Positions 1 through 45,436 of a stretch of DNA of 45,436 bases are shown here, piece by piece. A program made the translations under genes and the position numbers. The notes under the pieces are model-generated. The model saw nothing but the letters and a program-made list of their open reading frames with translations. It did not search any database and was not told where the DNA came from. This DNA is from a bacterium (lineage in GTDB: Bacteria > Patescibacteriota > CPR2 > UBA1875 > CAIMLA01). The first letter of the stretch is position 1, and each line of letters starts with the position of its first letter. The stretch is taken from positions 1 through 45,436 of the forward strand of contig JBAXUE010000007.1 of assembly GCA_037129835.1 (NCBI GenBank), given 5' to 3'.

Positions 1-714
1 TAAATAACCAAAGTAATAAAAAAAAGAAGCAAAAAGTAATCTTAGCCAGAATATTTGATCAACGCTAACTTGCCCCTGAGATTTATAGATTCCTAGCGAA
101 TAGAATACTGACATTAAAGAAATTATGAAATATATAATCAAAAAAATAATACTTTTATATTTTCCATTAATTTTAAACATTCTTGAAATATAAATATGAA
201 TAGTTTGAAAATATAGTCTCAAAATTATTAAACAGCCTACAAACCAATATGCATAACAAAATGGAAAAGCATTTGAGAGTAGAAATGGCGATATAAATAT
301 TTTTTTAAAACTAATTTCACTACCTAGAAAATTAAACCCAAAACTAGCAAAAAAGTTACCCAGTAAGGCGTAAAAGATTGTTAAAAAAAGAAGAGGTATC
401 AATAAGGTCTTAATAATTTTTAAAAAATCACTTTTACTGATAAACTTTTCCTTAAAAAAATAGCCCGATAAAAAGAAAAAAAGAGGTATGTGAAAAGAAT
501 AAGGAGGGAAGGGAACTAAGCCAGTGCCAACAGATGAATGCCCAGCAACTATAAAAATAATTCCGAGGCCCCTGAGAACATCGATTGTTTTATCTCGGTT
601 TCTAGTTGAATTATAAGAATCGCTACTCAAGTGTCTAGATTCGGCAGTATCTAATTCACAATCATGTGAAATCACCTTACGAAACCTAAACAAATTACCG
701 ATTGATTGTACCAT
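1..714 (-). CDS. Acyltransferase family 3 (OafA/YrhL-like) integral membrane protein, C-terminally truncated by the window edge
   Basis: Not in the supplied track because it runs off the window. Reverse-strand ATG at 714-712; the frame stays open to position 1 (238 codons, checked codon by codon). Translation is MVQSIGNLFRF...DKTIDVLRGLGIIFIVAGHSS...FHIPLFFFLSGYFF..., followed by hydrophobic helices. The DxLRG..I..V...H and PLFFxxSGY motifs are typical of acyltransferase_3. Confidence 0.6.
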   Translation of the reverse strand, partial: MVQSIGNLFRFRKVISHDCELDTAESRHLSSDSYNSTRNRDKTIDVLRGLGIIFIVAGHSSVGTGLVPFPPYSFHIPLFFFLSGYFFKEKFISKSDFLKIIKTLLIPLLFLTIFYALLGNFFASFGFNFLGSEISFKKIFISPFLLSNAFPFCYAYWFVGCLIILRLYFQTIHIYISRMFKINGKYKSIIFLIIYFIISLMSVFYSLGIYKSQGQVSVDQIFWLRLLFASFFYYFGYL

Positions 715-1001
715 AAAATAATTCTAGCACACTTATCCAATAAAGGCCTTGCATTTGGCTTTTAAGAGCTAAAGAAATAGCCGAATCTTTCTCATTTTGA
801 CAACCAGTAATACTTGTGCTGTTTAATCGGAATATATTAATTTGCTCAGAGATAATTATTATGCAATATTAAACGAACTGGAGTAGCTTCTATCTAAAGT
901 AATTCCAACCTAGTTTGATACGCTCCGCGATGCTAATTATTAGCGTCTTTCTTAAGCCACTTTTGTTTATGATATAATCAACATATATATAAGGAACCTT
1001 C

Positions 1002-1727
1002 ATGAGTGTAAAATACGATATACCGTTGCAAGTTCAAACAAAATCATCAAATTGTGTTCAGACATCGACTTCACAATTCATCAGCTTTTATGGTTTAGAC
1101 ATCACTCCTGATGATATTGAAAAAGATATCCCTGTACGTTTCGACAAAGACGGAAAACCAATGGGTACTTTACTACCAGACATCGGAACCTGGTTAATAA
1201 AAAACCATGACATGAAAGCTACAATGCACGTCTTTGATGCTCAGATTATCGATAGGTCTTGGGCAGAGTTTAACCAAGATAAATTATTAGATACTATGGA
1301 AAAGGTTCAAAAGACAGGTATTAGCACGGCCAAAACATGGTATGCACCATATTTGATCGAATCTTATATAGATTTTCTGAAAGCCGGTGGGTTAATCGAT
1401 ATTACTAAATGTACCAATAAGCTACTTAGATCACTACTAGATAAGGGTACCGTACTAGCGATAGTTAGCTTTAATTATTTATATGATTGGCCAAGAGAAG
1501 TCTTTAATAAAAAGACCGGACATTATGAAGAAGACGCAATAAACGGTAAAGTTACCGAACATGCGATTGTCTTAACTGGATACGATGAAGGGATTTTTTA
1601 CTATAACGATCCTGCAGAAGTCGTAAGTGGACAAAAAACGGTCCAAGACGATGTCTTAATCGGTGCGATATGCACAGCTCAAATCAATTCTGACAATTAT
1701 TTACTGACCATTGAAAAGCCGATTTAA
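1002..1727 (+). CDS. Papain-like cysteine peptidase, C39-like/BtrH-like domain protein
   Basis: 241-aa ORF with AAGGAA upstream of the ATG. N-terminal Q...SSNCVQTS (putative nucleophile Cys) and C-terminal TEHAIVLTGYDE...YYNDP (His/Asp) fit the C39-like peptidase layout. Assignment rests on motifs only. Confidence 0.5.
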   Translation: MSVKYDIPLQVQTKSSNCVQTSTSQFISFYGLDITPDDIEKDIPVRFDKDGKPMGTLLPDIGTWLIKNHDMKATMHVFDAQIIDRSWAEFNQDKLLDTMEKVQKTGISTAKTWYAPYLIESYIDFLKAGGLIDITKCTNKLLRSLLDKGTVLAIVSFNYLYDWPREVFNKKTGHYEEDAINGKVTEHAIVLTGYDEGIFYYNDPAEVVSGQKTVQDDVLIGAICTAQINSDNYLLTIEKPI

Positions 1728-1776
1728 TATAAGATAGTATTCTGTATTACACAATACTATAACATGTAATATATAG

Positions 1777-1819
1777 AAAAAGCCGGCCCACCTCTACGAA
1801 TAGAGTTTGACCGGCTTTT
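1777..1819. terminator. Putative bidirectional terminator hairpin between convergent genes
   Basis: aaaaagccgg...ccggctttt outer stem encloses a ctcta-cga-tagag inner hairpin. It is flanked by an A-run and a T-run and lies between the stops of the 1002-1727 (+) and 1868-3112 (-) genes. Confidence 0.4.
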
Positions 1820-1867
1820 AATATTACTAGAAGGTACTAGGTGCTCGCTACACCTGTCGTTACTACC

Positions 1868-3112
1868 TCAAGTGGAACTTTCTGCGAATTTGAAGCCATC
1901 TTCACGGAAAAGGCTGAGACACGCCTCTGCTATTTCTGGACAATACTTTGTCCCAGCACCCTCTTCAATCTCCTCTAGGGCTACATCGATATCCCACGCT
2001 GGCCTGTATGGTCGGTGCGAAGTCATAGCTTCGACAACGTCAGCGACCATGAGAACCTTTGCCTGGATGAGCAGTTCATCTGCAGTAAGTCCAAGCGGGT
2101 AGCCCGTACCGTCACAACGTTCGTGATGTTGGTGGACGATATTAGGTATCGACTCTGGCATGCCTGAGGTTTTGAGAAGCTCGTAGCCCAGCTGCGAGTG
2201 ACTCTTTATCAGATCGAACTCGACTGGAGCTAGCCTGCCTGGCTTGGCCAATATTTCAGCCGGGATGCCGATCTTGCCAATGTCGTGAAGAAGTGCGGCG
2301 TCACGGAGTTCTGAGAATTTCGTAGCTGACATCCCCATTTTCTTCGCGATAGCCATTGATAGCTCAGAAACTCGCCTTTGGTGTCCGACGGTGTGGGGAT
2401 CGTGTGATTCACACACTCGATTGACAACATCGACTACTGAGCCATACGCCTCGGCCAGTCGTTCCTCGGCTTGCTTGAGATCACTGATATCCTGGATAGC
2501 CGTAACCTGATAAAGCAGCGAGTCGTCTTTGTCGCGAATTGCGGACACACTCACGTAAACCCAGATGATTTGGCCATCCTTACGCAGATATCGTTTCTCG
2601 ACTTGGTAGGAGTCCTGTCCATTGTCCTTCATGGCGTCTAGCACACCGATCGATTTCTCAACGTCTTCAGAGTAGGTAATATCGGTAAAACTTAGTTGCA
2701 CCAACTCTTGAGACGTGTATCCGAGGAGATCGCAGAGAGTCTGATTCACCCTGAACCAGCGTCCCTCTGGTGTAACTTCTGCAATGCCGATGGCTGCATG
2801 TTCGAAAATTGCTCGATAGTGATCTTGCTCGGTGAGCAGTTCCGAGGCGGCCCGTTTGCGTTCGGTGAGATTGTCAGAAACGTTCTCGGCCATCTCCTTA
2901 CGTATTTCGGAGGTGACCCCTAGCTGAGTCTGATGTTTGCTATGGCATACATTCAGACAATATGTGACAACCGAAGCAACTTGTGACTCGACACCTGGGA
3001 GTTGAACCAGTGCAGACAGTGCAGACTTAGCCTCCTTTTCTTCTTCTGAGAGTTTTGATAAGGTGAGTTCGTCCAAACTTTCCGGTACTTCTGGCAACTC
3101 GATGGTTGACAT
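1868..3112 (-). CDS. PAS sensor domain - HD-GYP domain protein (putative c-di-GMP phosphodiesterase)
   Basis: 414 aa. Central PAS-like block (IFEHAAIGIAEVTPEGRWFRVNQ...YLRKDGQIIWVYVSVSAIRD). C-terminal HD-GYP motifs: HTVGHQRRV, LHDIGKIGIP, HHERCDGTGYP. The DNA is visibly G+C-richer than its neighbours. Confidence 0.85.
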   Translation of the reverse strand: MSTIELPEVPESLDELTLSKLSEEEKEAKSALSALVQLPGVESQVASVVTYCLNVCHSKHQTQLGVTSEIRKEMAENVSDNLTERKRAASELLTEQDHYRAIFEHAAIGIAEVTPEGRWFRVNQTLCDLLGYTSQELVQLSFTDITYSEDVEKSIGVLDAMKDNGQDSYQVEKRYLRKDGQIIWVYVSVSAIRDKDDSLLYQVTAIQDISDLKQAEERLAEAYGSVVDVVNRVCESHDPHTVGHQRRVSELSMAIAKKMGMSATKFSELRDAALLHDIGKIGIPAEILAKPGRLAPVEFDLIKSHSQLGYELLKTSGMPESIPNIVHQHHERCDGTGYPLGLTADELLIQAKVLMVADVVEAMTSHRPYRPAWDIDVALEEIEEGAGTKYCPEIAEACLSLFREDGFKFAESST

Positions 3113-3371
3113 TAGACCCCCTTAGGTCCGTGGATGTCTCATGCATTAGAGATTCCAATATTAATATTATAACATAAATTTGTATATATACAAGGACACC
3201 CTTGTTTACTTATATAGCGTACAAGGTTAGTTACTCGATTATTTAAGAAGACAAATAAGCAGCTCCTGGCCTATTTCACAAAAGCGCTGAACTTCGTCTA
3301 CTACGTTTCGCCAATTTTGATTATATGTTCTAGCAAAGGTATATAAATAATTTTTAATATTTATTTAGACT

Positions 3372-4010
3372 CTATTGCGAGTCTTCTTTGTCTGGGGTTT
3401 TGATATATCTCAACTCGTCCCGCAAAGAACGAAGTTCCTTGATATAAGGTTCTTGAAGAGTTTTTCTTAAATTTGTTTCGTTACTAGAAACTGCCTGTGA
3501 AGCACTCTCGTCTTCATATATCGCTCGACTGATTGTGATCTCGATGATTCTACGAATACGGCCTTGTTTTTGAGGGACTTCTCCGGCTGCGACTCTTTTG
3601 GCGTCTTCCATCAAGCAATTCGTAATATCGTCAAGCTCAGTCTTCTTGACAGGTAATTTCATTATTGTTTCCAGAATTTTTGACTGTAAAATATCGTATT
3701 CTTTGTTTAATTCGGCAAGAGAAGATCTAGTTTCAATACTTTCTTTTTTACTCTGACCAGTGATAATTGCACTCGAGATATTATCCATTCCGTCCTCTAT
3801 TTTTTGCAATCCTTCTGGATTCCTTCTATCTTCACCAGCCTGGGCTATGTCAGTAGCTGCGTCTTTGTCCAGTATTTTTCCATCTTGATCATAAAACCCT
3901 TCAACAGATTCATTGGCCTTATCCCTTATAGAAGCTGCTCTTTCGCTGACAGACTGATTAATCCCTAATTTCTCTCCTGCTTCTGAATTGAACCCTTCTG
4001 AAAAATCCAT
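3372..4010 (-). CDS. Hypothetical acidic, probably coiled-coil protein
   Basis: 212-aa ORF with no recognisable motif. Its codon composition resembles the surrounding AT-rich genes. Confidence 0.45.
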   Translation of the reverse strand: MDFSEGFNSEAGEKLGINQSVSERAASIRDKANESVEGFYDQDGKILDKDAATDIAQAGEDRRNPEGLQKIEDGMDNISSAIITGQSKKESIETRSSLAELNKEYDILQSKILETIMKLPVKKTELDDITNCLMEDAKRVAAGEVPQKQGRIRRIIEITISRAIYEDESASQAVSSNETNLRKTLQEPYIKELRSLRDELRYIKTPDKEDSQ

Positions 4011-4131
4011 CCTACTCCTTATTTTGTTTAATGCAGCTTAAGCATAACTTATAATTGTTAAAATTGTAATTAAACTCTCAAATTTTACATTGATTACCAG
4101 TAGATGATTTTGTTTATGATATACTTTTAAT

Positions 4132-4755
4132 ATGGTTAGAAATGAGTCCCAAGAATCTATGCATGAAGGTCTAAACTTTTCTACATTGAGGAAAAAATTA
4201 GAGTCTTTTGAAAATATATTAGGATCAACTGAGGTTGAAGACCCGATTTATGACTCTGTGGCAGTACTCAACCTTATCGGTTTAAAAACGATTGCTTCTT
4301 GTGGGGGTCACGGCTACGAAGACGTGAAAAAAAGAGGAGTTGAAGAATTTGATGAATACTCTGGTGTAAAATATCCAGATCATTATCATTTTGATGCACC
4401 GTATATCGGTTTTGGTACTAGAAGAGAGCTTGAAGGTATCGAAAAGACCAAATCTTCTCTAGAAGAATTACTTTATGATTTTTATAACAAACACACAATT
4501 AAAGATGAACAATTGCGCTTGGTTCTAGATGTATATAACTTAAATGGTAGCCTTTATGGAGTTAGACTTATAAACGCACTGAGGAATAGAAAACTAGAAC
4601 ACGAAGATCTACGAGGAGAATTACTAACAGAAAAAGATATCGCGGAAAGAGGCAAATTTGTTAACGAAAACCTTGAAGAATTAAGAAAAGAGTTCGAAAA
4701 TTTCGCTGAATTTGTATACAAAAAATTCATGAGCGGTTACCAGTTTAGAGGATAA
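4132..4755 (+). CDS. Hypothetical protein
   Basis: 207-aa ORF divergent from 3372-4010. No motif recognised. Confidence 0.45.
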   Translation: MVRNESQESMHEGLNFSTLRKKLESFENILGSTEVEDPIYDSVAVLNLIGLKTIASCGGHGYEDVKKRGVEEFDEYSGVKYPDHYHFDAPYIGFGTRRELEGIEKTKSSLEELLYDFYNKHTIKDEQLRLVLDVYNLNGSLYGVRLINALRNRKLEHEDLRGELLTEKDIAERGKFVNENLEELRKEFENFAEFVYKKFMSGYQFRG

Positions 4756-4827
4756 TACCCCTCTCGACTTTCAAGAACCCATACAACAGTTCGTGCCTAA
4801 AAACAGTAAGTGTTGTATAATTAATTC

Positions 4828-5511
4828 GTGAAAGATAATAAAACTGCAGTTTCTGTAAAGAATCTAATAAAAAAATATGACTCCGCTGGAAATATCACCT
4901 GTGCTATTAATGGGATTTCATTAGATATCGCATATGGTGACTTTTTAATGATTACGGGCATGAACGGTTCTGGAAAATCGACCTTAATGCACCTCATGGC
5001 TTTGCTTGATCATCCATCCGAAGGAGAGCTAATAATAGACGGTAATGATGTCAGTAAACTTCATGAGAAAAATAGAATCGGCTTAAGACTACGATTACTC
5101 GGTTATATATTCCAAGAGTACGCTCTCATCCAAGAGCTTACGGCACTAGAAAATGTGATGTTACCAGCTCAAATGCTAGATACTTTTCCTAAAGCAAAGA
5201 AGAAAGCGGAAATACTGTTCAAAAAAGTTGACTTAGAGAAAAAAATGAAAAGACTTCCCTCTCAGCTTTCTGGAGGCGAACAACAAAGGGTTGCGATTGC
5301 CAGATCTCTTATAAATAACCCACGCATCATCTTCGCCGATGAGCCAACCGCCAATCTAGACAGCGTCGCTTCAAAGCATGTTCTTGATATATTTAAAAAA
5401 CTGAACAAAGAAGATAACATTACTATAGTCATGGTTACTCACGAACCAGAGGAATTGGCCTACGCTTCAAGAGTTATTAATCTGAAGGACGGTAAATTAC
5501 ATGTTAAATGA
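4828..5511 (+). CDS. ABC transporter ATP-binding protein (MacB/LolD-like)
   Basis: Walker A GMNGSGKST, signature [15 protein letters not shown], Walker B IIFADEPT. GTG start. Overlaps the downstream permease gene by 11 nt. Confidence 0.9.
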   Translation: MKDNKTAVSVKNLIKKYDSAGNITCAINGISLDIAYGDFLMITGMNGSGKSTLMHLMALLDHPSEGELIIDGNDVSKLHEKNRIGLRLRLLGYIFQEYALIQELTALENVMLPAQMLDTFPKAKKKAEILFKKVDLEKKMKRLPSQLSGGEQQRVAIARSLINNPRIIFADEPTANLDSVASKHVLDIFKKLNKEDNITIVMVTHEPEELAYASRVINLKDGKLHVK

Positions 5512-6700
5512 ACTTAAACTGCCCTTTTATCTAGCCTTTAAGTCTATAATCAGAGGACGCAAATGGACTCTGTTTTTGACCATCCTCCTTATGTCTGTTG
5601 CATTTATTAACTTAATATTTGTCTCTGCTCTCTTTAACGGTATTGTAGCAGGAAGCAATCAACAGATAATAGACACTTTGACTGGAAATGTATATATCGC
5701 TCCAAAACAAGGTATTAAATATATCGATGACAAGGAAAAACTATTAGAAAATGTCCGAGCTGAAAACGGCGTTACTGCTGCTTCTTCGGGTTTCCAAATA
5801 CCCGGCGAGATAGAACGCAATGCACGCACCGGTAGATGGCCGATAATAGCCATAGACCCCAATGAGTACGCTAAAGTAATAAATGTTTCGGATCATATGT
5901 ATCAGGGTAAATACTTGGATGTAAACGACGAAGACCAAATAATCATTGGTAGACAAATAGCCGGAGGGACAGATGTAGAAATGAACTCCACATCCCTAAA
6001 AGGAGCTTCCGTCGGAGATAAATTGAATGTGAACTTCAACGGGATTAAAAAAACTTATACTATTAAAGGGATATTTTATACCAAATTTATCGAATCAGAT
6101 TCCAGGGCTTTCATCACCGAACGCTCACTAGCTAGTTTTGCACCGACCATGGTTGGCAAAGCCACGGCTGTAAATATCAAAACCCCAAATGACAAAGAAA
6201 ATTCTGTTATGTCAGAAGTCAAAGGACTAGCACCAGACACGGATACCTTCCTTTGGACAGAGGCCGCTGGTTTAATGAAATCTGTGAGCGGCAGTTTTAC
6301 TAGTATAAATGTCCTAATGACCATTGTGGGAGTCATAATCGCTGGCGTAACGACCTTCATCGTAATCTACGTTGATATTGTAAGCAGAAGACGTCAAATC
6401 GGAATCTTAAGAGCCATCGGGATCAAACCGTACATAATTGTAGCTAATTATGTAATTCTAGCAGCAGTCTATGCAACACTAGGCATCTTGCTTGGAAGTC
6501 TGATATTCTTCGCGGGCTTGGTGCCATATTTTATCGCACATCCCTTTGAACTACCTCTCGCTGAAGCCGTTCTAAACCTGACGCCAGCTGAATATTTCTT
6601 CCGTGTACAAATAGTTAGCTGGGTAGCGGTCATTTCTGGCCTTATCCCCGCTCTAATCGTAACAAAAACAAAGATGCTAGACGCTATACTTGGAAGATAA
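5501..6700 (+). CDS. ABC transporter permease, FtsX/MacB-type
   Basis: 399 aa. N-terminal TM helix, large extracytoplasmic domain and a C-terminal 3-TM FtsX-like bundle (RRRQIGILRAIGIKP...). Translationally coupled to the ATPase. Confidence 0.8.
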   Translation: MLNELKLPFYLAFKSIIRGRKWTLFLTILLMSVAFINLIFVSALFNGIVAGSNQQIIDTLTGNVYIAPKQGIKYIDDKEKLLENVRAENGVTAASSGFQIPGEIERNARTGRWPIIAIDPNEYAKVINVSDHMYQGKYLDVNDEDQIIIGRQIAGGTDVEMNSTSLKGASVGDKLNVNFNGIKKTYTIKGIFYTKFIESDSRAFITERSLASFAPTMVGKATAVNIKTPNDKENSVMSEVKGLAPDTDTFLWTEAAGLMKSVSGSFTSINVLMTIVGVIIAGVTTFIVIYVDIVSRRRQIGILRAIGIKPYIIVANYVILAAVYATLGILLGSLIFFAGLVPYFIAHPFELPLAEAVLNLTPAEYFFRVQIVSWVAVISGLIPALIVTKTKMLDAILGR

Positions 6701-7106
6701 TATTAACATTAAAGAAAGATCAGCCGGCGGGATAATCACAAGAATTAAAGGTGGTAATACCGAAATCCTCTTAGTTAAACATGCGGATAACAAATACAGT
6801 TTCCCCAAGGGTCATATAGAGCAAGGCGAATCTGAGGAAGAAGCAGCCAAGCGTGAGATCATTGAGGAAACTGGCTACGACAATGTTGTGATTAAAGAAC
6901 AGATTGGTATTATAAAACGAGACTCGCTCAATCCGAACGATCGTCACACTATCAAAGATGTTACAATGTTTCGGGCCGAGATAAGCGGAGACATAAAACA
7001 TATTGCCGAAGAAGAAATAGTTTGGATAAATATACAAAAAGTTCCCAATAAATTCTGGTACAAAGAAGATAATAAATTCTTCGACCACATTAAAGAAATC
7101 CTATAA
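6690..7106 (+). CDS. NUDIX hydrolase
   Basis: Nudix box GHIEQGESEEEAAKREIIEETG. Overlaps the permease stop by 11 nt. Confidence 0.8.
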   Translation: MEDNINIKERSAGGIITRIKGGNTEILLVKHADNKYSFPKGHIEQGESEEEAAKREIIEETGYDNVVIKEQIGIIKRDSLNPNDRHTIKDVTMFRAEISGDIKHIAEEEIVWINIQKVPNKFWYKEDNKFFDHIKEIL

Positions 7107-7177
7107 AAGTTTAATTTGCCAAACCTTTATCAATTATCAAACTTATATGCTATTATTATCTATAATATGGAGGCAAA

Positions 7178-7768
7178 ATGAGCAAAAAAGAAGCTGTTAA
7201 AAAGAACGGAATAATCGACTTTATACAAAAAGATTATAAAAAAATAATACTAGGTGGGATAGGAATCTACCTTCTCGTCTATGTGATAAATATAATTTTT
7301 TCATTTATTTGGGTTACCTTTTTTAGTACCGATATTGCTTCACTTATAGTTGATATTACCAAAGGTCAGACAGAGAAAGCGATTGAGCTCTATACCGTCA
7401 CATCCGCTAATTACTTTATATTTGGGCTTGCGGTTGCGGCTGTGGTTATTGTAGCTTTAATCGTAATAAATTTTGAGGAAAAATTTCTCTTGAATAAAGT
7501 TTCCTCCTGGAAAGAAACATTATTTCTAGGATGCCTTTGGTCACTCATTTTTGTAGCTTCAGAATACTTTATGATGGGAATAATGCAATACATGATACAG
7601 ACAACAATGCCGCTGGGGATAGGATATCCAATAGCCCTAGGAGTAACTGGCATAACACAGGGAGTTACTAGCTATACACCATTTTTTAGTTATTCTCCGT
7701 GGTATTTAATCTTTATTGTACTACTCCCAGCTACCAGTATTGCAATAAAAAAAGTCCTTAAAAAGTAA
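7178..7768 (+). CDS. Hypothetical multi-pass membrane protein
   Basis: 196 aa with several hydrophobic helices. TATAAT and a GGAGG Shine-Dalgarno lie immediately upstream (ctataatatggaggcaaaATG). Confidence 0.5.
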   Translation: MSKKEAVKKNGIIDFIQKDYKKIILGGIGIYLLVYVINIIFSFIWVTFFSTDIASLIVDITKGQTEKAIELYTVTSANYFIFGLAVAAVVIVALIVINFEEKFLLNKVSSWKETLFLGCLWSLIFVASEYFMMGIMQYMIQTTMPLGIGYPIALGVTGITQGVTSYTPFFSYSPWYLIFIVLLPATSIAIKKVLKK

Positions 7769-7800
7769 TTTTCCCTCTCTTCTTTCAGTATAGCAATAGA

Positions 7801-8031
7801 TCACGAACCCTTTGTAAATACTTTGCCTTGGATAATCTTATTGGCTGCACGATTATGGTATATCGCTTCTCGAGCAAATTCTTGGCCACAACTAGGACAA
7901 TTCAAATCTTTCAGGGTGTAATCTTCCACAATCATGTCTTTATAGCATTTTATCAGATGCCCCCGAATGTCTTTGTTGTAGGTATATAACAAAAAATTAC
8001 AATGAGCGCAGTAAATCTTAATTTTCTTCAT
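7801..8031 (-). CDS. Small zinc-ribbon protein (two CxxC pairs)
   Basis: 76 aa with CAHC...CPSC. No further homology recognisable. Confidence 0.4.
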   Translation of the reverse strand: MKKIKIYCAHCNFLLYTYNKDIRGHLIKCYKDMIVEDYTLKDLNCPSCGQEFAREAIYHNRAANKIIQGKVFTKGS

Positions 8032-8192
8032 AAATTAATTATATCAAATGACTTACCAAATGTATTAAAACAATTTACTTCTCCAGCAAATACTATTTAC
8101 ATATTATCGATTTTAGGTTATAATATCACCACTGAAAATCCGGTTGTAATCACTCGAGAGAGTACTTACGCCGATTACATGCACCTTAGGGG

Positions 8193-8570
8193 GTGAGCAT
8201 CTTGGGCAAAACCAAGAAGATGTTCCACAAGAAGTATCGTGGTCTCATCATCACCAAGTTAATGGCCCGTGATGGTAACAACTGTTGTCTTTGCCACGAA
8301 CTTCTCAGTAGACACGTAAAGGATTCAAAGAATGATTGGTACATCACGTTTGACCATATCATTCCTCGCTCCTTGGGAGGTGATTCTAGGCTGATAAACC
8401 TTCAGCTTGCACACCAGTGCTGCAACATCGCACGAGGCTCAGACCCCATCCTCCCCGAAAACGAAGAAATCTACGGGACAGGAGCGGTCACAACCAGTAA
8501 CAACGGGCTAGAGAGAACTTACCCCGAAGAAAAAGCCATTATCCTCGCAGAAATACTAGAGGAAACATGA
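8193..8570 (+). CDS. Stand-alone HNH endonuclease
   Basis: CCLCHE...FDHIIPRSLGGDSRLINLQLAHQCCNIARG is an HNH/His-Me finger motif with flanking Cys pairs. GTG start; an internal ATG lies 9 codons downstream. The DNA is G+C-richer than the surroundings. Confidence 0.75.
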   Translation: MSILGKTKKMFHKKYRGLIITKLMARDGNNCCLCHELLSRHVKDSKNDWYITFDHIIPRSLGGDSRLINLQLAHQCCNIARGSDPILPENEEIYGTGAVTTSNNGLERTYPEEKAIILAEILEET

Positions 8571-8702
8571 CAGGAGTACGCATCGAACTTCTTTAGTCGC
8601 TACTACGCGACAATCGGTGCTTTTTCTATAGTGGACAATAATATATTCTATATAACACAAAGATGGCTCACTTTATTTATAAATATTTGCTATAATAACT
8701 AC

Positions 8703-9248
8703 ATGAACATCAACCAAATCATAATGCTTGACTATTATGCAATAATTCCCCTCTTTCTAATTGGTTCTGCTTTGCATTTTGTTTATGAGTGGTCTAGGCA
8801 CAGCCGGAAGGTTGCCTTAATAGCAGCCGTAAATGAAAGCTATTGGGAGCATATCAAAATCGCCTTTTGGCCTATTTTTTTACTCTATCTTACTGAATAT
8901 GCACTAGGAGGATGGAAAATTACTTCATTTATACCAGCAAAAACTGTTTCTCTCTATGCGATCATTATCTTTATGGTTAGCTCCGTTTTCGCATATAAAT
9001 ATTTCAGCAAAAAGAACATTTTATTCCTAGACATTGGGCTTTTTGGTGTTACTATTCTTGTAGCTCAAATTATTGGTATTAATTTACTTAAAGACCTTAA
9101 CCCTTCCCTTCTAATTATCTGGGTTTCTGTATTTTTTTTATTTTCTATATTAATATCTTTTATCAGCTTTACTTTAAAGCCGCCTACGGAGCCCGATATC
9201 TTTAGGGACCCAATAACAAAAAAATATGGCATAAGAGGCCATAAATAA
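8703..9248 (+). CDS. Hypothetical multi-pass membrane protein (start moved to the internal ATG)
   Basis: The track ORF starts at 8631. However, an extended -10 TGcTATAAT (8688-8696) sits 6 nt before ATG 8703 (MNINQIIMLDYY...). The rest is hydrophobic helices (HFVYEWSRHS, WEHIKIAFWP). Confidence 0.5.
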   Translation: MNINQIIMLDYYAIIPLFLIGSALHFVYEWSRHSRKVALIAAVNESYWEHIKIAFWPIFLLYLTEYALGGWKITSFIPAKTVSLYAIIIFMVSSVFAYKYFSKKNILFLDIGLFGVTILVAQIIGINLLKDLNPSLLIIWVSVFFLFSILISFISFTLKPPTEPDIFRDPITKKYGIRGHK

Positions 9249-9263
9249 AGGAGTAATTCACTG

Positions 9264-9602
9264 ATGAAAAATGAAAAACTAATGCTTACACCCGAGTTTA
9301 TCTCTGCATTTTCCGCGCTTACTAGTCTTATCGTTATTGGAACTGTTGTTTATCACTACTTAGAAGATTGGTCCTGGATAACATCCCTGTATTTCGTCGT
9401 AGCAACCCTAACTACTGTGGGATACGGTGACATCCACCCCACCAACGATGTTACTAGGCTTTTTACTGTTTTCTTCATCCTTATCGGTGTTACAGTAGCG
9501 ATATCTTCCATTACAGTCATCGGCGGCCGATACCTAGCGAGACGCGAACAAAGGGTTACTAAACACTCACAAACAAGGCGCAATCAAAATAGTAAAATTT
9601 AA
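9264..9602 (+). CDS. Minimal two-TM potassium channel (KcsA-like pore only)
   Basis: 112 aa. Two hydrophobic helices flank the canonical selectivity filter TLTTVGYGD. Confidence 0.8.
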   Translation: MKNEKLMLTPEFISAFSALTSLIVIGTVVYHYLEDWSWITSLYFVVATLTTVGYGDIHPTNDVTRLFTVFFILIGVTVAISSITVIGGRYLARREQRVTKHSQTRRNQNSKI

Positions 9603-9647
9603 TCTTATAACTTTTACTTTTAATTTTATACTTGTGTAAGGAAAAAA

Positions 9648-10571
9648 ATGAAAAAACCAGAAATAAGAAAAAATTATTTTCAAGACATATATGTACTCGC
9701 CGACCCAAATAGAAACAAGAGACCCTATTCTCCGCCCGAAATAAGTGGTAAAGAACCAAAGTGTATTTTTTGTCCTAATAATATTCAAGATGATGAAATT
9801 GTTCTTTATAGGTACCCAGAAAACACAGAAGAGAATTGGAAAATTATTTCTCTTCTTAACCGTTATTCTCCATTGTCTCCAGACAATACAGAAGCGCTTG
9901 GTAGTGCTGAAGTTTTAGTCGAAACAAACAAGCATACCAAACAGCTTAACGAACTTAGTATCACCGAAATCGTCGACGTACTGAACGCATATAAAGATCG
10001 CCAGCTTAGTCTAGAAAAGAATAATAAATATGTCCTAATATTTAAAAATCGAGGTAAAATGGCCGGAGCTTCGAGAACCCACTCCCATTCTCAAATATAT
10101 GGACTGCCCTTTGTTCCACAAGTACTTAAGAACGAAAAACGCGACTATTTTAAATATTTGAAAGAAAAAGGTGCTTGCCCTTTTTGCGATATTGTAAAAA
10201 TTGAGGGTAAAATAAAAGAGAGAACCATTTGGGAAGACGAGCACGTTTATGTTATAGCACCTTATGCAAGTGAGTTTGAATACGAGGCCTGGTTTATGCC
10301 CAAAAGGCATGTTCTTACTTTCACTGACTTAAAAACTAGTGAGATCAAGTCTTTGGCTCAAGCAATTCAGAAAATCACGGGTAAACTAGAAGAATTGAAT
10401 CTAGACTACAACTACTATCTTCATTCTACATATAACGAAAATGATTTTCACTTCCATATTCACTTATGTCCACGACCTAATAATGCTATCTGGGCAGGCT
10501 TAGAGCTGGGCTCAAACACTTATATTAATCCTGTAATGCCAGAGGAAGCGGCAAAAGAATTTAGATCTTAA
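9648..10571 (+). CDS. galT: Galactose-1-phosphate uridylyltransferase-like (GalT/HIT superfamily) nucleotidyltransferase
   Basis: Zinc-site CIFCP and catalytic HSHSQ (HxHxQ) motif, followed by a second half-domain with CPFC and HFHIH. Confidence 0.7.
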   Translation: MKKPEIRKNYFQDIYVLADPNRNKRPYSPPEISGKEPKCIFCPNNIQDDEIVLYRYPENTEENWKIISLLNRYSPLSPDNTEALGSAEVLVETNKHTKQLNELSITEIVDVLNAYKDRQLSLEKNNKYVLIFKNRGKMAGASRTHSHSQIYGLPFVPQVLKNEKRDYFKYLKEKGACPFCDIVKIEGKIKERTIWEDEHVYVIAPYASEFEYEAWFMPKRHVLTFTDLKTSEIKSLAQAIQKITGKLEELNLDYNYYLHSTYNENDFHFHIHLCPRPNNAIWAGLELGSNTYINPVMPEEAAKEFRS

Positions 10572-10676
10572 ACAATACAACTATCCTATTACCCTTTGCA
10601 ATAATAATTTTCATAAAGAAGAGGCTTCCCCTATTTCTAGGCGAAACCTCTATAATCATTAACAGATTAAAAAAGA

Positions 10677-11366
10677 CTATTTTTTCCCGCTTGGCAATCT
10701 CTTACGAAAGGAAACAATAACGTCCGCTGCTGCTTCTTTGCCACCCAAGCCGAATGCTAGTCCACCAGCGATTACTAATAAGGATACTGCTCCAATAGTA
10801 ATCGTATTGAAAAGTCCTGGTAAAATATCAACCTGCTGTAAGGCACCCAAGATAACGAATAAAATTATTATCCATTTGGTAAAGCTGGCTGCAATGTCCG
10901 CATTCTCCGCACCAATAGTAGCTGCTGTTGAGCGAACTACACGTGAAGCTAAATCTGCGATTACAGCACCGACAACGACCAATACTACTGCTACTACCAC
11001 GCTAGGTATAAAGCTCACGAGACTCATAAGAACAATGTTGATCTGTGCGAGACCAAGAATCTCAAAGGCTGGGATCAAAAAGACTATGATAATAGTCCAT
11101 TTGGCCAAATCACCGAGAAGTGAAGCAAATTCAACCTTCTCTGTGAAAATTTTCCCTAGACCAACTGCATCTGTGTATTTCTTTAGCTTGATATAGCTAA
11201 GTCCTTTGACAATAACATATTTTACTGCCCAGGCCACAATAACACCAATAGCAACAACAAGTGCTGCCGCAATTAGATTGGGTATAAATTTTATAACGCC
11301 TTCAAGCGATAGGCTAACAGCCTCGCTAGTAGCTTGTGTTACATCTGATAAATTCATTTTTTTCAC
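10677..11366 (-). CDS. Membrane protein with conserved TM-helix repeats
   Basis: 229 aa. Repeated IPNLIAA(A)LVVAIGVIVAW-type helices as in TM_helix repeat proteins and MscS N-termini. Confidence 0.55.
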   Translation of the reverse strand: MKKMNLSDVTQATSEAVSLSLEGVIKFIPNLIAAALVVAIGVIVAWAVKYVIVKGLSYIKLKKYTDAVGLGKIFTEKVEFASLLGDLAKWTIIIVFLIPAFEILGLAQINIVLMSLVSFIPSVVVAVVLVVVGAVIADLASRVVRSTAATIGAENADIAASFTKWIIILFVILGALQQVDILPGLFNTITIGAVSLLVIAGGLAFGLGGKEAAADVIVSFRKRLPSGKK

Positions 11367-11477
11367 CTCCTTTCTTATAAACTCCTAAACACCCTTTATA
11401 CACTCTATTGTACATGTTCCTACAGGTCTTGCAAGCATACTGTCAATAGTTTTATGGTTGAATAAAGCGGTTTTTTT

Positions 11478-11486
11478 TGCTAGAAT
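11478..11486 (+). promoter_or_regulatory. Candidate extended -10 promoter (TGcTAGAAT) upstream of tRNA-Val
   Basis: tttttttTGCTAGAATctg lies ~190 nt upstream of the tRNA-Val gene. No other + strand gene lies in between. Confidence 0.35.
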
Positions 11487-11675
11487 CTGATAGTTAAACC
11501 CATGATGGGTTCCCCAAAAATCATTAGATTTTTTGGGGAGAGGAGAAAACGCGAAAGGATGTAGATTTTGGCGCTAGCTAAATCGTAATCCGCCTACGTA
11601 TTTCGACGAGGATTATTAGCTCCCTCCTCCGCTGAAGCTACGGGCGGGCAGGCAGCTTCCAACTTCGCAAATCAT

Positions 11676-11752
11676 GGGTGATTAGCTCAGCTGGCTAGAG
11701 CGTTGCATTGACATTGCAGAGGTCACAGGTTCGAGCCCTGTATCACCCACCA
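11676..11752 (+). tRNA. tRNA-Val (anticodon GAC), CCA encoded
   Basis: Hand-folded cloverleaf: GGGTGAT/ATCACCC acceptor, GCTC/GAGC D stem, TTGCA-TTGACAT-TGCAG anticodon arm, ACAGG-TTCGAGC-CCTGT T arm, then ACCA. Confidence 0.9.
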
Positions 11753-11753
11753 T

Positions 11754-11783
11754 AAATATCCTGAACTTGTTTCAGGATATTTA
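11754..11783. repeat. CCTGAA-hairpin element copy C (also a plausible tRNA-Val terminator)
   Basis: aaatATCCTGAActtgtTTCAGGATattt. It shares the ATCCTGAA / TTCAGGAT stem with the elements flanking the GIY-YIG gene. Confidence 0.6.
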
Positions 11784-11801
11784 TTATTATAAGATACAAT
11801 C

Positions 11802-12293
11802 ATGAAAAACATTACTGACCAATATAGCCACAAAGGAATTAACTTCAAATTAACCTGGATACCAGGAGAATATTATGATAAATATAGTCCCATAACCCAA
11901 GTATATGGCTTTTGTTTTGATAACAAAAACAGACTATTGACAATAAAAAACAATTATTGGAAATGTTTCATGGTCCCTGGCGGTTCCCCAGAAAATAATG
12001 AAACACCCATAGAGACGCTTGTCAGAGAACTTGACGAGGAAGTAAATATTACCGTCAAAGACATAAATTACCTAGGAGTTCAAAAAGTTGAGGGTGATAA
12101 TAAGATTAGATATCAGCTTCGCTTTGCCTGTAGAATAGATAAGTTAAATAGCAGAAAAACAGATCCTTGCGACGGAATCATACATAGACGATACTTCGTT
12201 GACCCATTAAAATATGGGGAATTGTCCCTTTGGGGTGAGATTGGCGACGCCATAACTCAAAGTGCTATGGAAAAACTTAAGATAAAAAGCTAA
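11802..12293 (+). CDS. NUDIX hydrolase
   Basis: Nudix box GGSPENNETPIETLVRELDEEVN. Confidence 0.75.
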   Translation: MKNITDQYSHKGINFKLTWIPGEYYDKYSPITQVYGFCFDNKNRLLTIKNNYWKCFMVPGGSPENNETPIETLVRELDEEVNITVKDINYLGVQKVEGDNKIRYQLRFACRIDKLNSRKTDPCDGIIHRRYFVDPLKYGELSLWGEIGDAITQSAMEKLKIKS

Positions 12294-12305
12294 AATATTT
12301 AATAC

Positions 12306-12391
12306 GCCCTCGTGGTGAAATGGTATACACGCTACGTTCAGGTCGTAGTGGCCGCAAGGTCGTGCTGGTTCAAGTCCAGTCGAGGGCACCA
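12306..12391 (+). tRNA. tRNA-Leu (anticodon CAG), type II with long variable arm, CCA encoded
   Basis: GCCCTCG/CGAGGGC acceptor, CTACG-TTCAGGT-CGTAG anticodon arm, GGCC-GCAA-GGTC variable arm, GCTGG-TTCAAGT-CCAGT T arm, then ACCA. Confidence 0.9.
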
Positions 12392-12457
12392 AATAGTTAA
12401 TTTATTAGAGGAAACACGGGTGCTCTAAAATCTCCATAATATTATTTATATAAAATA

Positions 12458-13285
12458 TTATGTTGTAACGGGTCTCGATTGTAATATAAACAACTCATCA
12501 TCTTCAATAGCCCACTCTATATCCTGTGGACAACCATAATAATTCTCAATCAACATAACCAACTTCGAAAGTTTAAAAATTTTTTCGTCGGATAACTTTT
12601 GTAAACTCTGCTGACTTTGTTCAATAGAAATTGTCTCTGTACCATTTACTGTATTTATAATTTTTTGGGTTTGATTTGAAATTCTTTTCTCCCTTATTGA
12701 CAGGTCGTATTTACTAACAATGTAATTGTCTGGTGTTACCATCCCCTGCACCAACATTTCTCCCAAGCCATAGCAAGCTTCTATCATCATTTCTTCTTTA
12801 TTTCCAGTGACTGGGTTGATAGAAAAAACTACACCAGAAACATTACTATTGACCATTTTTTGGACCACGATTGCCAGAGCCAATTGATCCTCTGAAATGT
12901 CATTTCTCTTGGCGTAATACTTCACAGTTTCGCTATTTGAAGACTGCCAGCAATCCATAATTGCGTCTATTAGCCCCTCTCTATTCACGTTTAAAACTGT
13001 GTTAAATTGCCCTGCCCATGATGCGCTTGAGGAATCTTCTGCAATGGCAGAAGAACGAACCGCGACTCTATCTAAACCCAAGGAATCAAACTTGGCTAGA
13101 ATTTGTTTTTGTATTTTAGAAGGTAACTCAGACTCATGGAAGGAAATGTAGGCTTGAGTTGTAATAACAAAGCCAGTTGGTACAGGTATGCCGGATTGAG
13201 TCATCTCTCCCAGTGAACCGCCCTTACCGCCCACTTTAGCCACATCATTTTTAGAAATTTCATCAAAGTTCAAAATAATTGACAC
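12458..13285 (-). CDS. Stand-alone PPDK_N-type ATP-grasp (PEP/pyruvate-binding, nucleotide-binding) domain protein
   Basis: VGGKGGSLGEMTQSGIPVPTGFVITTQAY, VAVRSSAIAEDS, VVQKMVNSNVSGVVFSINP and QDIEWAIEDDELFILQSRPVT match the N-terminal domain of PEP synthase, PPDK and rifampin phosphotransferase. GTG start overlaps the upstream stop (TAGTG). Confidence 0.85.
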   Translation of the reverse strand: MSIILNFDEISKNDVAKVGGKGGSLGEMTQSGIPVPTGFVITTQAYISFHESELPSKIQKQILAKFDSLGLDRVAVRSSAIAEDSSSASWAGQFNTVLNVNREGLIDAIMDCWQSSNSETVKYYAKRNDISEDQLALAIVVQKMVNSNVSGVVFSINPVTGNKEEMMIEACYGLGEMLVQGMVTPDNYIVSKYDLSIREKRISNQTQKIINTVNGTETISIEQSQQSLQKLSDEKIFKLSKLVMLIENYYGCPQDIEWAIEDDELFILQSRPVTT

Positions 13286-14781
13286 TAGAAAATCCTTATC
13301 CTGTTATTATTTGCGTCAACTTCAACAATATCACCATTTTTAAGAACAGAATATAGATCCTCAACTCCCAGGATTGCAGGAATTTTATATTCCCGAGCCA
13401 GCGTTGCTGGGTGACTAGTCAAACTAGCACCATCGAATGTAATCATAGCCTTAATTTTATCAAAAATTACAGCATATTCTGGTGTGGTGATGGATGTTAC
13501 CAGAACATCTCCTTCGTGAAAATCGTTAAGATCATCCAGTTTTTCGACTAGCCTAACAGGCCCCTTATATTTTCCAAGACAGGCGACAAACCCCTTATAG
13601 GTTTTTTTCTTTTTAAACTGTTGCGATCCACCCTTTGGCACGACTTTCACATCTCCCGTAAACGTGATGTCATACTTTTGAATCATTTGAGGAACTTGTT
13701 CTCCCAAATACCTCTTACCTATACCATTTTCAAAAATATAGAACGAACTATTTACAATAGCTTCGGCACTTGATTCTGTGATTTTTTGTCCGGTCATTAA
13801 ATAACCATTTGTATATTCTTCAGGCATAATGTTTCGGGATAAACTCGCTGACAGATTATATAATCCTCCCAAATCTTCTGCAAACTTATCAAAATATGAA
13901 ATAATTCTGGTCATGCAAAATTTACGAGTCTCTTTTAATAAAATTATATCCCTTACGATAGATACACTTGCTTTAGTTTCGTCCGATAAACCCAAATTAT
14001 TCTCTAACCTATCCTGCGAAAGTCTCACCTTATTAAGTGTTTCTAAATATTCTTCTTTTTTCTTAGTTCTTTCTGCGCTTGTCATTTCACGAAACATTGA
14101 TATTCTCTTATTGATACCATCGTATGGTTTTGTTTTTCCAATACTACCCATAAATAGACTGTGCCATTTCTTAGAATGCTCGGCCAAATTGTTCTCTGTG
14201 GTTTTATCTATTGAATCAAGAATCTCAATAAGCTCTAGGTCATGATCGTAAATGAAATTCGCCCCCGGATTCCTTGTCAATTCCAGGACGTATTCATCTA
14301 ACTTTTCCTCAGCTGTAACATATTTGGCCAAATCAGCCCTTACGTCCCTTACTACATTTAGAATATTTGCCACATACGCAAAACAGCAAAGAGTTCGGTA
14401 GTGATCACATATTTCCCCATAAACGGCTATTGTGGTCTGTTTAGTTTTGGCGGAGTCATTGAGCGTATAGTAATTTTCCAGAATAGACATAATTTTTTCA
14501 TACCTACCCATAATTGAGTCGGTGTACTCCTGAATTTGATTATGTTTTTGTTGTTTTTCAAAAAGAGTCTTTCTCGCACGTAAGAGGTCCGCCTCCGACC
14601 AGAAACCATTACTATAGTCCGCAAAATTTACAACGATTTGTGCCTTTTCGAATCTAGCTCCAACAAGTTCAAACATTTTCTGGCTTGTCATAGCCTCGTT
14701 AGACAACATTCCTGGAAAATAGGGGGTCGAACCGGGACGAATGGCAATGTTGAAATAATCGCTCTTTTCTTTCTGACTCAT
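13285..14781 (-). CDS. Unknown ~390-aa N-terminal domain fused to a PEP-utilizer swivel (phosphohistidine) domain
   Basis: C-terminus GDVLVTSITTPEYAVIFDKIKAMITFDGASLTSHPATLAREYKIPAILGV matches the mobile His domain (normally GGxTSHAAIvAREl.iPaVvG). The N-terminal part has no motif I recognise. ATGA overlap with the upstream gene. Confidence 0.75.
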   Translation of the reverse strand: MSQKEKSDYFNIAIRPGSTPYFPGMLSNEAMTSQKMFELVGARFEKAQIVVNFADYSNGFWSEADLLRARKTLFEKQQKHNQIQEYTDSIMGRYEKIMSILENYYTLNDSAKTKQTTIAVYGEICDHYRTLCCFAYVANILNVVRDVRADLAKYVTAEEKLDEYVLELTRNPGANFIYDHDLELIEILDSIDKTTENNLAEHSKKWHSLFMGSIGKTKPYDGINKRISMFREMTSAERTKKKEEYLETLNKVRLSQDRLENNLGLSDETKASVSIVRDIILLKETRKFCMTRIISYFDKFAEDLGGLYNLSASLSRNIMPEEYTNGYLMTGQKITESSAEAIVNSSFYIFENGIGKRYLGEQVPQMIQKYDITFTGDVKVVPKGGSQQFKKKKTYKGFVACLGKYKGPVRLVEKLDDLNDFHEGDVLVTSITTPEYAVIFDKIKAMITFDGASLTSHPATLAREYKIPAILGVEDLYSVLKNGDIVEVDANNNRIRIF

Positions 14782-15938
14782 TGTTCTCTCATTCCCGTAA
14801 CGTCACCAGTTTTTATGATATAATCTTCAACAATTTCACCTTCTGTAGTCAAGCTCGCCTCAACGAGCGCAAAAGCACCGTTTGTTGCGAAAGCAATTGG
14901 GTGCCTATGGTCCGTAGCAACAAATAAAGCTTCGGATATATTTGTAGCGAATTGTCCGTGCCTTCCAGCAATTATTACAACTTTATCGACTCCTTTTGGT
15001 ATATTGCCTTCTATTAAAAAGTATTCTTCTAGAGCATCAAAACCGTCTAGCCCTCGTGCCACAGTTGCACTCGCTACCTCGTTCATGGCAGTTTTACTCT
15101 CTAGCTCCTGTAAATCTACAGCAAATGAGGCGAATACCGTAGGGGAAACAGAGGGAGAATTTGGATATGGGCGTGGCGACCCTTCTTTTTCTGCTGCTCT
15201 GTTGGCAATAGCCTGTGTACTAGCCTTTTTGTAGGTAACTGAATCCGAAATCTGAAACTCATCCAAGCTATTACGAAATCTTCCTGTAACGGCATCATGG
15301 CCAGTTTCTGGATCAATATCATCGAAATCCCGATCTTTATATTTCAGGCCACGTTCATCTAACAGTTGTTTGATCACATCAATTGTTGATTCTGTCCTGG
15401 AAACCCTAGAAGTAGGCTCGCCCTCAGAACCACCAATATAGGTTGTAGCCCTGCTGGCGACAATGAAAATCAATGTGTTTGGTGTGATATCAAGATCTTC
15501 AATGAGATGCGAAGCTCTTTCACGATAAGCCTCCTGGGTCTCCAATGCAACGCCATTATTGTCATGCTCCAGATGCCTGACATTTGCAATAACCAACTTT
15601 GGCCCGACTAATTCAACATCAATAGATTCTGGGCTTCCGATCTCTGGCATAAGTTCTTTATAATCATAGATGTCTCGTCGATAGTCTGGATAAGAGACTC
15701 TTTGGTCCGTACCCGAAAGCTCTTCAATCAAAGCCTCTTGTGCCAAAACCTGTTTTTTTACGATTTCGGGTGTGGTTTTGGTCGACTTGACAGATTCTAC
15801 TCTTGGTCTAATAACTCTTGTTACCAGACGCTTACCACCATCAGATGTTATTTCAACTGCCGGGGTTCGATCTCCCCTTGATTTTTCGTGAAAAGCTTCC
15901 TGCTCTTGGTTATGTGGTGGCAAAATACCTTCAATCAT
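14778..15938 (-). CDS. Hypothetical protein; weak histidine-phosphatase (PGM-like) superfamily motifs
   Basis: 386 aa. LVIANVRHLEHDNNG resembles the RHGExxxN motif, and VVIIAGRHGQFATNISEAL resembles the second His strand. These motifs are suggestive only. Confidence 0.4.
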   Translation of the reverse strand: MIEGILPPHNQEQEAFHEKSRGDRTPAVEITSDGGKRLVTRVIRPRVESVKSTKTTPEIVKKQVLAQEALIEELSGTDQRVSYPDYRRDIYDYKELMPEIGSPESIDVELVGPKLVIANVRHLEHDNNGVALETQEAYRERASHLIEDLDITPNTLIFIVASRATTYIGGSEGEPTSRVSRTESTIDVIKQLLDERGLKYKDRDFDDIDPETGHDAVTGRFRNSLDEFQISDSVTYKKASTQAIANRAAEKEGSPRPYPNSPSVSPTVFASFAVDLQELESKTAMNEVASATVARGLDGFDALEEYFLIEGNIPKGVDKVVIIAGRHGQFATNISEALFVATDHRHPIAFATNGAFALVEASLTTEGEIVEDYIIKTGDVTGMREQ

Positions 15939-15953
15939 AAAAATTTCCTAACA

Positions 15954-17084
15954 CTAAGTTTTTTTAACGTCAAAAGGCGTGAGATCGGGTGTCATTACAG
16001 AAACCTTTAATTCGGCTGGCAAAAACCAAATTAAGCGATAAAACAATAATCCCTGTCCGCCAGATCTAATTTTTAAATTCGGGCTTTCTTTTACTAAAAT
16101 ATCTATAACTTTTGAGTGTATATCGAACCACATCGGCAAAAGCTCTGTATCAATTGCTCCAATAATATCTTTATATCTGGCAAAATTTCTGGACTGTTTA
16201 TATGAAATTTCAAATACCTCATATTCTTCTTTTGATAAAACTTTTTTGGCTTGAAGAAATATTCTATCAATATCCGCAGTCATTCCGATGTAACGTTTCT
16301 CTAGTTCAATATTTTCGTTTCTAAACTCTACAGCATGGGTCAAGGCATTCGTTAGGGGAAGCATTTTATTGTATCTTTTAGCAAGATTTAGGGGAATACT
16401 AAGCTCGCCTATTAATGATTCGCGATTCTTTGTATCTTTGATGTGTTCTATCATTGGGTACAGTTCTTCCCACAATATATTTATTTCTTTTTGGTTTTCC
16501 TTAACATCATCTGTAATCAGTTTTAAGACTTCTGAATAAATTTCTTTAAACTCGGGTATATTCTCCAATAATCTAATAATTTTGACACCCGAAAGTGCCT
16601 GCTGAAGATAAAGATCTGCAAAATCACTTTGTAGTAAATCTCTTTGGACTAAAAGCACTTTTTGTTCAAACTCTTCAGCTTCCCCAGAGACGTCAACAAA
16701 CTTCCGAATCATGTGCTTCATCATGTCGATATAAAATTCATGAATTGGACCATCAGCAAATAAATAATTAACAATCCAAAATCTATAACAAAACAGTTTA
16801 TTTAGCCTCAGGTCTGTTTCTACTAAAAATTTAAGGTTCGACTGATTACCATTTTTGTATTCTGTTTCGATCTTTTTAAAACCATCCCATAATTCCTTTT
16901 TTTGCGAATCAGCATATTCACTAAACCCTTCGGGGTCCATGGCATACTTTTCAGCTACTTCTTCATATTTTTTAATAATGCCGGGGTATTTATTTGGATA
17001 ATAAGATATAAAATCCTCAATATCATTTGGTAAAAATCTCGGAAACTTTAATAAATTATCTGGTATTTTTAGACTAATACTCAT
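15954..17084 (-). CDS. Hypothetical, predicted all-helical protein (start moved to ATG 17084)
   Basis: The track ORF begins at 17126 inside the upstream gene. GGGAG lies 5 nt before ATG 17084 (MSISLKIPDN...), which gives an 11-nt overlap with the upstream stop. No motif recognised. Confidence 0.55.
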   Translation of the reverse strand: MSISLKIPDNLLKFPRFLPNDIEDFISYYPNKYPGIIKKYEEVAEKYAMDPEGFSEYADSQKKELWDGFKKIETEYKNGNQSNLKFLVETDLRLNKLFCYRFWIVNYLFADGPIHEFYIDMMKHMIRKFVDVSGEAEEFEQKVLLVQRDLLQSDFADLYLQQALSGVKIIRLLENIPEFKEIYSEVLKLITDDVKENQKEINILWEELYPMIEHIKDTKNRESLIGELSIPLNLAKRYNKMLPLTNALTHAVEFRNENIELEKRYIGMTADIDRIFLQAKKVLSKEEYEVFEISYKQSRNFARYKDIIGAIDTELLPMWFDIHSKVIDILVKESPNLKIRSGGQGLLFYRLIWFLPAELKVSVMTPDLTPFDVKKT

Positions 17085-18342
17085 AGATACTCCCATCTTG
17101 TCCGTCAAGAATAATTTTTTGGCCATCGACTAGGGTAGCAGTAGCTAGCTGAGTCCCAACAACGCAAGGTATATTAAATTCTCGAGCCACAATGGCAGCA
17201 TGACAAAGGTTTCCACCAAGGTCCGTAATAATTCCACTTGCCCTTCTGATCGCCAGCAAAAATTGTGGTCTAGTCATGGCGGTAACCACGATATCTCCCT
17301 TGCTTACCCTTTCCATTTCTTTTTCCATATTTCCCTGATGAAACATATTAACTAGCCTCACGACCCCAACCACCTTTCCGGAGGAAGCGGGGTAACCACT
17401 TAGTATTCTTTTTGGTTTCTTTTCAAAGGGCTTAAAATATTCCCGCAATTTAGACTCGAGTTCATTGTATTGGCTGGATGATTTGAGCCAACTTTTCTTA
17501 TCGTGTGTTATTGGTATTCCTTCAATATGAATTTCACCGACTATTTGTTTAATATCCTGATTTGGGTTGAGGCCGATTTTGTCATATGTTGTTACTAGGC
17601 GGCCCCTTCTAAAAGTACTAAGTCCATGATAGTTTTTATTCAGGCCGCTAAGTTGATAACCCCACCAACCCGTAGCTTTTCCTCCTTTGAAGACAATCTC
17701 AAATTCACTTCTATTGTTGTCTAAAATTTCAGGAAGCAATGGTTCACATATTTCTTTGTTATATGTCAATTCCATCTCGTCGTTTTTAATAAATGGAGCA
17801 AATCTTGTCCCAAACTCTTCCTTTATATTTTTAACAAGCTTTTCATTAACATCGACTTTTAGCCTTTTTATAATAACAGTTGTGCCACTTCTACCCTTTT
17901 CTACGTTTCGATGTATTATAAATGGATATTCATACCAGCTACCATGTTCTAGCCAATGGTCTTCGTCATATTCAAGGATATACTCTTCATCTTTATCAAG
18001 TGGTGTTGTTATTAGTGTAAATGTGTGACCCAGGAAGGAAGTCGACGTCTTGAGGCCCAAACCAAATTCGCCTAGTTGTAGTTTTTTTTCAGAAAAACCA
18101 AGACGTATTGATTTGGCTGCCATTTCTTCAGACATGCCGGTCCCATTATCAGTAATTACAATTTCGTCTGGAGTTATATCGAGAGATACCAAGAGTTTTT
18201 TATTTGGTATTCGAGCATCAATAGCATTGTCAATCAATTCAGAAAGTGCTTCTTGTATAGAATAGCCAGTTTGGCTTATTTTCGTCATAATGCTTCTGTG
18301 AGGAGATATATCTATTAACTTCGTTTCAGTTGTTTTTGCCAC
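17074..18342 (-). CDS. GHKL (Bergerat-fold, HATPase_c_3-like) ATPase fused to a PEP-utilizer swivel phosphohistidine domain
   Basis: N-terminal motifs LSELIDNAIDA (N box), DNGTGM (G1) and GEFGLGLK (G2). C-terminus GDIVVTAMTRPQFLLAIRRASGIITDLGGNLCHAAIVAREFNIPCVVGT is a canonical swivel domain. GTG start preceded by GGAG. Confidence 0.8.
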   Translation of the reverse strand: MAKTTETKLIDISPHRSIMTKISQTGYSIQEALSELIDNAIDARIPNKKLLVSLDITPDEIVITDNGTGMSEEMAAKSIRLGFSEKKLQLGEFGLGLKTSTSFLGHTFTLITTPLDKDEEYILEYDEDHWLEHGSWYEYPFIIHRNVEKGRSGTTVIIKRLKVDVNEKLVKNIKEEFGTRFAPFIKNDEMELTYNKEICEPLLPEILDNNRSEFEIVFKGGKATGWWGYQLSGLNKNYHGLSTFRRGRLVTTYDKIGLNPNQDIKQIVGEIHIEGIPITHDKKSWLKSSSQYNELESKLREYFKPFEKKPKRILSGYPASSGKVVGVVRLVNMFHQGNMEKEMERVSKGDIVVTAMTRPQFLLAIRRASGIITDLGGNLCHAAIVAREFNIPCVVGTQLATATLVDGQKIILDGQDGSIYEY

Positions 18343-18420
18343 TTTATTCTCCAGCTATTCATCTATTAGAAGATGAATTAATTATTTAAAATATAGTCTA
18401 GTTTGTAGTATAATACAATT

Positions 18421-18570
18421 ATTAGACCTTGACGAGGCCTCACCAACCTCTGAGTCTCACCCAGGAGCCCAGGTGTATATGGGCCAAAGAGAGTCCGGGT
18501 GACCGGAAAGTCAAGTGGAACCGTCCGAAGAATTTCGGGCCTTGACGGCCAATTTTGGTCGTTATTTTAA
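18421..18570. ncRNA. Candidate structured small RNA or 5'-UTR element of unknown class
   Basis: A G+C-rich block in an AT-rich 300-nt intergenic region. Stable local hairpins: UCCGG-GUGA-CCGGA (18494-18507) and GUCCGAA-GAAU-UUCGGGC (18523-18540). On the + strand, TATAAT at 18409-18414 lies just upstream and GGCCA-AUUU-UGGUC plus a U-rich run (18547-18568) lies at the end. Confidence 0.3.
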
Positions 18571-18639
18571 TTCACCTTGTTAAAAAATATTTGCGAATAT
18601 TGACTAATAAACCATTTAACTGGGTTAAGGAGTAAAATT

Positions 18640-19062
18640 ATGTCAGCAGAAAGAAATCAAAGACCAGAACAAACAGAAGTTCAACAAGCAAAAGAAAAGG
18701 TTATTAAACTTAAAAATACCATTTATGGTCTTTTCGACACTCTCTTAAATATGCAATATACAAAGCCAAATGAAAGAACAGAGACCGACTACAAAATGAT
18801 TACTCAAGTAAAAACAGAAATCAGAGGCCTTATAGAAAAACTAAAATTATATGCAGACAAAATTGGCCCAGACGAATTTCAAAAAGCCATGAAAGGCATC
18901 ACCGGCCAGGTAAAGAACAGACTGAATTTGGACAATACAAAAGAACACATGCAGACCGAGGCAAGCGCTTTTTTACTAGAGCTTGGAGTAGATACAGATA
19001 CAGTAACCAAAACAAAGGCAGAAACATATATTGTAAGCGAACCCCCTGAAGGAGAAGAATAA
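18640..19062 (+). CDS. Hypothetical protein
   Basis: 140 aa with an AAGGAG Shine-Dalgarno upstream. No motif recognised. Confidence 0.5.
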   Translation: MSAERNQRPEQTEVQQAKEKVIKLKNTIYGLFDTLLNMQYTKPNERTETDYKMITQVKTEIRGLIEKLKLYADKIGPDEFQKAMKGITGQVKNRLNLDNTKEHMQTEASAFLLELGVDTDTVTKTKAETYIVSEPPEGEE

Positions 19063-19063
19063 C

Positions 19064-19669
19064 ATGCCCGAACAATTATCAAATATAAGCCCAGAACAAC
19101 GAGGAATGCTTAGAGATATCTCCAAGAATGATAAGGAGAGAGCTAGGGATATTGACGCCATCGGTTCTATTCATGAGGCAATAATGGGTACGAGAGCGAC
19201 AGATCCGAAAGAAACCTTGGATTTACTAAAAGTAAAAATAGCCGAACTCAAAACAGAACTTTTCAAAGAAGGTAGTCACGAAAACAAAGAGACCACATCT
19301 ACAGAGGAAATTAGACAAAAACTAATCGAGATACGCCTGCACGAAGAACGATTAGAAAATATCGAAAAAGGAGATATTGAAAAAACAGATTCTGCGGCAG
19401 ACCTAACGGAATTTTCAAAGCTTGAAAAAACAGATGTTTTTCGCGATATCGTTCAAGAAATAACCATGCTAGTACACGATGCCTATTTTCAAAACAATCC
19501 TGACAAAAGCCGACAAGCTAAAGAAGCGCTGACGGCAATGGGAGTTGATATCACAAGTATGGACAGCGTAACACCAAATAATAGACCTCTGCCGATAGAC
19601 AAAATTAATTATTTTGCCTACCAAATATATAAAAAACGAAGAAAGGAGTTACACAATGGAACAAACTAA
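19064..19669 (+). CDS. Hypothetical acidic protein
   Basis: 201 aa. Begins 1 nt after the previous stop and overlaps the thrS start by 14 nt. Confidence 0.5.
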   Translation: MPEQLSNISPEQRGMLRDISKNDKERARDIDAIGSIHEAIMGTRATDPKETLDLLKVKIAELKTELFKEGSHENKETTSTEEIRQKLIEIRLHEERLENIEKGDIEKTDSAADLTEFSKLEKTDVFRDIVQEITMLVHDAYFQNNPDKSRQAKEALTAMGVDITSMDSVTPNNRPLPIDKINYFAYQIYKKRRKELHNGTN

Positions 19670-21371
19670 CATCAAAACAAAAAGACATTCCTATAGTCAC
19701 ATATTAGCTGCTGCTGTATTGGAAATGTTCCCAGAAGCAAAGCTCGCCATCGGTCCGGCCATAGATAATGGTTTTTATTACGACTTTGATCTCCCAAGAA
19801 CTTTAATACCTGAAGATTTACCACTAATTCAAAAAGCAATGAAACAATTAATCAAATCCGGGGGTGTTTTTGAAAAAACTGAGGTGCCTGTGCCAGAAGC
19901 GGTTAAGGCTGCAAAAGCTCAAAAACAAATATATAAAGCCGAGCTAATCGAAGATTTGTCAGCTAAAGGAGAAAAAACAGTTTCTTTCTACCGTGTAGAC
20001 GGATTCGTAGACCTTTGCGCCGGCCCCCACGTAGAAAGCCTAAAGGATCTAGATACAAAGGCTTTTAAGCTTACCACTATCGCAGGCGCTTACTGGAAAG
20101 GTAGTGAAAAAAATAAAATGCTACAACGCATATATGGTATAGCGTTTGAGAATGCCGAAGAACTCGCAGAGTATGAAAGACTCCAACTAGAAGCAAAAAA
20201 ACGTGATCACCGAAAGCTCGGCACCGAGCTTGATCTCTTTTCCTTTCACGACGAAGGCCCTGGCTTTCCTTTTTGGCATCCCAAAGGAATGGTAGTACGG
20301 AATCTACTAATAGAATATTGGAAGAAAGAACATAATAAAGCTGGCTACGAAGAGATCAATACTCCTATAATACTTCGCGAAGAACTATGGCATCAGTCTG
20401 GACATTGGGATAACTATAAAGATGATATGTACTTTACAACTATCGACGACCAAGGATATGCCGTAAAACCAATGAATTGTCCTGGCGGAATACTTATTTA
20501 CAAATCAAGGCTGCACTCCTATCGTGAATTCCCGATTCGTTTAGGAGAGCTCGGTCTCGTTCACCGTCATGAGCTATCTGGCGTGCTTCATGGTTTATTC
20601 CGTGTACGTTCATTTACTCAAGATGATGCTCATATTTACTGCACCGAAGCACAACTAAAAGATGAACTAAAGGGTGTAATTAAACTGATCGAGAAGATGT
20701 ACAAAGAACTCGGCTTCGATAATTATCACGTAGAGCTTTCGACTCGGCCAGAGAAATCTATTGGCTCAGATGAGATGTGGGAAAAAGCGGAAGATACACT
20801 AAAGCAAGTGGCAAAAGAGCTTAAGCTTGACTATCAGCTAAACCCTGGCGATGGTGCCTTCTATGGTCCTAAGTTTGATTTTCATATTACGGATGCCATT
20901 GGGAGAACTTGGCAATGTGCCACCCTGCAACTAGACTTCTCTATGCCTGAGAGGTTTGATCTTGAATATGTAGATGAAGACGGTTCAAGAAAACGGCCAA
21001 TAATGCTTCATAGAACAGTTTTTGGATCACTAGAAAGGTTCCTTGGTATATTAATCGAACACAATGCTGGCGCCTTACCTGTCTGGCTTTCCCCTATCCA
21101 AGTCGCCCTACTTCCTGTGGCTGATCGTCACGTGGAACATTGTGAAACATTGAAGAAAGAGCTTGAAGATTCAAATATTCGTGTTTCACTTGACGATAGT
21201 AAAGAATCGGTTGGAAAGAAGATTCGTAACGCCGAGATGTCAAAGGCTCCCTATATGTTAGTAATAGGTGACAAAGAGGCAGATTCTGGCAAGCTGTCTG
21301 TACGTTCATATGCAGATGGTGATTTGGGGCAAATGACAGCTCTCGAACTAATTAAAAAAGTTAAGAAATAA
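19656..21371 (+). CDS. thrS: Threonine--tRNA ligase lacking the N-terminal TGS domain
   Basis: GAAAGGAG Shine-Dalgarno before ATG 19656. The protein starts MEQTNIKTKRHSYSHILAAAVLEMFPEAKLAIGPAIDNGFYYDF, which is the start of the editing domain. Class II motifs follow (FRVRSFTQDDAHIY, GAFYGPKFDF), then an anticodon-binding domain. Confidence 0.9.
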   Translation: MEQTNIKTKRHSYSHILAAAVLEMFPEAKLAIGPAIDNGFYYDFDLPRTLIPEDLPLIQKAMKQLIKSGGVFEKTEVPVPEAVKAAKAQKQIYKAELIEDLSAKGEKTVSFYRVDGFVDLCAGPHVESLKDLDTKAFKLTTIAGAYWKGSEKNKMLQRIYGIAFENAEELAEYERLQLEAKKRDHRKLGTELDLFSFHDEGPGFPFWHPKGMVVRNLLIEYWKKEHNKAGYEEINTPIILREELWHQSGHWDNYKDDMYFTTIDDQGYAVKPMNCPGGILIYKSRLHSYREFPIRLGELGLVHRHELSGVLHGLFRVRSFTQDDAHIYCTEAQLKDELKGVIKLIEKMYKELGFDNYHVELSTRPEKSIGSDEMWEKAEDTLKQVAKELKLDYQLNPGDGAFYGPKFDFHITDAIGRTWQCATLQLDFSMPERFDLEYVDEDGSRKRPIMLHRTVFGSLERFLGILIEHNAGALPVWLSPIQVALLPVADRHVEHCETLKKELEDSNIRVSLDDSKESVGKKIRNAEMSKAPYMLVIGDKEADSGKLSVRSYADGDLGQMTALELIKKVKK

Positions 21372-21372
21372 T

Positions 21373-22503
21373 ATGACTACAGATCCAATAAAATTTCACA
21401 AAGAGCTTCTAGGAAAACTAGTGGTTAGCTCCAAAATACATTTAGATGAAAAAACACTTCCTATTGCCTATACGCCTGGTGTTGGAGCAGTGTCTAAGGC
21501 CATAGCTGACGATAAGAAAAGAGTATACGACCTAACTGGCAAGCAAAATAAGGTCGCTATAGTTACTGACGGTTCTGCAGTACTCGGTCTTGGTAATCTT
21601 GGTCCTGAAGCTGCACTTCCCGTAATGGAAGGAAAGGCAGCGATATTCGCTCAGTTCGCAAAAGTAAACGCCATACCGATATGCTTAGATACCCAAGATA
21701 CAGAAGAAATTATCAAGACTGTGAAGATAATCTCTCCCGCCTTTGGTGGAATTAATCTTGAAGACATATCCGCTCCTCGCTGTTTCGAAATCGAAAAAAG
21801 ACTTTCTGAAGAGCTAGATATCCCAGTATTCCATGATGACCAACATGGCACAGCTATCGTCGTCCTTGCAGGACTAATAAACGCTCTCAAGGTAGTCAAA
21901 AAAGACAAATCTGTAAAAATAATTATTTCCGGTGCCGGTGCTGCTGGCCTAGCTATTGCCAATCTACTCGCAGCATATGGACTAAGTAATTATTGTTTGT
22001 GTGACTCTAAGGGTGTCGTTTCAGAAGACAGAAATGACCTGAATGGACACAAAGAACACACTATTTCTAATAGCACCGCCTCTTGTCCTATCGGTGAATG
22101 CGGAGACTCCTTGGTGGGTGCCGATGTCCTCATCGGCGTCTCACAACCAAACCAATTTTCAGCCAAAGAAATCTCTACCATGAACCAGCATGCTATCGTT
22201 TTTGCACTTGCGAATCCGATTCCAGAAATCATGCCAGATGAAGCAAAAAAGGGTGGTGCTATGGTAATTGCCACTGGTAGATCTGATTTCCCAAATCAAA
22301 TAAACAATGCCCTTGTTTTCCCAGGCCTATTCCGTGGTCTGTTAGACAATAATATCAGTAAAGTCACACCAGAGATAAAAGTCGCTGTCGCAGAAGCTCT
22401 AGCAGCAATAATAACTGAGCCAACGAAAGATAATATTATTCCTTCAATCTTTGATAAACAAATCGTGGAGACTATCTCAAATGCCATCAAAAAACTCAAA
22501 TAA
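21373..22503 (+). CDS. NAD(P)-dependent malic enzyme, short form
   Basis: AYTPGVG, VTDGSAVLGLGNLGPEAALPVMEGKAAIFAQFA, DDQHGTA, and the Rossmann motif GAGAAG. Confidence 0.85.
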   Translation: MTTDPIKFHKELLGKLVVSSKIHLDEKTLPIAYTPGVGAVSKAIADDKKRVYDLTGKQNKVAIVTDGSAVLGLGNLGPEAALPVMEGKAAIFAQFAKVNAIPICLDTQDTEEIIKTVKIISPAFGGINLEDISAPRCFEIEKRLSEELDIPVFHDDQHGTAIVVLAGLINALKVVKKDKSVKIIISGAGAAGLAIANLLAAYGLSNYCLCDSKGVVSEDRNDLNGHKEHTISNSTASCPIGECGDSLVGADVLIGVSQPNQFSAKEISTMNQHAIVFALANPIPEIMPDEAKKGGAMVIATGRSDFPNQINNALVFPGLFRGLLDNNISKVTPEIKVAVAEALAAIITEPTKDNIIPSIFDKQIVETISNAIKKLK

Positions 22504-23368
22504 CCGATTATTAGCTCTAGATATTGGCGCTACCCACACTAGGATTGCTTCATTCGACAATGACTTAAGTATTCAAGATAGCGAATACTTTGATACTCCG
22601 CGAAAACAACTAGCGGAGAAGCTAAACCAAAAAATTATAGATTTCATCAAAGATAAACCAGACGCGAATGGGCTAGCGATTAGTGTTGCAGGTCCGGTCG
22701 TAGGCAATAAAGTCATTTTTACAAATATTGAAGGAAAGCCGACACTATCGGTTGATGATTTTACTAACCTTATTCCAAAAACAGTGATTATCAATGATGC
22801 GGCGGCGGCGGCATATGCTGAGTCAATATCTCGTCATTGCGATAATCTGGTATATATTACATTTTCCTCTGGAATTGGCGTTGGGGTAATCAAAGACGGA
22901 AATATTGTTAAGTTCGAAAATACGACCGCTGAACTAGGCCATATTTTTATAGAATCAGAAATAGATGTCCTCTGTGGCTGTGGAGGTAAAAATCATTGGG
23001 AAGCATTTTCTTCTGGCGTAGATATCCCTAATTATTATACAAAATGGCTTAAATCAAAAAACTTAGACACTGATTGTAAAATAGTCCAAGACATTTATAA
23101 GGAAGCCGAAGAAGGCAAAGAGCCAGCGTACAGTTTTATATCTCAAGAGATCGGCAATATAAATGATTATGCAATAAATAAAATAATAGAACTATATCGT
23201 CCTGAAGTAATCATCATCGGTGGGCCAGTTGCCCTTAAAAATACAGAATTATTTCTAGCCGGCATAAGCAATGAAACTAAGCTAAAAACCAAGCTTTCTT
23301 TTACTGATTTTGGAGACGATATTTCTCTTATCGGAGCCGCTAACTGGTACCGAAACCATATAGAATAA
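22481..23368 (+). CDS. ROK family sugar kinase (glucokinase-like)
   Basis: LALDIGATHTRIA phosphate-1 motif. ELGHI...CGCGGKNHWEAFSSG is a ROK zinc/sugar motif. The start is uncertain (22451 or 22481) and overlaps the malic enzyme stop. Confidence 0.7.
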   Translation: MPSKNSNNRLLALDIGATHTRIASFDNDLSIQDSEYFDTPRKQLAEKLNQKIIDFIKDKPDANGLAISVAGPVVGNKVIFTNIEGKPTLSVDDFTNLIPKTVIINDAAAAAYAESISRHCDNLVYITFSSGIGVGVIKDGNIVKFENTTAELGHIFIESEIDVLCGCGGKNHWEAFSSGVDIPNYYTKWLKSKNLDTDCKIVQDIYKEAEEGKEPAYSFISQEIGNINDYAINKIIELYRPEVIIIGGPVALKNTELFLAGISNETKLKTKLSFTDFGDDISLIGAANWYRNHIE

Positions 23369-23397
23369 ACCTACATTTCGTGCTAAAATACCACTCT

Positions 23398-24783
23398 ATG
23401 AAATACTATTTTTGGATACTTGGCTGTGCCATGAATTACTCAGATGCTGAACGGATGGCTACCATTCTTGATAGTTTGGGGTACACAAAAACTGATGTCG
23501 AAAGAGAGGCTGATCTTTTCATAGTTATTTCTTGCTCAGTTCGTGAATCTGCTATGCTTCGCATCTACGGCAAAGTAAAAGAGCTTATAGAATACAAAAG
23601 GAATAATACGAAATTTAAAACAATCCTCACTGGTTGTGTACTAGAAAAGGACCAAAAAAAACTAAAACGCGTTTTTGATATCTTGATGACCATGGAAGAC
23701 CTGCCGAAGTTGCCGGAAATGCTAAAAAACGCCACCCCCTCTCCCTCGTCATCCCTGGTCGCAAACCCAGGGATCTCTCTCGATCCCTCCGACTTGTCCA
23801 GCGTAGATTTAGTGAAGATGGGAGTAAATCCTAACTTTCGTAAGGATGACAGCGGAGAATATGAGAGTTACCTTAGTATCATTCCAAAATATCAAAGTCA
23901 TTTTCGCGCATATGTACCCATTTCTACGGGCTGCGATAACTTTTGTAGCTATTGTGCAGTACCTTATACAAAAGGTAGGGAAAAGTCCAGACTATCAGCA
24001 GAAATAGTTAGTGAAATAAAGAACTTAGTGAATAACGGGTTCAAAGAAATTACGTTATTGGGGCAAAATGTAAACAGTTATGGGCATGATATCTCCAGTA
24101 ATAAAAGAGATAATTCACCCTTTATTCATTTACTACTTGAGCTAGATACCATAGCCGGAGACCATAGAATATATTTCTACTCAAACCACCCGAAAGACAT
24201 GACAGATGAGCTAATAGTTACTTTGGCAAAACTAAAACATTTTCCTCACTACATCCATCTTCCCCTTCAATCTGGTAATAATGAAATTCTAAGGAATATG
24301 AATCGGCATAATACAAAAGAAGAATATTTACAATTAGTTAAGAAAATCAAAAATGCCATACCAGACGTAAACCTAACGACAGATATAATTGTCGGCTATC
24401 CAGGTGAAACCGAAAAACAGTTCAATGATACTGCAGATGTTATGCAACAAGCTGAGTATGATATGGCCTTTATTGCCCAATATTCCCCCAGACCAGGAAC
24501 GGTGAGTGCCAAGCAAGCAGACGACGTGACAAAAGAAGAAAAGGTTCGCCGCGAAAAAGTATTGCAGAAAATCGTTGCCGAAACAGTTCTTGAGTATAAC
24601 CAAAAACTAGTTGGAACAACTCAAAAAATACTCGTCGACGAACAAAAAGGCGATAAATACTATGGTCGGACATCTGGATATAAAGTTGTGGAGATTACAA
24701 CTGGCCAACCCGTACAGATTGGCCAGTATATTAACATAACTATAGAATCAGCTACTAGCTGGAAACTATTTGGGAATCAATAA
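23398..24783 (+). CDS. miaB: tRNA-i6A37 methylthiotransferase MiaB (radical SAM MTTase)
   Basis: MKYYFWILGCAMN MTTase N-domain, radical SAM CDNFCSYCAVPYTKGRE and a C-terminal TRAM-like domain. The linker between the N-domain and the radical SAM core contains a G+C-rich segment. Confidence 0.85.
   Translation: MKYYFWILGCAMNYSDAERMATILDSLGYTKTDVEREADLFIVISCSVRESAMLRIYGKVKELIEYKRNNTKFKTILTGCVLEKDQKKLKRVFDILMTMEDLPKLPEMLKNATPSPSSSLVANPGISLDPSDLSSVDLVKMGVNPNFRKDDSGEYESYLSIIPKYQSHFRAYVPISTGCDNFCSYCAVPYTKGREKSRLSAEIVSEIKNLVNNGFKEITLLGQNVNSYGHDISSNKRDNSPFIHLLLELDTIAGDHRIYFYSNHPKDMTDELIVTLAKLKHFPHYIHLPLQSGNNEILRNMNRHNTKEEYLQLVKKIKNAIPDVNLTTDIIVGYPGETEKQFNDTADVMQQAEYDMAFIAQYSPRPGTVSAKQADDVTKEEKVRREKVLQKIVAETVLEYNQKLVGTTQKILVDEQKGDKYYGRTSGYKVVEITTGQPVQIGQYINITIESATSWKLFGNQ
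23748..23777. repeat. CCTGAA-hairpin family variant (copy E) lying in frame inside miaB
   Basis: GTCATCCCTGGtcgcaaaCCCAGGGATCTC has an 8-bp stem (atccctgg/ccagggat). Its GTCATCC...GGATCTC flanks match copy A at 30863-30890. It is translated as SSSLVANPGISL. Confidence 0.55.
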
Positions 24784-24785
24784 AT

Positions 24786-25640
24786 TTATTTTTCGAAATT
24801 TCTTAAATCAGGCAAAATCACATTAATTGGTTCAGTATTTTTTCTATCTTTGTCCAAGAATAATCTATTAAGTAGCCCAGGATTTAATTCATCAACTGCA
24901 ATATCAAATACCGTATTGTCAACAGCTCTATTAGCCTCCCAGTATCTATAAAGATCGACAGAATTTAAAATTGTTGTTTCTACCCTAGGGCCGCTTACAA
25001 GCTCCCGAACCTCTACCTTCCATCTTTCGGTTTTACCCGTAAGCTGTGCCAACCAATTCTTGCTTTCACTTATTTCTTCTTTAGTAGGCTTAGTAACTCT
25101 ATGTGCTTCATAACCAATAGTATCCGGCCTTACTCCCCTAGCAGCGTTTTCCGTATATTGGTTCCCATTAGTTCCGGAATGCTCGAATGCGTCAGCTCTC
25201 CTTTCTTCTATCCAAGTCACAAAGTCCTTTGGATCTCTATTAAGAGATTCAATCGCATCACGATATTCTTCACCCTTCAAGATTAAATCTATCTCTGATT
25301 GTGATGCCCCTGCTTCTTTCATACTGGAAGATGCTATCTCATCCATTTCTTCGTTCGTATATTGTCTCACTGTTTGCGAGGTTTCAATAGAACCACGATT
25401 ATCACTGCTACTTTCCTTTTTAGCGCTACAACCAGGGAGTGCACCCAAAGCAATTACGCCCGCAAGTGCAACACCGACAAAGGACAACTTCCTTTCAAGC
25501 TTTTCTCTGTTTTCTTTCATTTCAACCAAAGATACATTGGTTTCTGATACTTTTTGATTTGTTTTTTCTTCAGTATCTTGCCAAGCGTCTTCCGCCAATT
25601 CTCCCATTTGATCAAAATTTGGGACTTGTCTGTCTTCCAT
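24786..25640 (-). CDS. Membrane-anchored hypothetical protein (acidic N-terminus, one TM, Cys-containing lipobox-like LPGC, extracytoplasmic domain)
   Basis: 284 aa with a strong AAAGGAG Shine-Dalgarno before ATG 25640. TM segment LSFVGVALAGVIALGALPGCS begins at about residue 52. Confidence 0.5.
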   Translation of the reverse strand: MEDRQVPNFDQMGELAEDAWQDTEEKTNQKVSETNVSLVEMKENREKLERKLSFVGVALAGVIALGALPGCSAKKESSSDNRGSIETSQTVRQYTNEEMDEIASSSMKEAGASQSEIDLILKGEEYRDAIESLNRDPKDFVTWIEERRADAFEHSGTNGNQYTENAARGVRPDTIGYEAHRVTKPTKEEISESKNWLAQLTGKTERWKVEVRELVSGPRVETTILNSVDLYRYWEANRAVDNTVFDIAVDELNPGLLNRLFLDKDRKNTEPINVILPDLRNFEK

Positions 25641-25738
25641 TTGTTCTCCTTTTTTAATATTTATTTATAATGTAACATATTTCGCTTACAATCTATATTA
25701 TACAAACCTAATATATTTCTAAAAACCTGTAGCACAAA

Positions 25739-26437
25739 TTATTCTGTCGTAAACCTTAACTCTAGTTTTTTATAACCTGGATCCTCAGAATATAACCATT
25801 TTTCTACTGCCATCTTTGCCTCAGCTTCTTTATTTGAATCTCCGCCAGTAATTAGTGTTATATCGATAATTGGAACCTCTGAATCTCCTTCATAGGTCAT
25901 ATCAATACGATAGATGTCTGTATAGTATGGTAGCGTTCCGATAATTGGATAATTTTTTATTAATTCAGCTACCTCTTTGTCGTCAGCTACACATCCCGCC
26001 AAATCAGGATTTTCCAGCTCTTTGGCTTTAAGCTCCCCAATCACTTCTTTGAATTGGGGTGCGTCCAAAGCCTTTGTTATTTCTTCTTCGGTCGCAAATT
26101 GATCTACTAGGGTCTGAATATAGGTAGCCTTTGCCTTGTCGGCAATACCACCACCGTTGATAATTGATTCGGTGTTTATTTCCTTGTCTCTAAGAGGGGC
26201 CTTTTCACTCTTTGCGCCATACATAGCATAGCCAATACTGGCAGTAAAGACCGACATTGCCGCCATCCCAAGGCCTATCATCTGATTCAGGGTTAGCTCT
26301 TTCTTTTTACCCTCCGCTTTTATTCCATCTTTAGCAGAAAATTCCGATTCTTTGTCAGCAGCACTATTATTTATGGCCTGCACACTATCAATATTTTCTT
26401 GTGGTGGAACGTGCCCACCACCTTCGGCATTTAGCAT
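25739..26437 (-). CDS. Membrane-anchored hypothetical protein
   Basis: 232 aa. Polar N-terminus, then TM MIGLGMAAMSVFTASIGYAMYGA, then an extracytoplasmic domain. aaaaggagtaatt precedes the ATG. Confidence 0.5.
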   Translation of the reverse strand: MLNAEGGGHVPPQENIDSVQAINNSAADKESEFSAKDGIKAEGKKKELTLNQMIGLGMAAMSVFTASIGYAMYGAKSEKAPLRDKEINTESIINGGGIADKAKATYIQTLVDQFATEEEITKALDAPQFKEVIGELKAKELENPDLAGCVADDKEVAELIKNYPIIGTLPYYTDIYRIDMTYEGDSEVPIIDITLITGGDSNKEAEAKMAVEKWLYSEDPGYKKLELRFTTE

Positions 26438-26439
26438 AA

Positions 26440-26811
26440 TTACTCCTTTTCTACTTTATAAGGGACCTTGATAACATCGTTTTCTTGCAAATGATACACA
26501 TCTACTCCCTTGTTGGCTAGCTGAACAGCCTTTTCAAAAGCCTCTATACGATATTCATCGCCCCACCCACTTTCAGGGTAGAAAATGTCAATACCAGTAC
26601 CCGTTGGTATTTTTTTTTCTCGCAATTCGCCCATGATTACCATTCTCGCAGCTTGTTCCTCCATACCTTTTTCAGAACCCTCATGGCTAAGCTTTTGAGT
26701 TTCGCTACCCGCAAAAGCCCCTGCTACACCCATGGCAACCACTCCTTTTATAAATTGTCTTCTAGAAATACCGTCATTCTCTTGGTTATCTGGCCCTGAT
26801 CTTTCACCCAT
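26440..26811 (-). CDS. Small secreted protein with a twin-arginine-like signal
   Basis: ISRRQFIKGVVAMGVAGAFAG near the N-terminus. The same aaaaggagtaatt sequence precedes the ATG. Confidence 0.5.
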   Translation of the reverse strand: MGERSGPDNQENDGISRRQFIKGVVAMGVAGAFAGSETQKLSHEGSEKGMEEQAARMVIMGELREKKIPTGTGIDIFYPESGWGDEYRIEAFEKAVQLANKGVDVYHLQENDVIKVPYKVEKE

Positions 26812-26853
26812 AATTACTCCTTTTGGATATTTTAATAATACTGCTCCGAAATT

Positions 26854-27588
26854 TTACTTTACTGGACTAGCATCGCTTAAAACAATATATGCTCCATTGA
26901 GATATTTATTCATCCTTCCATCACGTACTTGCACGTTGCCAAATATAGACAGTTTCTCCTTTTCGGCAGTAGCCCAACCACCGCCTTCTACTGGTTGAAT
27001 TATAAAATTTAAAACTCCAGCAGACTTTTCGTATACCATAATATGATCACCAGTTAGATCCTCATTCTGATAAACCTCTACGTATGCCTCTACAATATTC
27101 ACAACTCCACCCGGGCCAGGTCCTAGTTCCTTATGCACAAAAATCACTTTTGGATAACCCTCTATAACCACGTCTTTATTCTCAAATTTGGATGGATTTT
27201 TGGTTATCTCAAGAGCTGTCGTCTTGGTAGCCCGTGCCTTTGCTTCAATATTTGCTTGTTCTATAAAATTCACTCCAGGCGTCCCGCTCTCACTGCATCC
27301 AGTAGTTGCGACGGTAGTACCACCCAGAACTATGCCCAGAGCCGCAACCTTAAGCACTGTGCTATTACGGATTTTTGAAATGAATGTTTTATTAGTATCG
27401 TTTGGATTTATCTGCACTTGCATGGTCCCACTAATCTCAGTTTTTTCTTTATCTACCGGTTCAGACACTTTTTTAAGTTCTTCTGCTAAGACTTCTAAAG
27501 TATTCTTTTCTAATAATTCCTCTGTGGCTACCTTCTCAGATACCTCGAATTCGGTTGAATCTATATTCTCATATTCTTCTACAGTCAT
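26854..27588 (-). CDS. Membrane-anchored hypothetical protein (acidic N-terminus, TM, TTGC lipobox-like motif)
   Basis: 244 aa with AGGAG before the ATG. VLKVAALGIVLGGTTVATTGCS lies at about residue 80. Confidence 0.5.
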   Translation of the reverse strand: MTVEEYENIDSTEFEVSEKVATEELLEKNTLEVLAEELKKVSEPVDKEKTEISGTMQVQINPNDTNKTFISKIRNSTVLKVAALGIVLGGTTVATTGCSESGTPGVNFIEQANIEAKARATKTTALEITKNPSKFENKDVVIEGYPKVIFVHKELGPGPGGVVNIVEAYVEVYQNEDLTGDHIMVYEKSAGVLNFIIQPVEGGGWATAEKEKLSIFGNVQVRDGRMNKYLNGAYIVLSDASPVK

Positions 27589-27633
27589 TTCGTGCTCCTA
27601 TTTTGTACTTAAAGCTAGTATAATACACAAGTT

Positions 27634-28566
27634 ATGAATAATCCAATAATCGTATTAACCGGTCCAACTGCAAGTGGCAAAACAGCTTTTTCTTATGAGA
27701 TAGCTAAAATATTTACTAATATTGAGATTATCTGCGCTGATTCCATGACAGTTTATACGGGTATGGATATTGGTACCGATAAACCGACTTCAATAATACA
27801 AAATACAAAAAACAAAAAACAAAATGAAGAAGGAAGTTACGTCATTAATAATATCCCCCATCATCTTCTCGATATCGTAAATCCAGACGAGGAATTTAAT
27901 GTCGCTATTTTTATTAAAAAAGTAACTACTCTAGTTAAAGAGATTCACGATAGGGGCAATATCCCGATGCTTGTTGGCGGTTCAGTGATGTATATTGATG
28001 CGTTTGCGTATAGTTATTCGATGCCAGATGTAAAACCGAATATCGAATTACGCTACGAATTGGAGAAAAAAAACACCGATGAACTCTTCAATCAGCTTTG
28101 CGAATTTGATCCCGACTGTGAATGGACGGTCGATAGACATAATAAAAGAAGATTAATTCGTGAAATAGAAGTATTTCTTGCCACAGGCCAACCAATTTCG
28201 AAACAAAAACAGCGGTCCCCCCTGCCAAATAATATTCTATATTTAGCAGTCGACCGTGAGCGTGAGATATTATACGAACAAATAAATAAAAGGGTGGATA
28301 TAATGTTCCTAGAAGGATTTGTCGAAGAAGTAAGAAATCTTCACAGACTATATGACCACAATACCGCAATGCAAGCTGCTGGTTATAAACAAATTTGCCA
28401 GTACCTTGACGGTGATATAGATTTGGTAACAGCAATTGCCAAAACCAAACAAGCACACCGTAATTACGCCAAAAGACAACTCACTTGGTTGAGAAGAAAT
28501 AAAGATATTAAATGGATAGCTAACGTCAAAGAAGCAACCATATCTATCAATGGTTTAATAATTTAA
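27634..28566 (+). CDS. miaA: tRNA dimethylallyltransferase
   Basis: P-loop VLTGPTASGKT, DSMTVYTGMDIGTDKP and HHLLD motifs. Confidence 0.85.
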   Translation: MNNPIIVLTGPTASGKTAFSYEIAKIFTNIEIICADSMTVYTGMDIGTDKPTSIIQNTKNKKQNEEGSYVINNIPHHLLDIVNPDEEFNVAIFIKKVTTLVKEIHDRGNIPMLVGGSVMYIDAFAYSYSMPDVKPNIELRYELEKKNTDELFNQLCEFDPDCEWTVDRHNKRRLIREIEVFLATGQPISKQKQRSPLPNNILYLAVDREREILYEQINKRVDIMFLEGFVEEVRNLHRLYDHNTAMQAAGYKQICQYLDGDIDLVTAIAKTKQAHRNYAKRQLTWLRRNKDIKWIANVKEATISINGLII

Positions 28567-28610
28567 TTACCAACATTAACATATCCTTAAAATGAATGTA
28601 TAATATCATT

Positions 28611-29978
28611 ATGCGTAAATTTATAGCTATTGTAGCGGCAGAGTTCGCAAGAGCACTGGTAATGATAACAAAAAAAGGCAGCGGTTCTGCTCTACCGGGT
28701 GTTTTTGCCCAAAAAGTAGACCCAAAAATAATCGGCAAGCTTGCTAAGATGATTAAAGGTGGCGTTATTATTGTTACCGGGACTAATGGCAAGACAACGA
28801 CGGCCAAAATGATTGCCAGTATTTTAGAAACAGCTGGCCACAGAGTAATCTATAACTTTAGCGGTAGCAATCTATCGAGAGGAATAGCTTCTTTTTTGGT
28901 TCAAAAAACGAGTTTTTGGGGAACCAGGATTGATGGAGATATTGGCATATTTGAAGTTGACGAAGCTACGATGCCAGAAATTCTTTCCATGGTACAACCA
29001 AAATATATTGTTGTTACCAACCTTTTTCGGGATCAACTCGATAGATATGGCGAAGTTGATAAAACTGCAGCACTAATCGGCAAAGCCCTAGCAATGGCCA
29101 AGGACACAACTATATTATTAAATGGTGACGATCCTCTCGTTGCAAGCCTAAGCTCTTATAATAGTAAGGTTCAGTATTTTGGCGTAAATGATAAGTACCA
29201 AACTCTTTCAAAGGGAGCTATTGATTCTAGGAATTGTATCTCTTGTGGCCACGAGCTAACCTTTTCACCACGATATTATGGTCACCTGGGGAATTATAAA
29301 TGCTCTAACTGCGGTTTAAGTAGACCAAACCTAGATTATTCCATTACAGACATGTCTTTTACTGTAGAAAGCTCCAAAGCTACCTTTAATGCACCAAACA
29401 TGAAGACCGATATTTCTATTTCTTTACCAGGCCTATATAATCTGTATAATGCCCTAGCAGCTGCGAGCATAGCTTCTGACTACGGCATCCCAGAGACAAC
29501 CATTATTACTGCTCTCTTGAAACTTAGTGCGGCATTTGGGCGGATGGAAAAAATTAAAATCGGGGAAAAAAATATATATTTAATGCTTGTCAAAAATCCT
29601 ACAGGGTTTACTCAAACTATTGAAACTTTAACATTCGACAAAGACAAAAAGAATATCCTAATAGCTCTGAACGATAATTTCGCTGACGGCACAGACGTTT
29701 CCTGGATTTGGGACGCCGAAGTTGAAATTATCAATAATTATTATTCAAATTTCACAGTTTCTGGAATTCGTGGCGACGACATGCTTTTAAGATTGAAATA
29801 TGCCGACTTTGATACTGCGAAGATTACAAAAGAGCTAGACCTGAAAAAAGCTCTAGAATCGGCACTAAAAAAAGTGGATGACGGTGAAACACTATATATT
29901 TTACCCACATATACTGCAATGTTAGAGATTAGAAAAAACCTGGCAAATCAAGGCCTCGTTAAAGGATATTTGGAATAA
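28611..29978 (+). CDS. murT: Lipid II isoglutaminyl synthase subunit MurT (Mur ligase family)
   Basis: MRKFIAIVAAEFARAL..., TGTNGKTTT P-loop, Cys-rich insert CISCGHE...KCSNCG, and a C-terminal DUF1727-like part. Adjacent to the GatD-like gene. Start moved from 28596 to ATG 28611. Confidence 0.8.
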   Translation: MRKFIAIVAAEFARALVMITKKGSGSALPGVFAQKVDPKIIGKLAKMIKGGVIIVTGTNGKTTTAKMIASILETAGHRVIYNFSGSNLSRGIASFLVQKTSFWGTRIDGDIGIFEVDEATMPEILSMVQPKYIVVTNLFRDQLDRYGEVDKTAALIGKALAMAKDTTILLNGDDPLVASLSSYNSKVQYFGVNDKYQTLSKGAIDSRNCISCGHELTFSPRYYGHLGNYKCSNCGLSRPNLDYSITDMSFTVESSKATFNAPNMKTDISISLPGLYNLYNALAAASIASDYGIPETTIITALLKLSAAFGRMEKIKIGEKNIYLMLVKNPTGFTQTIETLTFDKDKKNILIALNDNFADGTDVSWIWDAEVEIINNYYSNFTVSGIRGDDMLLRLKYADFDTAKITKELDLKKALESALKKVDDGETLYILPTYTAMLEIRKNLANQGLVKGYLE

Positions 29979-30775
29979 TGGCAAGAAAAATAACTATCTA
30001 TCATCTATACCCAAACAACATGAACCTATACGGTGATCTTGGTAATATTACCGCTCTAGAAAAACGTTGTCTGTGGCGTGGAATTGAGACAGAAGTGGTT
30101 AATGTCAATGTCGGTGACACAGTAGATTTTTCTAAGGCAGACATACTTTTTATGGGAGGAGGTCAAGACACTGGTCAAAAAATAGTCGCTTCCGATTTAC
30201 AGGAAAAGGGTCAAGCAATAAGAGAGCAAATACAGGGCGGGTTATCAGCTCTTTTAGTTTGTGGAGGATTTCAACTTTTTGGACATTATTTTAAAACACT
30301 TGAGGGTAACCAGATAAAAGGGATAAGTGTATTTGATGCATATACCATTGCAAGTAATAGGCGTCTCATCGGAAATGTCGTTACAGACATTACTCACAAT
30401 CTAGCGGATTGGAAGATAGAATATGGTTTTGATGTAACAGAAAAAAACATTACTACATTAACAGGCTTTGAAAACCATAGTGGTCAAACTCATTTAAACC
30501 CTGGGCTTCTACCGTTTGGGTATATTATCGAAGGATACGGGAATGACTCAAATAAGCAATACGAAGGCGCAAGATTCAAAAATGCTTATGGAACTTATTT
30601 ACACGGAAGTCTTCTGCCAAAAAATCCGCACCTTACAGACCACTTTATAATGGCAGCAATAGCAAGAAGATATGGGGTAAAAGAAGCATTGGCACCACTT
30701 GACGATACAATAGAGCTAGAAGCTCACCAAGCATCTACCACTAGAGCAAAAACCGCAAAAACCGTTTCGCTTTAA
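29978..30775 (+). CDS. gatD: Lipid II isoglutaminyl synthase glutaminase subunit GatD (CobQ/CobB-type amidotransferase)
   Basis: LLVCGGFQLFG nucleophile-Cys motif and YLHGSLLPKNP. Its start overlaps the murT stop (ATAATG). Confidence 0.8.
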   Translation: MARKITIYHLYPNNMNLYGDLGNITALEKRCLWRGIETEVVNVNVGDTVDFSKADILFMGGGQDTGQKIVASDLQEKGQAIREQIQGGLSALLVCGGFQLFGHYFKTLEGNQIKGISVFDAYTIASNRRLIGNVVTDITHNLADWKIEYGFDVTEKNITTLTGFENHSGQTHLNPGLLPFGYIIEGYGNDSNKQYEGARFKNAYGTYLHGSLLPKNPHLTDHFIMAAIARRYGVKEALAPLDDTIELEAHQASTTRAKTAKTVSL

Positions 30776-30862
30776 CTTTATTTTATTTTGTATACTAGTA
30801 TTGTATAGCATACGGTACTATTATTACTATACAAAAGGCTATCTAATACCTTAATAACCTTT

Positions 30863-30890
30863 TGTCATCCTGAATTTATTTCAGGATCTC
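30863..30890. repeat. CCTGAA-hairpin element copy A (left flank of the GIY-YIG gene)
   Basis: tGTCATCCTGAAtttatTTCAGGATCTC. It is internally palindromic and is the exact reverse complement of 31168-31195. Confidence 0.85.
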
Positions 30891-30897
30891 GGATTGT

Positions 30898-31146
30898 ATG
30901 TATTGCATTTATATAATTACAAATAAATATAATGATGTATTTTATGTTGGTATGACGAATAATCTTGCTAGACGAGTTTTTGAACATAAAGAGAAACTTA
31001 TTAAGGGTTTTAGTAATAAATATAACTTAAACAAGTTGGTCTATTATGAAGTTGCAGATAATCCAGAAACAGCAATTTTCCGCGAGAAACAAATCAAAAA
31101 CTGGCATCGTGAATGGAAAATTAATCAAATAAATAAGACAAATTGA
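30898..31146 (+). CDS. Small GIY-YIG (URI) domain nuclease
   Basis: 82 aa. IYIITN...VFYVGMTNNLARRVFEHK...REKQIKNW are the GIY, YVG, R, E and N motifs. Confidence 0.85.
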   Translation: MYCIYIITNKYNDVFYVGMTNNLARRVFEHKEKLIKGFSNKYNLNKLVYYEVADNPETAIFREKQIKNWHREWKINQINKTN

Positions 31147-31167
31147 AATTGGAAAGATTTGTTTAAT

Positions 31168-31195
31168 GAGATCCTGAAATAAATTCAGGATGACA
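31168..31195. repeat. CCTGAA-hairpin element copy B (right flank of the GIY-YIG gene)
   Basis: GAGATCCTGAAataaaTTCAGGATGACa is a perfect 28/28 inverted repeat of copy A. Confidence 0.85.
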
Positions 31196-31212
31196 ATTGG
31201 AGGGAAGGGCAC

Positions 31213-32730
31213 ATGTTAGCTAAGATTAATTCTATAGCAATTATCGGGCTTAACGCAGAAAAAGTAGAGGTAGAAGTTGATTTATCGCCTGGGTTACCAG
31301 CTTTTAATATAGTCGGCCTCCCAGATAAAGCAGTCGAAGAATCAAAAGAACGTGTTCGAAGTGCTATAAAAAATAGTGGCGCCAACTTCCCTCAAAAAAG
31401 GATTACAGTAAACCTAGCTCCGGCGGACATTCGCAAAGAAGGTCCGTCTTATGACCTACCAATCGCAATAGGAATTCTTCTTGCAAGTGAGCAAGTATTA
31501 TTTGATTCTACAAAATCATTAATTGTTGGGGAGCTATCCCTGAATGGTGAGCTTAGACATACCAATGGAACTCTAGCAATGGCGATTGCAGCGAGAGAGT
31601 TTGGTTTCGAAGAAATAATTTTACCGAAGAGTAACAGTGAAGAGGCTGCTATAATAAATAATATCAATATCATCGGTGCTTTATCTTTATCAGAGTTAAT
31701 CAGCCACCTACGCAATGAAAACCAAATAGAAGCTATAGATTTTATACCTTTCGTCGAAGAAGAATCAATAGGCTATAAGCTTGATTTTAGCCAGATTATT
31801 GGACAAGAACATGCCAAAAGAGCTTTAGAAATATCCGCTGCAGGTGGGCACAATGTAATAATGGATGGTCCCCCAGGATCTGGTAAAACTCTATTGGCTC
31901 GGGCCCTTTGCTCTATCTTGCCACCCCTTACATATGAAGAAGCCCTTGAAGTCACAAAAATATACTCTGTTGCCGGAGCTTTAGAAAAAAGAACTTCCCT
32001 TGTAAAAAAACGCCCGTATCGAAGTCCACACCATACTACCAGCGGTGTTGCCTTAATTGGTGGTGGAAGCTGGCCAAGACCAGGAGAAATCAGCCTATCA
32101 CACCGTGGCGTATTGTTTTTGGATGAACTCCCAGAGTTTCCTAGACAGGTTCTTGAAGTGTTGAGACAACCCCTTGAAGACGGGGATATCACAATCTCAA
32201 GAGCGAATGGTAGTCTTTCTTTTCCAGCGAAGTTTATCTTGGTGGCTGCACAAAATCCCTGTCCCTGTGGTTATTCAACAGACCCCGAGAGACAATGCAC
32301 TTGTACTATTGGGCAAATAATTAAATACCAAAAGAAAATATCTGGTCCCTTACTAGATAGAATAGATATTCACCTGGAGGTGCCAAGGGTAGAATATTCA
32401 AAATTAGTTAATAATCACGCAGGAGAAAATTCCAGAGATATTCTAAAACGAGTTCAAGTAGCAAGGATTATTCAAAATAATAGATTTTTGGATACAAATA
32501 CAGTTACTAATTCCGAAATGTCTTTAACTGAGCTAAAAAAATATTGCGATACAAATCTAGAATGTAATAATTTGTTGGCTGCCGCAAGTAAGCAACTTGG
32601 TCTTTCAGCCCGGGGTTACCATCGAATTCTCAAACTATCTCGAACAATAGCGGACTTAGATAACTCTAGAGATATTAAAAAAGAACACATTGCAGAAGCT
32701 TTGCAATATAGGCCAAAACAAAGAATATAA
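31213..32730 (+). CDS. YifB/ComM family Mg-chelatase-like AAA+ ATPase
   Basis: N-terminal Lon-protease-like domain (VEVDLSPGLPAFNIVGLPD), Walker A GPPGSGKT, Walker B VLFLDELPEF, and a C-terminal helical domain. Confidence 0.9.
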   Translation: MLAKINSIAIIGLNAEKVEVEVDLSPGLPAFNIVGLPDKAVEESKERVRSAIKNSGANFPQKRITVNLAPADIRKEGPSYDLPIAIGILLASEQVLFDSTKSLIVGELSLNGELRHTNGTLAMAIAAREFGFEEIILPKSNSEEAAIINNINIIGALSLSELISHLRNENQIEAIDFIPFVEEESIGYKLDFSQIIGQEHAKRALEISAAGGHNVIMDGPPGSGKTLLARALCSILPPLTYEEALEVTKIYSVAGALEKRTSLVKKRPYRSPHHTTSGVALIGGGSWPRPGEISLSHRGVLFLDELPEFPRQVLEVLRQPLEDGDITISRANGSLSFPAKFILVAAQNPCPCGYSTDPERQCTCTIGQIIKYQKKISGPLLDRIDIHLEVPRVEYSKLVNNHAGENSRDILKRVQVARIIQNNRFLDTNTVTNSEMSLTELKKYCDTNLECNNLLAAASKQLGLSARGYHRILKLSRTIADLDNSRDIKKEHIAEALQYRPKQRI

Positions 32731-32784
32731 ATATTGTTATTGCCATATTCGTTTTGATTCGCTAAAATTATTAACAGAGGGTTT

Positions 32785-33939
32785 ATGGCAAAAGTTCCGG
32801 TATTTAAAGCCGTTAATGTATCAAAGACCTATGTGCTTGGAGACGTAGAAGTAAAAGCACTTCAGGGCGTTAATCTTGAGATTTATTCTGGAGAGTTTAT
32901 TTGTATCTTTGGACAGTCTGGCTGCGGTAAATCTACACTACTTAGTATTATAGCTGGCCTGCAAAAATCCTCTACTGGAGAAGTATATGTGCGCGGAGAA
33001 AAACTTTCAGCTCTAGATAATAATGGTCTAGCAAAATACAGACGAAGTAAAATTGGAATTGTTTTCCAGTCGTTTAATCTTATACCTTCTATGAATATAC
33101 TAGAAAATATTGCGCTACCTCTTACTTTTGCTAGAATCGGCAAATCACAACGTATCGCTCGCGCGAAAAGCTTGCTTGAAACCGTAGGCTTAGCAAAATA
33201 TGCCAGCCACAGTTCAAACCAGCTTTCTGGAGGACAACAACAACGTGTTGCCATAGCTAGAAGTCTAGTAACTGCACCATGGGTAATGCTTGCAGATGAG
33301 CCAACTGGTAATCTTGATAGTAAATCAGCTAATGAAGTTATGAGATTGCTTATTTCACTAAATCGTAAGTCAAAGCGTACTGTTATTTTAATAACTCATA
33401 ACCCAGAATATCTTGATTATGCTGATCGAACCTTCTTTATGCAAGATGGTAAAGTAGTAAAAATCCAAGTAAATAGCAAGGTGAAATCAGAAGATGAAAT
33501 ATCTAACGCTAGCCATATTAGCGATGAACTAAAGTCTGTCGCTAGCGAGATTGGTGCAGTTGCTGAAACAGAAACTAAGAAAAAGCACAAAACAAAGAAA
33601 GCCCCAAAGATGTCACAAGACGTAAGGGAAACTGACGATGAGGCCATTAAAGAAACTATTAATGTTACACCTACCGAGACTATGGATACAAATTCAATCA
33701 AAACCGTAGAAGTAACAGAAGATAAGGACCTTCCCGTAGAAATAGATACAAATAAGACTGATGATTTAGATCCTACAGCTACTGCAAAACCTGAGATCAT
33801 TACAGATATAGTGGAGACAGTCGAAACGGACGATGAAACAGATAACGAAACGACTAAAGATTCGACCGATTCACCATTAGACACTGGGGAAACCGCCGGA
33901 GATGACCTCGATAACGACTCGGAGGTAAATAAAAAATGA
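32785..33939 (+). CDS. ABC transporter ATP-binding protein with a long acidic low-complexity C-terminal tail
   Basis: [31 protein letters not shown]. After about residue 225 comes a tail of ~150 aa rich in T, D, E and K. Confidence 0.85.
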
Positions 33940-35123
33940 AGATCATCGATATTCTCAGACTTTCTTTAGGTAATTTGAGGCGCAACATGCTTAGAACAGT
34001 TCTTACTATTTCTGGTGTTGTTGTTGGTATAGGTACTATAGTATTTCTCGTATCTCTTGGCTTTGGCATGCAAGAACTAGCGGTTAGTAAGGTTACAAAT
34101 CTAGATGCACTCACACAAATGAAAGTAACCCCAGGAAAAGAAGGCACAAGTCTGAACCAAGTAGCAGTCGATAAATTTAAGGCAATAAGTGGTGTAAAAG
34201 CCGTTAGTCCGCTACTTCGCTACTCTGCAACGATTAATTATTCTGGCTATTCTGGGGAGTCAATCGCCTATGGAATCACGCCAAAATATCTACCGCTCGA
34301 AGATATTACCGTCGATTACGGTATTGAATCATTTTCTAGCGACGATGCTAAAGAAACAGTAGTTACTTTAGCCGCTTTAAAATCGTTAAAACTAGATAAT
34401 CCACCAGAAAATGCACTTGGAAAAACTGTTGAACTGAAAGTAGTCAAGGTTGTAGGTGTAGATAAAAAAGAAGAAATACCCATACAGGTTAAAATTATTG
34501 GTATAAGTAAGGATACAGAAAATAAATCAGCATATCTGCCGATAGACGTTGTGGGCAGAACAGATTTAACTAATTTCGATAGCGTTAAGATAAAGATTAA
34601 TGATAAAGAACTAATGCCTGCAGTACGTAAAGCGGTTGATAGTCTTGGGTTCCCAACAACTTCTATTAACGATACAGTAAATGATATCAACCAAGTTTTC
34701 GTAATTGTCCAATTTATCCTAGGTGGTTTTGGCTTCATCGCACTCATGGTCGCCGCTATTGGTATCTTTAACACCCTTACAATAGCTCTGCTTGAAAGAA
34801 CTCACGAGATAGGTATAATGAAAGCCATTGGAGGTAGAAACACCGACGTAGCCTTTGTATTCACCGCTGAAGCGTCTATGATCGGGCTATTCGGTGGTAT
34901 TATCGGTGTTAGTATAGGTTGGTTCCTAGGAATACTTGTAAATGTCTTAATTAATTATGTCGCAACAACCCTAGAAGGTGAAGCAAGCACTTTATTCGCA
35001 ACTCCTTGGTGGTTTGCACTCTCAGTAATAATTTTTGCCTTTTCTGTTAGCACAATTGCTGGAATCATGCCAGCACGAAGAGCTGCCGGCCTCGATCCTC
35101 TAGAAGCCTTAAGGTATGAATAA
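33936..35123 (+). CDS. ABC transporter permease, FtsX/MacB-type
   Basis: 395 aa. N-terminal TM, periplasmic-type domain and a C-terminal FtsX bundle (LERTHEIGIMKAIGG). 4-nt overlap with the ATPase gene. Confidence 0.8.
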   Translation: MKIIDILRLSLGNLRRNMLRTVLTISGVVVGIGTIVFLVSLGFGMQELAVSKVTNLDALTQMKVTPGKEGTSLNQVAVDKFKAISGVKAVSPLLRYSATINYSGYSGESIAYGITPKYLPLEDITVDYGIESFSSDDAKETVVTLAALKSLKLDNPPENALGKTVELKVVKVVGVDKKEEIPIQVKIIGISKDTENKSAYLPIDVVGRTDLTNFDSVKIKINDKELMPAVRKAVDSLGFPTTSINDTVNDINQVFVIVQFILGGFGFIALMVAAIGIFNTLTIALLERTHEIGIMKAIGGRNTDVAFVFTAEASMIGLFGGIIGVSIGWFLGILVNVLINYVATTLEGEASTLFATPWWFALSVIIFAFSVSTIAGIMPARRAAGLDPLEALRYE

Positions 35124-35532
35124 ACCAGAGGCAATTAAACTTTCAAAAAAATTTATCGACGAAATACTTAAAAAAGAAGACTGGTACATAAGAACTAAAA
35201 ACAAAACCAAAGCGATTATTTTATATGGCTCTACAGCAAGAGGAACAAATACTGATAACTCAGATATTGACCTCTTATTTTTTATGCCGTTAGAAATAGA
35301 AAAGTCTTACACAAAAGGTGAATATTTCTATAATTACGGCGAGGAAGAATTTAATATTGTCATTAGGTCAATCGAAAGGCTAAGATTTTCCGCCAAGAAC
35401 AAATATGACGAGTTCCAGGATAATGTATTTTGTGGCCACGAAATGTTGTTCAGCGCTGATGATGAAGTAGCAATGTTAATAAGTATTATTCACTCTAAAA
35501 AAAGAGACTTAGTTAAGTCTCTTAATAGTTAA
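35116..35532 (+). CDS. Nucleotidyltransferase (Pol-beta fold, MNT-like) domain protein
   Basis: LYGSTARGTNTDNSDIDLLF is the GS...DxD motif. Confidence 0.6.
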   Translation: MNKPEAIKLSKKFIDEILKKEDWYIRTKNKTKAIILYGSTARGTNTDNSDIDLLFFMPLEIEKSYTKGEYFYNYGEEEFNIVIRSIERLRFSAKNKYDEFQDNVFCGHEMLFSADDEVAMLISIIHSKKRDLVKSLNS

Positions 35533-35718
35533 TTATTTTGTGTCGCAGCCTCCACCACAGCCGCCACAACCACCACCGCAACCGGCTTCGAATTCAGTTT
35601 CCGTGCAAGTTACTTTTTTTGATTCGCATGAAGGACACTTTACTTCCTCGCTTGAATCTTCAAGGGCCGCCTGAAATTCTGCTTTGCATTTAGTACACTT
35701 ACAGTCGTAGATTTTCAC
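35533..35718 (-). CDS. FmdB-family zinc-ribbon protein with a Gly/Cys-rich tail
   Basis: MKIYDCKCTKCKAEF...CPSCESKK has two CxxC pairs, and the C-terminus is GCGGGCGGCGGGC. It starts 1 nt after the rplT stop. Confidence 0.65.
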   Translation of the reverse strand: MKIYDCKCTKCKAEFQAALEDSSEEVKCPSCESKKVTCTETEFEAGCGGGCGGCGGGCDTK

Positions 35719-35719
35719 T

Positions 35720-36061
35720 TTATTTAACCTTTTCTACTATTTTCTCGAATATAACTGGGTGTGAAACTGCGATTTCAGACAAAATTTTACGATCTACTTC
35801 GATATTATTTGCCTTCAGAGCACCGATAAATTTCGAATAAGAAAGTCCTGACTCTTTGGCAGCATTTCCAACTCGAATAATCCATAGACCTCTCAGGTCT
35901 CGCTTTTTTGTTCGACGATCTCGATATTGATATGTCCACGCCTTAAGTAAAGCCTCTTTGGCTTTCTTTACACTAGACCTTCTTACCTTGATCATTCCCT
36001 TTGTCTGAGATTTTATCTTCTTGTGTTTTGCGTGAGATGTTACGCCTCTTTTTACTCTCAT
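35720..36061 (-). CDS. rplT: 50S ribosomal protein L20
   Basis: MRVKRGVTSHAKHKKI...YRDRRTKKRDLRGLWIIRV is canonical L20. Confidence 0.95.
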   Translation of the reverse strand: MRVKRGVTSHAKHKKIKSQTKGMIKVRRSSVKKAKEALLKAWTYQYRDRRTKKRDLRGLWIIRVGNAAKESGLSYSKFIGALKANNIEVDRKILSEIAVSHPVIFEKIVEKVK

Positions 36062-36258
36062 TATCCGACTCCCAACATTCTCTTTATATTCTTTTTATCA
36101 GCTTTGGCGACTTCTGTAGTACCTCTATAACCTCTTTTCTGGTCTTGAGTTTTGTGTTCTAGTAAATGATTTGCAAAAGCGTTCTCGCGTTTAATCTTGC
36201 CAGTTTTTGTAATTGTAAATCTTTTTGCTGCACCACTATGTGTTTTTATTTTAGGCAT
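36061..36258 (-). CDS. rpmI: 50S ribosomal protein L35
   Basis: MPKIKTHSGAAKRFTITKTGKIKRENAFANHLL. Confidence 0.9.
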   Translation of the reverse strand: MPKIKTHSGAAKRFTITKTGKIKRENAFANHLLEHKTQDQKRGYRGTTEVAKADKKNIKRMLGVG

Positions 36259-36283
36259 GACATTCCTTATTAATTATGTGATT

Positions 36284-36799
36284 TTATTTTTTCTTCTTTG
36301 GAGCGACTACCATAGTCATTTCTCGTCCTGCGAATGAGGGTACTTGTTCTACATCTGCAATTTCAGAAAGACGGTCTGCGACATTATCCAATAGTTTTTT
36401 CCCTAAATCCTTATGAACAATCTCTCTACCTCTAAATCTGAGCTGAAACTTTACCTTATCTTCTTTTAAAATAAACTTTTCAGCATTTTTTAGCTTAGTT
36501 ACTAAATCATTTTCACCAATCTTGACGCCAAGACGGATACCCTTGATCTCAGTTACTTTTTGTTTAGATTTAGCTTTTTGCTGCTGTTTCTGCTGCTCAT
36601 ATTTATACTTTCCCCAGTCAAGAATCTTTGCTACTGGAGGAACAGCATTTGGAGAAATTTCAACCAAATCAAGACCAGTCTCTTCGGCCATCGAAATGGC
36701 TTCTCTAGTAGAAACTACACCAACTTGCTCACCTTCTGCTGAGATAAGTCTCACTTCTGGTACTTTTATCTGTTGGTTTATCCTGGTTTGCTTTTCTAT
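36284..36799 (-). CDS. infC: Translation initiation factor IF-3, start reassigned to a non-canonical ATA codon
   Basis: The track ORF starts at GTG 36754 (V in EVRLISAEGEQVGV), which would cut off the conserved N-terminus. The frame is open up to 36808. AGGAG (36810-36806), then 6 A, then ATA (36799-36797) gives IEKQTRINQQIKVPEVRLI..., matching the conserved RINxxIRxxEVRLI region. Confidence 0.8.
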   Translation of the reverse strand: MEKQTRINQQIKVPEVRLISAEGEQVGVVSTREAISMAEETGLDLVEISPNAVPPVAKILDWGKYKYEQQKQQQKAKSKQKVTEIKGIRLGVKIGENDLVTKLKNAEKFILKEDKVKFQLRFRGREIVHKDLGKKLLDNVADRLSEIADVEQVPSFAGREMTMVVAPKKKK

Positions 36800-36855
36800 T
36801 TTTTTCTCCTAAAACAGAACAATCTTATCAAAAATCTGCTTTGATGTCAATGAAA

Positions 36856-37731
36856 CTAGAACTGTCTTTTCCTTGAAACAATTACCCTGAGTTTTATATC
36901 TGATACTTCAATACTAACTGGTGTTTCCCCCACAACCTTTCCATCAGCACTAACTACTACTGGTTTTGGTGATGAAATTTTTATTTTCCGGGTATGAAAG
37001 ATAGATACCTGACCTGGCCTTTTGCTAAGATTCAGCTTGCCTTGGCCGTATTTAATTGCGTCGCTAAAACCAAGCTGTCCTATAAGAACTGCATCGAGCA
37101 TATTGTCTTGAGGTTTTGAGTGCTGTGGTAAATATTTATAAAAAGCTCCGTTCGATAGAGAGAAGTTAAAACAATCTGTTTCAACTGTATATCTACTGTC
37201 GAAGTCCAGTGTTAGATGAACTGGCTTATATGAGTTCACTATCCCAGTTAGCTTTGTTAGACTACTAAGACCGTTGAAAAATCCTCCAGTGTGTTCTTTT
37301 TTTAGTTCAAATAAGCTATTATCAAAACCTATTGTAACTGCTGTAACGAAAACATTGTTATTAATAAGGCCGAGGTCTACTTTTTCAATCTTCCTCGCAG
37401 CTAATATGTTGCATGCAGATTGCCAGTCTTTAATACCTAGCATCGCCGCTAGTTCATTCGTCGACCCTAGGGGTATAATACCGAGAGCCACATTCGTATT
37501 TCCAGCCATTGCATTTATTATTTCGTTTATTGTCCCATCGCCACCAACTGCGACTATCGTCTTATAGTCTTTTTCAATAGCCATGCGTGTTAATTTGGCG
37601 ATATCCCCTGCGCCCGTACTTTTAACAAATTCGCCAGCAATACCAAGTTCCTTAAGTCGTTCCTTAAGTTTTTCTTGGACCTTATTGATTCTGCCACTGC
37701 CAGAAGCCGGGTTAATAATATAATAGTACAT
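36856..37731 (-). CDS. Diacylglycerol/lipid kinase family protein (YegS/DagK-like)
   Basis: IINPASGSG and VAVGGDGTINE motifs. Confidence 0.8.
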   Translation of the reverse strand: MYYYIINPASGSGRINKVQEKLKERLKELGIAGEFVKSTGAGDIAKLTRMAIEKDYKTIVAVGGDGTINEIINAMAGNTNVALGIIPLGSTNELAAMLGIKDWQSACNILAARKIEKVDLGLINNNVFVTAVTIGFDNSLFELKKEHTGGFFNGLSSLTKLTGIVNSYKPVHLTLDFDSRYTVETDCFNFSLSNGAFYKYLPQHSKPQDNMLDAVLIGQLGFSDAIKYGQGKLNLSKRPGQVSIFHTRKIKISSPKPVVVSADGKVVGETPVSIEVSDIKLRVIVSRKRQF

Positions 37732-37751
37732 CTATAGTATAGTGATTCTTA

Positions 37752-38198
37752 CTATTTCTTTGCTTCTGTTTCATCAGGTATGACATCACTCGTTTCAATT
37801 GTAATATCCATTTCTGGCTGAGTAAGTACTTCTGTCATAGTAGATTTACCGCTAAACAAAGCTCCTGGCGAAATAACTAATATGTTGGCGGTTATGTCAC
37901 CGAATACTCTACCAGACTCAGATATATTAAGTCGCTCGCTTGCATTGATATTACCCTGTACTGTTCCTGAAATATTTACATTTTTTGCGTGAACACTTGC
38001 AATAATGTGTGCATTAGGACCAATATTAACAGTGCCTTTAGTCTTAATTTCCCCATTAACATTACCATCAACCGTAATGTCACCATCACTTTTGAGGTTA
38101 CCCTTTAACTTGACTGAAGTGCCAACGATTGTCTCTGCAAGACCAGTAGAAACTACCTCGTCTTTTTTTTCAAACATCTTTTCTCCTTTATTTTTCAT
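37752..38198 (-). CDS. Bactofilin-family polymer-forming cytoskeletal protein
   Basis: Beta-helical repeats: GNLKSDGDITVDGNVNGEIKTKGTVNIGPNAHI...GTVQGNINASERLNISESGRVFGDI. Confidence 0.8.
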   Translation of the reverse strand: MKNKGEKMFEKKDEVVSTGLAETIVGTSVKLKGNLKSDGDITVDGNVNGEIKTKGTVNIGPNAHIIASVHAKNVNISGTVQGNINASERLNISESGRVFGDITANILVISPGALFSGKSTMTEVLTQPEMDITIETSDVIPDETEAKK

Positions 38199-38664
38199 TT
38201 ATTGCCCTTTTTATTACCTCATCTTCTTCTGCGCTTAAATTGTTCTTTGCTTTTCCTGCGACAATTTCTTTGGCATAAACCCTGTTTACGTCTCGACCGT
38301 GAATACTAGTAAAAACAAATCCATTATTTGACAAATCTAAAAGCGCCAAACTAAAACTCTGATCCCCGCCAGTGTCTGAAAATGGATTATAACGAATTAA
38401 TGAAAATTTCTGATAGCTATTTTTAATTATTTTGGCGATACTGTCTATGCTGTCTTCAATTTTAGCCGATCTTTGATTGATAGATTTACTTTCATTAATA
38501 GACCTTGTTACTAAATCACGAAGATTTTTGCTGCCGTCATCAAAAAAGAGTTTGTTCTTATTTTTAATTGAAAAAATAATAAACGTTAAAGAAATATTCC
38601 AAATCAAGAATACCACTGAAAATATTATTAATAGTAGCGTCAAATCCACCTTCATTAAGTACAA
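38188..38664 (-). CDS. DUF4446-like membrane-anchored protein
   Basis: N-terminal TM, then LIRYNPFSDTGGDQSFSLALLD...GFVFTSIHGRD..RVYAK. Overlaps the bactofilin start by 11 nt. Confidence 0.55.
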   Translation of the reverse strand: MYLMKVDLTLLLIIFSVVFLIWNISLTFIIFSIKNKNKLFFDDGSKNLRDLVTRSINESKSINQRSAKIEDSIDSIAKIIKNSYQKFSLIRYNPFSDTGGDQSFSLALLDLSNNGFVFTSIHGRDVNRVYAKEIVAGKAKNNLSAEEDEVIKRAINEK

Positions 38665-38737
38665 TTATGCCCTAATTTTTACTTTTTTTCAAGCAAATAA
38701 TGACTTTTACAATTATTTAGTTTATAATAATTAACCG

Positions 38738-39028
38738 ATGAGCAAGAAAAAAACCAAAATTGAAAAAGTGGCCACTAGGCACCAATTTTCCCACCTTGAA
38801 AAAGGAGTGACTAAGAATAATACATCCGAGATAGTTTCTGATGAGCTGAAAATCCCAACACAGAAAGCCGGACCCGTAAACGGCTTAGGTCCACTAGTTG
38901 AAAGAGATCTAAAATTTACAGGCATACTTATTGTAGCCTTTGTGGTTTTAATAATAGCCTTGGGAGTAGTTGTCCACTACACCCCAATTGCAAATGATCT
39001 TCTCTTAAAATTCGGCATCAAGTATTAA
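38738..39028 (+). CDS. Hypothetical small protein with a C-terminal TM helix
   Basis: 96 aa, with ILIVAFVVLIIALGVVV near the C-terminus. Followed by a strong terminator. Confidence 0.4.
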   Translation: MSKKKTKIEKVATRHQFSHLEKGVTKNNTSEIVSDELKIPTQKAGPVNGLGPLVERDLKFTGILIVAFVVLIIALGVVVHYTPIANDLLLKFGIKY

Positions 39029-39054
39029 AAAATCGACCATAAGGTCGATTTTTT
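39027..39054. terminator. Bidirectional rho-independent terminator
   Basis: aaaaaaTCGACCataaGGTCGAtttttt lies between the + strand ORF stop (39028) and the 3' end of minus-strand rnpB. Confidence 0.65.
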
Positions 39055-39058
39055 AATA

Positions 39059-39640
39059 CTTAGTTAGCCGATAAGCCGGGTTCTGTTCGTCCGGCAGCTG
39101 CCGGATCTGACGATCATCTATCTATGCGACAGGACTACTAGAAATGGGTCTGTATCACGACTTTTTCGAACTAGTCATCTTAAGAGAGATTACCCTCTTT
39201 CAAATCATACTCGACACAACCATTAGCCCACCTGTCTTGCACCTGATAGGGTTTACCTCCGTCTGCTGTCGCCAGCAGGCGCTGTGAGCTCTTGCCTCAC
39301 TCTTTTCACCCTTACCACGTAAACGTGGCGGTATTGTCTCTGTGGCACTTTCCCTAGCCTTAGAACCCACTCAGAATCTCATGTTGAGCTTCAACTTCTT
39401 AATTTCGAGCTAAAAGCTTGAAAATTGAAGAAAAATATCGAGATATATTGACGAGTTTTGAATGATTTGCAGCCGAAATTATACAGCTTTAGCCAACAAG
39501 TACTCTATTCGAATATATTCTTTCAAAACGGTGAGGTTTTGAGTGGGTTCATATAACCGGTCGCCGTTAGCGACTATCATGATAACAAGGTGCCCGGACT
39601 TTCCTCTCCAAAAAGGAGCGATCGTCTGGATAACTAAGCT
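39059..39640 (-). ncRNA. rnpB: RNase P RNA (bacterial type A) with a large helix expansion
   Basis: The reverse complement reads AGCUUAGUUAUCCAGACGAUCGCUCCUUUUUGGAGAGGAAAGUCCGGGC..., then GUCGC-UAAC-GGCGAC (P8-like), GUGCCACAGAGACAAUACCGCC, GGUAAGGGUGAAA, and finally ACAGAACCCGGCUUAUCGGCUAACUAAG. The universally conserved CR-I and CR-V blocks and the P1 pairing (CUUAGUUA/UAACUAAG) are all present. Confidence 0.9.
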
Positions 39641-39645
39641 ACGGT

Positions 39646-39674
39646 ATTATAACACATTATTATGCTTTTCTCAA
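39646..39674 (-). promoter_or_regulatory. Sigma70-type promoter of rnpB
   Basis: Minus strand: TTGAGA (39674-39669), 17 nt, TATAAT (39651-39646), then 5-6 nt to the first paired nucleotide of P1. It sits immediately after the RNase HI stop codon. Confidence 0.55.
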
Positions 39675-39677
39675 GTA

Positions 39678-40082
39678 TCAGAAACCCGCCTCATCCAGGG
39701 CTTCGTTTACCAATTCGTCGGCTAGTTTATTCGCTTCTCTACGAACATGAACAAATTTAACTGGTCGAAAAAATATTAATTCTTGCACCTTTGAATAGAG
39801 AATTTTCATTCCTGGATCTTTGACCTTATAGATTCCATTTAGCTGCTTCACTACAAGTTCGCTATCAAGTCTACACTCAATCTCATCTGCCTCAAGTTTC
39901 TTTGATTCCTCTAGGCCGCGTACCAGAGCGGTGTACTCGGCGACATTATTACTGCCAGTACCGATGTATTCACCAAACTTTGAAATTACTTCGCCATCTG
40001 AAGTTGAGAATACTACTCCTATTCCCGCAGGACCTGGATTATTTCTCGAGCCTCCATCAGTATTGATTATTAGTTTTTTCAC
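39678..40082 (-). CDS. rnhA: Ribonuclease HI family protein
   Basis: INTDGGSRNNPGPAGIG (Asp), NNVAEYTALVRGLE (Glu), DSELVVKQLNG (Asp), ANKLADELVN. GTG start overlaps the patatin stop (GTGA). Confidence 0.8.
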   Translation of the reverse strand: MKKLIINTDGGSRNNPGPAGIGVVFSTSDGEVISKFGEYIGTGSNNVAEYTALVRGLEESKKLEADEIECRLDSELVVKQLNGIYKVKDPGMKILYSKVQELIFFRPVKFVHVRREANKLADELVNEALDEAGF

Positions 40083-40996
40083 GATATTTCCTCCGTTAGA
40101 AATGCTTCTCTTATTTTATATATTCCATTTGCAGCCGAGAGCCTAAGAGTCCAAGGCCTTATTTCTCCTGCAAAAAGTAAATAATCTGGCGATACTGTAT
40201 AAATATTTATTTTCCGATGAATAGGCTTAACGCCAAATGCGATATCAAGGCTGTCGTTATAATTATCGTCGCTAAGCTTATATGTCTTGCGAAATTGTTT
40301 AGTGAAAGCTATCGCAAGTAATTCTTTAAAACTACCCCTCAATTGTCGAAACCTACTGCGTCGGTATCCTTCCGGCACCGTCGTTACCACCAACACGTCC
40401 GTGCAGCCGTCGGTAAGAGCTTCCTCAATTGGAATGGCTTTTCCAATATTGCCGTCTAGATGCTTATTACCGTTTATCTCTATTATTTTATTATAATATC
40501 CCGGCATTGCACAAGAAGCTTTCATTAATTTTAAAAAATCAATATTATCATGATTTGTATATGAAATACAGCTACCCGTTTCTGCATTAGCCATAAATAC
40601 CTTCAAAACTGACTTCGAAGATATTAATTTCCTTGTTTTTAGAGGTTTTACTTTCTTCATAACAACATCAAACAAAAAATCTAAATCCATAATCTTTTGC
40701 AGCTTCCACGGTTTAATAAAATTAAACCATTTCAAGTCTTCCCAATATATAGAGGCCCCGTCTTTTGCTTGCCCCGAAAGAAAGTAGGCGCCAGAACAAC
40801 TGCCAGATGAGGTGCCATATACGTGATCAAAGCAATTCGTAAGACCCAGTGACTCCAGCCCAATCATGGCACCTCCACCAAATACACCTCGCATACCACC
40901 CCCTTCAATGATTAAGCCAATCTTAAACTCATCAGATACCCCGGTTCTTCTATTTATTATTCTCTCAATAACTTTGCCGTCTTTTCGCATAAACAC
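40079..40996 (-). CDS. Patatin-like phospholipase
   Basis: GGGMRGVFGGG oxyanion motif, GTSSGS nucleophile elbow (GxSxG), and a downstream DGN catalytic Asp. Confidence 0.8.
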   Translation of the reverse strand: MFMRKDGKVIERIINRRTGVSDEFKIGLIIEGGGMRGVFGGGAMIGLESLGLTNCFDHVYGTSSGSCSGAYFLSGQAKDGASIYWEDLKWFNFIKPWKLQKIMDLDFLFDVVMKKVKPLKTRKLISSKSVLKVFMANAETGSCISYTNHDNIDFLKLMKASCAMPGYYNKIIEINGNKHLDGNIGKAIPIEEALTDGCTDVLVVTTVPEGYRRSRFRQLRGSFKELLAIAFTKQFRKTYKLSDDNYNDSLDIAFGVKPIHRKINIYTVSPDYLLFAGEIRPWTLRLSAANGIYKIREAFLTEEIS

Positions 40997-41127
40997 ATTC
41001 TACCTCAGCATAGCATTTGGTACCAGAAACTAATCTTCATATGTTCGCTTGCATATTTGTTTCAATTGAAGAATAATGTTAATAATATTTACATATACAT
41101 TTGATTAAACACAATTGAGGAGGGCAA

Positions 41128-41472
41128 ATGGAGATTCAACAGCTTATTACTTTTGCGGGATCAGTAATTGAGATATTGGGCATAAGCGTTATATTTATCG
41201 GTGTTTTGATATGCACATTCAGATTTATATATAGACTAGGTAGACAACCCTTTAAGTCGATATATGTTTCAACAAGAAATTATCTTGGCCAAACACTTCT
41301 CCTTGGACTTGAGGTTTTGATGGCAGCAGATATAGTCAGGTCTATAACCGGCACACCCAATCTTCAGAGCATTCTTATTTTGGGACTAATAGTATTAATC
41401 AGAACTTTTCTTAGTATGGCACTAAATATCGAACTAGAAGGTCGCTTACCCTGGAAAAAAGCGGAAAAATAA
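41128..41472 (+). CDS. DUF1622-like small membrane protein
   Basis: 114 aa with GGAGG before the ATG. Three hydrophobic helices and LLGLEVLMAADIV. Confidence 0.55.
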   Translation: MEIQQLITFAGSVIEILGISVIFIGVLICTFRFIYRLGRQPFKSIYVSTRNYLGQTLLLGLEVLMAADIVRSITGTPNLQSILILGLIVLIRTFLSMALNIELEGRLPWKKAEK

Positions 41473-41485
41473 AACAGTTTTATTT

Positions 41486-41561
41486 TGGTCAGGGCAAGAG
41501 GACTCGAACCTCCGATCTCAGGACCCCCAGCCCTGCGCTTTACCAACTAAGCTATGCCCTG
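41486..41561 (-). tRNA. tRNA-Pro (anticodon GGG), CCA encoded
   Basis: CAGGGCA/TGCCCTG acceptor with C1:G72 and A73 (Pro identity features), CAGGG-CTGGGGG-TCCTG anticodon arm with G37, GGAGG-TTCGAGT-CCTCT T arm. Confidence 0.9.
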
Positions 41562-41841
41562 TAGTGATTATTGTAAAACATTTTTCTTTCTTTTGCGTTA
41601 GTTTTAAGAATATGCTCTCTCCACATCGACTCACTTCTGGTTGAGTATTTTTCAGATTTCACCAATATCCAAGGTTTTTTGGCTTTTGTAGAGACCACCT
41701 CCCAGAATTATGGCGCTTTAATCGAATCAAACAATTGTTTGTTTGCCCTATATAAAGGCTACCGTCGATTTGGCTTTTCAACAAATATACGTAATACATC
41801 TTGGCCCCTCTCTGAGTCTACGACTCATAGAGTCGGAGACT

Positions 41842-41874
41842 AGCCGTACGCGCTACCAGCTGCGCTACACCCCG
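41842..41874 (-). pseudogene. Orphan 5' half of a tRNA-Pro-like gene (positions 1-33 only)
   Basis: CGGGGTG-TA-GCGC-AGCTGGTA-GCGC-G-TACGG-CT is a perfect acceptor 5' strand, D arm and anticodon-stem 5' strand with C32-U33. No anticodon, T arm or CACCCCG 3' strand follows anywhere in the next 280 nt. Confidence 0.5.
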
Positions 41875-41888
41875 ATATTAAAATATAA

Positions 41889-42563
41889 CTACCAAATAAA
41901 TTTATTTAACATTGTTAAATCCATAGTTCGATAAAATTCAAAAGAAATGGTAGGGAAAACGTGAATGAATTGCAAAAATAAAATAGTAATAGAATATAAA
42001 TAACTAAAGACACTAAAAGTAGTAAAGCTTGAAATAACAATCAGCATAATTAAGATGATCGGACCCGATTCGACATATTTATTATTATCCAGTATTGGGA
42101 AAAACAACGCGAAAAACTTTTGCCCGTCTAAGGGCGATATAGGGATTAAATTAAATACCAACAAGAATATATTATATAGAATCATATAGAATAACAAAAA
42201 CTTAAAATAACCATCTGGCACAAAATTGTAGAAAGAAGATAATAATAAAGCTAGCAGTAAGTTCGAGACTGGTCCTGCGATTGCAGTAAGAGCATTCCCC
42301 ATCCTGGGATTATTAAAGTTATTTGGATTGATCTGTACGGGCTTACCCCAACCTATCCCTAAAAGTAAAATCGAAAGACTACCGTAAACATCAAGGTGTT
42401 TTGCTGGATTCAGGGTCAGCCGACCCATTCTCTTAGAAGTATCATCTCCGAGAAAATTAGCAGTCCACGAATGAGCAAACTCATGGATAGATAAAGCAAC
42501 CAACAAAGATATGATAATTGTAATAAATAATATTGGATTTTCAATTATGCTCAGAAGCCCCAT
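41889..42563 (-). CDS. Site-2 protease family (M50) intramembrane zinc metalloprotease
   Basis: HEFAHSW (HExxH) in TM1 and NLIPISPLDG (NxxPxxxLDG) in a later TM. Confidence 0.75.
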   Translation of the reverse strand: MGLLSIIENPILFITIIISLLVALSIHEFAHSWTANFLGDDTSKRMGRLTLNPAKHLDVYGSLSILLLGIGWGKPVQINPNNFNNPRMGNALTAIAGPVSNLLLALLLSSFYNFVPDGYFKFLLFYMILYNIFLLVFNLIPISPLDGQKFFALFFPILDNNKYVESGPIILIMLIVISSFTTFSVFSYLYSITILFLQFIHVFPTISFEFYRTMDLTMLNKFIW

Positions 42564-42651
42564 TTACACCTCATAATTATTTGATTATATTGACCAGAAA
42601 CTTAAATTATGATAACATTTACAGCGTTGTAATGAAAGTCCGGAGACAATA

Positions 42652-42831
42652 ATGAGTATCGAATGTAATATTTGCGGGAAAAAACCAATAACTGGTAATA
42701 ACGTCAGCCATTCACATCGGAAAACACGCCGAAGATGGCTACCAAATTTGCAATGGTTTACTCCAGAAAATGCCGATCAAAGAGTAAAGGCTTGCACAAA
42801 ATGCATCAAAACAGCTAGCAAAGTAAGATAA
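42652..42831 (+). CDS. rpmB: 50S ribosomal protein L28 (absent from the track, 59 aa)
   Basis: GGAG Shine-Dalgarno, then ATG 42652. [34 protein letters not shown]... matches the L28 signature (C..CGK.P..GNNVSHS..KT.R...PNLQ). Confidence 0.85.
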
Positions 42832-42832
42832 C

Positions 42833-42858
42833 AAAAAGACCCCAACGGGGTCTTTTTT
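42833..42858. terminator. Bidirectional rho-independent terminator
   Basis: aaaaaGACCCCaacGGGGTCtttttt lies between the rpmB stop and the stop of the convergent 42872-43510 gene. Confidence 0.7.
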
Positions 42859-42871
42859 AATCAGAGATAAT

Positions 42872-43510
42872 TTAATAATTTAAGACAACTACCTGAAGCT
42901 CTTCAGGAAGTTCCTTCTTAGTAAGTTTTAATTTTTCTAGATTTTCTGGCGTTAAGGCCATTTCGTGGATAAAATCAGACACGGGAGCAAGATTATCAGA
43001 AACTGCATCCGTATTACTGTAATGCATCGGTATAACTATTTTAGGTTCAATTTGGCTGATAACCTTGATTGCTTTCTTGGCGTCAATGGTGTAAAACCCA
43101 CCGACTGGAAGCATCAAAATATCAACGCCGTCCAAACAATCTAACTGTGGACCTGAAAGTTCACAACCAATATCGCTAAGATGTGCGATTTTAATACCAT
43201 CTACCTCGAAAGCGAACATGGTAATCTTACCACGCTCTTCCCCTTCTTTATCATCATGAAAACCCGACACTCCTACAAATTCAGATTCCTTTACTTCGTA
43301 TTCCCCTGGTGAGTCAAGAAGCAAATAATCGTCATTTTTTAAAACACTTAGGTTGTTGTGATCTTTATGATTGTGGGTCGATATTACAACATCCGCATCT
43401 TGCTTACCAAGCTTAATGCCAACCTGATCGGAATCAAAAGGGTCTATAAGAATAGATATTTTCTTTCCTATTACCTTAAAACATGAACGTCCTAAATAAT
43501 TAATTTCCAC
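42872..43510 (-). CDS. Metallo-beta-lactamase-fold metal-dependent hydrolase (UPF0173-like)
   Basis: MEINYLGRSCFKV start and an STHNHKDHNN metal-binding motif. Confidence 0.7.
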   Translation of the reverse strand: MEINYLGRSCFKVIGKKISILIDPFDSDQVGIKLGKQDADVVISTHNHKDHNNLSVLKNDDYLLLDSPGEYEVKESEFVGVSGFHDDKEGEERGKITMFAFEVDGIKIAHLSDIGCELSGPQLDCLDGVDILMLPVGGFYTIDAKKAIKVISQIEPKIVIPMHYSNTDAVSDNLAPVSDFIHEMALTPENLEKLKLTKKELPEELQVVVLNY

Positions 43511-44540
43511 GCGCTTCCTCCGTTTCTTTTATTTTTACAAATTCCTCAAGCAATATGCCGACAGCAGATGCGACTGGCACAGATATAAGTATACCAATAA
43601 TACCTAGTAAGTTACCACCAATTAAAATTGCCAGAATAACTACGATAGGATTTAGACCCAATGATTTCCTCATTACCTGAGGCACAATAATATGATTTTC
43701 AAGCTGTTGCACAAGAACAAACCAAGCGGCGACGATAATTGCAAGAAAAGGAGAAACTGTAAGAGCTACTGTAACCGCCAATATTCCTGCTATCCAAGGA
43801 CCGATGACGGGTAATACCTCTAAAATACCCGATATAATTGCGAGAGTTAGGGCGTATTTTACACCCAATATCGAAAGGCCAACCCAGTTTACAACAAATA
43901 TTATCAAACCTAGAAATACTTGACCTCGTAGCCAATAACTCATCTTTTGTGATATTTTTTTGTAAATGACCGTGGTTCTTTTTTGATGTTTCTTCGGGAC
44001 ATAAGCAATAATAATATTTTCTGGGCCTTTCTTCGAAAGTAAAAAGTAGAAACTAAGCACAAACACTAGGATAGTATCGATTAGACCGATGAAAACACCT
44101 TTGGCACTGGAAAATATACCGGAAAAGTTTGTGGTAGATATAGTGCTACCTATTTTGTCAAAAGCTGATAGCATATTTATCTTAATATTAGCGGCAACAG
44201 GACCAAAGTACCCCGATATGGTGTCTACATAACCTAGTCTATTCTGATATATACCACCGAGCTGATTAATTACAGGAGGAATTATTAAACGGAAAACCAA
44301 AACCATGACCGCGATAATTATTAGATAGATCAACGATATACTTAAAGCCCTTGGTATTTTACGTTTTTGTAATAAATCTACAAGAGGAGCTACCGCCATG
44401 GCAAGTATAAATGCAAGCAGAACAGAAACTAATATTTCCCGAATCTGAATTACCAACCACAAAGAGAGAATAATTCCCAATACCCAAAAAAGAGTATTGA
44501 AAGAAAATTCTATTGTAACTCGGTTGTCCTTAGAATCCAC
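43500..44540 (-). CDS. AI-2E family transporter (PerM/UPF0118)
   Basis: 346 aa, about 8 TM. GILEVLPVIGPWIAGI and the C-terminal LISVPVA are typical of the family. Confidence 0.75.
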   Translation of the reverse strand: MDSKDNRVTIEFSFNTLFWVLGIILSLWLVIQIREILVSVLLAFILAMAVAPLVDLLQKRKIPRALSISLIYLIIIAVMVLVFRLIIPPVINQLGGIYQNRLGYVDTISGYFGPVAANIKINMLSAFDKIGSTISTTNFSGIFSSAKGVFIGLIDTILVFVLSFYFLLSKKGPENIIIAYVPKKHQKRTTVIYKKISQKMSYWLRGQVFLGLIIFVVNWVGLSILGVKYALTLAIISGILEVLPVIGPWIAGILAVTVALTVSPFLAIIVAAWFVLVQQLENHIIVPQVMRKSLGLNPIVVILAILIGGNLLGIIGILISVPVASAVGILLEEFVKIKETEEARGN

Positions 44541-44542
44541 AG

Positions 44543-45124
44543 CTACTCGCTTTCTTCAGAAACCTTTAGATAATCTATAATGACCTTTTTGGGTCCATTC
44601 ATAATCTCAGTTAAGAAACGGTCAAAAAGCAGTGAGCGATCGTCAAATTCGGTCTCCGTCATGATGCAATAGTTTGCTTCACGTCCTATTTCCTGTTCTA
44701 GCTCAGATAGGGCAGGTTTTAACTTTCTCTTGTCTATTTCGCCTACAATAAAGAGGTCAACTTGGCCTGTAGCGTCTCCCACGATTGGTCCCAAAAGAGA
44801 AACGTATTGGACATTGCCAGCCCGGCGAATAGCAGCTGCTAATTTATCCTCAGTTCCCATCCCTTTTTGAGCTTTTTCAAATATTTTCTTAAGCTCATGA
44901 TAAAATTCGAACTTAGTATTGATCTCATAATAGAGCTTTCCCCTCTTTTCGTGTGACTTCACAAGACCAAGCGATTTAAGATTTAACAACTCTCTACGGA
45001 CTGAATTAATCTGCTCATCAATTTTTCGGGTCATCTCCCTAACATAGAAAGGATGGCCAGGGTTAGTAAGCAGTAGAGACAAAAGTTTTACCCTTGTCTT
45101 TGAACCAAATAGAGTTTCGTACAT
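44543..45124 (-). CDS. Winged-helix (ArsR/MarR-like) transcriptional regulator with a C-terminal nucleotidyltransferase-like domain
   Basis: GAGGTG Shine-Dalgarno 5 nt before ATG 45124. MYETLFGSKTRVKLLSLLLTNPGHPFYVREMTRKIDEQINSVRRELLNLKSLGLVK is a wHTH. The start was moved from 45136. Confidence 0.55.
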   Translation of the reverse strand: MYETLFGSKTRVKLLSLLLTNPGHPFYVREMTRKIDEQINSVRRELLNLKSLGLVKSHEKRGKLYYEINTKFEFYHELKKIFEKAQKGMGTEDKLAAAIRRAGNVQYVSLLGPIVGDATGQVDLFIVGEIDKRKLKPALSELEQEIGREANYCIMTETEFDDRSLLFDRFLTEIMNGPKKVIIDYLKVSEESE

Positions 45125-45343
45125 GATACACCTCAATTAATAACTGCATTATAAAATACTTATTCAACTATGTCTAGTACTTTGTGCTTATTTTGTACAA
45201 ACTAGTTATACAAAGGGATATTTTTGCGCACAAAGGGGCTGGTAATAATCTAACAAGGTTAAGATTCTGAAATTACTACGAGAAGGCATTAAGAGTAGTT
45301 CTCTATTCGGCAGTTGCCGAAATTCGAACAATAAAAGGGAGTG

Positions 45344-45365
45344 CCTGAGACTAATTCAGGATGAC
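45344..45365. repeat. Degenerate CCTGAA-hairpin element copy D
   Basis: CCTGAgactaatTCAGGATGAC. The 3' arm, taattcaggatgac, matches copy B (aaattcaggatgac) at 13 of 14 positions. Confidence 0.45.
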
Positions 45366-45436
45366 GATAAAGGAAACCCTCTACTGCCCCATAAACCTGC
45401 CACCCAGTTTCCCAAAGAACTGGTTGAGCCTCTGAG

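Follow-up and report, generated by a model that had tools for sequence, protein, structure and literature searches.

A gene in the analyzed window (the whole stretch of DNA studied, 45,436 nucleotides long) encodes a protein, designated A, in which a GHKL ATPase domain is followed by an S5-type transducer and then by a PEP-synthase-type swivel. With a probability of about 50%, A can be regarded as the phosphocarrier subunit of a split PEP-synthase-type dikinase, to which a MORC-like module has been added as an ATP-driven clamp or gate. The gene belongs to a cassette with a recurrent gene order, found at 31 genome loci: A, an overlapping gene B, a gene of a PGAM-like phosphatase, and a gene of a PPDK_N ATP-grasp protein. 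No description of the A fusion was found in curated families, in the defence catalogue, or in the searched full-text literature.

Gene A (positions 17074–18342, minus strand) encodes 422 aa, as follows from its open reading frame, Pfam matches, homologues, and comparison of its AlphaFold2 model (pLDDT 82, pTM 0.72) in the Foldseek program. The GTG start codon is located at position 18342, with a GGAG sequence 9 nt upstream. In an alignment of 50 homologues the N-terminal residues D11, I12, P14, H15, and S17 are near-invariant, which supports this start; the shorter, 404-aa database version of the protein does not include this segment. All motifs quoted in the first-pass annotation are present in the 422-aa sequence, namely, ELIDNAIDA (residues 34–42), DNGTGM (65–70), GEFGLGLK (91–98), and GGNLCHAAIVAREFNIPCVVG (376–396). 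Its domain calls, a GHKL ATPase of the MORC/MutL/Hsp90 type and a PEP-utilizer swivel with a catalytic His, were confirmed by Pfam and Foldseek. No Rfam match above E 0.8 to a riboswitch or leader was obtained upstream of A, and the predicted fold of this region is unremarkable.

A fusion of this kind could arise if two genes were joined by an assembly or frameshift artefact. The junction (approximately positions 17350–17450, residues ~297–331, ...FKPFEKKPKRILSGYPASS...) is a single open frame and is kept in the 50 aligned homologues, which come from independent assemblies. The uninterrupted fusion of ~420 aa is present in no fewer than 120 clusters of proteins drawn from assemblies of NCBI, JGI, ENA, and Logan (57–100% identity among the full-length homologues), and a search of 185,579 species genomes revealed it in full length at 28 loci, with the linker conserved. 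Since the fusion is conserved across homologues, its origin from an artefact is, judging by these sequences, very unlikely to the point of being negligible, and with the unbroken frame and the same architecture in independent assemblies it was accepted as genuine. All three domains are intact and similarly conserved (mean pairwise identity of 0.62, 0.64, and 0.69 for GHKL, S5, and swivel, respectively), and the catalytic residues are invariant in 50 sequences.

The GHKL domain with its N-terminal strap comprises residues 1–165 of A (17848–18342, minus strand), and residues 27–136 match HATPase_c_3 in Pfam (4.4e-17). In the alignment of 50 sequences, E35, N39, D42, D65, G69, G91-E-F-G94, G96, K98, and T99 are invariant. 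These positions include the key residues of the N box ExxxNxxD (E35-L-I-D-N39-A-I-D42), the G1 box (D65-N-G-T-G69-M), and the G2 box, or ATP lid (G91-E-F-G-L-G96-L-K98-T99); the predicted lid, residues 81–96, has a low pLDDT in the AlphaFold2 model. The transducer, similar to S5 domain 2, comprises residues 166–305 together with a linker helix at 290–306 (17428–17847, minus strand). Its residues 228–303 match Morc6_S5 in Pfam (1.8e-6), and the RRGRLVT (245–251) and H280-D-K-K283 sequences are invariant in the same alignment. The latter motif probably carries the gamma-phosphate sensor Lys, an assignment that we take from the analogy with the HPAK motif of MutL. According to the analysis in the Foldseek program, the model of A is similar to the ATPase modules of MORC3, MORC4, MORC2, SMCHD1, and Hsp90 (E from 4e-18 to 1e-13), and the match with MORC3 (5ix2, E 4e-18) extends over ~390 columns with a TM-score of ~0.52.

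Pfam analysis finds neither a HisKA nor an HPt domain in A, where the GHKL domain begins at residue 27, and the site is of the HATPase_c_3/MORC type. The assignment of A to the sensor histidine kinases was thus rejected, as the first-pass annotation had proposed. According to Pfam, no C-terminal coiled coil or CW zinc finger follows the ATPase; residues 306–422 form the swivel, and there is no further domain. A is predicted to keep a full hydrolytic ATPase site, and for this reason the GHKL-S5 part would most likely dimerise as an ATP-driven clamp, either to gate or position the swivel or to keep hold of a large substrate.

The phosphohistidine swivel of the PEP-synthase type (residues 306–422; 17074–17427, minus strand) matches PEP-utilizers (PF00391) with an E-value of 3.9e-24 at residues 347–417, covering model positions 2–72 of 72. 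Residues 306–421 match positions 350–462 of the PEP synthase model NF005057 (2.8e-30). The motif T/S-x-x-G-G-x-x-x-H, which defines phosphohistidine swivel domains (PMC12167813), is represented in A by T373-D-L-G-G-N-L-C-H381; across 50 sequences there is no variation at G376, G377, and H381 and almost none at T373. The codon of the predicted phosphoryl-carrying residue, the invariant His381, occupies positions 17200–17202 (minus strand) within the region 17155–17229, whose translation is ITDLGGNLCHAAIVAREFNIPCVVG. It had been assumed in the first-pass annotation that swivel domains are known only as intramolecular shuttles. This assumption is contradicted by PpsAB, CreHI, and HpeHI, in which the swivel receives its charge in trans from an ATP-grasp subunit that is a separate protein (PMC12167813). 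It is also at odds with the swivel-like C-terminus of some pyruvate kinases: residues 330–421 of A are matched by NF004978, a pyruvate kinase model (1.3e-14), and the pyruvate kinase chains 2e28 and 3t05 are among swivel matches.

Genes B, C, D, and E are located immediately downstream of A; this operon was overlooked in the first-pass annotation. Gene E (12458–13285, minus strand) encodes a stand-alone ATP-grasp protein of the PEP-synthase/PPDK type (PPDK_N, 275 aa), which matches NF005057 with an E-value of 9.6e-80 and has no swivel of its own. The ATP-grasp hallmarks GGK21, RSS77-79, E257, and Q269-x-R271 are invariant. Gene D (13285–14781, minus strand; 498 aa) encodes a protein that ends in a swivel and also has a substrate-binding region resembling that of RPH/HpeH. 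The swivel matches PEP-utilizers at residues 421–492 (1.6e-17) and the RPH structure 5fbs (5e-12), and residues 237–497 match positions 629–867 of NF004879 (5.9e-15). D is accessory and present in only some loci; an orthologue was found in locus L003. Neither Pfam nor the NF models revealed the PEP/pyruvate-binding TIM-barrel (PEP-utilizers_C) in any of the proteins A–E.

Gene C (14778–15938, minus strand) encodes a divergent PGAM-like histidine phosphatase of 386 aa with an N-terminal extension. The C protein of the window, when searched alone, gives no Pfam match. In the alignment of its family (designated X in other loci; 17 proteins), the RH...HG residues R121, H122, H327, and G328 are invariant, 9 of the 17 members match His_Phos_1 (best E-value 1e-6), and the family profile matches the PDB structure 3eoz (8.6e-7). 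By these features, the RHG motif and the second His, the C/X family is assigned to the histidine phosphatase superfamily.

Gene B (15954–17126, minus strand) overlaps the stop codon of A and follows A directly in all 31 genome loci. Its product of 390 aa (370–390 aa in the family) is modeled by AlphaFold2 as an all-alpha protein with a pLDDT of 90.9 and disordered residues 1–16, and its translation probably begins at an internal Met located ~10–15 codons into the open reading frame. A conserved patch of B comprises W117, Y121, Y173, K319, D320, D326, W333, and W367. The family is isolated: B contains no Pfam domain and no known active site, has no match to a solved fold in PDB (best Foldseek E 0.29, TM-score of at most 0.21), and an exhaustive HMM search of 1.84e9 representatives returned only its own family, in 49 clusters. 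Homology of B with the substrate-binding region of RPH/HpeH was rejected on the basis of hhalign comparison with the RPH-like region of D (probability 0.2%), as well as of the PDB profile search, Foldseek, and the HMM search that found its own family only. A role of B as a His acceptor similar to HPt/DHp was unsupported, since H129 and H264 are kept by the GHKL-linked branch alone and have been lost from the sister family described below. The proteins show no charge bias for nucleic-acid binding (pI of ~5.1–5.6 for B in most orthologues and ~6.4 for A). The association of the genes suggests that B may serve as the acceptor subunit for the swivel.

The cassette occurs in many lineages of Patescibacteria and in gut Clostridia (31 loci among 185,579 species genomes), and the identity of A across these phyla is 57–86%. 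In addition, the core of the cassette recurs in a Woesearchaeota MAG, whose A-type gene encodes the same domains and where an LMWPc protein occupies the position of the phosphatase. A PPDK_N gene adjoins the A-B-X genes in 25 of the 31 loci; it is of the stand-alone E type in 22, is fused to its own swivel in two (L004 and L010), and is split and located upstream of A in one (L013). No adjacent ATP-grasp gene was found in loci L026, L027, and L036, where E may be dispensable or encoded elsewhere. In most cassettes A carries the sole swivel, and some loci contain extra swivel proteins. In at least ten species of gut Clostridia the cassette is located at one syntenic site; one cluster, P0098, has 613 members, and the loci of its group are from gut-derived Clostridia MAGs. 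The neighbouring genes are of the housekeeping kind (ThrRS, malic enzyme, tRNAs, and NUDIX; UvrA, UvrC, and YchF in L001), and L033 adjoins a ParE toxin gene. No full-length A was found in the phage, plasmid, and IMG/VR collections, and carriage by mobile elements was rejected on this basis. The nearest relative in the plasmid set is a GHKL-S5 protein without a swivel (25% identity, 6e-28), encoded amid helicases, an HsdR-N protein, and MazF. In the searched Tn-seq annotation supplements for Southlakia, neither a swivel nor a PEP-synthase gene was found, and the cassette is apparently absent there.

A sister family has no GHKL part, and a free swivel protein of 115–140 aa, 43–59% identical to the swivel of A, takes the position of A. 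In all 12 sister loci the free swivel gene overlaps a B-like gene; an E-like ATP-grasp gene is adjacent in three loci and a phosphatase (His_Phos_1 or LMWPc) is present in at least seven. Because the family without GHKL keeps the swivel-B pair, the swivel, B, and phosphatase, with the ATP-grasp protein in part of the loci, appear to be the conserved unit and GHKL an add-on. In both the A and sister families, PGAM-like phosphatases and those of the LMW-PTP type replace one another, and L033 additionally encodes an acylphosphatase. This displacement by a non-homologous phosphatase in both families implies that phosphate removal is integral to the cassette. The comparison of genomes indicates E, the ATP-grasp protein, as the donor and B as the partner of the swivel, even in the relatives without GHKL. 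It speaks neither for nor against the first-pass idea that the GHKL pocket may be the target of the phosphohistidine.

In the split dikinase, E would bind ATP and (pyro)phosphorylate His381 on the swivel of A in trans, similarly to PpsB, CreI, and HpeI with their partners. In most cassettes A would be the only available acceptor for E, since it holds the only swivel and E has none. The charged swivel could then dock on B, the helical protein, which would offer the second, acceptor site; the linker of the swivel includes a helix of 17 residues. The PGAM-like phosphatase (C in the window, X elsewhere, an LMW-PTP-type protein in some loci) may strip the phosphate off the product or the carrier and thereby complete a cycle, and the GHKL-S5 module of the MORC/MutL type would have been added to a once free-standing carrier. 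A kinase and a phosphatase side by side in one cassette would seem to form a futile pair, except if their function is regulatory or if phosphorylation serves as a transient activation. Why a fully competent ATPase of the MORC type should be present is not specifically explained by the split-dikinase model.

The domains of PEP synthase/PPDK are recognizable in the cassette: the swivel of A corresponds to the central domain and E to the N-terminal domain, with conservation of both the TxxGGxxxH motif and the residues of ATP-grasp. Unlike in these enzymes, separate genes encode the domains, with ATP-grasp coming in trans from gene E; the TIM-barrel is absent, and GHKL-S5 is extra. In the two-component small-molecule dikinases and their fused homologue RPH, the charged swivel His phosphorylates a second substrate (PMC12167813; PMC4844700). 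Within the window, the pair of D and E fits the two-component kind (phenylphosphate synthase PpsAB, CreHI, and HpeHI) directly. The second subunit there combines an RPH-like helical region with the swivel, as D does, whereas A has GHKL-S5 at its N-terminus. Also in contrast to these systems and RPH, the presumed acceptor B is separate and without detectable similarity to RPH/HpeH, and the cassette adds a dedicated phosphatase. With MORC, MutL, Hsp90, and SMCHD1, A shares the N, G1, and G2 boxes, the N-terminal strap, and the Lys motif of the transducer; unlike these proteins, including MORC-like proteins of defence islands, A has a swivel in place of the CW, coiled-coil, endonuclease, or C-terminal dimerisation domain. 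A is accompanied by an ATP-grasp protein of the dikinase type and by a phosphatase, and not by nucleases or helicases. As in the PTS with Enzyme I and HPr, a swivel His would hand phosphate to a separate protein, and the free swivels of the sister family are formally like small carriers; the cassette, in contrast, lacks the PEP-binding domain, HPr, and EII, and its ATP-grasp partner implies that the donor is ATP and not PEP.

The use of ATP-grasp and a swivel His outside PEP/pyruvate metabolism has been described for VadK (Rv1127c) of Mycobacterium tuberculosis, a PPDK-derived autophosphorylating histidine kinase that associates with enzymes belonging to the methylcitrate cycle and regulates the flux through it (PMC13400623). 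VadK differs from the cassette in being a single chain with no GHKL and no B-like partner, and no phosphatase was reported for it. Glucan water dikinase grips glucan by separate carbohydrate-binding domains, and dedicated phosphatases undo its mark. Its mobile His domain and ATP-grasp are described as phosphorylating a polymer (starch) and not a small metabolite (PMC13553574). This enzyme is a conceptual model for a clamp and carrier acting on a macromolecule; the sequence kinship is limited to the dikinase domains, no known polymer is bound by A, and A and B are without the nucleic-acid type of charge bias. A could be a MORC-type clamp with a phosphohistidine arm that is charged by E and phosphorylates a macromolecular client, such as a protein, nucleic acid, or polymer, held by the clamp and B, with the PGAM-like or LMW-PTP-type phosphatase as the eraser, a reading that we consider rather unlikely.

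The GHKL domain could itself be the phosphoryl donor, transferring the gamma-phosphate to His381 within one chain in the manner of a histidine kinase and taking the place of the ATP-grasp domain of PEP synthase, with B corresponding to the C-terminal domain and with E serving only other swivels, such as that of D. GHKL domains phosphorylate His in sensor kinases, and the nucleotide domain, linker, swivel, and then B are arranged in the same order as in PEP synthase/PPDK. L026 and L027 consist of A-B-X without an adjacent ATP-grasp gene, and the extra swivel proteins of some loci could be the partners of E. However, A has a hydrolytic site of the MutL/MORC type, with the general base E35 located four residues before N39 and with the invariant HDKK in S5, and the best structural matches are MORC, SMCHD1, and Hsp90 and not kinases. 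Moreover, E is conserved in most cassettes in which A is the only swivel protein, and the sister system keeps the swivel-B pair and a nearby ATP-grasp gene without GHKL, which indicates that GHKL is not needed for charging there. Direct donation by GHKL is therefore judged unlikely. According to another interpretation, the swivel no longer transfers phosphate and is an allosteric or docking appendage, and A acts on B simply as an ATPase of the MORC/Hsp90-like kind. Enzymes other than dikinases can carry swivel-like domains, as the pyruvate kinase matches illustrate, and in some pyruvate kinases of the Bacillus type an allosteric or docking role has been proposed for such a domain at the C-terminus. 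This interpretation is highly improbable in view of the invariant Gly and His residues of the motif, the swivel being the most conserved domain of A, and the co-occurrence of A with an active-looking ATP-grasp partner and a phosphatase.

A role in conflict with phages would assign to the MORC-like ATPase the sensing or clamping of invader nucleic acid, to phosphohistidine the switching on of B as the effector, and to the phosphatase the function of an off switch or antidote. The surroundings of the nearest plasmid-set relative and the ParE toxin gene beside L033 are in line with such a role, as is the patchy distribution of the cassette, which implies horizontal transfer. A search of PADLOC-DB 2.0 gave weak, partial matches of A with MzaB (6.8e-8 over residues 13–103), TmtA, and REase_II, all confined to the GHKL N-terminus; no significant match was obtained for B, C, D, and E, the sole entry being a weak one of B with E1-E2 (E 0.022). 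The cassette was thus rejected as a catalogued defence system, no known defence model covering A past this N-terminal part. In addition, no effector domain, such as a nuclease, NADase, or pore, is present in the cassette. The housekeeping neighbours, the single syntenic site in gut Clostridia, and the absence from the phage, plasmid, and IMG/VR collections also argue against defence, and the conservation of A across phyla is unusually high for a defence gene. A defence function consequently seems improbable, and the split dikinase remains the preferred reading.

Dikinases with a swivel His and GHKL clamps are both well studied, and their combination was not found elsewhere in the searched literature. 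The A and sister families show the swivel existing as a free carrier protein and then joined to an ATPase of the MORC/MutL type, and across Patescibacteria and gut Clostridia the fusion is under very strong constraint. The small genomes of these organisms keep few non-essential genes; the tightly conserved four-gene cassette, with the fold orphan B, therefore probably performs chemistry or regulation that has not yet been catalogued. It is a clean test case for the gain of acceptor and control modules by modular dikinases, and gut Clostridia carrying A of the P0098 group may be more tractable hosts. If the reading with a macromolecular client is true, ultra-small symbionts and some gut anaerobes would possess a modification system that is reversible and based on a dikinase, and the cassette would provide the first functional link of GHKL clamps to phosphotransfer of the PEP-synthase type.

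The ORF at positions 17074..18342 (minus strand, 422 aa; gene A) had been described in the first-pass annotation as a MORC/MutL/Hsp90-type ATPase, not a sensor kinase, joined to a C-terminal PEP-utiliser mobile (phosphohistidine swivel) domain. All motifs quoted there are present in the ORF, and a Pfam search supported both assignments. According to this search, HATPase_c_3 occupies residues 27-136 (4.4e-17), a Morc6-type S5 domain residues 228-303 (1.8e-6), and a complete PEP-utiliser mobile domain residues 347-417 (3.9e-24); no HisKA was detected. The closest folds to the AlphaFold2 model of A (50 input homologues; pLDDT 82, pTM 0.72) were the ATPase modules of MORC3, MORC4, MORC2, SMCHD1, and Hsp90/TRAP1 (Foldseek E from 4e-18 to 1e-13). 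Among 50 sequences, the N box (E35, N39, D42), G1 box (D65, G69), G2 box/lid (G91-EFG-94, G96, K98, T99), transducer motif H280-D-K-K283, and swivel residues G376, G377, and H381 are invariant, and T373 is nearly so. Conservation is even across the three domains (mean pairwise identity 0.62 for GHKL, 0.64 for S5, and 0.69 for the swivel). A is a genuine GHKL-S5 ATPase with a genuine swivel domain. Its start codon is GTG, with GGAG 9 nt upstream; a shorter 404-aa version is also found in the database, and the GTG start is favoured because the N-terminal strap (D11, I12, P14, H15, S17) is near-invariant.

An artefact joining two genes is very unlikely, since the junction (residues about 297-331) lies in a single open frame, is conserved, and recurs in independent sources. 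A search of 5.8 billion proteins gave 616 matches. The best 120 of them (57-100% identity) are nearly all 415-430 aa long with all domains, apart from a few shorter partial entries, and come from NCBI, JGI, ENA, and Logan assemblies. They belong to numerous lineages of Patescibacteria (Colwell-, Buchanan-, Vogel-, Campbell-, Nomura-, and Kuenenbacteria, Saccharimonadia) and gut Clostridia, and are named generically: "ATP-binding protein", "PEP-utilizing enzyme", or "probable phosphoenolpyruvate synthase". A survey of 185,579 species-representative genomes yielded 31 loci with A. Three of these (L002, L007, L025) are in MAGs labelled Gammaproteobacteria or Burkholderiaceae; their cassettes are 58-74% identical to the A of the window, inside the range of Patescibacteria-labelled loci, and these bins are probably mislabelled or contaminated. 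In one genome, gene A is only 350 aa long (L028:7992-9044), possibly due to decay or sequencing error.

In the window, A opens a cassette of five minus-strand genes, closely spaced between 18342 and 12458, which the first-pass annotation did not note. The others encode B (390 aa), whose ORF overlaps the end of A; C (386 aa), a divergent member of phosphatase family X; D (498 aa), with a C-terminal swivel (1.6e-17); and E (275 aa), a stand-alone PPDK_N ATP-grasp protein matching PEP synthase (9.6e-80). The recurrent gene order in the 31 loci is A, B, X, E. Gene B directly follows A in all 31, with overlapping or abutting ORFs. A PPDK_N gene adjoins the cassette in 25 of the 31: it is a stand-alone E type in 22 loci, is fused to its own swivel in two (L004, L010), and is split and located upstream of A in L013. 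The stand-alone E proteins retain GGK21, RSS77-79, E257, Q269, and R271. A few A loci lack an adjacent E. In the patescibacterial locus L027, a cofactor-independent phosphoglycerate mutase gene (6413-7966) immediately precedes A, X is followed by a second phosphatase-like gene of the RHG type (12376-13308), and the remaining 1 kb shows no ATP-grasp gene. The contig stops about 150-250 nt past gene E in at least eight assemblies from gut Clostridia (L012, L015-L017, L019-L022), a hint that a repeat or RNA gene lies at this point; the window has a tRNA-Leu (12306-12391) 67 nt beyond E.

X is a histidine-phosphatase (PGAM-like) protein of 216-369 aa with an invariant RH...HG motif. His_Phos_1 matches 9 of 17 members, and the family profile matches PDB 3eoz (8.6e-7). 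The divergent form with an N-terminal extension, represented by C, also occurs in L003, L024, and L025. In L014 (5260-6073), X is split into two ORFs (142 and 139 aa), another possible case of decay or sequencing error.

As for B, it contains no Pfam domain and is a "hypothetical protein" in every source that names it. The family is isolated: only 49 clusters turned up when 1.84 billion representatives were searched exhaustively by HMM. The AlphaFold2 model is confident (pLDDT 90.9) and all-alpha with 19 helices, and the PDB contains no matching fold (best E 0.29, TM 0.21 or lower). Kinship of B with the RPH-like region of D was rejected, as comparison shows them to be unrelated.

The most distant B-like proteins (E from 1e-31 to 1e-35) were found in 12 loci without a GHKL domain (L032, L034-L036, L038-L045). 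In all 12, a free-standing swivel protein of 115-140 aa (for example, L036:7664-8014 and L038:122-478) overlaps the B-like gene; two are cut by the contig end. These proteins are 43-59% identical to the swivel of A, with lower similarity to that of D, and represent a small phosphohistidine carrier family with no fused enzyme domain. An E-like ATP-grasp gene adjoins the pair in L038, L040, and L042. Most pairs adjoin a phosphatase: His_Phos_1 was confirmed in L032, L038, L040, and L041, and LMWPc is present in L042 and L043. Beside the pair, L036 encodes an X-like RHG protein and L034 its homologue; neither has a Pfam match. In addition, a Woesearchaeota MAG (L033) contains full A and B followed by genes for an acylphosphatase, an LMWPc protein, another swivel protein, and a PPDK_N protein. 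The gene content of these loci therefore indicates that swivel, B, and phosphatase, usually with ATP-grasp, are the conserved functional unit, and that the GHKL-S5 module is an addition to a formerly free carrier. The phosphatase was swapped for a non-homologous one in both families. Both B branches share W117, Y121, P127, Y173, K319, D320, G323, D326, W333, and W367. In the GHKL-linked branch alone, many more polar residues are invariant and the C-terminal tail is conserved (K374, D381, F385); residues specific to this branch could mark contacts with the ATPase module.

D, and other swivel proteins whose N-terminal domain is unannotated, are accessories present in some loci only. Residues 237-497 of D match positions 629-867 of NF004879 (RPH/HpeH-like). 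D, with this helical region and its swivel, and E lie side by side (12458-14781, minus strand) and resemble a two-component dikinase for small molecules, of the same kind as PpsAB, CreHI, and HpeHI, that shares its ATP-grasp subunit with A. Extra swivel proteins whose N-terminal domain (about 270-390 aa) is unannotated are encoded at L024:7005-8228, 11786-12853, and 12850-13953, and further ones at L025:11464-12534, L033:10442-11497, L013:11199-12590, and L004:7487-10186; the L004 protein (899 aa) has two swivel domains. Loci with such proteins suggest that one ATP-grasp subunit serves several carriers.

Several other features were seen in the window. A G+C-richer intergenic stretch of about 150 nt (18430-18580; background about 37% GC) separates A from a divergent 140-aa ORF and includes a terminator-like plus-strand hairpin (18543-18564); it has no Rfam match, and its fold z-score is only -1.8. 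The adjacent ORFs of 140 and 201 aa (18640-19669, plus strand) have no significant Pfam, NCBIfam, or PADLOC family match. The latter overlaps the ORF for ThrRS (19614), which opens with TTG; an internal ATG about 14 codons downstream is probably its true start. A class A bacterial RNase P RNA match (39056-39637, minus strand) is 582 nt long for a 367-position model and so must hold large insertions. A PAS and HD-GYP-type (HD_5) signalling gene (1868-3112, minus strand) lies in a 1-kb bin of 51% GC, compared with about 38% elsewhere, and is possibly a recent acquisition.

Separate ATP-grasp subunits charge the swivel His in trans in PpsAB, CreHI, and HpeHI (PMC12167813). In most cassettes, A carries the sole swivel. 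No role other than (pyro)phosphorylation of a swivel His is known for ATP-grasp domains of the PPDK_N family. On these grounds, we propose that E charges A: E with ATP would phosphorylate His381, the swivel would hand the phosphate to a site on B, and the phosphatase would take it off. Because its site is of the hydrolytic MutL/MORC type, the GHKL-S5 module most likely serves as a dimerising clamp powered by ATP, which either gates or positions the carrier or keeps hold of a bulky substrate. No charge bias for nucleic-acid binding was found in A or B. The same hydrolase-type site disfavours the GHKL domain as a histidine-kinase-like phosphoryl donor, an idea suggested by the PEP synthase-like domain order of A and by the few loci without adjacent E; moreover, the GHKL-less sister system still uses ATP-grasp. 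The invariant His motif and the co-occurring ATP-grasp and phosphatase speak against a swivel that acts only allosterically, like that of some pyruvate kinases.

Points in favour of a defence function are that the nearest GHKL relative without a swivel lies in a defence-island context, that the spread over Patescibacteria, Clostridia, and one Woesearchaeota MAG is patchy, and that the cassette is apparently absent from Southlakia. However, the cassette has no effector domain, matches no PADLOC system, has housekeeping neighbours, occupies one syntenic site common to at least 10 species of gut Clostridia, does not occur in collections of phages, plasmids, or viral contigs, and is unusually highly conserved in sequence.

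A is neither a sensor kinase nor a eukaryote-type MORC. It is not PEP synthase, PPDK, or Enzyme I, because the PEP-binding barrel is absent. Nor is it a subunit of an RPH-type two-component dikinase, given its different N-terminus and the lack of kinship between B and the RPH domain. In its proposed working mode, A is most like the split dikinases. The first-pass annotation did not recognise its architecture from characterised proteins, and the searched literature and curated libraries likewise hold no description of a GHKL-S5-swivel protein. The cassette was rated as a previously undescribed variant of the modular swivel-His dikinase systems; as a minority possibility, its clamp-plus-carrier design may represent a new type of macromolecule-directed phosphorylation machine.

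Follow-up and report, generated by a model that had tools for sequence, protein, structure and literature searches.

A truncated ssn-like nuclease gene between inverted hairpins: a probable Ssn/SRM cassette at the gatD-comM junction in Patescibacteria

We found that a small GIY-YIG nuclease gene of a Patescibacteria genome is, with a probability of about 0.82, part of a cassette of the Ssn/SRM family, in which an ssn gene lies between inverted copies of its cognate hairpin (the Ssn-related motif, SRM); the cassette was probably inserted at the gatD-comM junction and is probably still rearranging there, and its copy of the gene is truncated. The concept of a nuclease gene bracketed by the hairpin has already been published and biochemically characterised in 2025, and the finding therefore opens no new class. 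It extends the reach of the Ssn/SRM family to Patescibacteria, with a C-terminally truncated member and a hairpin class beyond the published search pattern, and the locus provides a natural test case for the mobility of NTS-ssn-NTS units, a question that was left by the authors of the Ssn study. Its assets as a test case are an empty site in a relative with flanking proteins of ~90% identity, at least three structural alleles in strains that are nearly identical, and gene-less in-frame dimers in an essential-type gene. The features on which these statements rest are collected in Table 1, where positions are those of the window, that is, the whole stretch of 45,436 nucleotides that was analysed (GC content 38%).

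Table 1. Positions of the cassette, its parts and the other SRM-like sites in the window (F and R, orientation of the motif, F having the tag 5' on the plus strand; R1, covariance model trained on CCTGAA-type hairpins)
Feature	Position	Strand	Evidence
Left arm, SRM in F orientation	30862..30890	+	29/29 repeat; R1 44.8 bits, E 5e-10
ssn-like single-domain GIY-YIG nuclease ORF, 82 aa	30898..31146	+	PF01541 E 3.6e-17; SsnA homology
Severed ancestral C-terminus, NWKDLFNEILK followed by stop	31147..31182	+	In-frame reading; P0002/P0007 alignment; L084 DNA
Right arm, same SRM in R orientation	31168..31196	-	29/29 repeat; R1 45.9 bits, E 2.5e-10; ssDNA fold
Intragenic SRM, F, GC-rich (GTC-ATCCCTGG...CCAGGGAT-CTC), in the miaB linker	23744..23781	+	R1 18.0 bits, E 0.009; fold -7.0 kcal/mol, z -3.9
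Degenerate partner SRM, R, in miaB	23821..23854	-	R1 14.9 bits, E 0.06; weak fold
14-bp perfect palindrome directly after tRNA-Val	11752..11784	+	R1 core only, 26.4 bits; fold -11.2 kcal/mol, z -8.4
Probable decayed SRM relic: CGTC tag, exact 5' arm ATCCTGAA, degenerate 3' arm	45343..45366	-	Sequence

The reference for the family is the SsnA protein of Neisseria meningitidis (Nm), a 94-aa protein consisting of a single GIY-YIG domain (CDD cd10448), which was characterised by Chenal et al. (2025, Nat Commun 16:2388, PMC11893778). SsnA binds an oriented dRS3 repeat (the NTS, CGTCATTCCCGCGMAVGCGGGAATCYRG) solely as single-stranded DNA and cuts it a few nucleotides upstream, and for the Neisseria and Wolbachia proteins cleavage was hairpin-specific, confined to ssDNA and located a few nucleotides upstream of the tag (PMC11893778). 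The three bases preceding the palindrome on its 5' side govern cleavage, which is abolished by each of the substitutions Y6A, Y17A and E64A; for binding, the base that matters most is the C directly following the palindrome. RNA is not bound by SsnA, and the characterised family members do not cut dsDNA (PMC11893778). SRMs were reported near 71% of ssn genes and on both sides of the gene in 42%, and in the meningococcus SsnA reduces transformation by NTS-bearing DNA (PMC11893778). Chenal et al. likened the NTS-ssnA-NTS arrangement to an insertion sequence and to REP/RAYT and left mobility as a hypothesis (PMC11893778), and our literature search found no later paper settling the mobility of NTS-ssn-NTS units. 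An earlier line of work concerns the CGTC-tagged REPs, which have a CGTC or TGTC tag, a stem of 8-9 bp starting from AT, a loop of 4-5 nt and a 3-nt tail; inverted dimers predominate, intragenic in-frame copies occur, and the group includes Neisseria dRS3 and Rickettsia RPE-4/RPE-6 (Di Nocera et al., 2013, PMC3733652). These repeats were said to 'apparently lack a dedicated transposase' (PMC3733652), and it is this gap of a missing enzyme that Chenal et al. filled in 2025. The preliminary description of the window had proposed that the small GIY-YIG protein recognises and cleaves, or mobilises, the hairpin family: recognition and cleavage hold through the homologues (PMC11893778), mobilisation stands only as a hypothesis of the literature, and the accompanying statement that no mechanistic description was known has been overtaken by the Ssn biochemistry (PMC11893778).

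The two arms of the cassette form an exact inverted repeat, which is one base longer than the perfect 28/28 pair of the preliminary description, and the 28-mer has no third site in the window even when 3 mismatches are allowed (expected 0, from 100 shuffles). As ssDNA, either arm gives a hairpin with 8 bp in the stem and 5 nt in the loop (dG -6.2 kcal/mol, z ~ -3.7), and this fold together with the coordinates agrees with the 8-bp hairpins and the distances that had been noted before, namely 7 nt from the left arm to the ATG (30898) and 21 nt from the TGA (ending at 31146) to the right arm. The arm sequence is TGTC-ATCCTGAA-TTTAT-TTCAGGAT-CTC; in the left arm the tag TGTC occupies 30863-30866, the stem 30867-30874 and 30880-30887, the loop TTTAT 30875-30879, and the stem is followed by C at 30888 and then by TC. 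Both arms thus have the GTC tag 5' of the 8-bp stem and a C immediately 3' of it, and both tags face outward, the GAC tag of the right arm being outermost and adjoining the comM ribosome-binding site. Upstream of the cassette lie murT and gatD, and downstream lies a gene for a comM-type Mg-chelatase-like ATPase, which together with the match to PF01541 confirms the earlier placement of a GIY-YIG ORF between gatD and a comM-like gene. As a target-site duplication we found just TT/TT on either side, with a diverged left flank. A search of positions 30700-31300 against Rfam, both at gathering thresholds and at E<=10, gave no family matching the hairpin.

Homology of the encoded protein to SsnA was assessed with the N. 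gonorrhoeae orthologue (L102 1501-1770), taken from a gonococcal chromosome that is filed as a plasmid in PLSDB; this orthologue has 94 aa, a numbering consistent with Y6/Y17/E64, and NTS repeats around its gene. A gapless alignment of the window protein with it showed 42% identity across 79 aa (E 1e-27), and P0002, the closest intact homologue and 76% identical to the window protein, aligned likewise without gaps at 40% over 90 aa, through the C-terminal tail (E 2e-30), both being pairwise E-values against a reference that is not the Nm protein itself; the homologue criterion used by Chenal et al. was E<1e-10 to Nm SsnA (PMC11893778). The match of the window protein to PF01541 runs from residue 1 to residue 76 and covers the whole model (positions 1-78 of 78). 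The family alignments show no substitution at Y5, Y16 or E63, and the spacings of these residues, 11 and 47, are the same as those of Y6/Y17/E64 in Nm SsnA. The AlphaFold (AF2) model of P0002 is one compact GIY-YIG domain (pLDDT 94.5), with UPF0213, Slx1, UvrC-N and I-TevI as its top Foldseek matches. For the window protein NCBIfam has no specific model and a PDB sequence search gave no match, and PADLOC reported none. Assignment to the I-TevI-type homing endonucleases failed, the family models scoring under their cut-offs and the protein stopping after the nuclease domain, and membership in REP/RAYT (REPtron) failed as well, the enclosed protein being GIY-YIG only and the tag GTC, not GTAG.

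The length of 82 aa given earlier for the ORF is correct; what had been missed is that a premature TGA (31144-31146) cuts it short and that the ancestral coding sequence ran into the right hairpin. Homologues have 94-106 aa, and beyond the TGA the frame of the window reads NWKDLFNEILK, in agreement with the C-termini of P0002 (...NPEWKDLYNEILK) and P0007. The ancestral TAA (31180-31182) and the last codons lie inside the right hairpin, with the TAA in the loop. The codon adjacent to the TGA carries two further substitutions relative to L084, and the allele with the premature TGA is present in four assemblies. Reading TGA as a sense codon of an alternative code was rejected, long ORFs being intact under table 11 and 5 of 41 ending in TGA. 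The AF2 model places residues 82-94 of P0002 outside the core, as a loop and a short helix at the terminus, so that, as far as the model goes, the truncation is predicted to cost only this loop and helix. As the premature stop removes the last 12 residues, the activity of the window copy is uncertain, and this copy, truncated at residue 82, may be inactive. Shortened or frameshifted homologues are numerous (72-88 aa; P0022), and the ends of other homologues are made of hairpin translated in other frames, giving the C-termini DPEINSG and DPETSSG and the N-termini CHPELVSGS and EILKQVQDD. Among related loci whose nearest downstream hairpin has R orientation, 14 of 36 have their stop codon within the hairpin, and in 11 of these 14 the stop is the TGA of GGATGAC.

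Relatives were then scanned with one genome per species, which yielded 535 homologues; the best 80 loci, from more than 10 phyla and with proteins 47-67% identical to the window protein, were used. We found that perfect hairpins with an 8-bp stem and a 5-nt loop are 21 times denser around the gene, between -150 and +200 nt, than over the remainder of these 80 loci (3.8 vs 0.18 per kb). The genes lie in many unrelated contexts and the hairpins are always present; at most of the 80 loci they take the form of the window arms, oriented by a 5' GTC tag and with a C right after the stem. Oriented by the tag, the consensus is yGTC-[A-Y-N-C-Y-G-N-N]-YTTRW-[complement]-C-T/C, and the variants of the stem are fully compensated (ATCCTGAA, ATGCTGAA, ACCCTGAA, ATGCCGAA, ATTCCGAA, ATTCCGCA and ATTGCGGG, and a further one, ATTCCCGC, with a 4-nt loop). 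The C after the stem, which was not a selection criterion, occurs in 118 of 119 unique tagged hairpins near homologues; in the same set the base preceding GTC is T in 80 and C in 28, the stem opens with A and then T/C, and the tail is C-T/C-C/A. Outward-facing tags, with the tag first upstream and last downstream, were seen at 22 of the 31 loci where hairpins were detected on both sides, and this commonest layout is that of the window itself. The left and right hairpins of one locus often differ in their stems. Where neighbouring hairpins occur without a gene, inverted pairs predominate (FR 17 and RF 16 vs FF 3 and RR 3).

The published SRM search pattern, HGTCWYN(0-2)YYVSBRHN(0-5)WNVSBRGN(0-2)RNCYNB, has no match in the window, whereas the NTS controls do match, and among the 80 related loci it matches near the gene in only 5. 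This pattern was built as a search aid from 29 genomes (PMC11893778) and is not a biochemical definition, and R1, trained on hairpins of the CCTGAA type, also picks up Neisseria NTS copies. Since the pattern misses the window hairpins, the class is probably under-counted and not a different system. Among the closest relatives of the window protein, CCTGAA/GCTGAA stems, which occur in more than 10 phyla, seem to make up the prevailing class of hairpin, and since this class escapes the published pattern, the reported 71% and 42% are probably underestimates.

Set against the known systems, the cassette resembles Ssn/SRM of Neisseria in the family's single GIY-YIG domain of ~94 aa, in the 40-42% identity with the same catalytic spacing, in the position of the gene between oriented hairpins with a (C/T)GTC tag, an 8-bp stem from AT and a C after the stem, and in the spread of the family across phyla. 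It differs from the NTS, which has a CCCGCG stem and a 4-nt loop, in its CCTGAA-type stem and 5-nt YTTRW loop, outside the published pattern. The gonococcal gene has upstream of it a repeat with GACG at its end and downstream of it repeats that begin with CGTC, so that the tags face inward, whereas those of the window face outward; moreover, the host belongs to the Patescibacteria, a group without mention in the Ssn paper, and the gene is truncated. In tag, stem, loop, tail and inverted-dimer arrangement the window arms have the properties of CGTC-tagged REPs; the tail is mostly CTC, however, where that of Di Nocera et al. is CCA, and the Patescibacteria were outside that study. With REP/RAYT and IS200/IS605 the cassette shares a nuclease gene between inverted copies of a hairpin that is recognised as ssDNA, and the occurrence of singletons and dimers, which are REPIN-like. 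Unlike REP/RAYT, it combines a GIY-YIG hydrolase, instead of an HUH Y1 transposase, with a GTC instead of a GTAG tag.

A comparison of orthologous gatD-comM junctions, as had been suggested earlier, did reveal empty sites. The closest relative recovered, L085, has MurT 90%, GatD 89% and ComM 94% identical to those of the window, and its gatD-comM spacer, like that of L086, is ~80 nt long; the spacer of L090 has ~170 nt, and none of the three contains an ssn gene or an SRM. On the right, the limit of the insert is exact: the right arm borders with its outer end on TTGGAGGG, the comM ribosome-binding site, which directly follows the spacer in L085. On the left, divergence of the spacer leaves an uncertainty of ~25 nt. 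The sequence TTGTATACTAGTATTGTATAG was considered as part of the cassette and rejected, as it is present in the cassette-free spacer of L085 and, as a variant, in that of L086.

Strain variants of the locus were found on contigs whose GatD protein is 100% identical and whose DNA is at least 99.9% identical to the window. Three of them (L081, L083 and L108) have the same arrangement as the window. L106 is identical through position 30889, after which come 10 nt and then an R-type hairpin of another kind (ATGCTGAA), where the contig ends, and in L107, which also ends at this point, the left arm is directly joined to another hairpin (ATTCCGGA); these alternative hairpins score 34-35 bits each with R1. 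In L082, from the same sample as L106, the cassette is flipped relative to comM and its other side is joined to the 3' end of an unrelated gene, an arrangement for which a single recombination event is insufficient: two or more events, or a cassette that flips, would have to be assumed, and misassembly is possible. The breakpoint shared by the strain variants is the inner end of the left arm, not the predicted nick. If real, these variants at the ends of short-read contigs are several structural alleles with the left arm as their common breakpoint. Empty sites and alleles together show that the cassette is not fixed at this locus, fixation in all relatives having been named beforehand as an outcome that would speak against mobility, and they support past insertion and ongoing rearrangement at gatD-comM. 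Recombination between the 29-nt arms would explain the strain alleles equally well, and the alleles do not identify the enzyme that moves the cassette. Limits of a mobile unit were also sought in the multi-copy genomes L003/L006, L002/L065/L068 and L045/L073, which presented tangled repeat arrays or no DNA similarity.

SRMs were also found inside a gene. The two sites in miaB (Table 1) form a gene-less dimer with outward tags that spans 111 nt, or 37 codons, and lies in frame. The corresponding stretch of ~40 aa is missing from most MiaB orthologues (~70% identity) and present in a 95% relative, and at the same position of MiaB several other orthologues carry different hairpin-encoded inserts (RHSEFTSES...TLKQVQDD in P0127, SLRAERSNL in P0170 and RDSSLRWND in P0124). 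These in-frame inserts parallel the in-frame palindromic elements of Rickettsia. Among the matches to MiaB, those whose source is named indicate a Patescibacteria genome.

From the homology to SsnA, the following course of events may be proposed. Binding of the Ssn protein to the folded hairpin would require single-stranded DNA, as it arises for instance in replication, in repair or in the uptake of transforming DNA; the protein would rely on the stem and on the C next to its 3' end, and would nick the strand a few nucleotides 5' of the GTC tag (~3 nt by our reading of PMC11893778). As the tags face outward, the nicks are predicted to fall just outside both arms, at ~30859/30860 on the plus strand and ~31198/31199 on the minus strand. 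The cassette would have entered an ancestrally short gatD-comM spacer and would now be rearranging at its hairpin arms within the population.

An extension of the Ssn/SRM explanation regards the cassette as an autonomous IS-like transposon, in which Ssn would be the transposase, nicking outside the tags, and the gene-less F-R dimers would be non-autonomous elements; we consider this possible, on the doubtful side. It is suggested by the perfect terminal inverted repeats of 29 bp, the prevalence of outward tags (22/31 loci), and the end of the ORF within the right hairpin at 14/36 loci, as in many IS elements, as well as by the empty sites in relatives and by the gene-less dimers or the flipped cassette with a new flank that near-identical strains have at the same site. 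The recurrence of differing SRM-encoded in-frame inserts at the MiaB linker across lineages and protein identities of 55-67% scattered over unrelated phyla point the same way, and the idea was raised by the Ssn authors themselves (PMC11893778). It is opposed by the frequent difference between left and right stems, by the inward tags of Neisseria, by the want of a clear target-site duplication (TT/TT only) next to a left boundary that is loose by ~25 nt, and by the breakpoint of the variants, which come from short-read contig ends and, breaking at the inner end of the left arm, suit homologous recombination equally. Moreover, GIY-YIG domains as small as this one have no known strand-transfer or ligation activity, and for Ssn-type GIY-YIG proteins we know of no covalent intermediate or strand transfer. 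In its widest form, the proposal would be that SRM-ssn-SRM units with outward tags are active GIY-YIG ssDNA transposons with MITE-like F-R dimers, which are currently inserting and rearranging in Patescibacteria populations, the gatD-comM spacer being a hot spot and the linker of MiaB a repeated target of in-frame insertion; we offer it tentatively, and rather expect it not to hold, but if it were true, the CGTC-tagged REP superfamily would have its 'missing transposase'. Conversely, the cassette might be a decaying relic, in which ssn is a pseudogene and the hairpins are now mere short homologies for host recombination and an incidental structure by comM, a reading that we find conceivable without favouring it. 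The premature TGA with the two substitutions in the neighbouring codon, the many truncated or frameshifted homologues and the few, mostly degenerate SRM copies of the window would fit decay; the arms, however, are still 29/29 identical, all catalytic residues are intact in a complete Pfam domain, the frame past the TGA is open and conserved, and one and the same allele recurs in four assemblies.

Two further explanations were weighed. The presence/absence polymorphism of the gene would be as expected of a free-standing GIY-YIG homing endonuclease gene with a double-stranded target in the gatD-comM spacer, and a weak N-terminal likeness to such proteins does exist; but the match to TIGR01453 reaches 26.9 bits, under the curated cut-off of 56, and covers only the N-terminal 35 residues, and the PHROG matches (e.g. 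phrog_7168, E 5e-5) involve just the first 43-66 residues of models 284-574 positions long, in both cases the region of the GIY-YIG motif. As the whole protein is a single nuclease domain, it has no DNA-binding domain; its homologues always come with hairpins, whatever their context, and characterised members of the family leave dsDNA uncut (PMC11893778), which makes a homing endonuclease extremely improbable. Hairpins that act in RNA, be it in termination, in attenuation or in the stability of the ssn or comM transcripts, would account for stable stem-loops at both ends of the gene and for an SRM-like palindrome after tRNA-Val. Such a role is nevertheless very unlikely: the arms being inverted, the transcript would have different loops and tags at its two ends, yet conservation is symmetric at the level of DNA, no T-run follows the hairpins, Rfam offered no match, SsnA does not bind RNA (PMC11893778), and gene-less dimers lie inside coding sequence.

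In the 45-kb window the ssn cassette is present in a single copy, and its SRMs number 2 intact and 4 degenerate ones, so that no large expansion is visible there. The preliminary description had listed dispersed related hairpins at three further places, which fared differently. The one at 23748-23777 is indeed a tagged SRM, whose partner at 23821-23854 had been overlooked. The one at 11754-11783 shares the core alone: positions 11758-11778 are the commonest 21-nt core of the SRMs (ATCCTGAA-CTTGT-TTCAGGAT), with no GTC tag and with T in place of the C after the stem, and by the published determinants neither good binding nor cutting is therefore expected. The third, at 45344-45365, is degenerate; R1 did not detect it at E<=10, and its fold has only 5 bp (-2.7 kcal/mol). 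As the exact CGTCATCCTGAA is kept on the minus strand, it is probably the decayed relic of an SRM.

Comparing the gatD side of the cassette across samples, we found that contigs L106 and L107, which derive from two other samples, match the window up to 30889, with gatD-side DNA 99.9-100% identical, and that past the left arm they carry gene-less R-type hairpins (ATGCTGAA and ATTCCGGA, respectively) in place of ssn. Both variant stretches are ends of short-read contigs, and, if real, they would, judged from their sequences, represent several structural alleles with one common breakpoint. A further arrangement was found in contig L082, where the cassette is reversed relative to comM, its far arm measures 28 nt versus 29 nt, and it adjoins an unrelated gene, absent from the window, at that gene's 3' end. 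One single recombination event fails to account for the flip together with the foreign gene junction and was rejected as the origin of this arrangement; misassembly of L082 is a possible explanation.

Positions of the features discussed; coordinates refer to the window unless a contig is named
Feature	Position	Strand	Remark
14-bp perfect palindrome	11752-11784		directly 3' of tRNA-Val
Hairpin dimer, 111 nt, in-frame, tags outward	23744-23854		miaB ORF 23380-24783
TTGTATA-N6-TTGTATA (TTGTATACTAGTATTGTATAG)	30788-30808		single occurrence in window
12-bp imperfect inverted repeat (ACAAAAGGCTAT / ATAACCTTTTGT)	30831-30865		
RNase P RNA, 582 nt	39056-39637	-	versus 367-position model
Alternative R-type hairpins replacing ssn	L106 2383-2449; L107 2290-2345		contig ends
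Flipped cassette	L082 3963-4463 (= L104)		same sample as L106

With its 3' arm, the imperfect inverted repeat overlaps the left cassette arm by that arm's first 4 nt, and because about 25 nt in this region are matched by nothing in the empty site of the cassette-free relative L085, the inserted DNA may start upstream of the 29-nt left arm. The TTGTATA-N6-TTGTATA motif, a candidate that may serve as comM promoter or operator, is kept in the gatD-comM spacer of L085 and, with changes, in those of L086 and L090, two other relatives without the cassette. In L084, the contig of the closest intact protein relative, P0002, the motif is present as well, 39 nt upstream of the cassette. Just upstream of the motif, L084 changes sharply from GC-rich (1-620) to AT-rich (630-1707) DNA; L084 may be a chimeric Logan contig, and this possibility makes the gene context of P0002 unreliable. 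At the other end of the cassette, comM, a natural-transformation helicase gene, starts 16 nt downstream (window 31168-31230), while in Neisseria SsnA has been characterised as a modulator of transformation. This pairing may be coincidence, since relatives have comM without the cassette.

The hairpin dimer within miaB lies in the part encoding the MiaB linker that connects the UPF0004 domain to the radical-SAM domain. Because orthologues from other lineages have either different hairpin-encoded inserts or no insert at the same position, this linker looks, from the sequences compared, like a recurrent insertion hot spot for hairpins, and its inserts are reminiscent of Rickettsia palindromic elements. 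The palindrome behind tRNA-Val has the core that is commonest among the hairpins, CTTGT loop included, but both recognition tags are gone; it may have been exapted as a terminator-like hairpin. In the RNase P RNA, a 197-nt insertion takes the place of a 6-nt loop at about model positions 93-98 and a second expansion lies near position 250; the hairpin model found no match inside these expansions.

Two ssn copies lie 17 kb apart in the Atrimonadaceae genome CP184673.1 (loci L003 and L006), and comparing them gave no definable boundaries for a common unit. Both copies sit within dense arrays in which short repeats with hairpins occur in large numbers, and these arrays resemble BIME or NIME clusters. 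In the N. gonorrhoeae locus L102 (NZ_CP119142.1 1880219-1883488), no ATG lies in frame with ssnA, and the one close by, at 1494, belongs to a different frame, which suggests a 5' frameshift in this copy; PLSDB files this 2.17-Mb chromosome as a plasmid.
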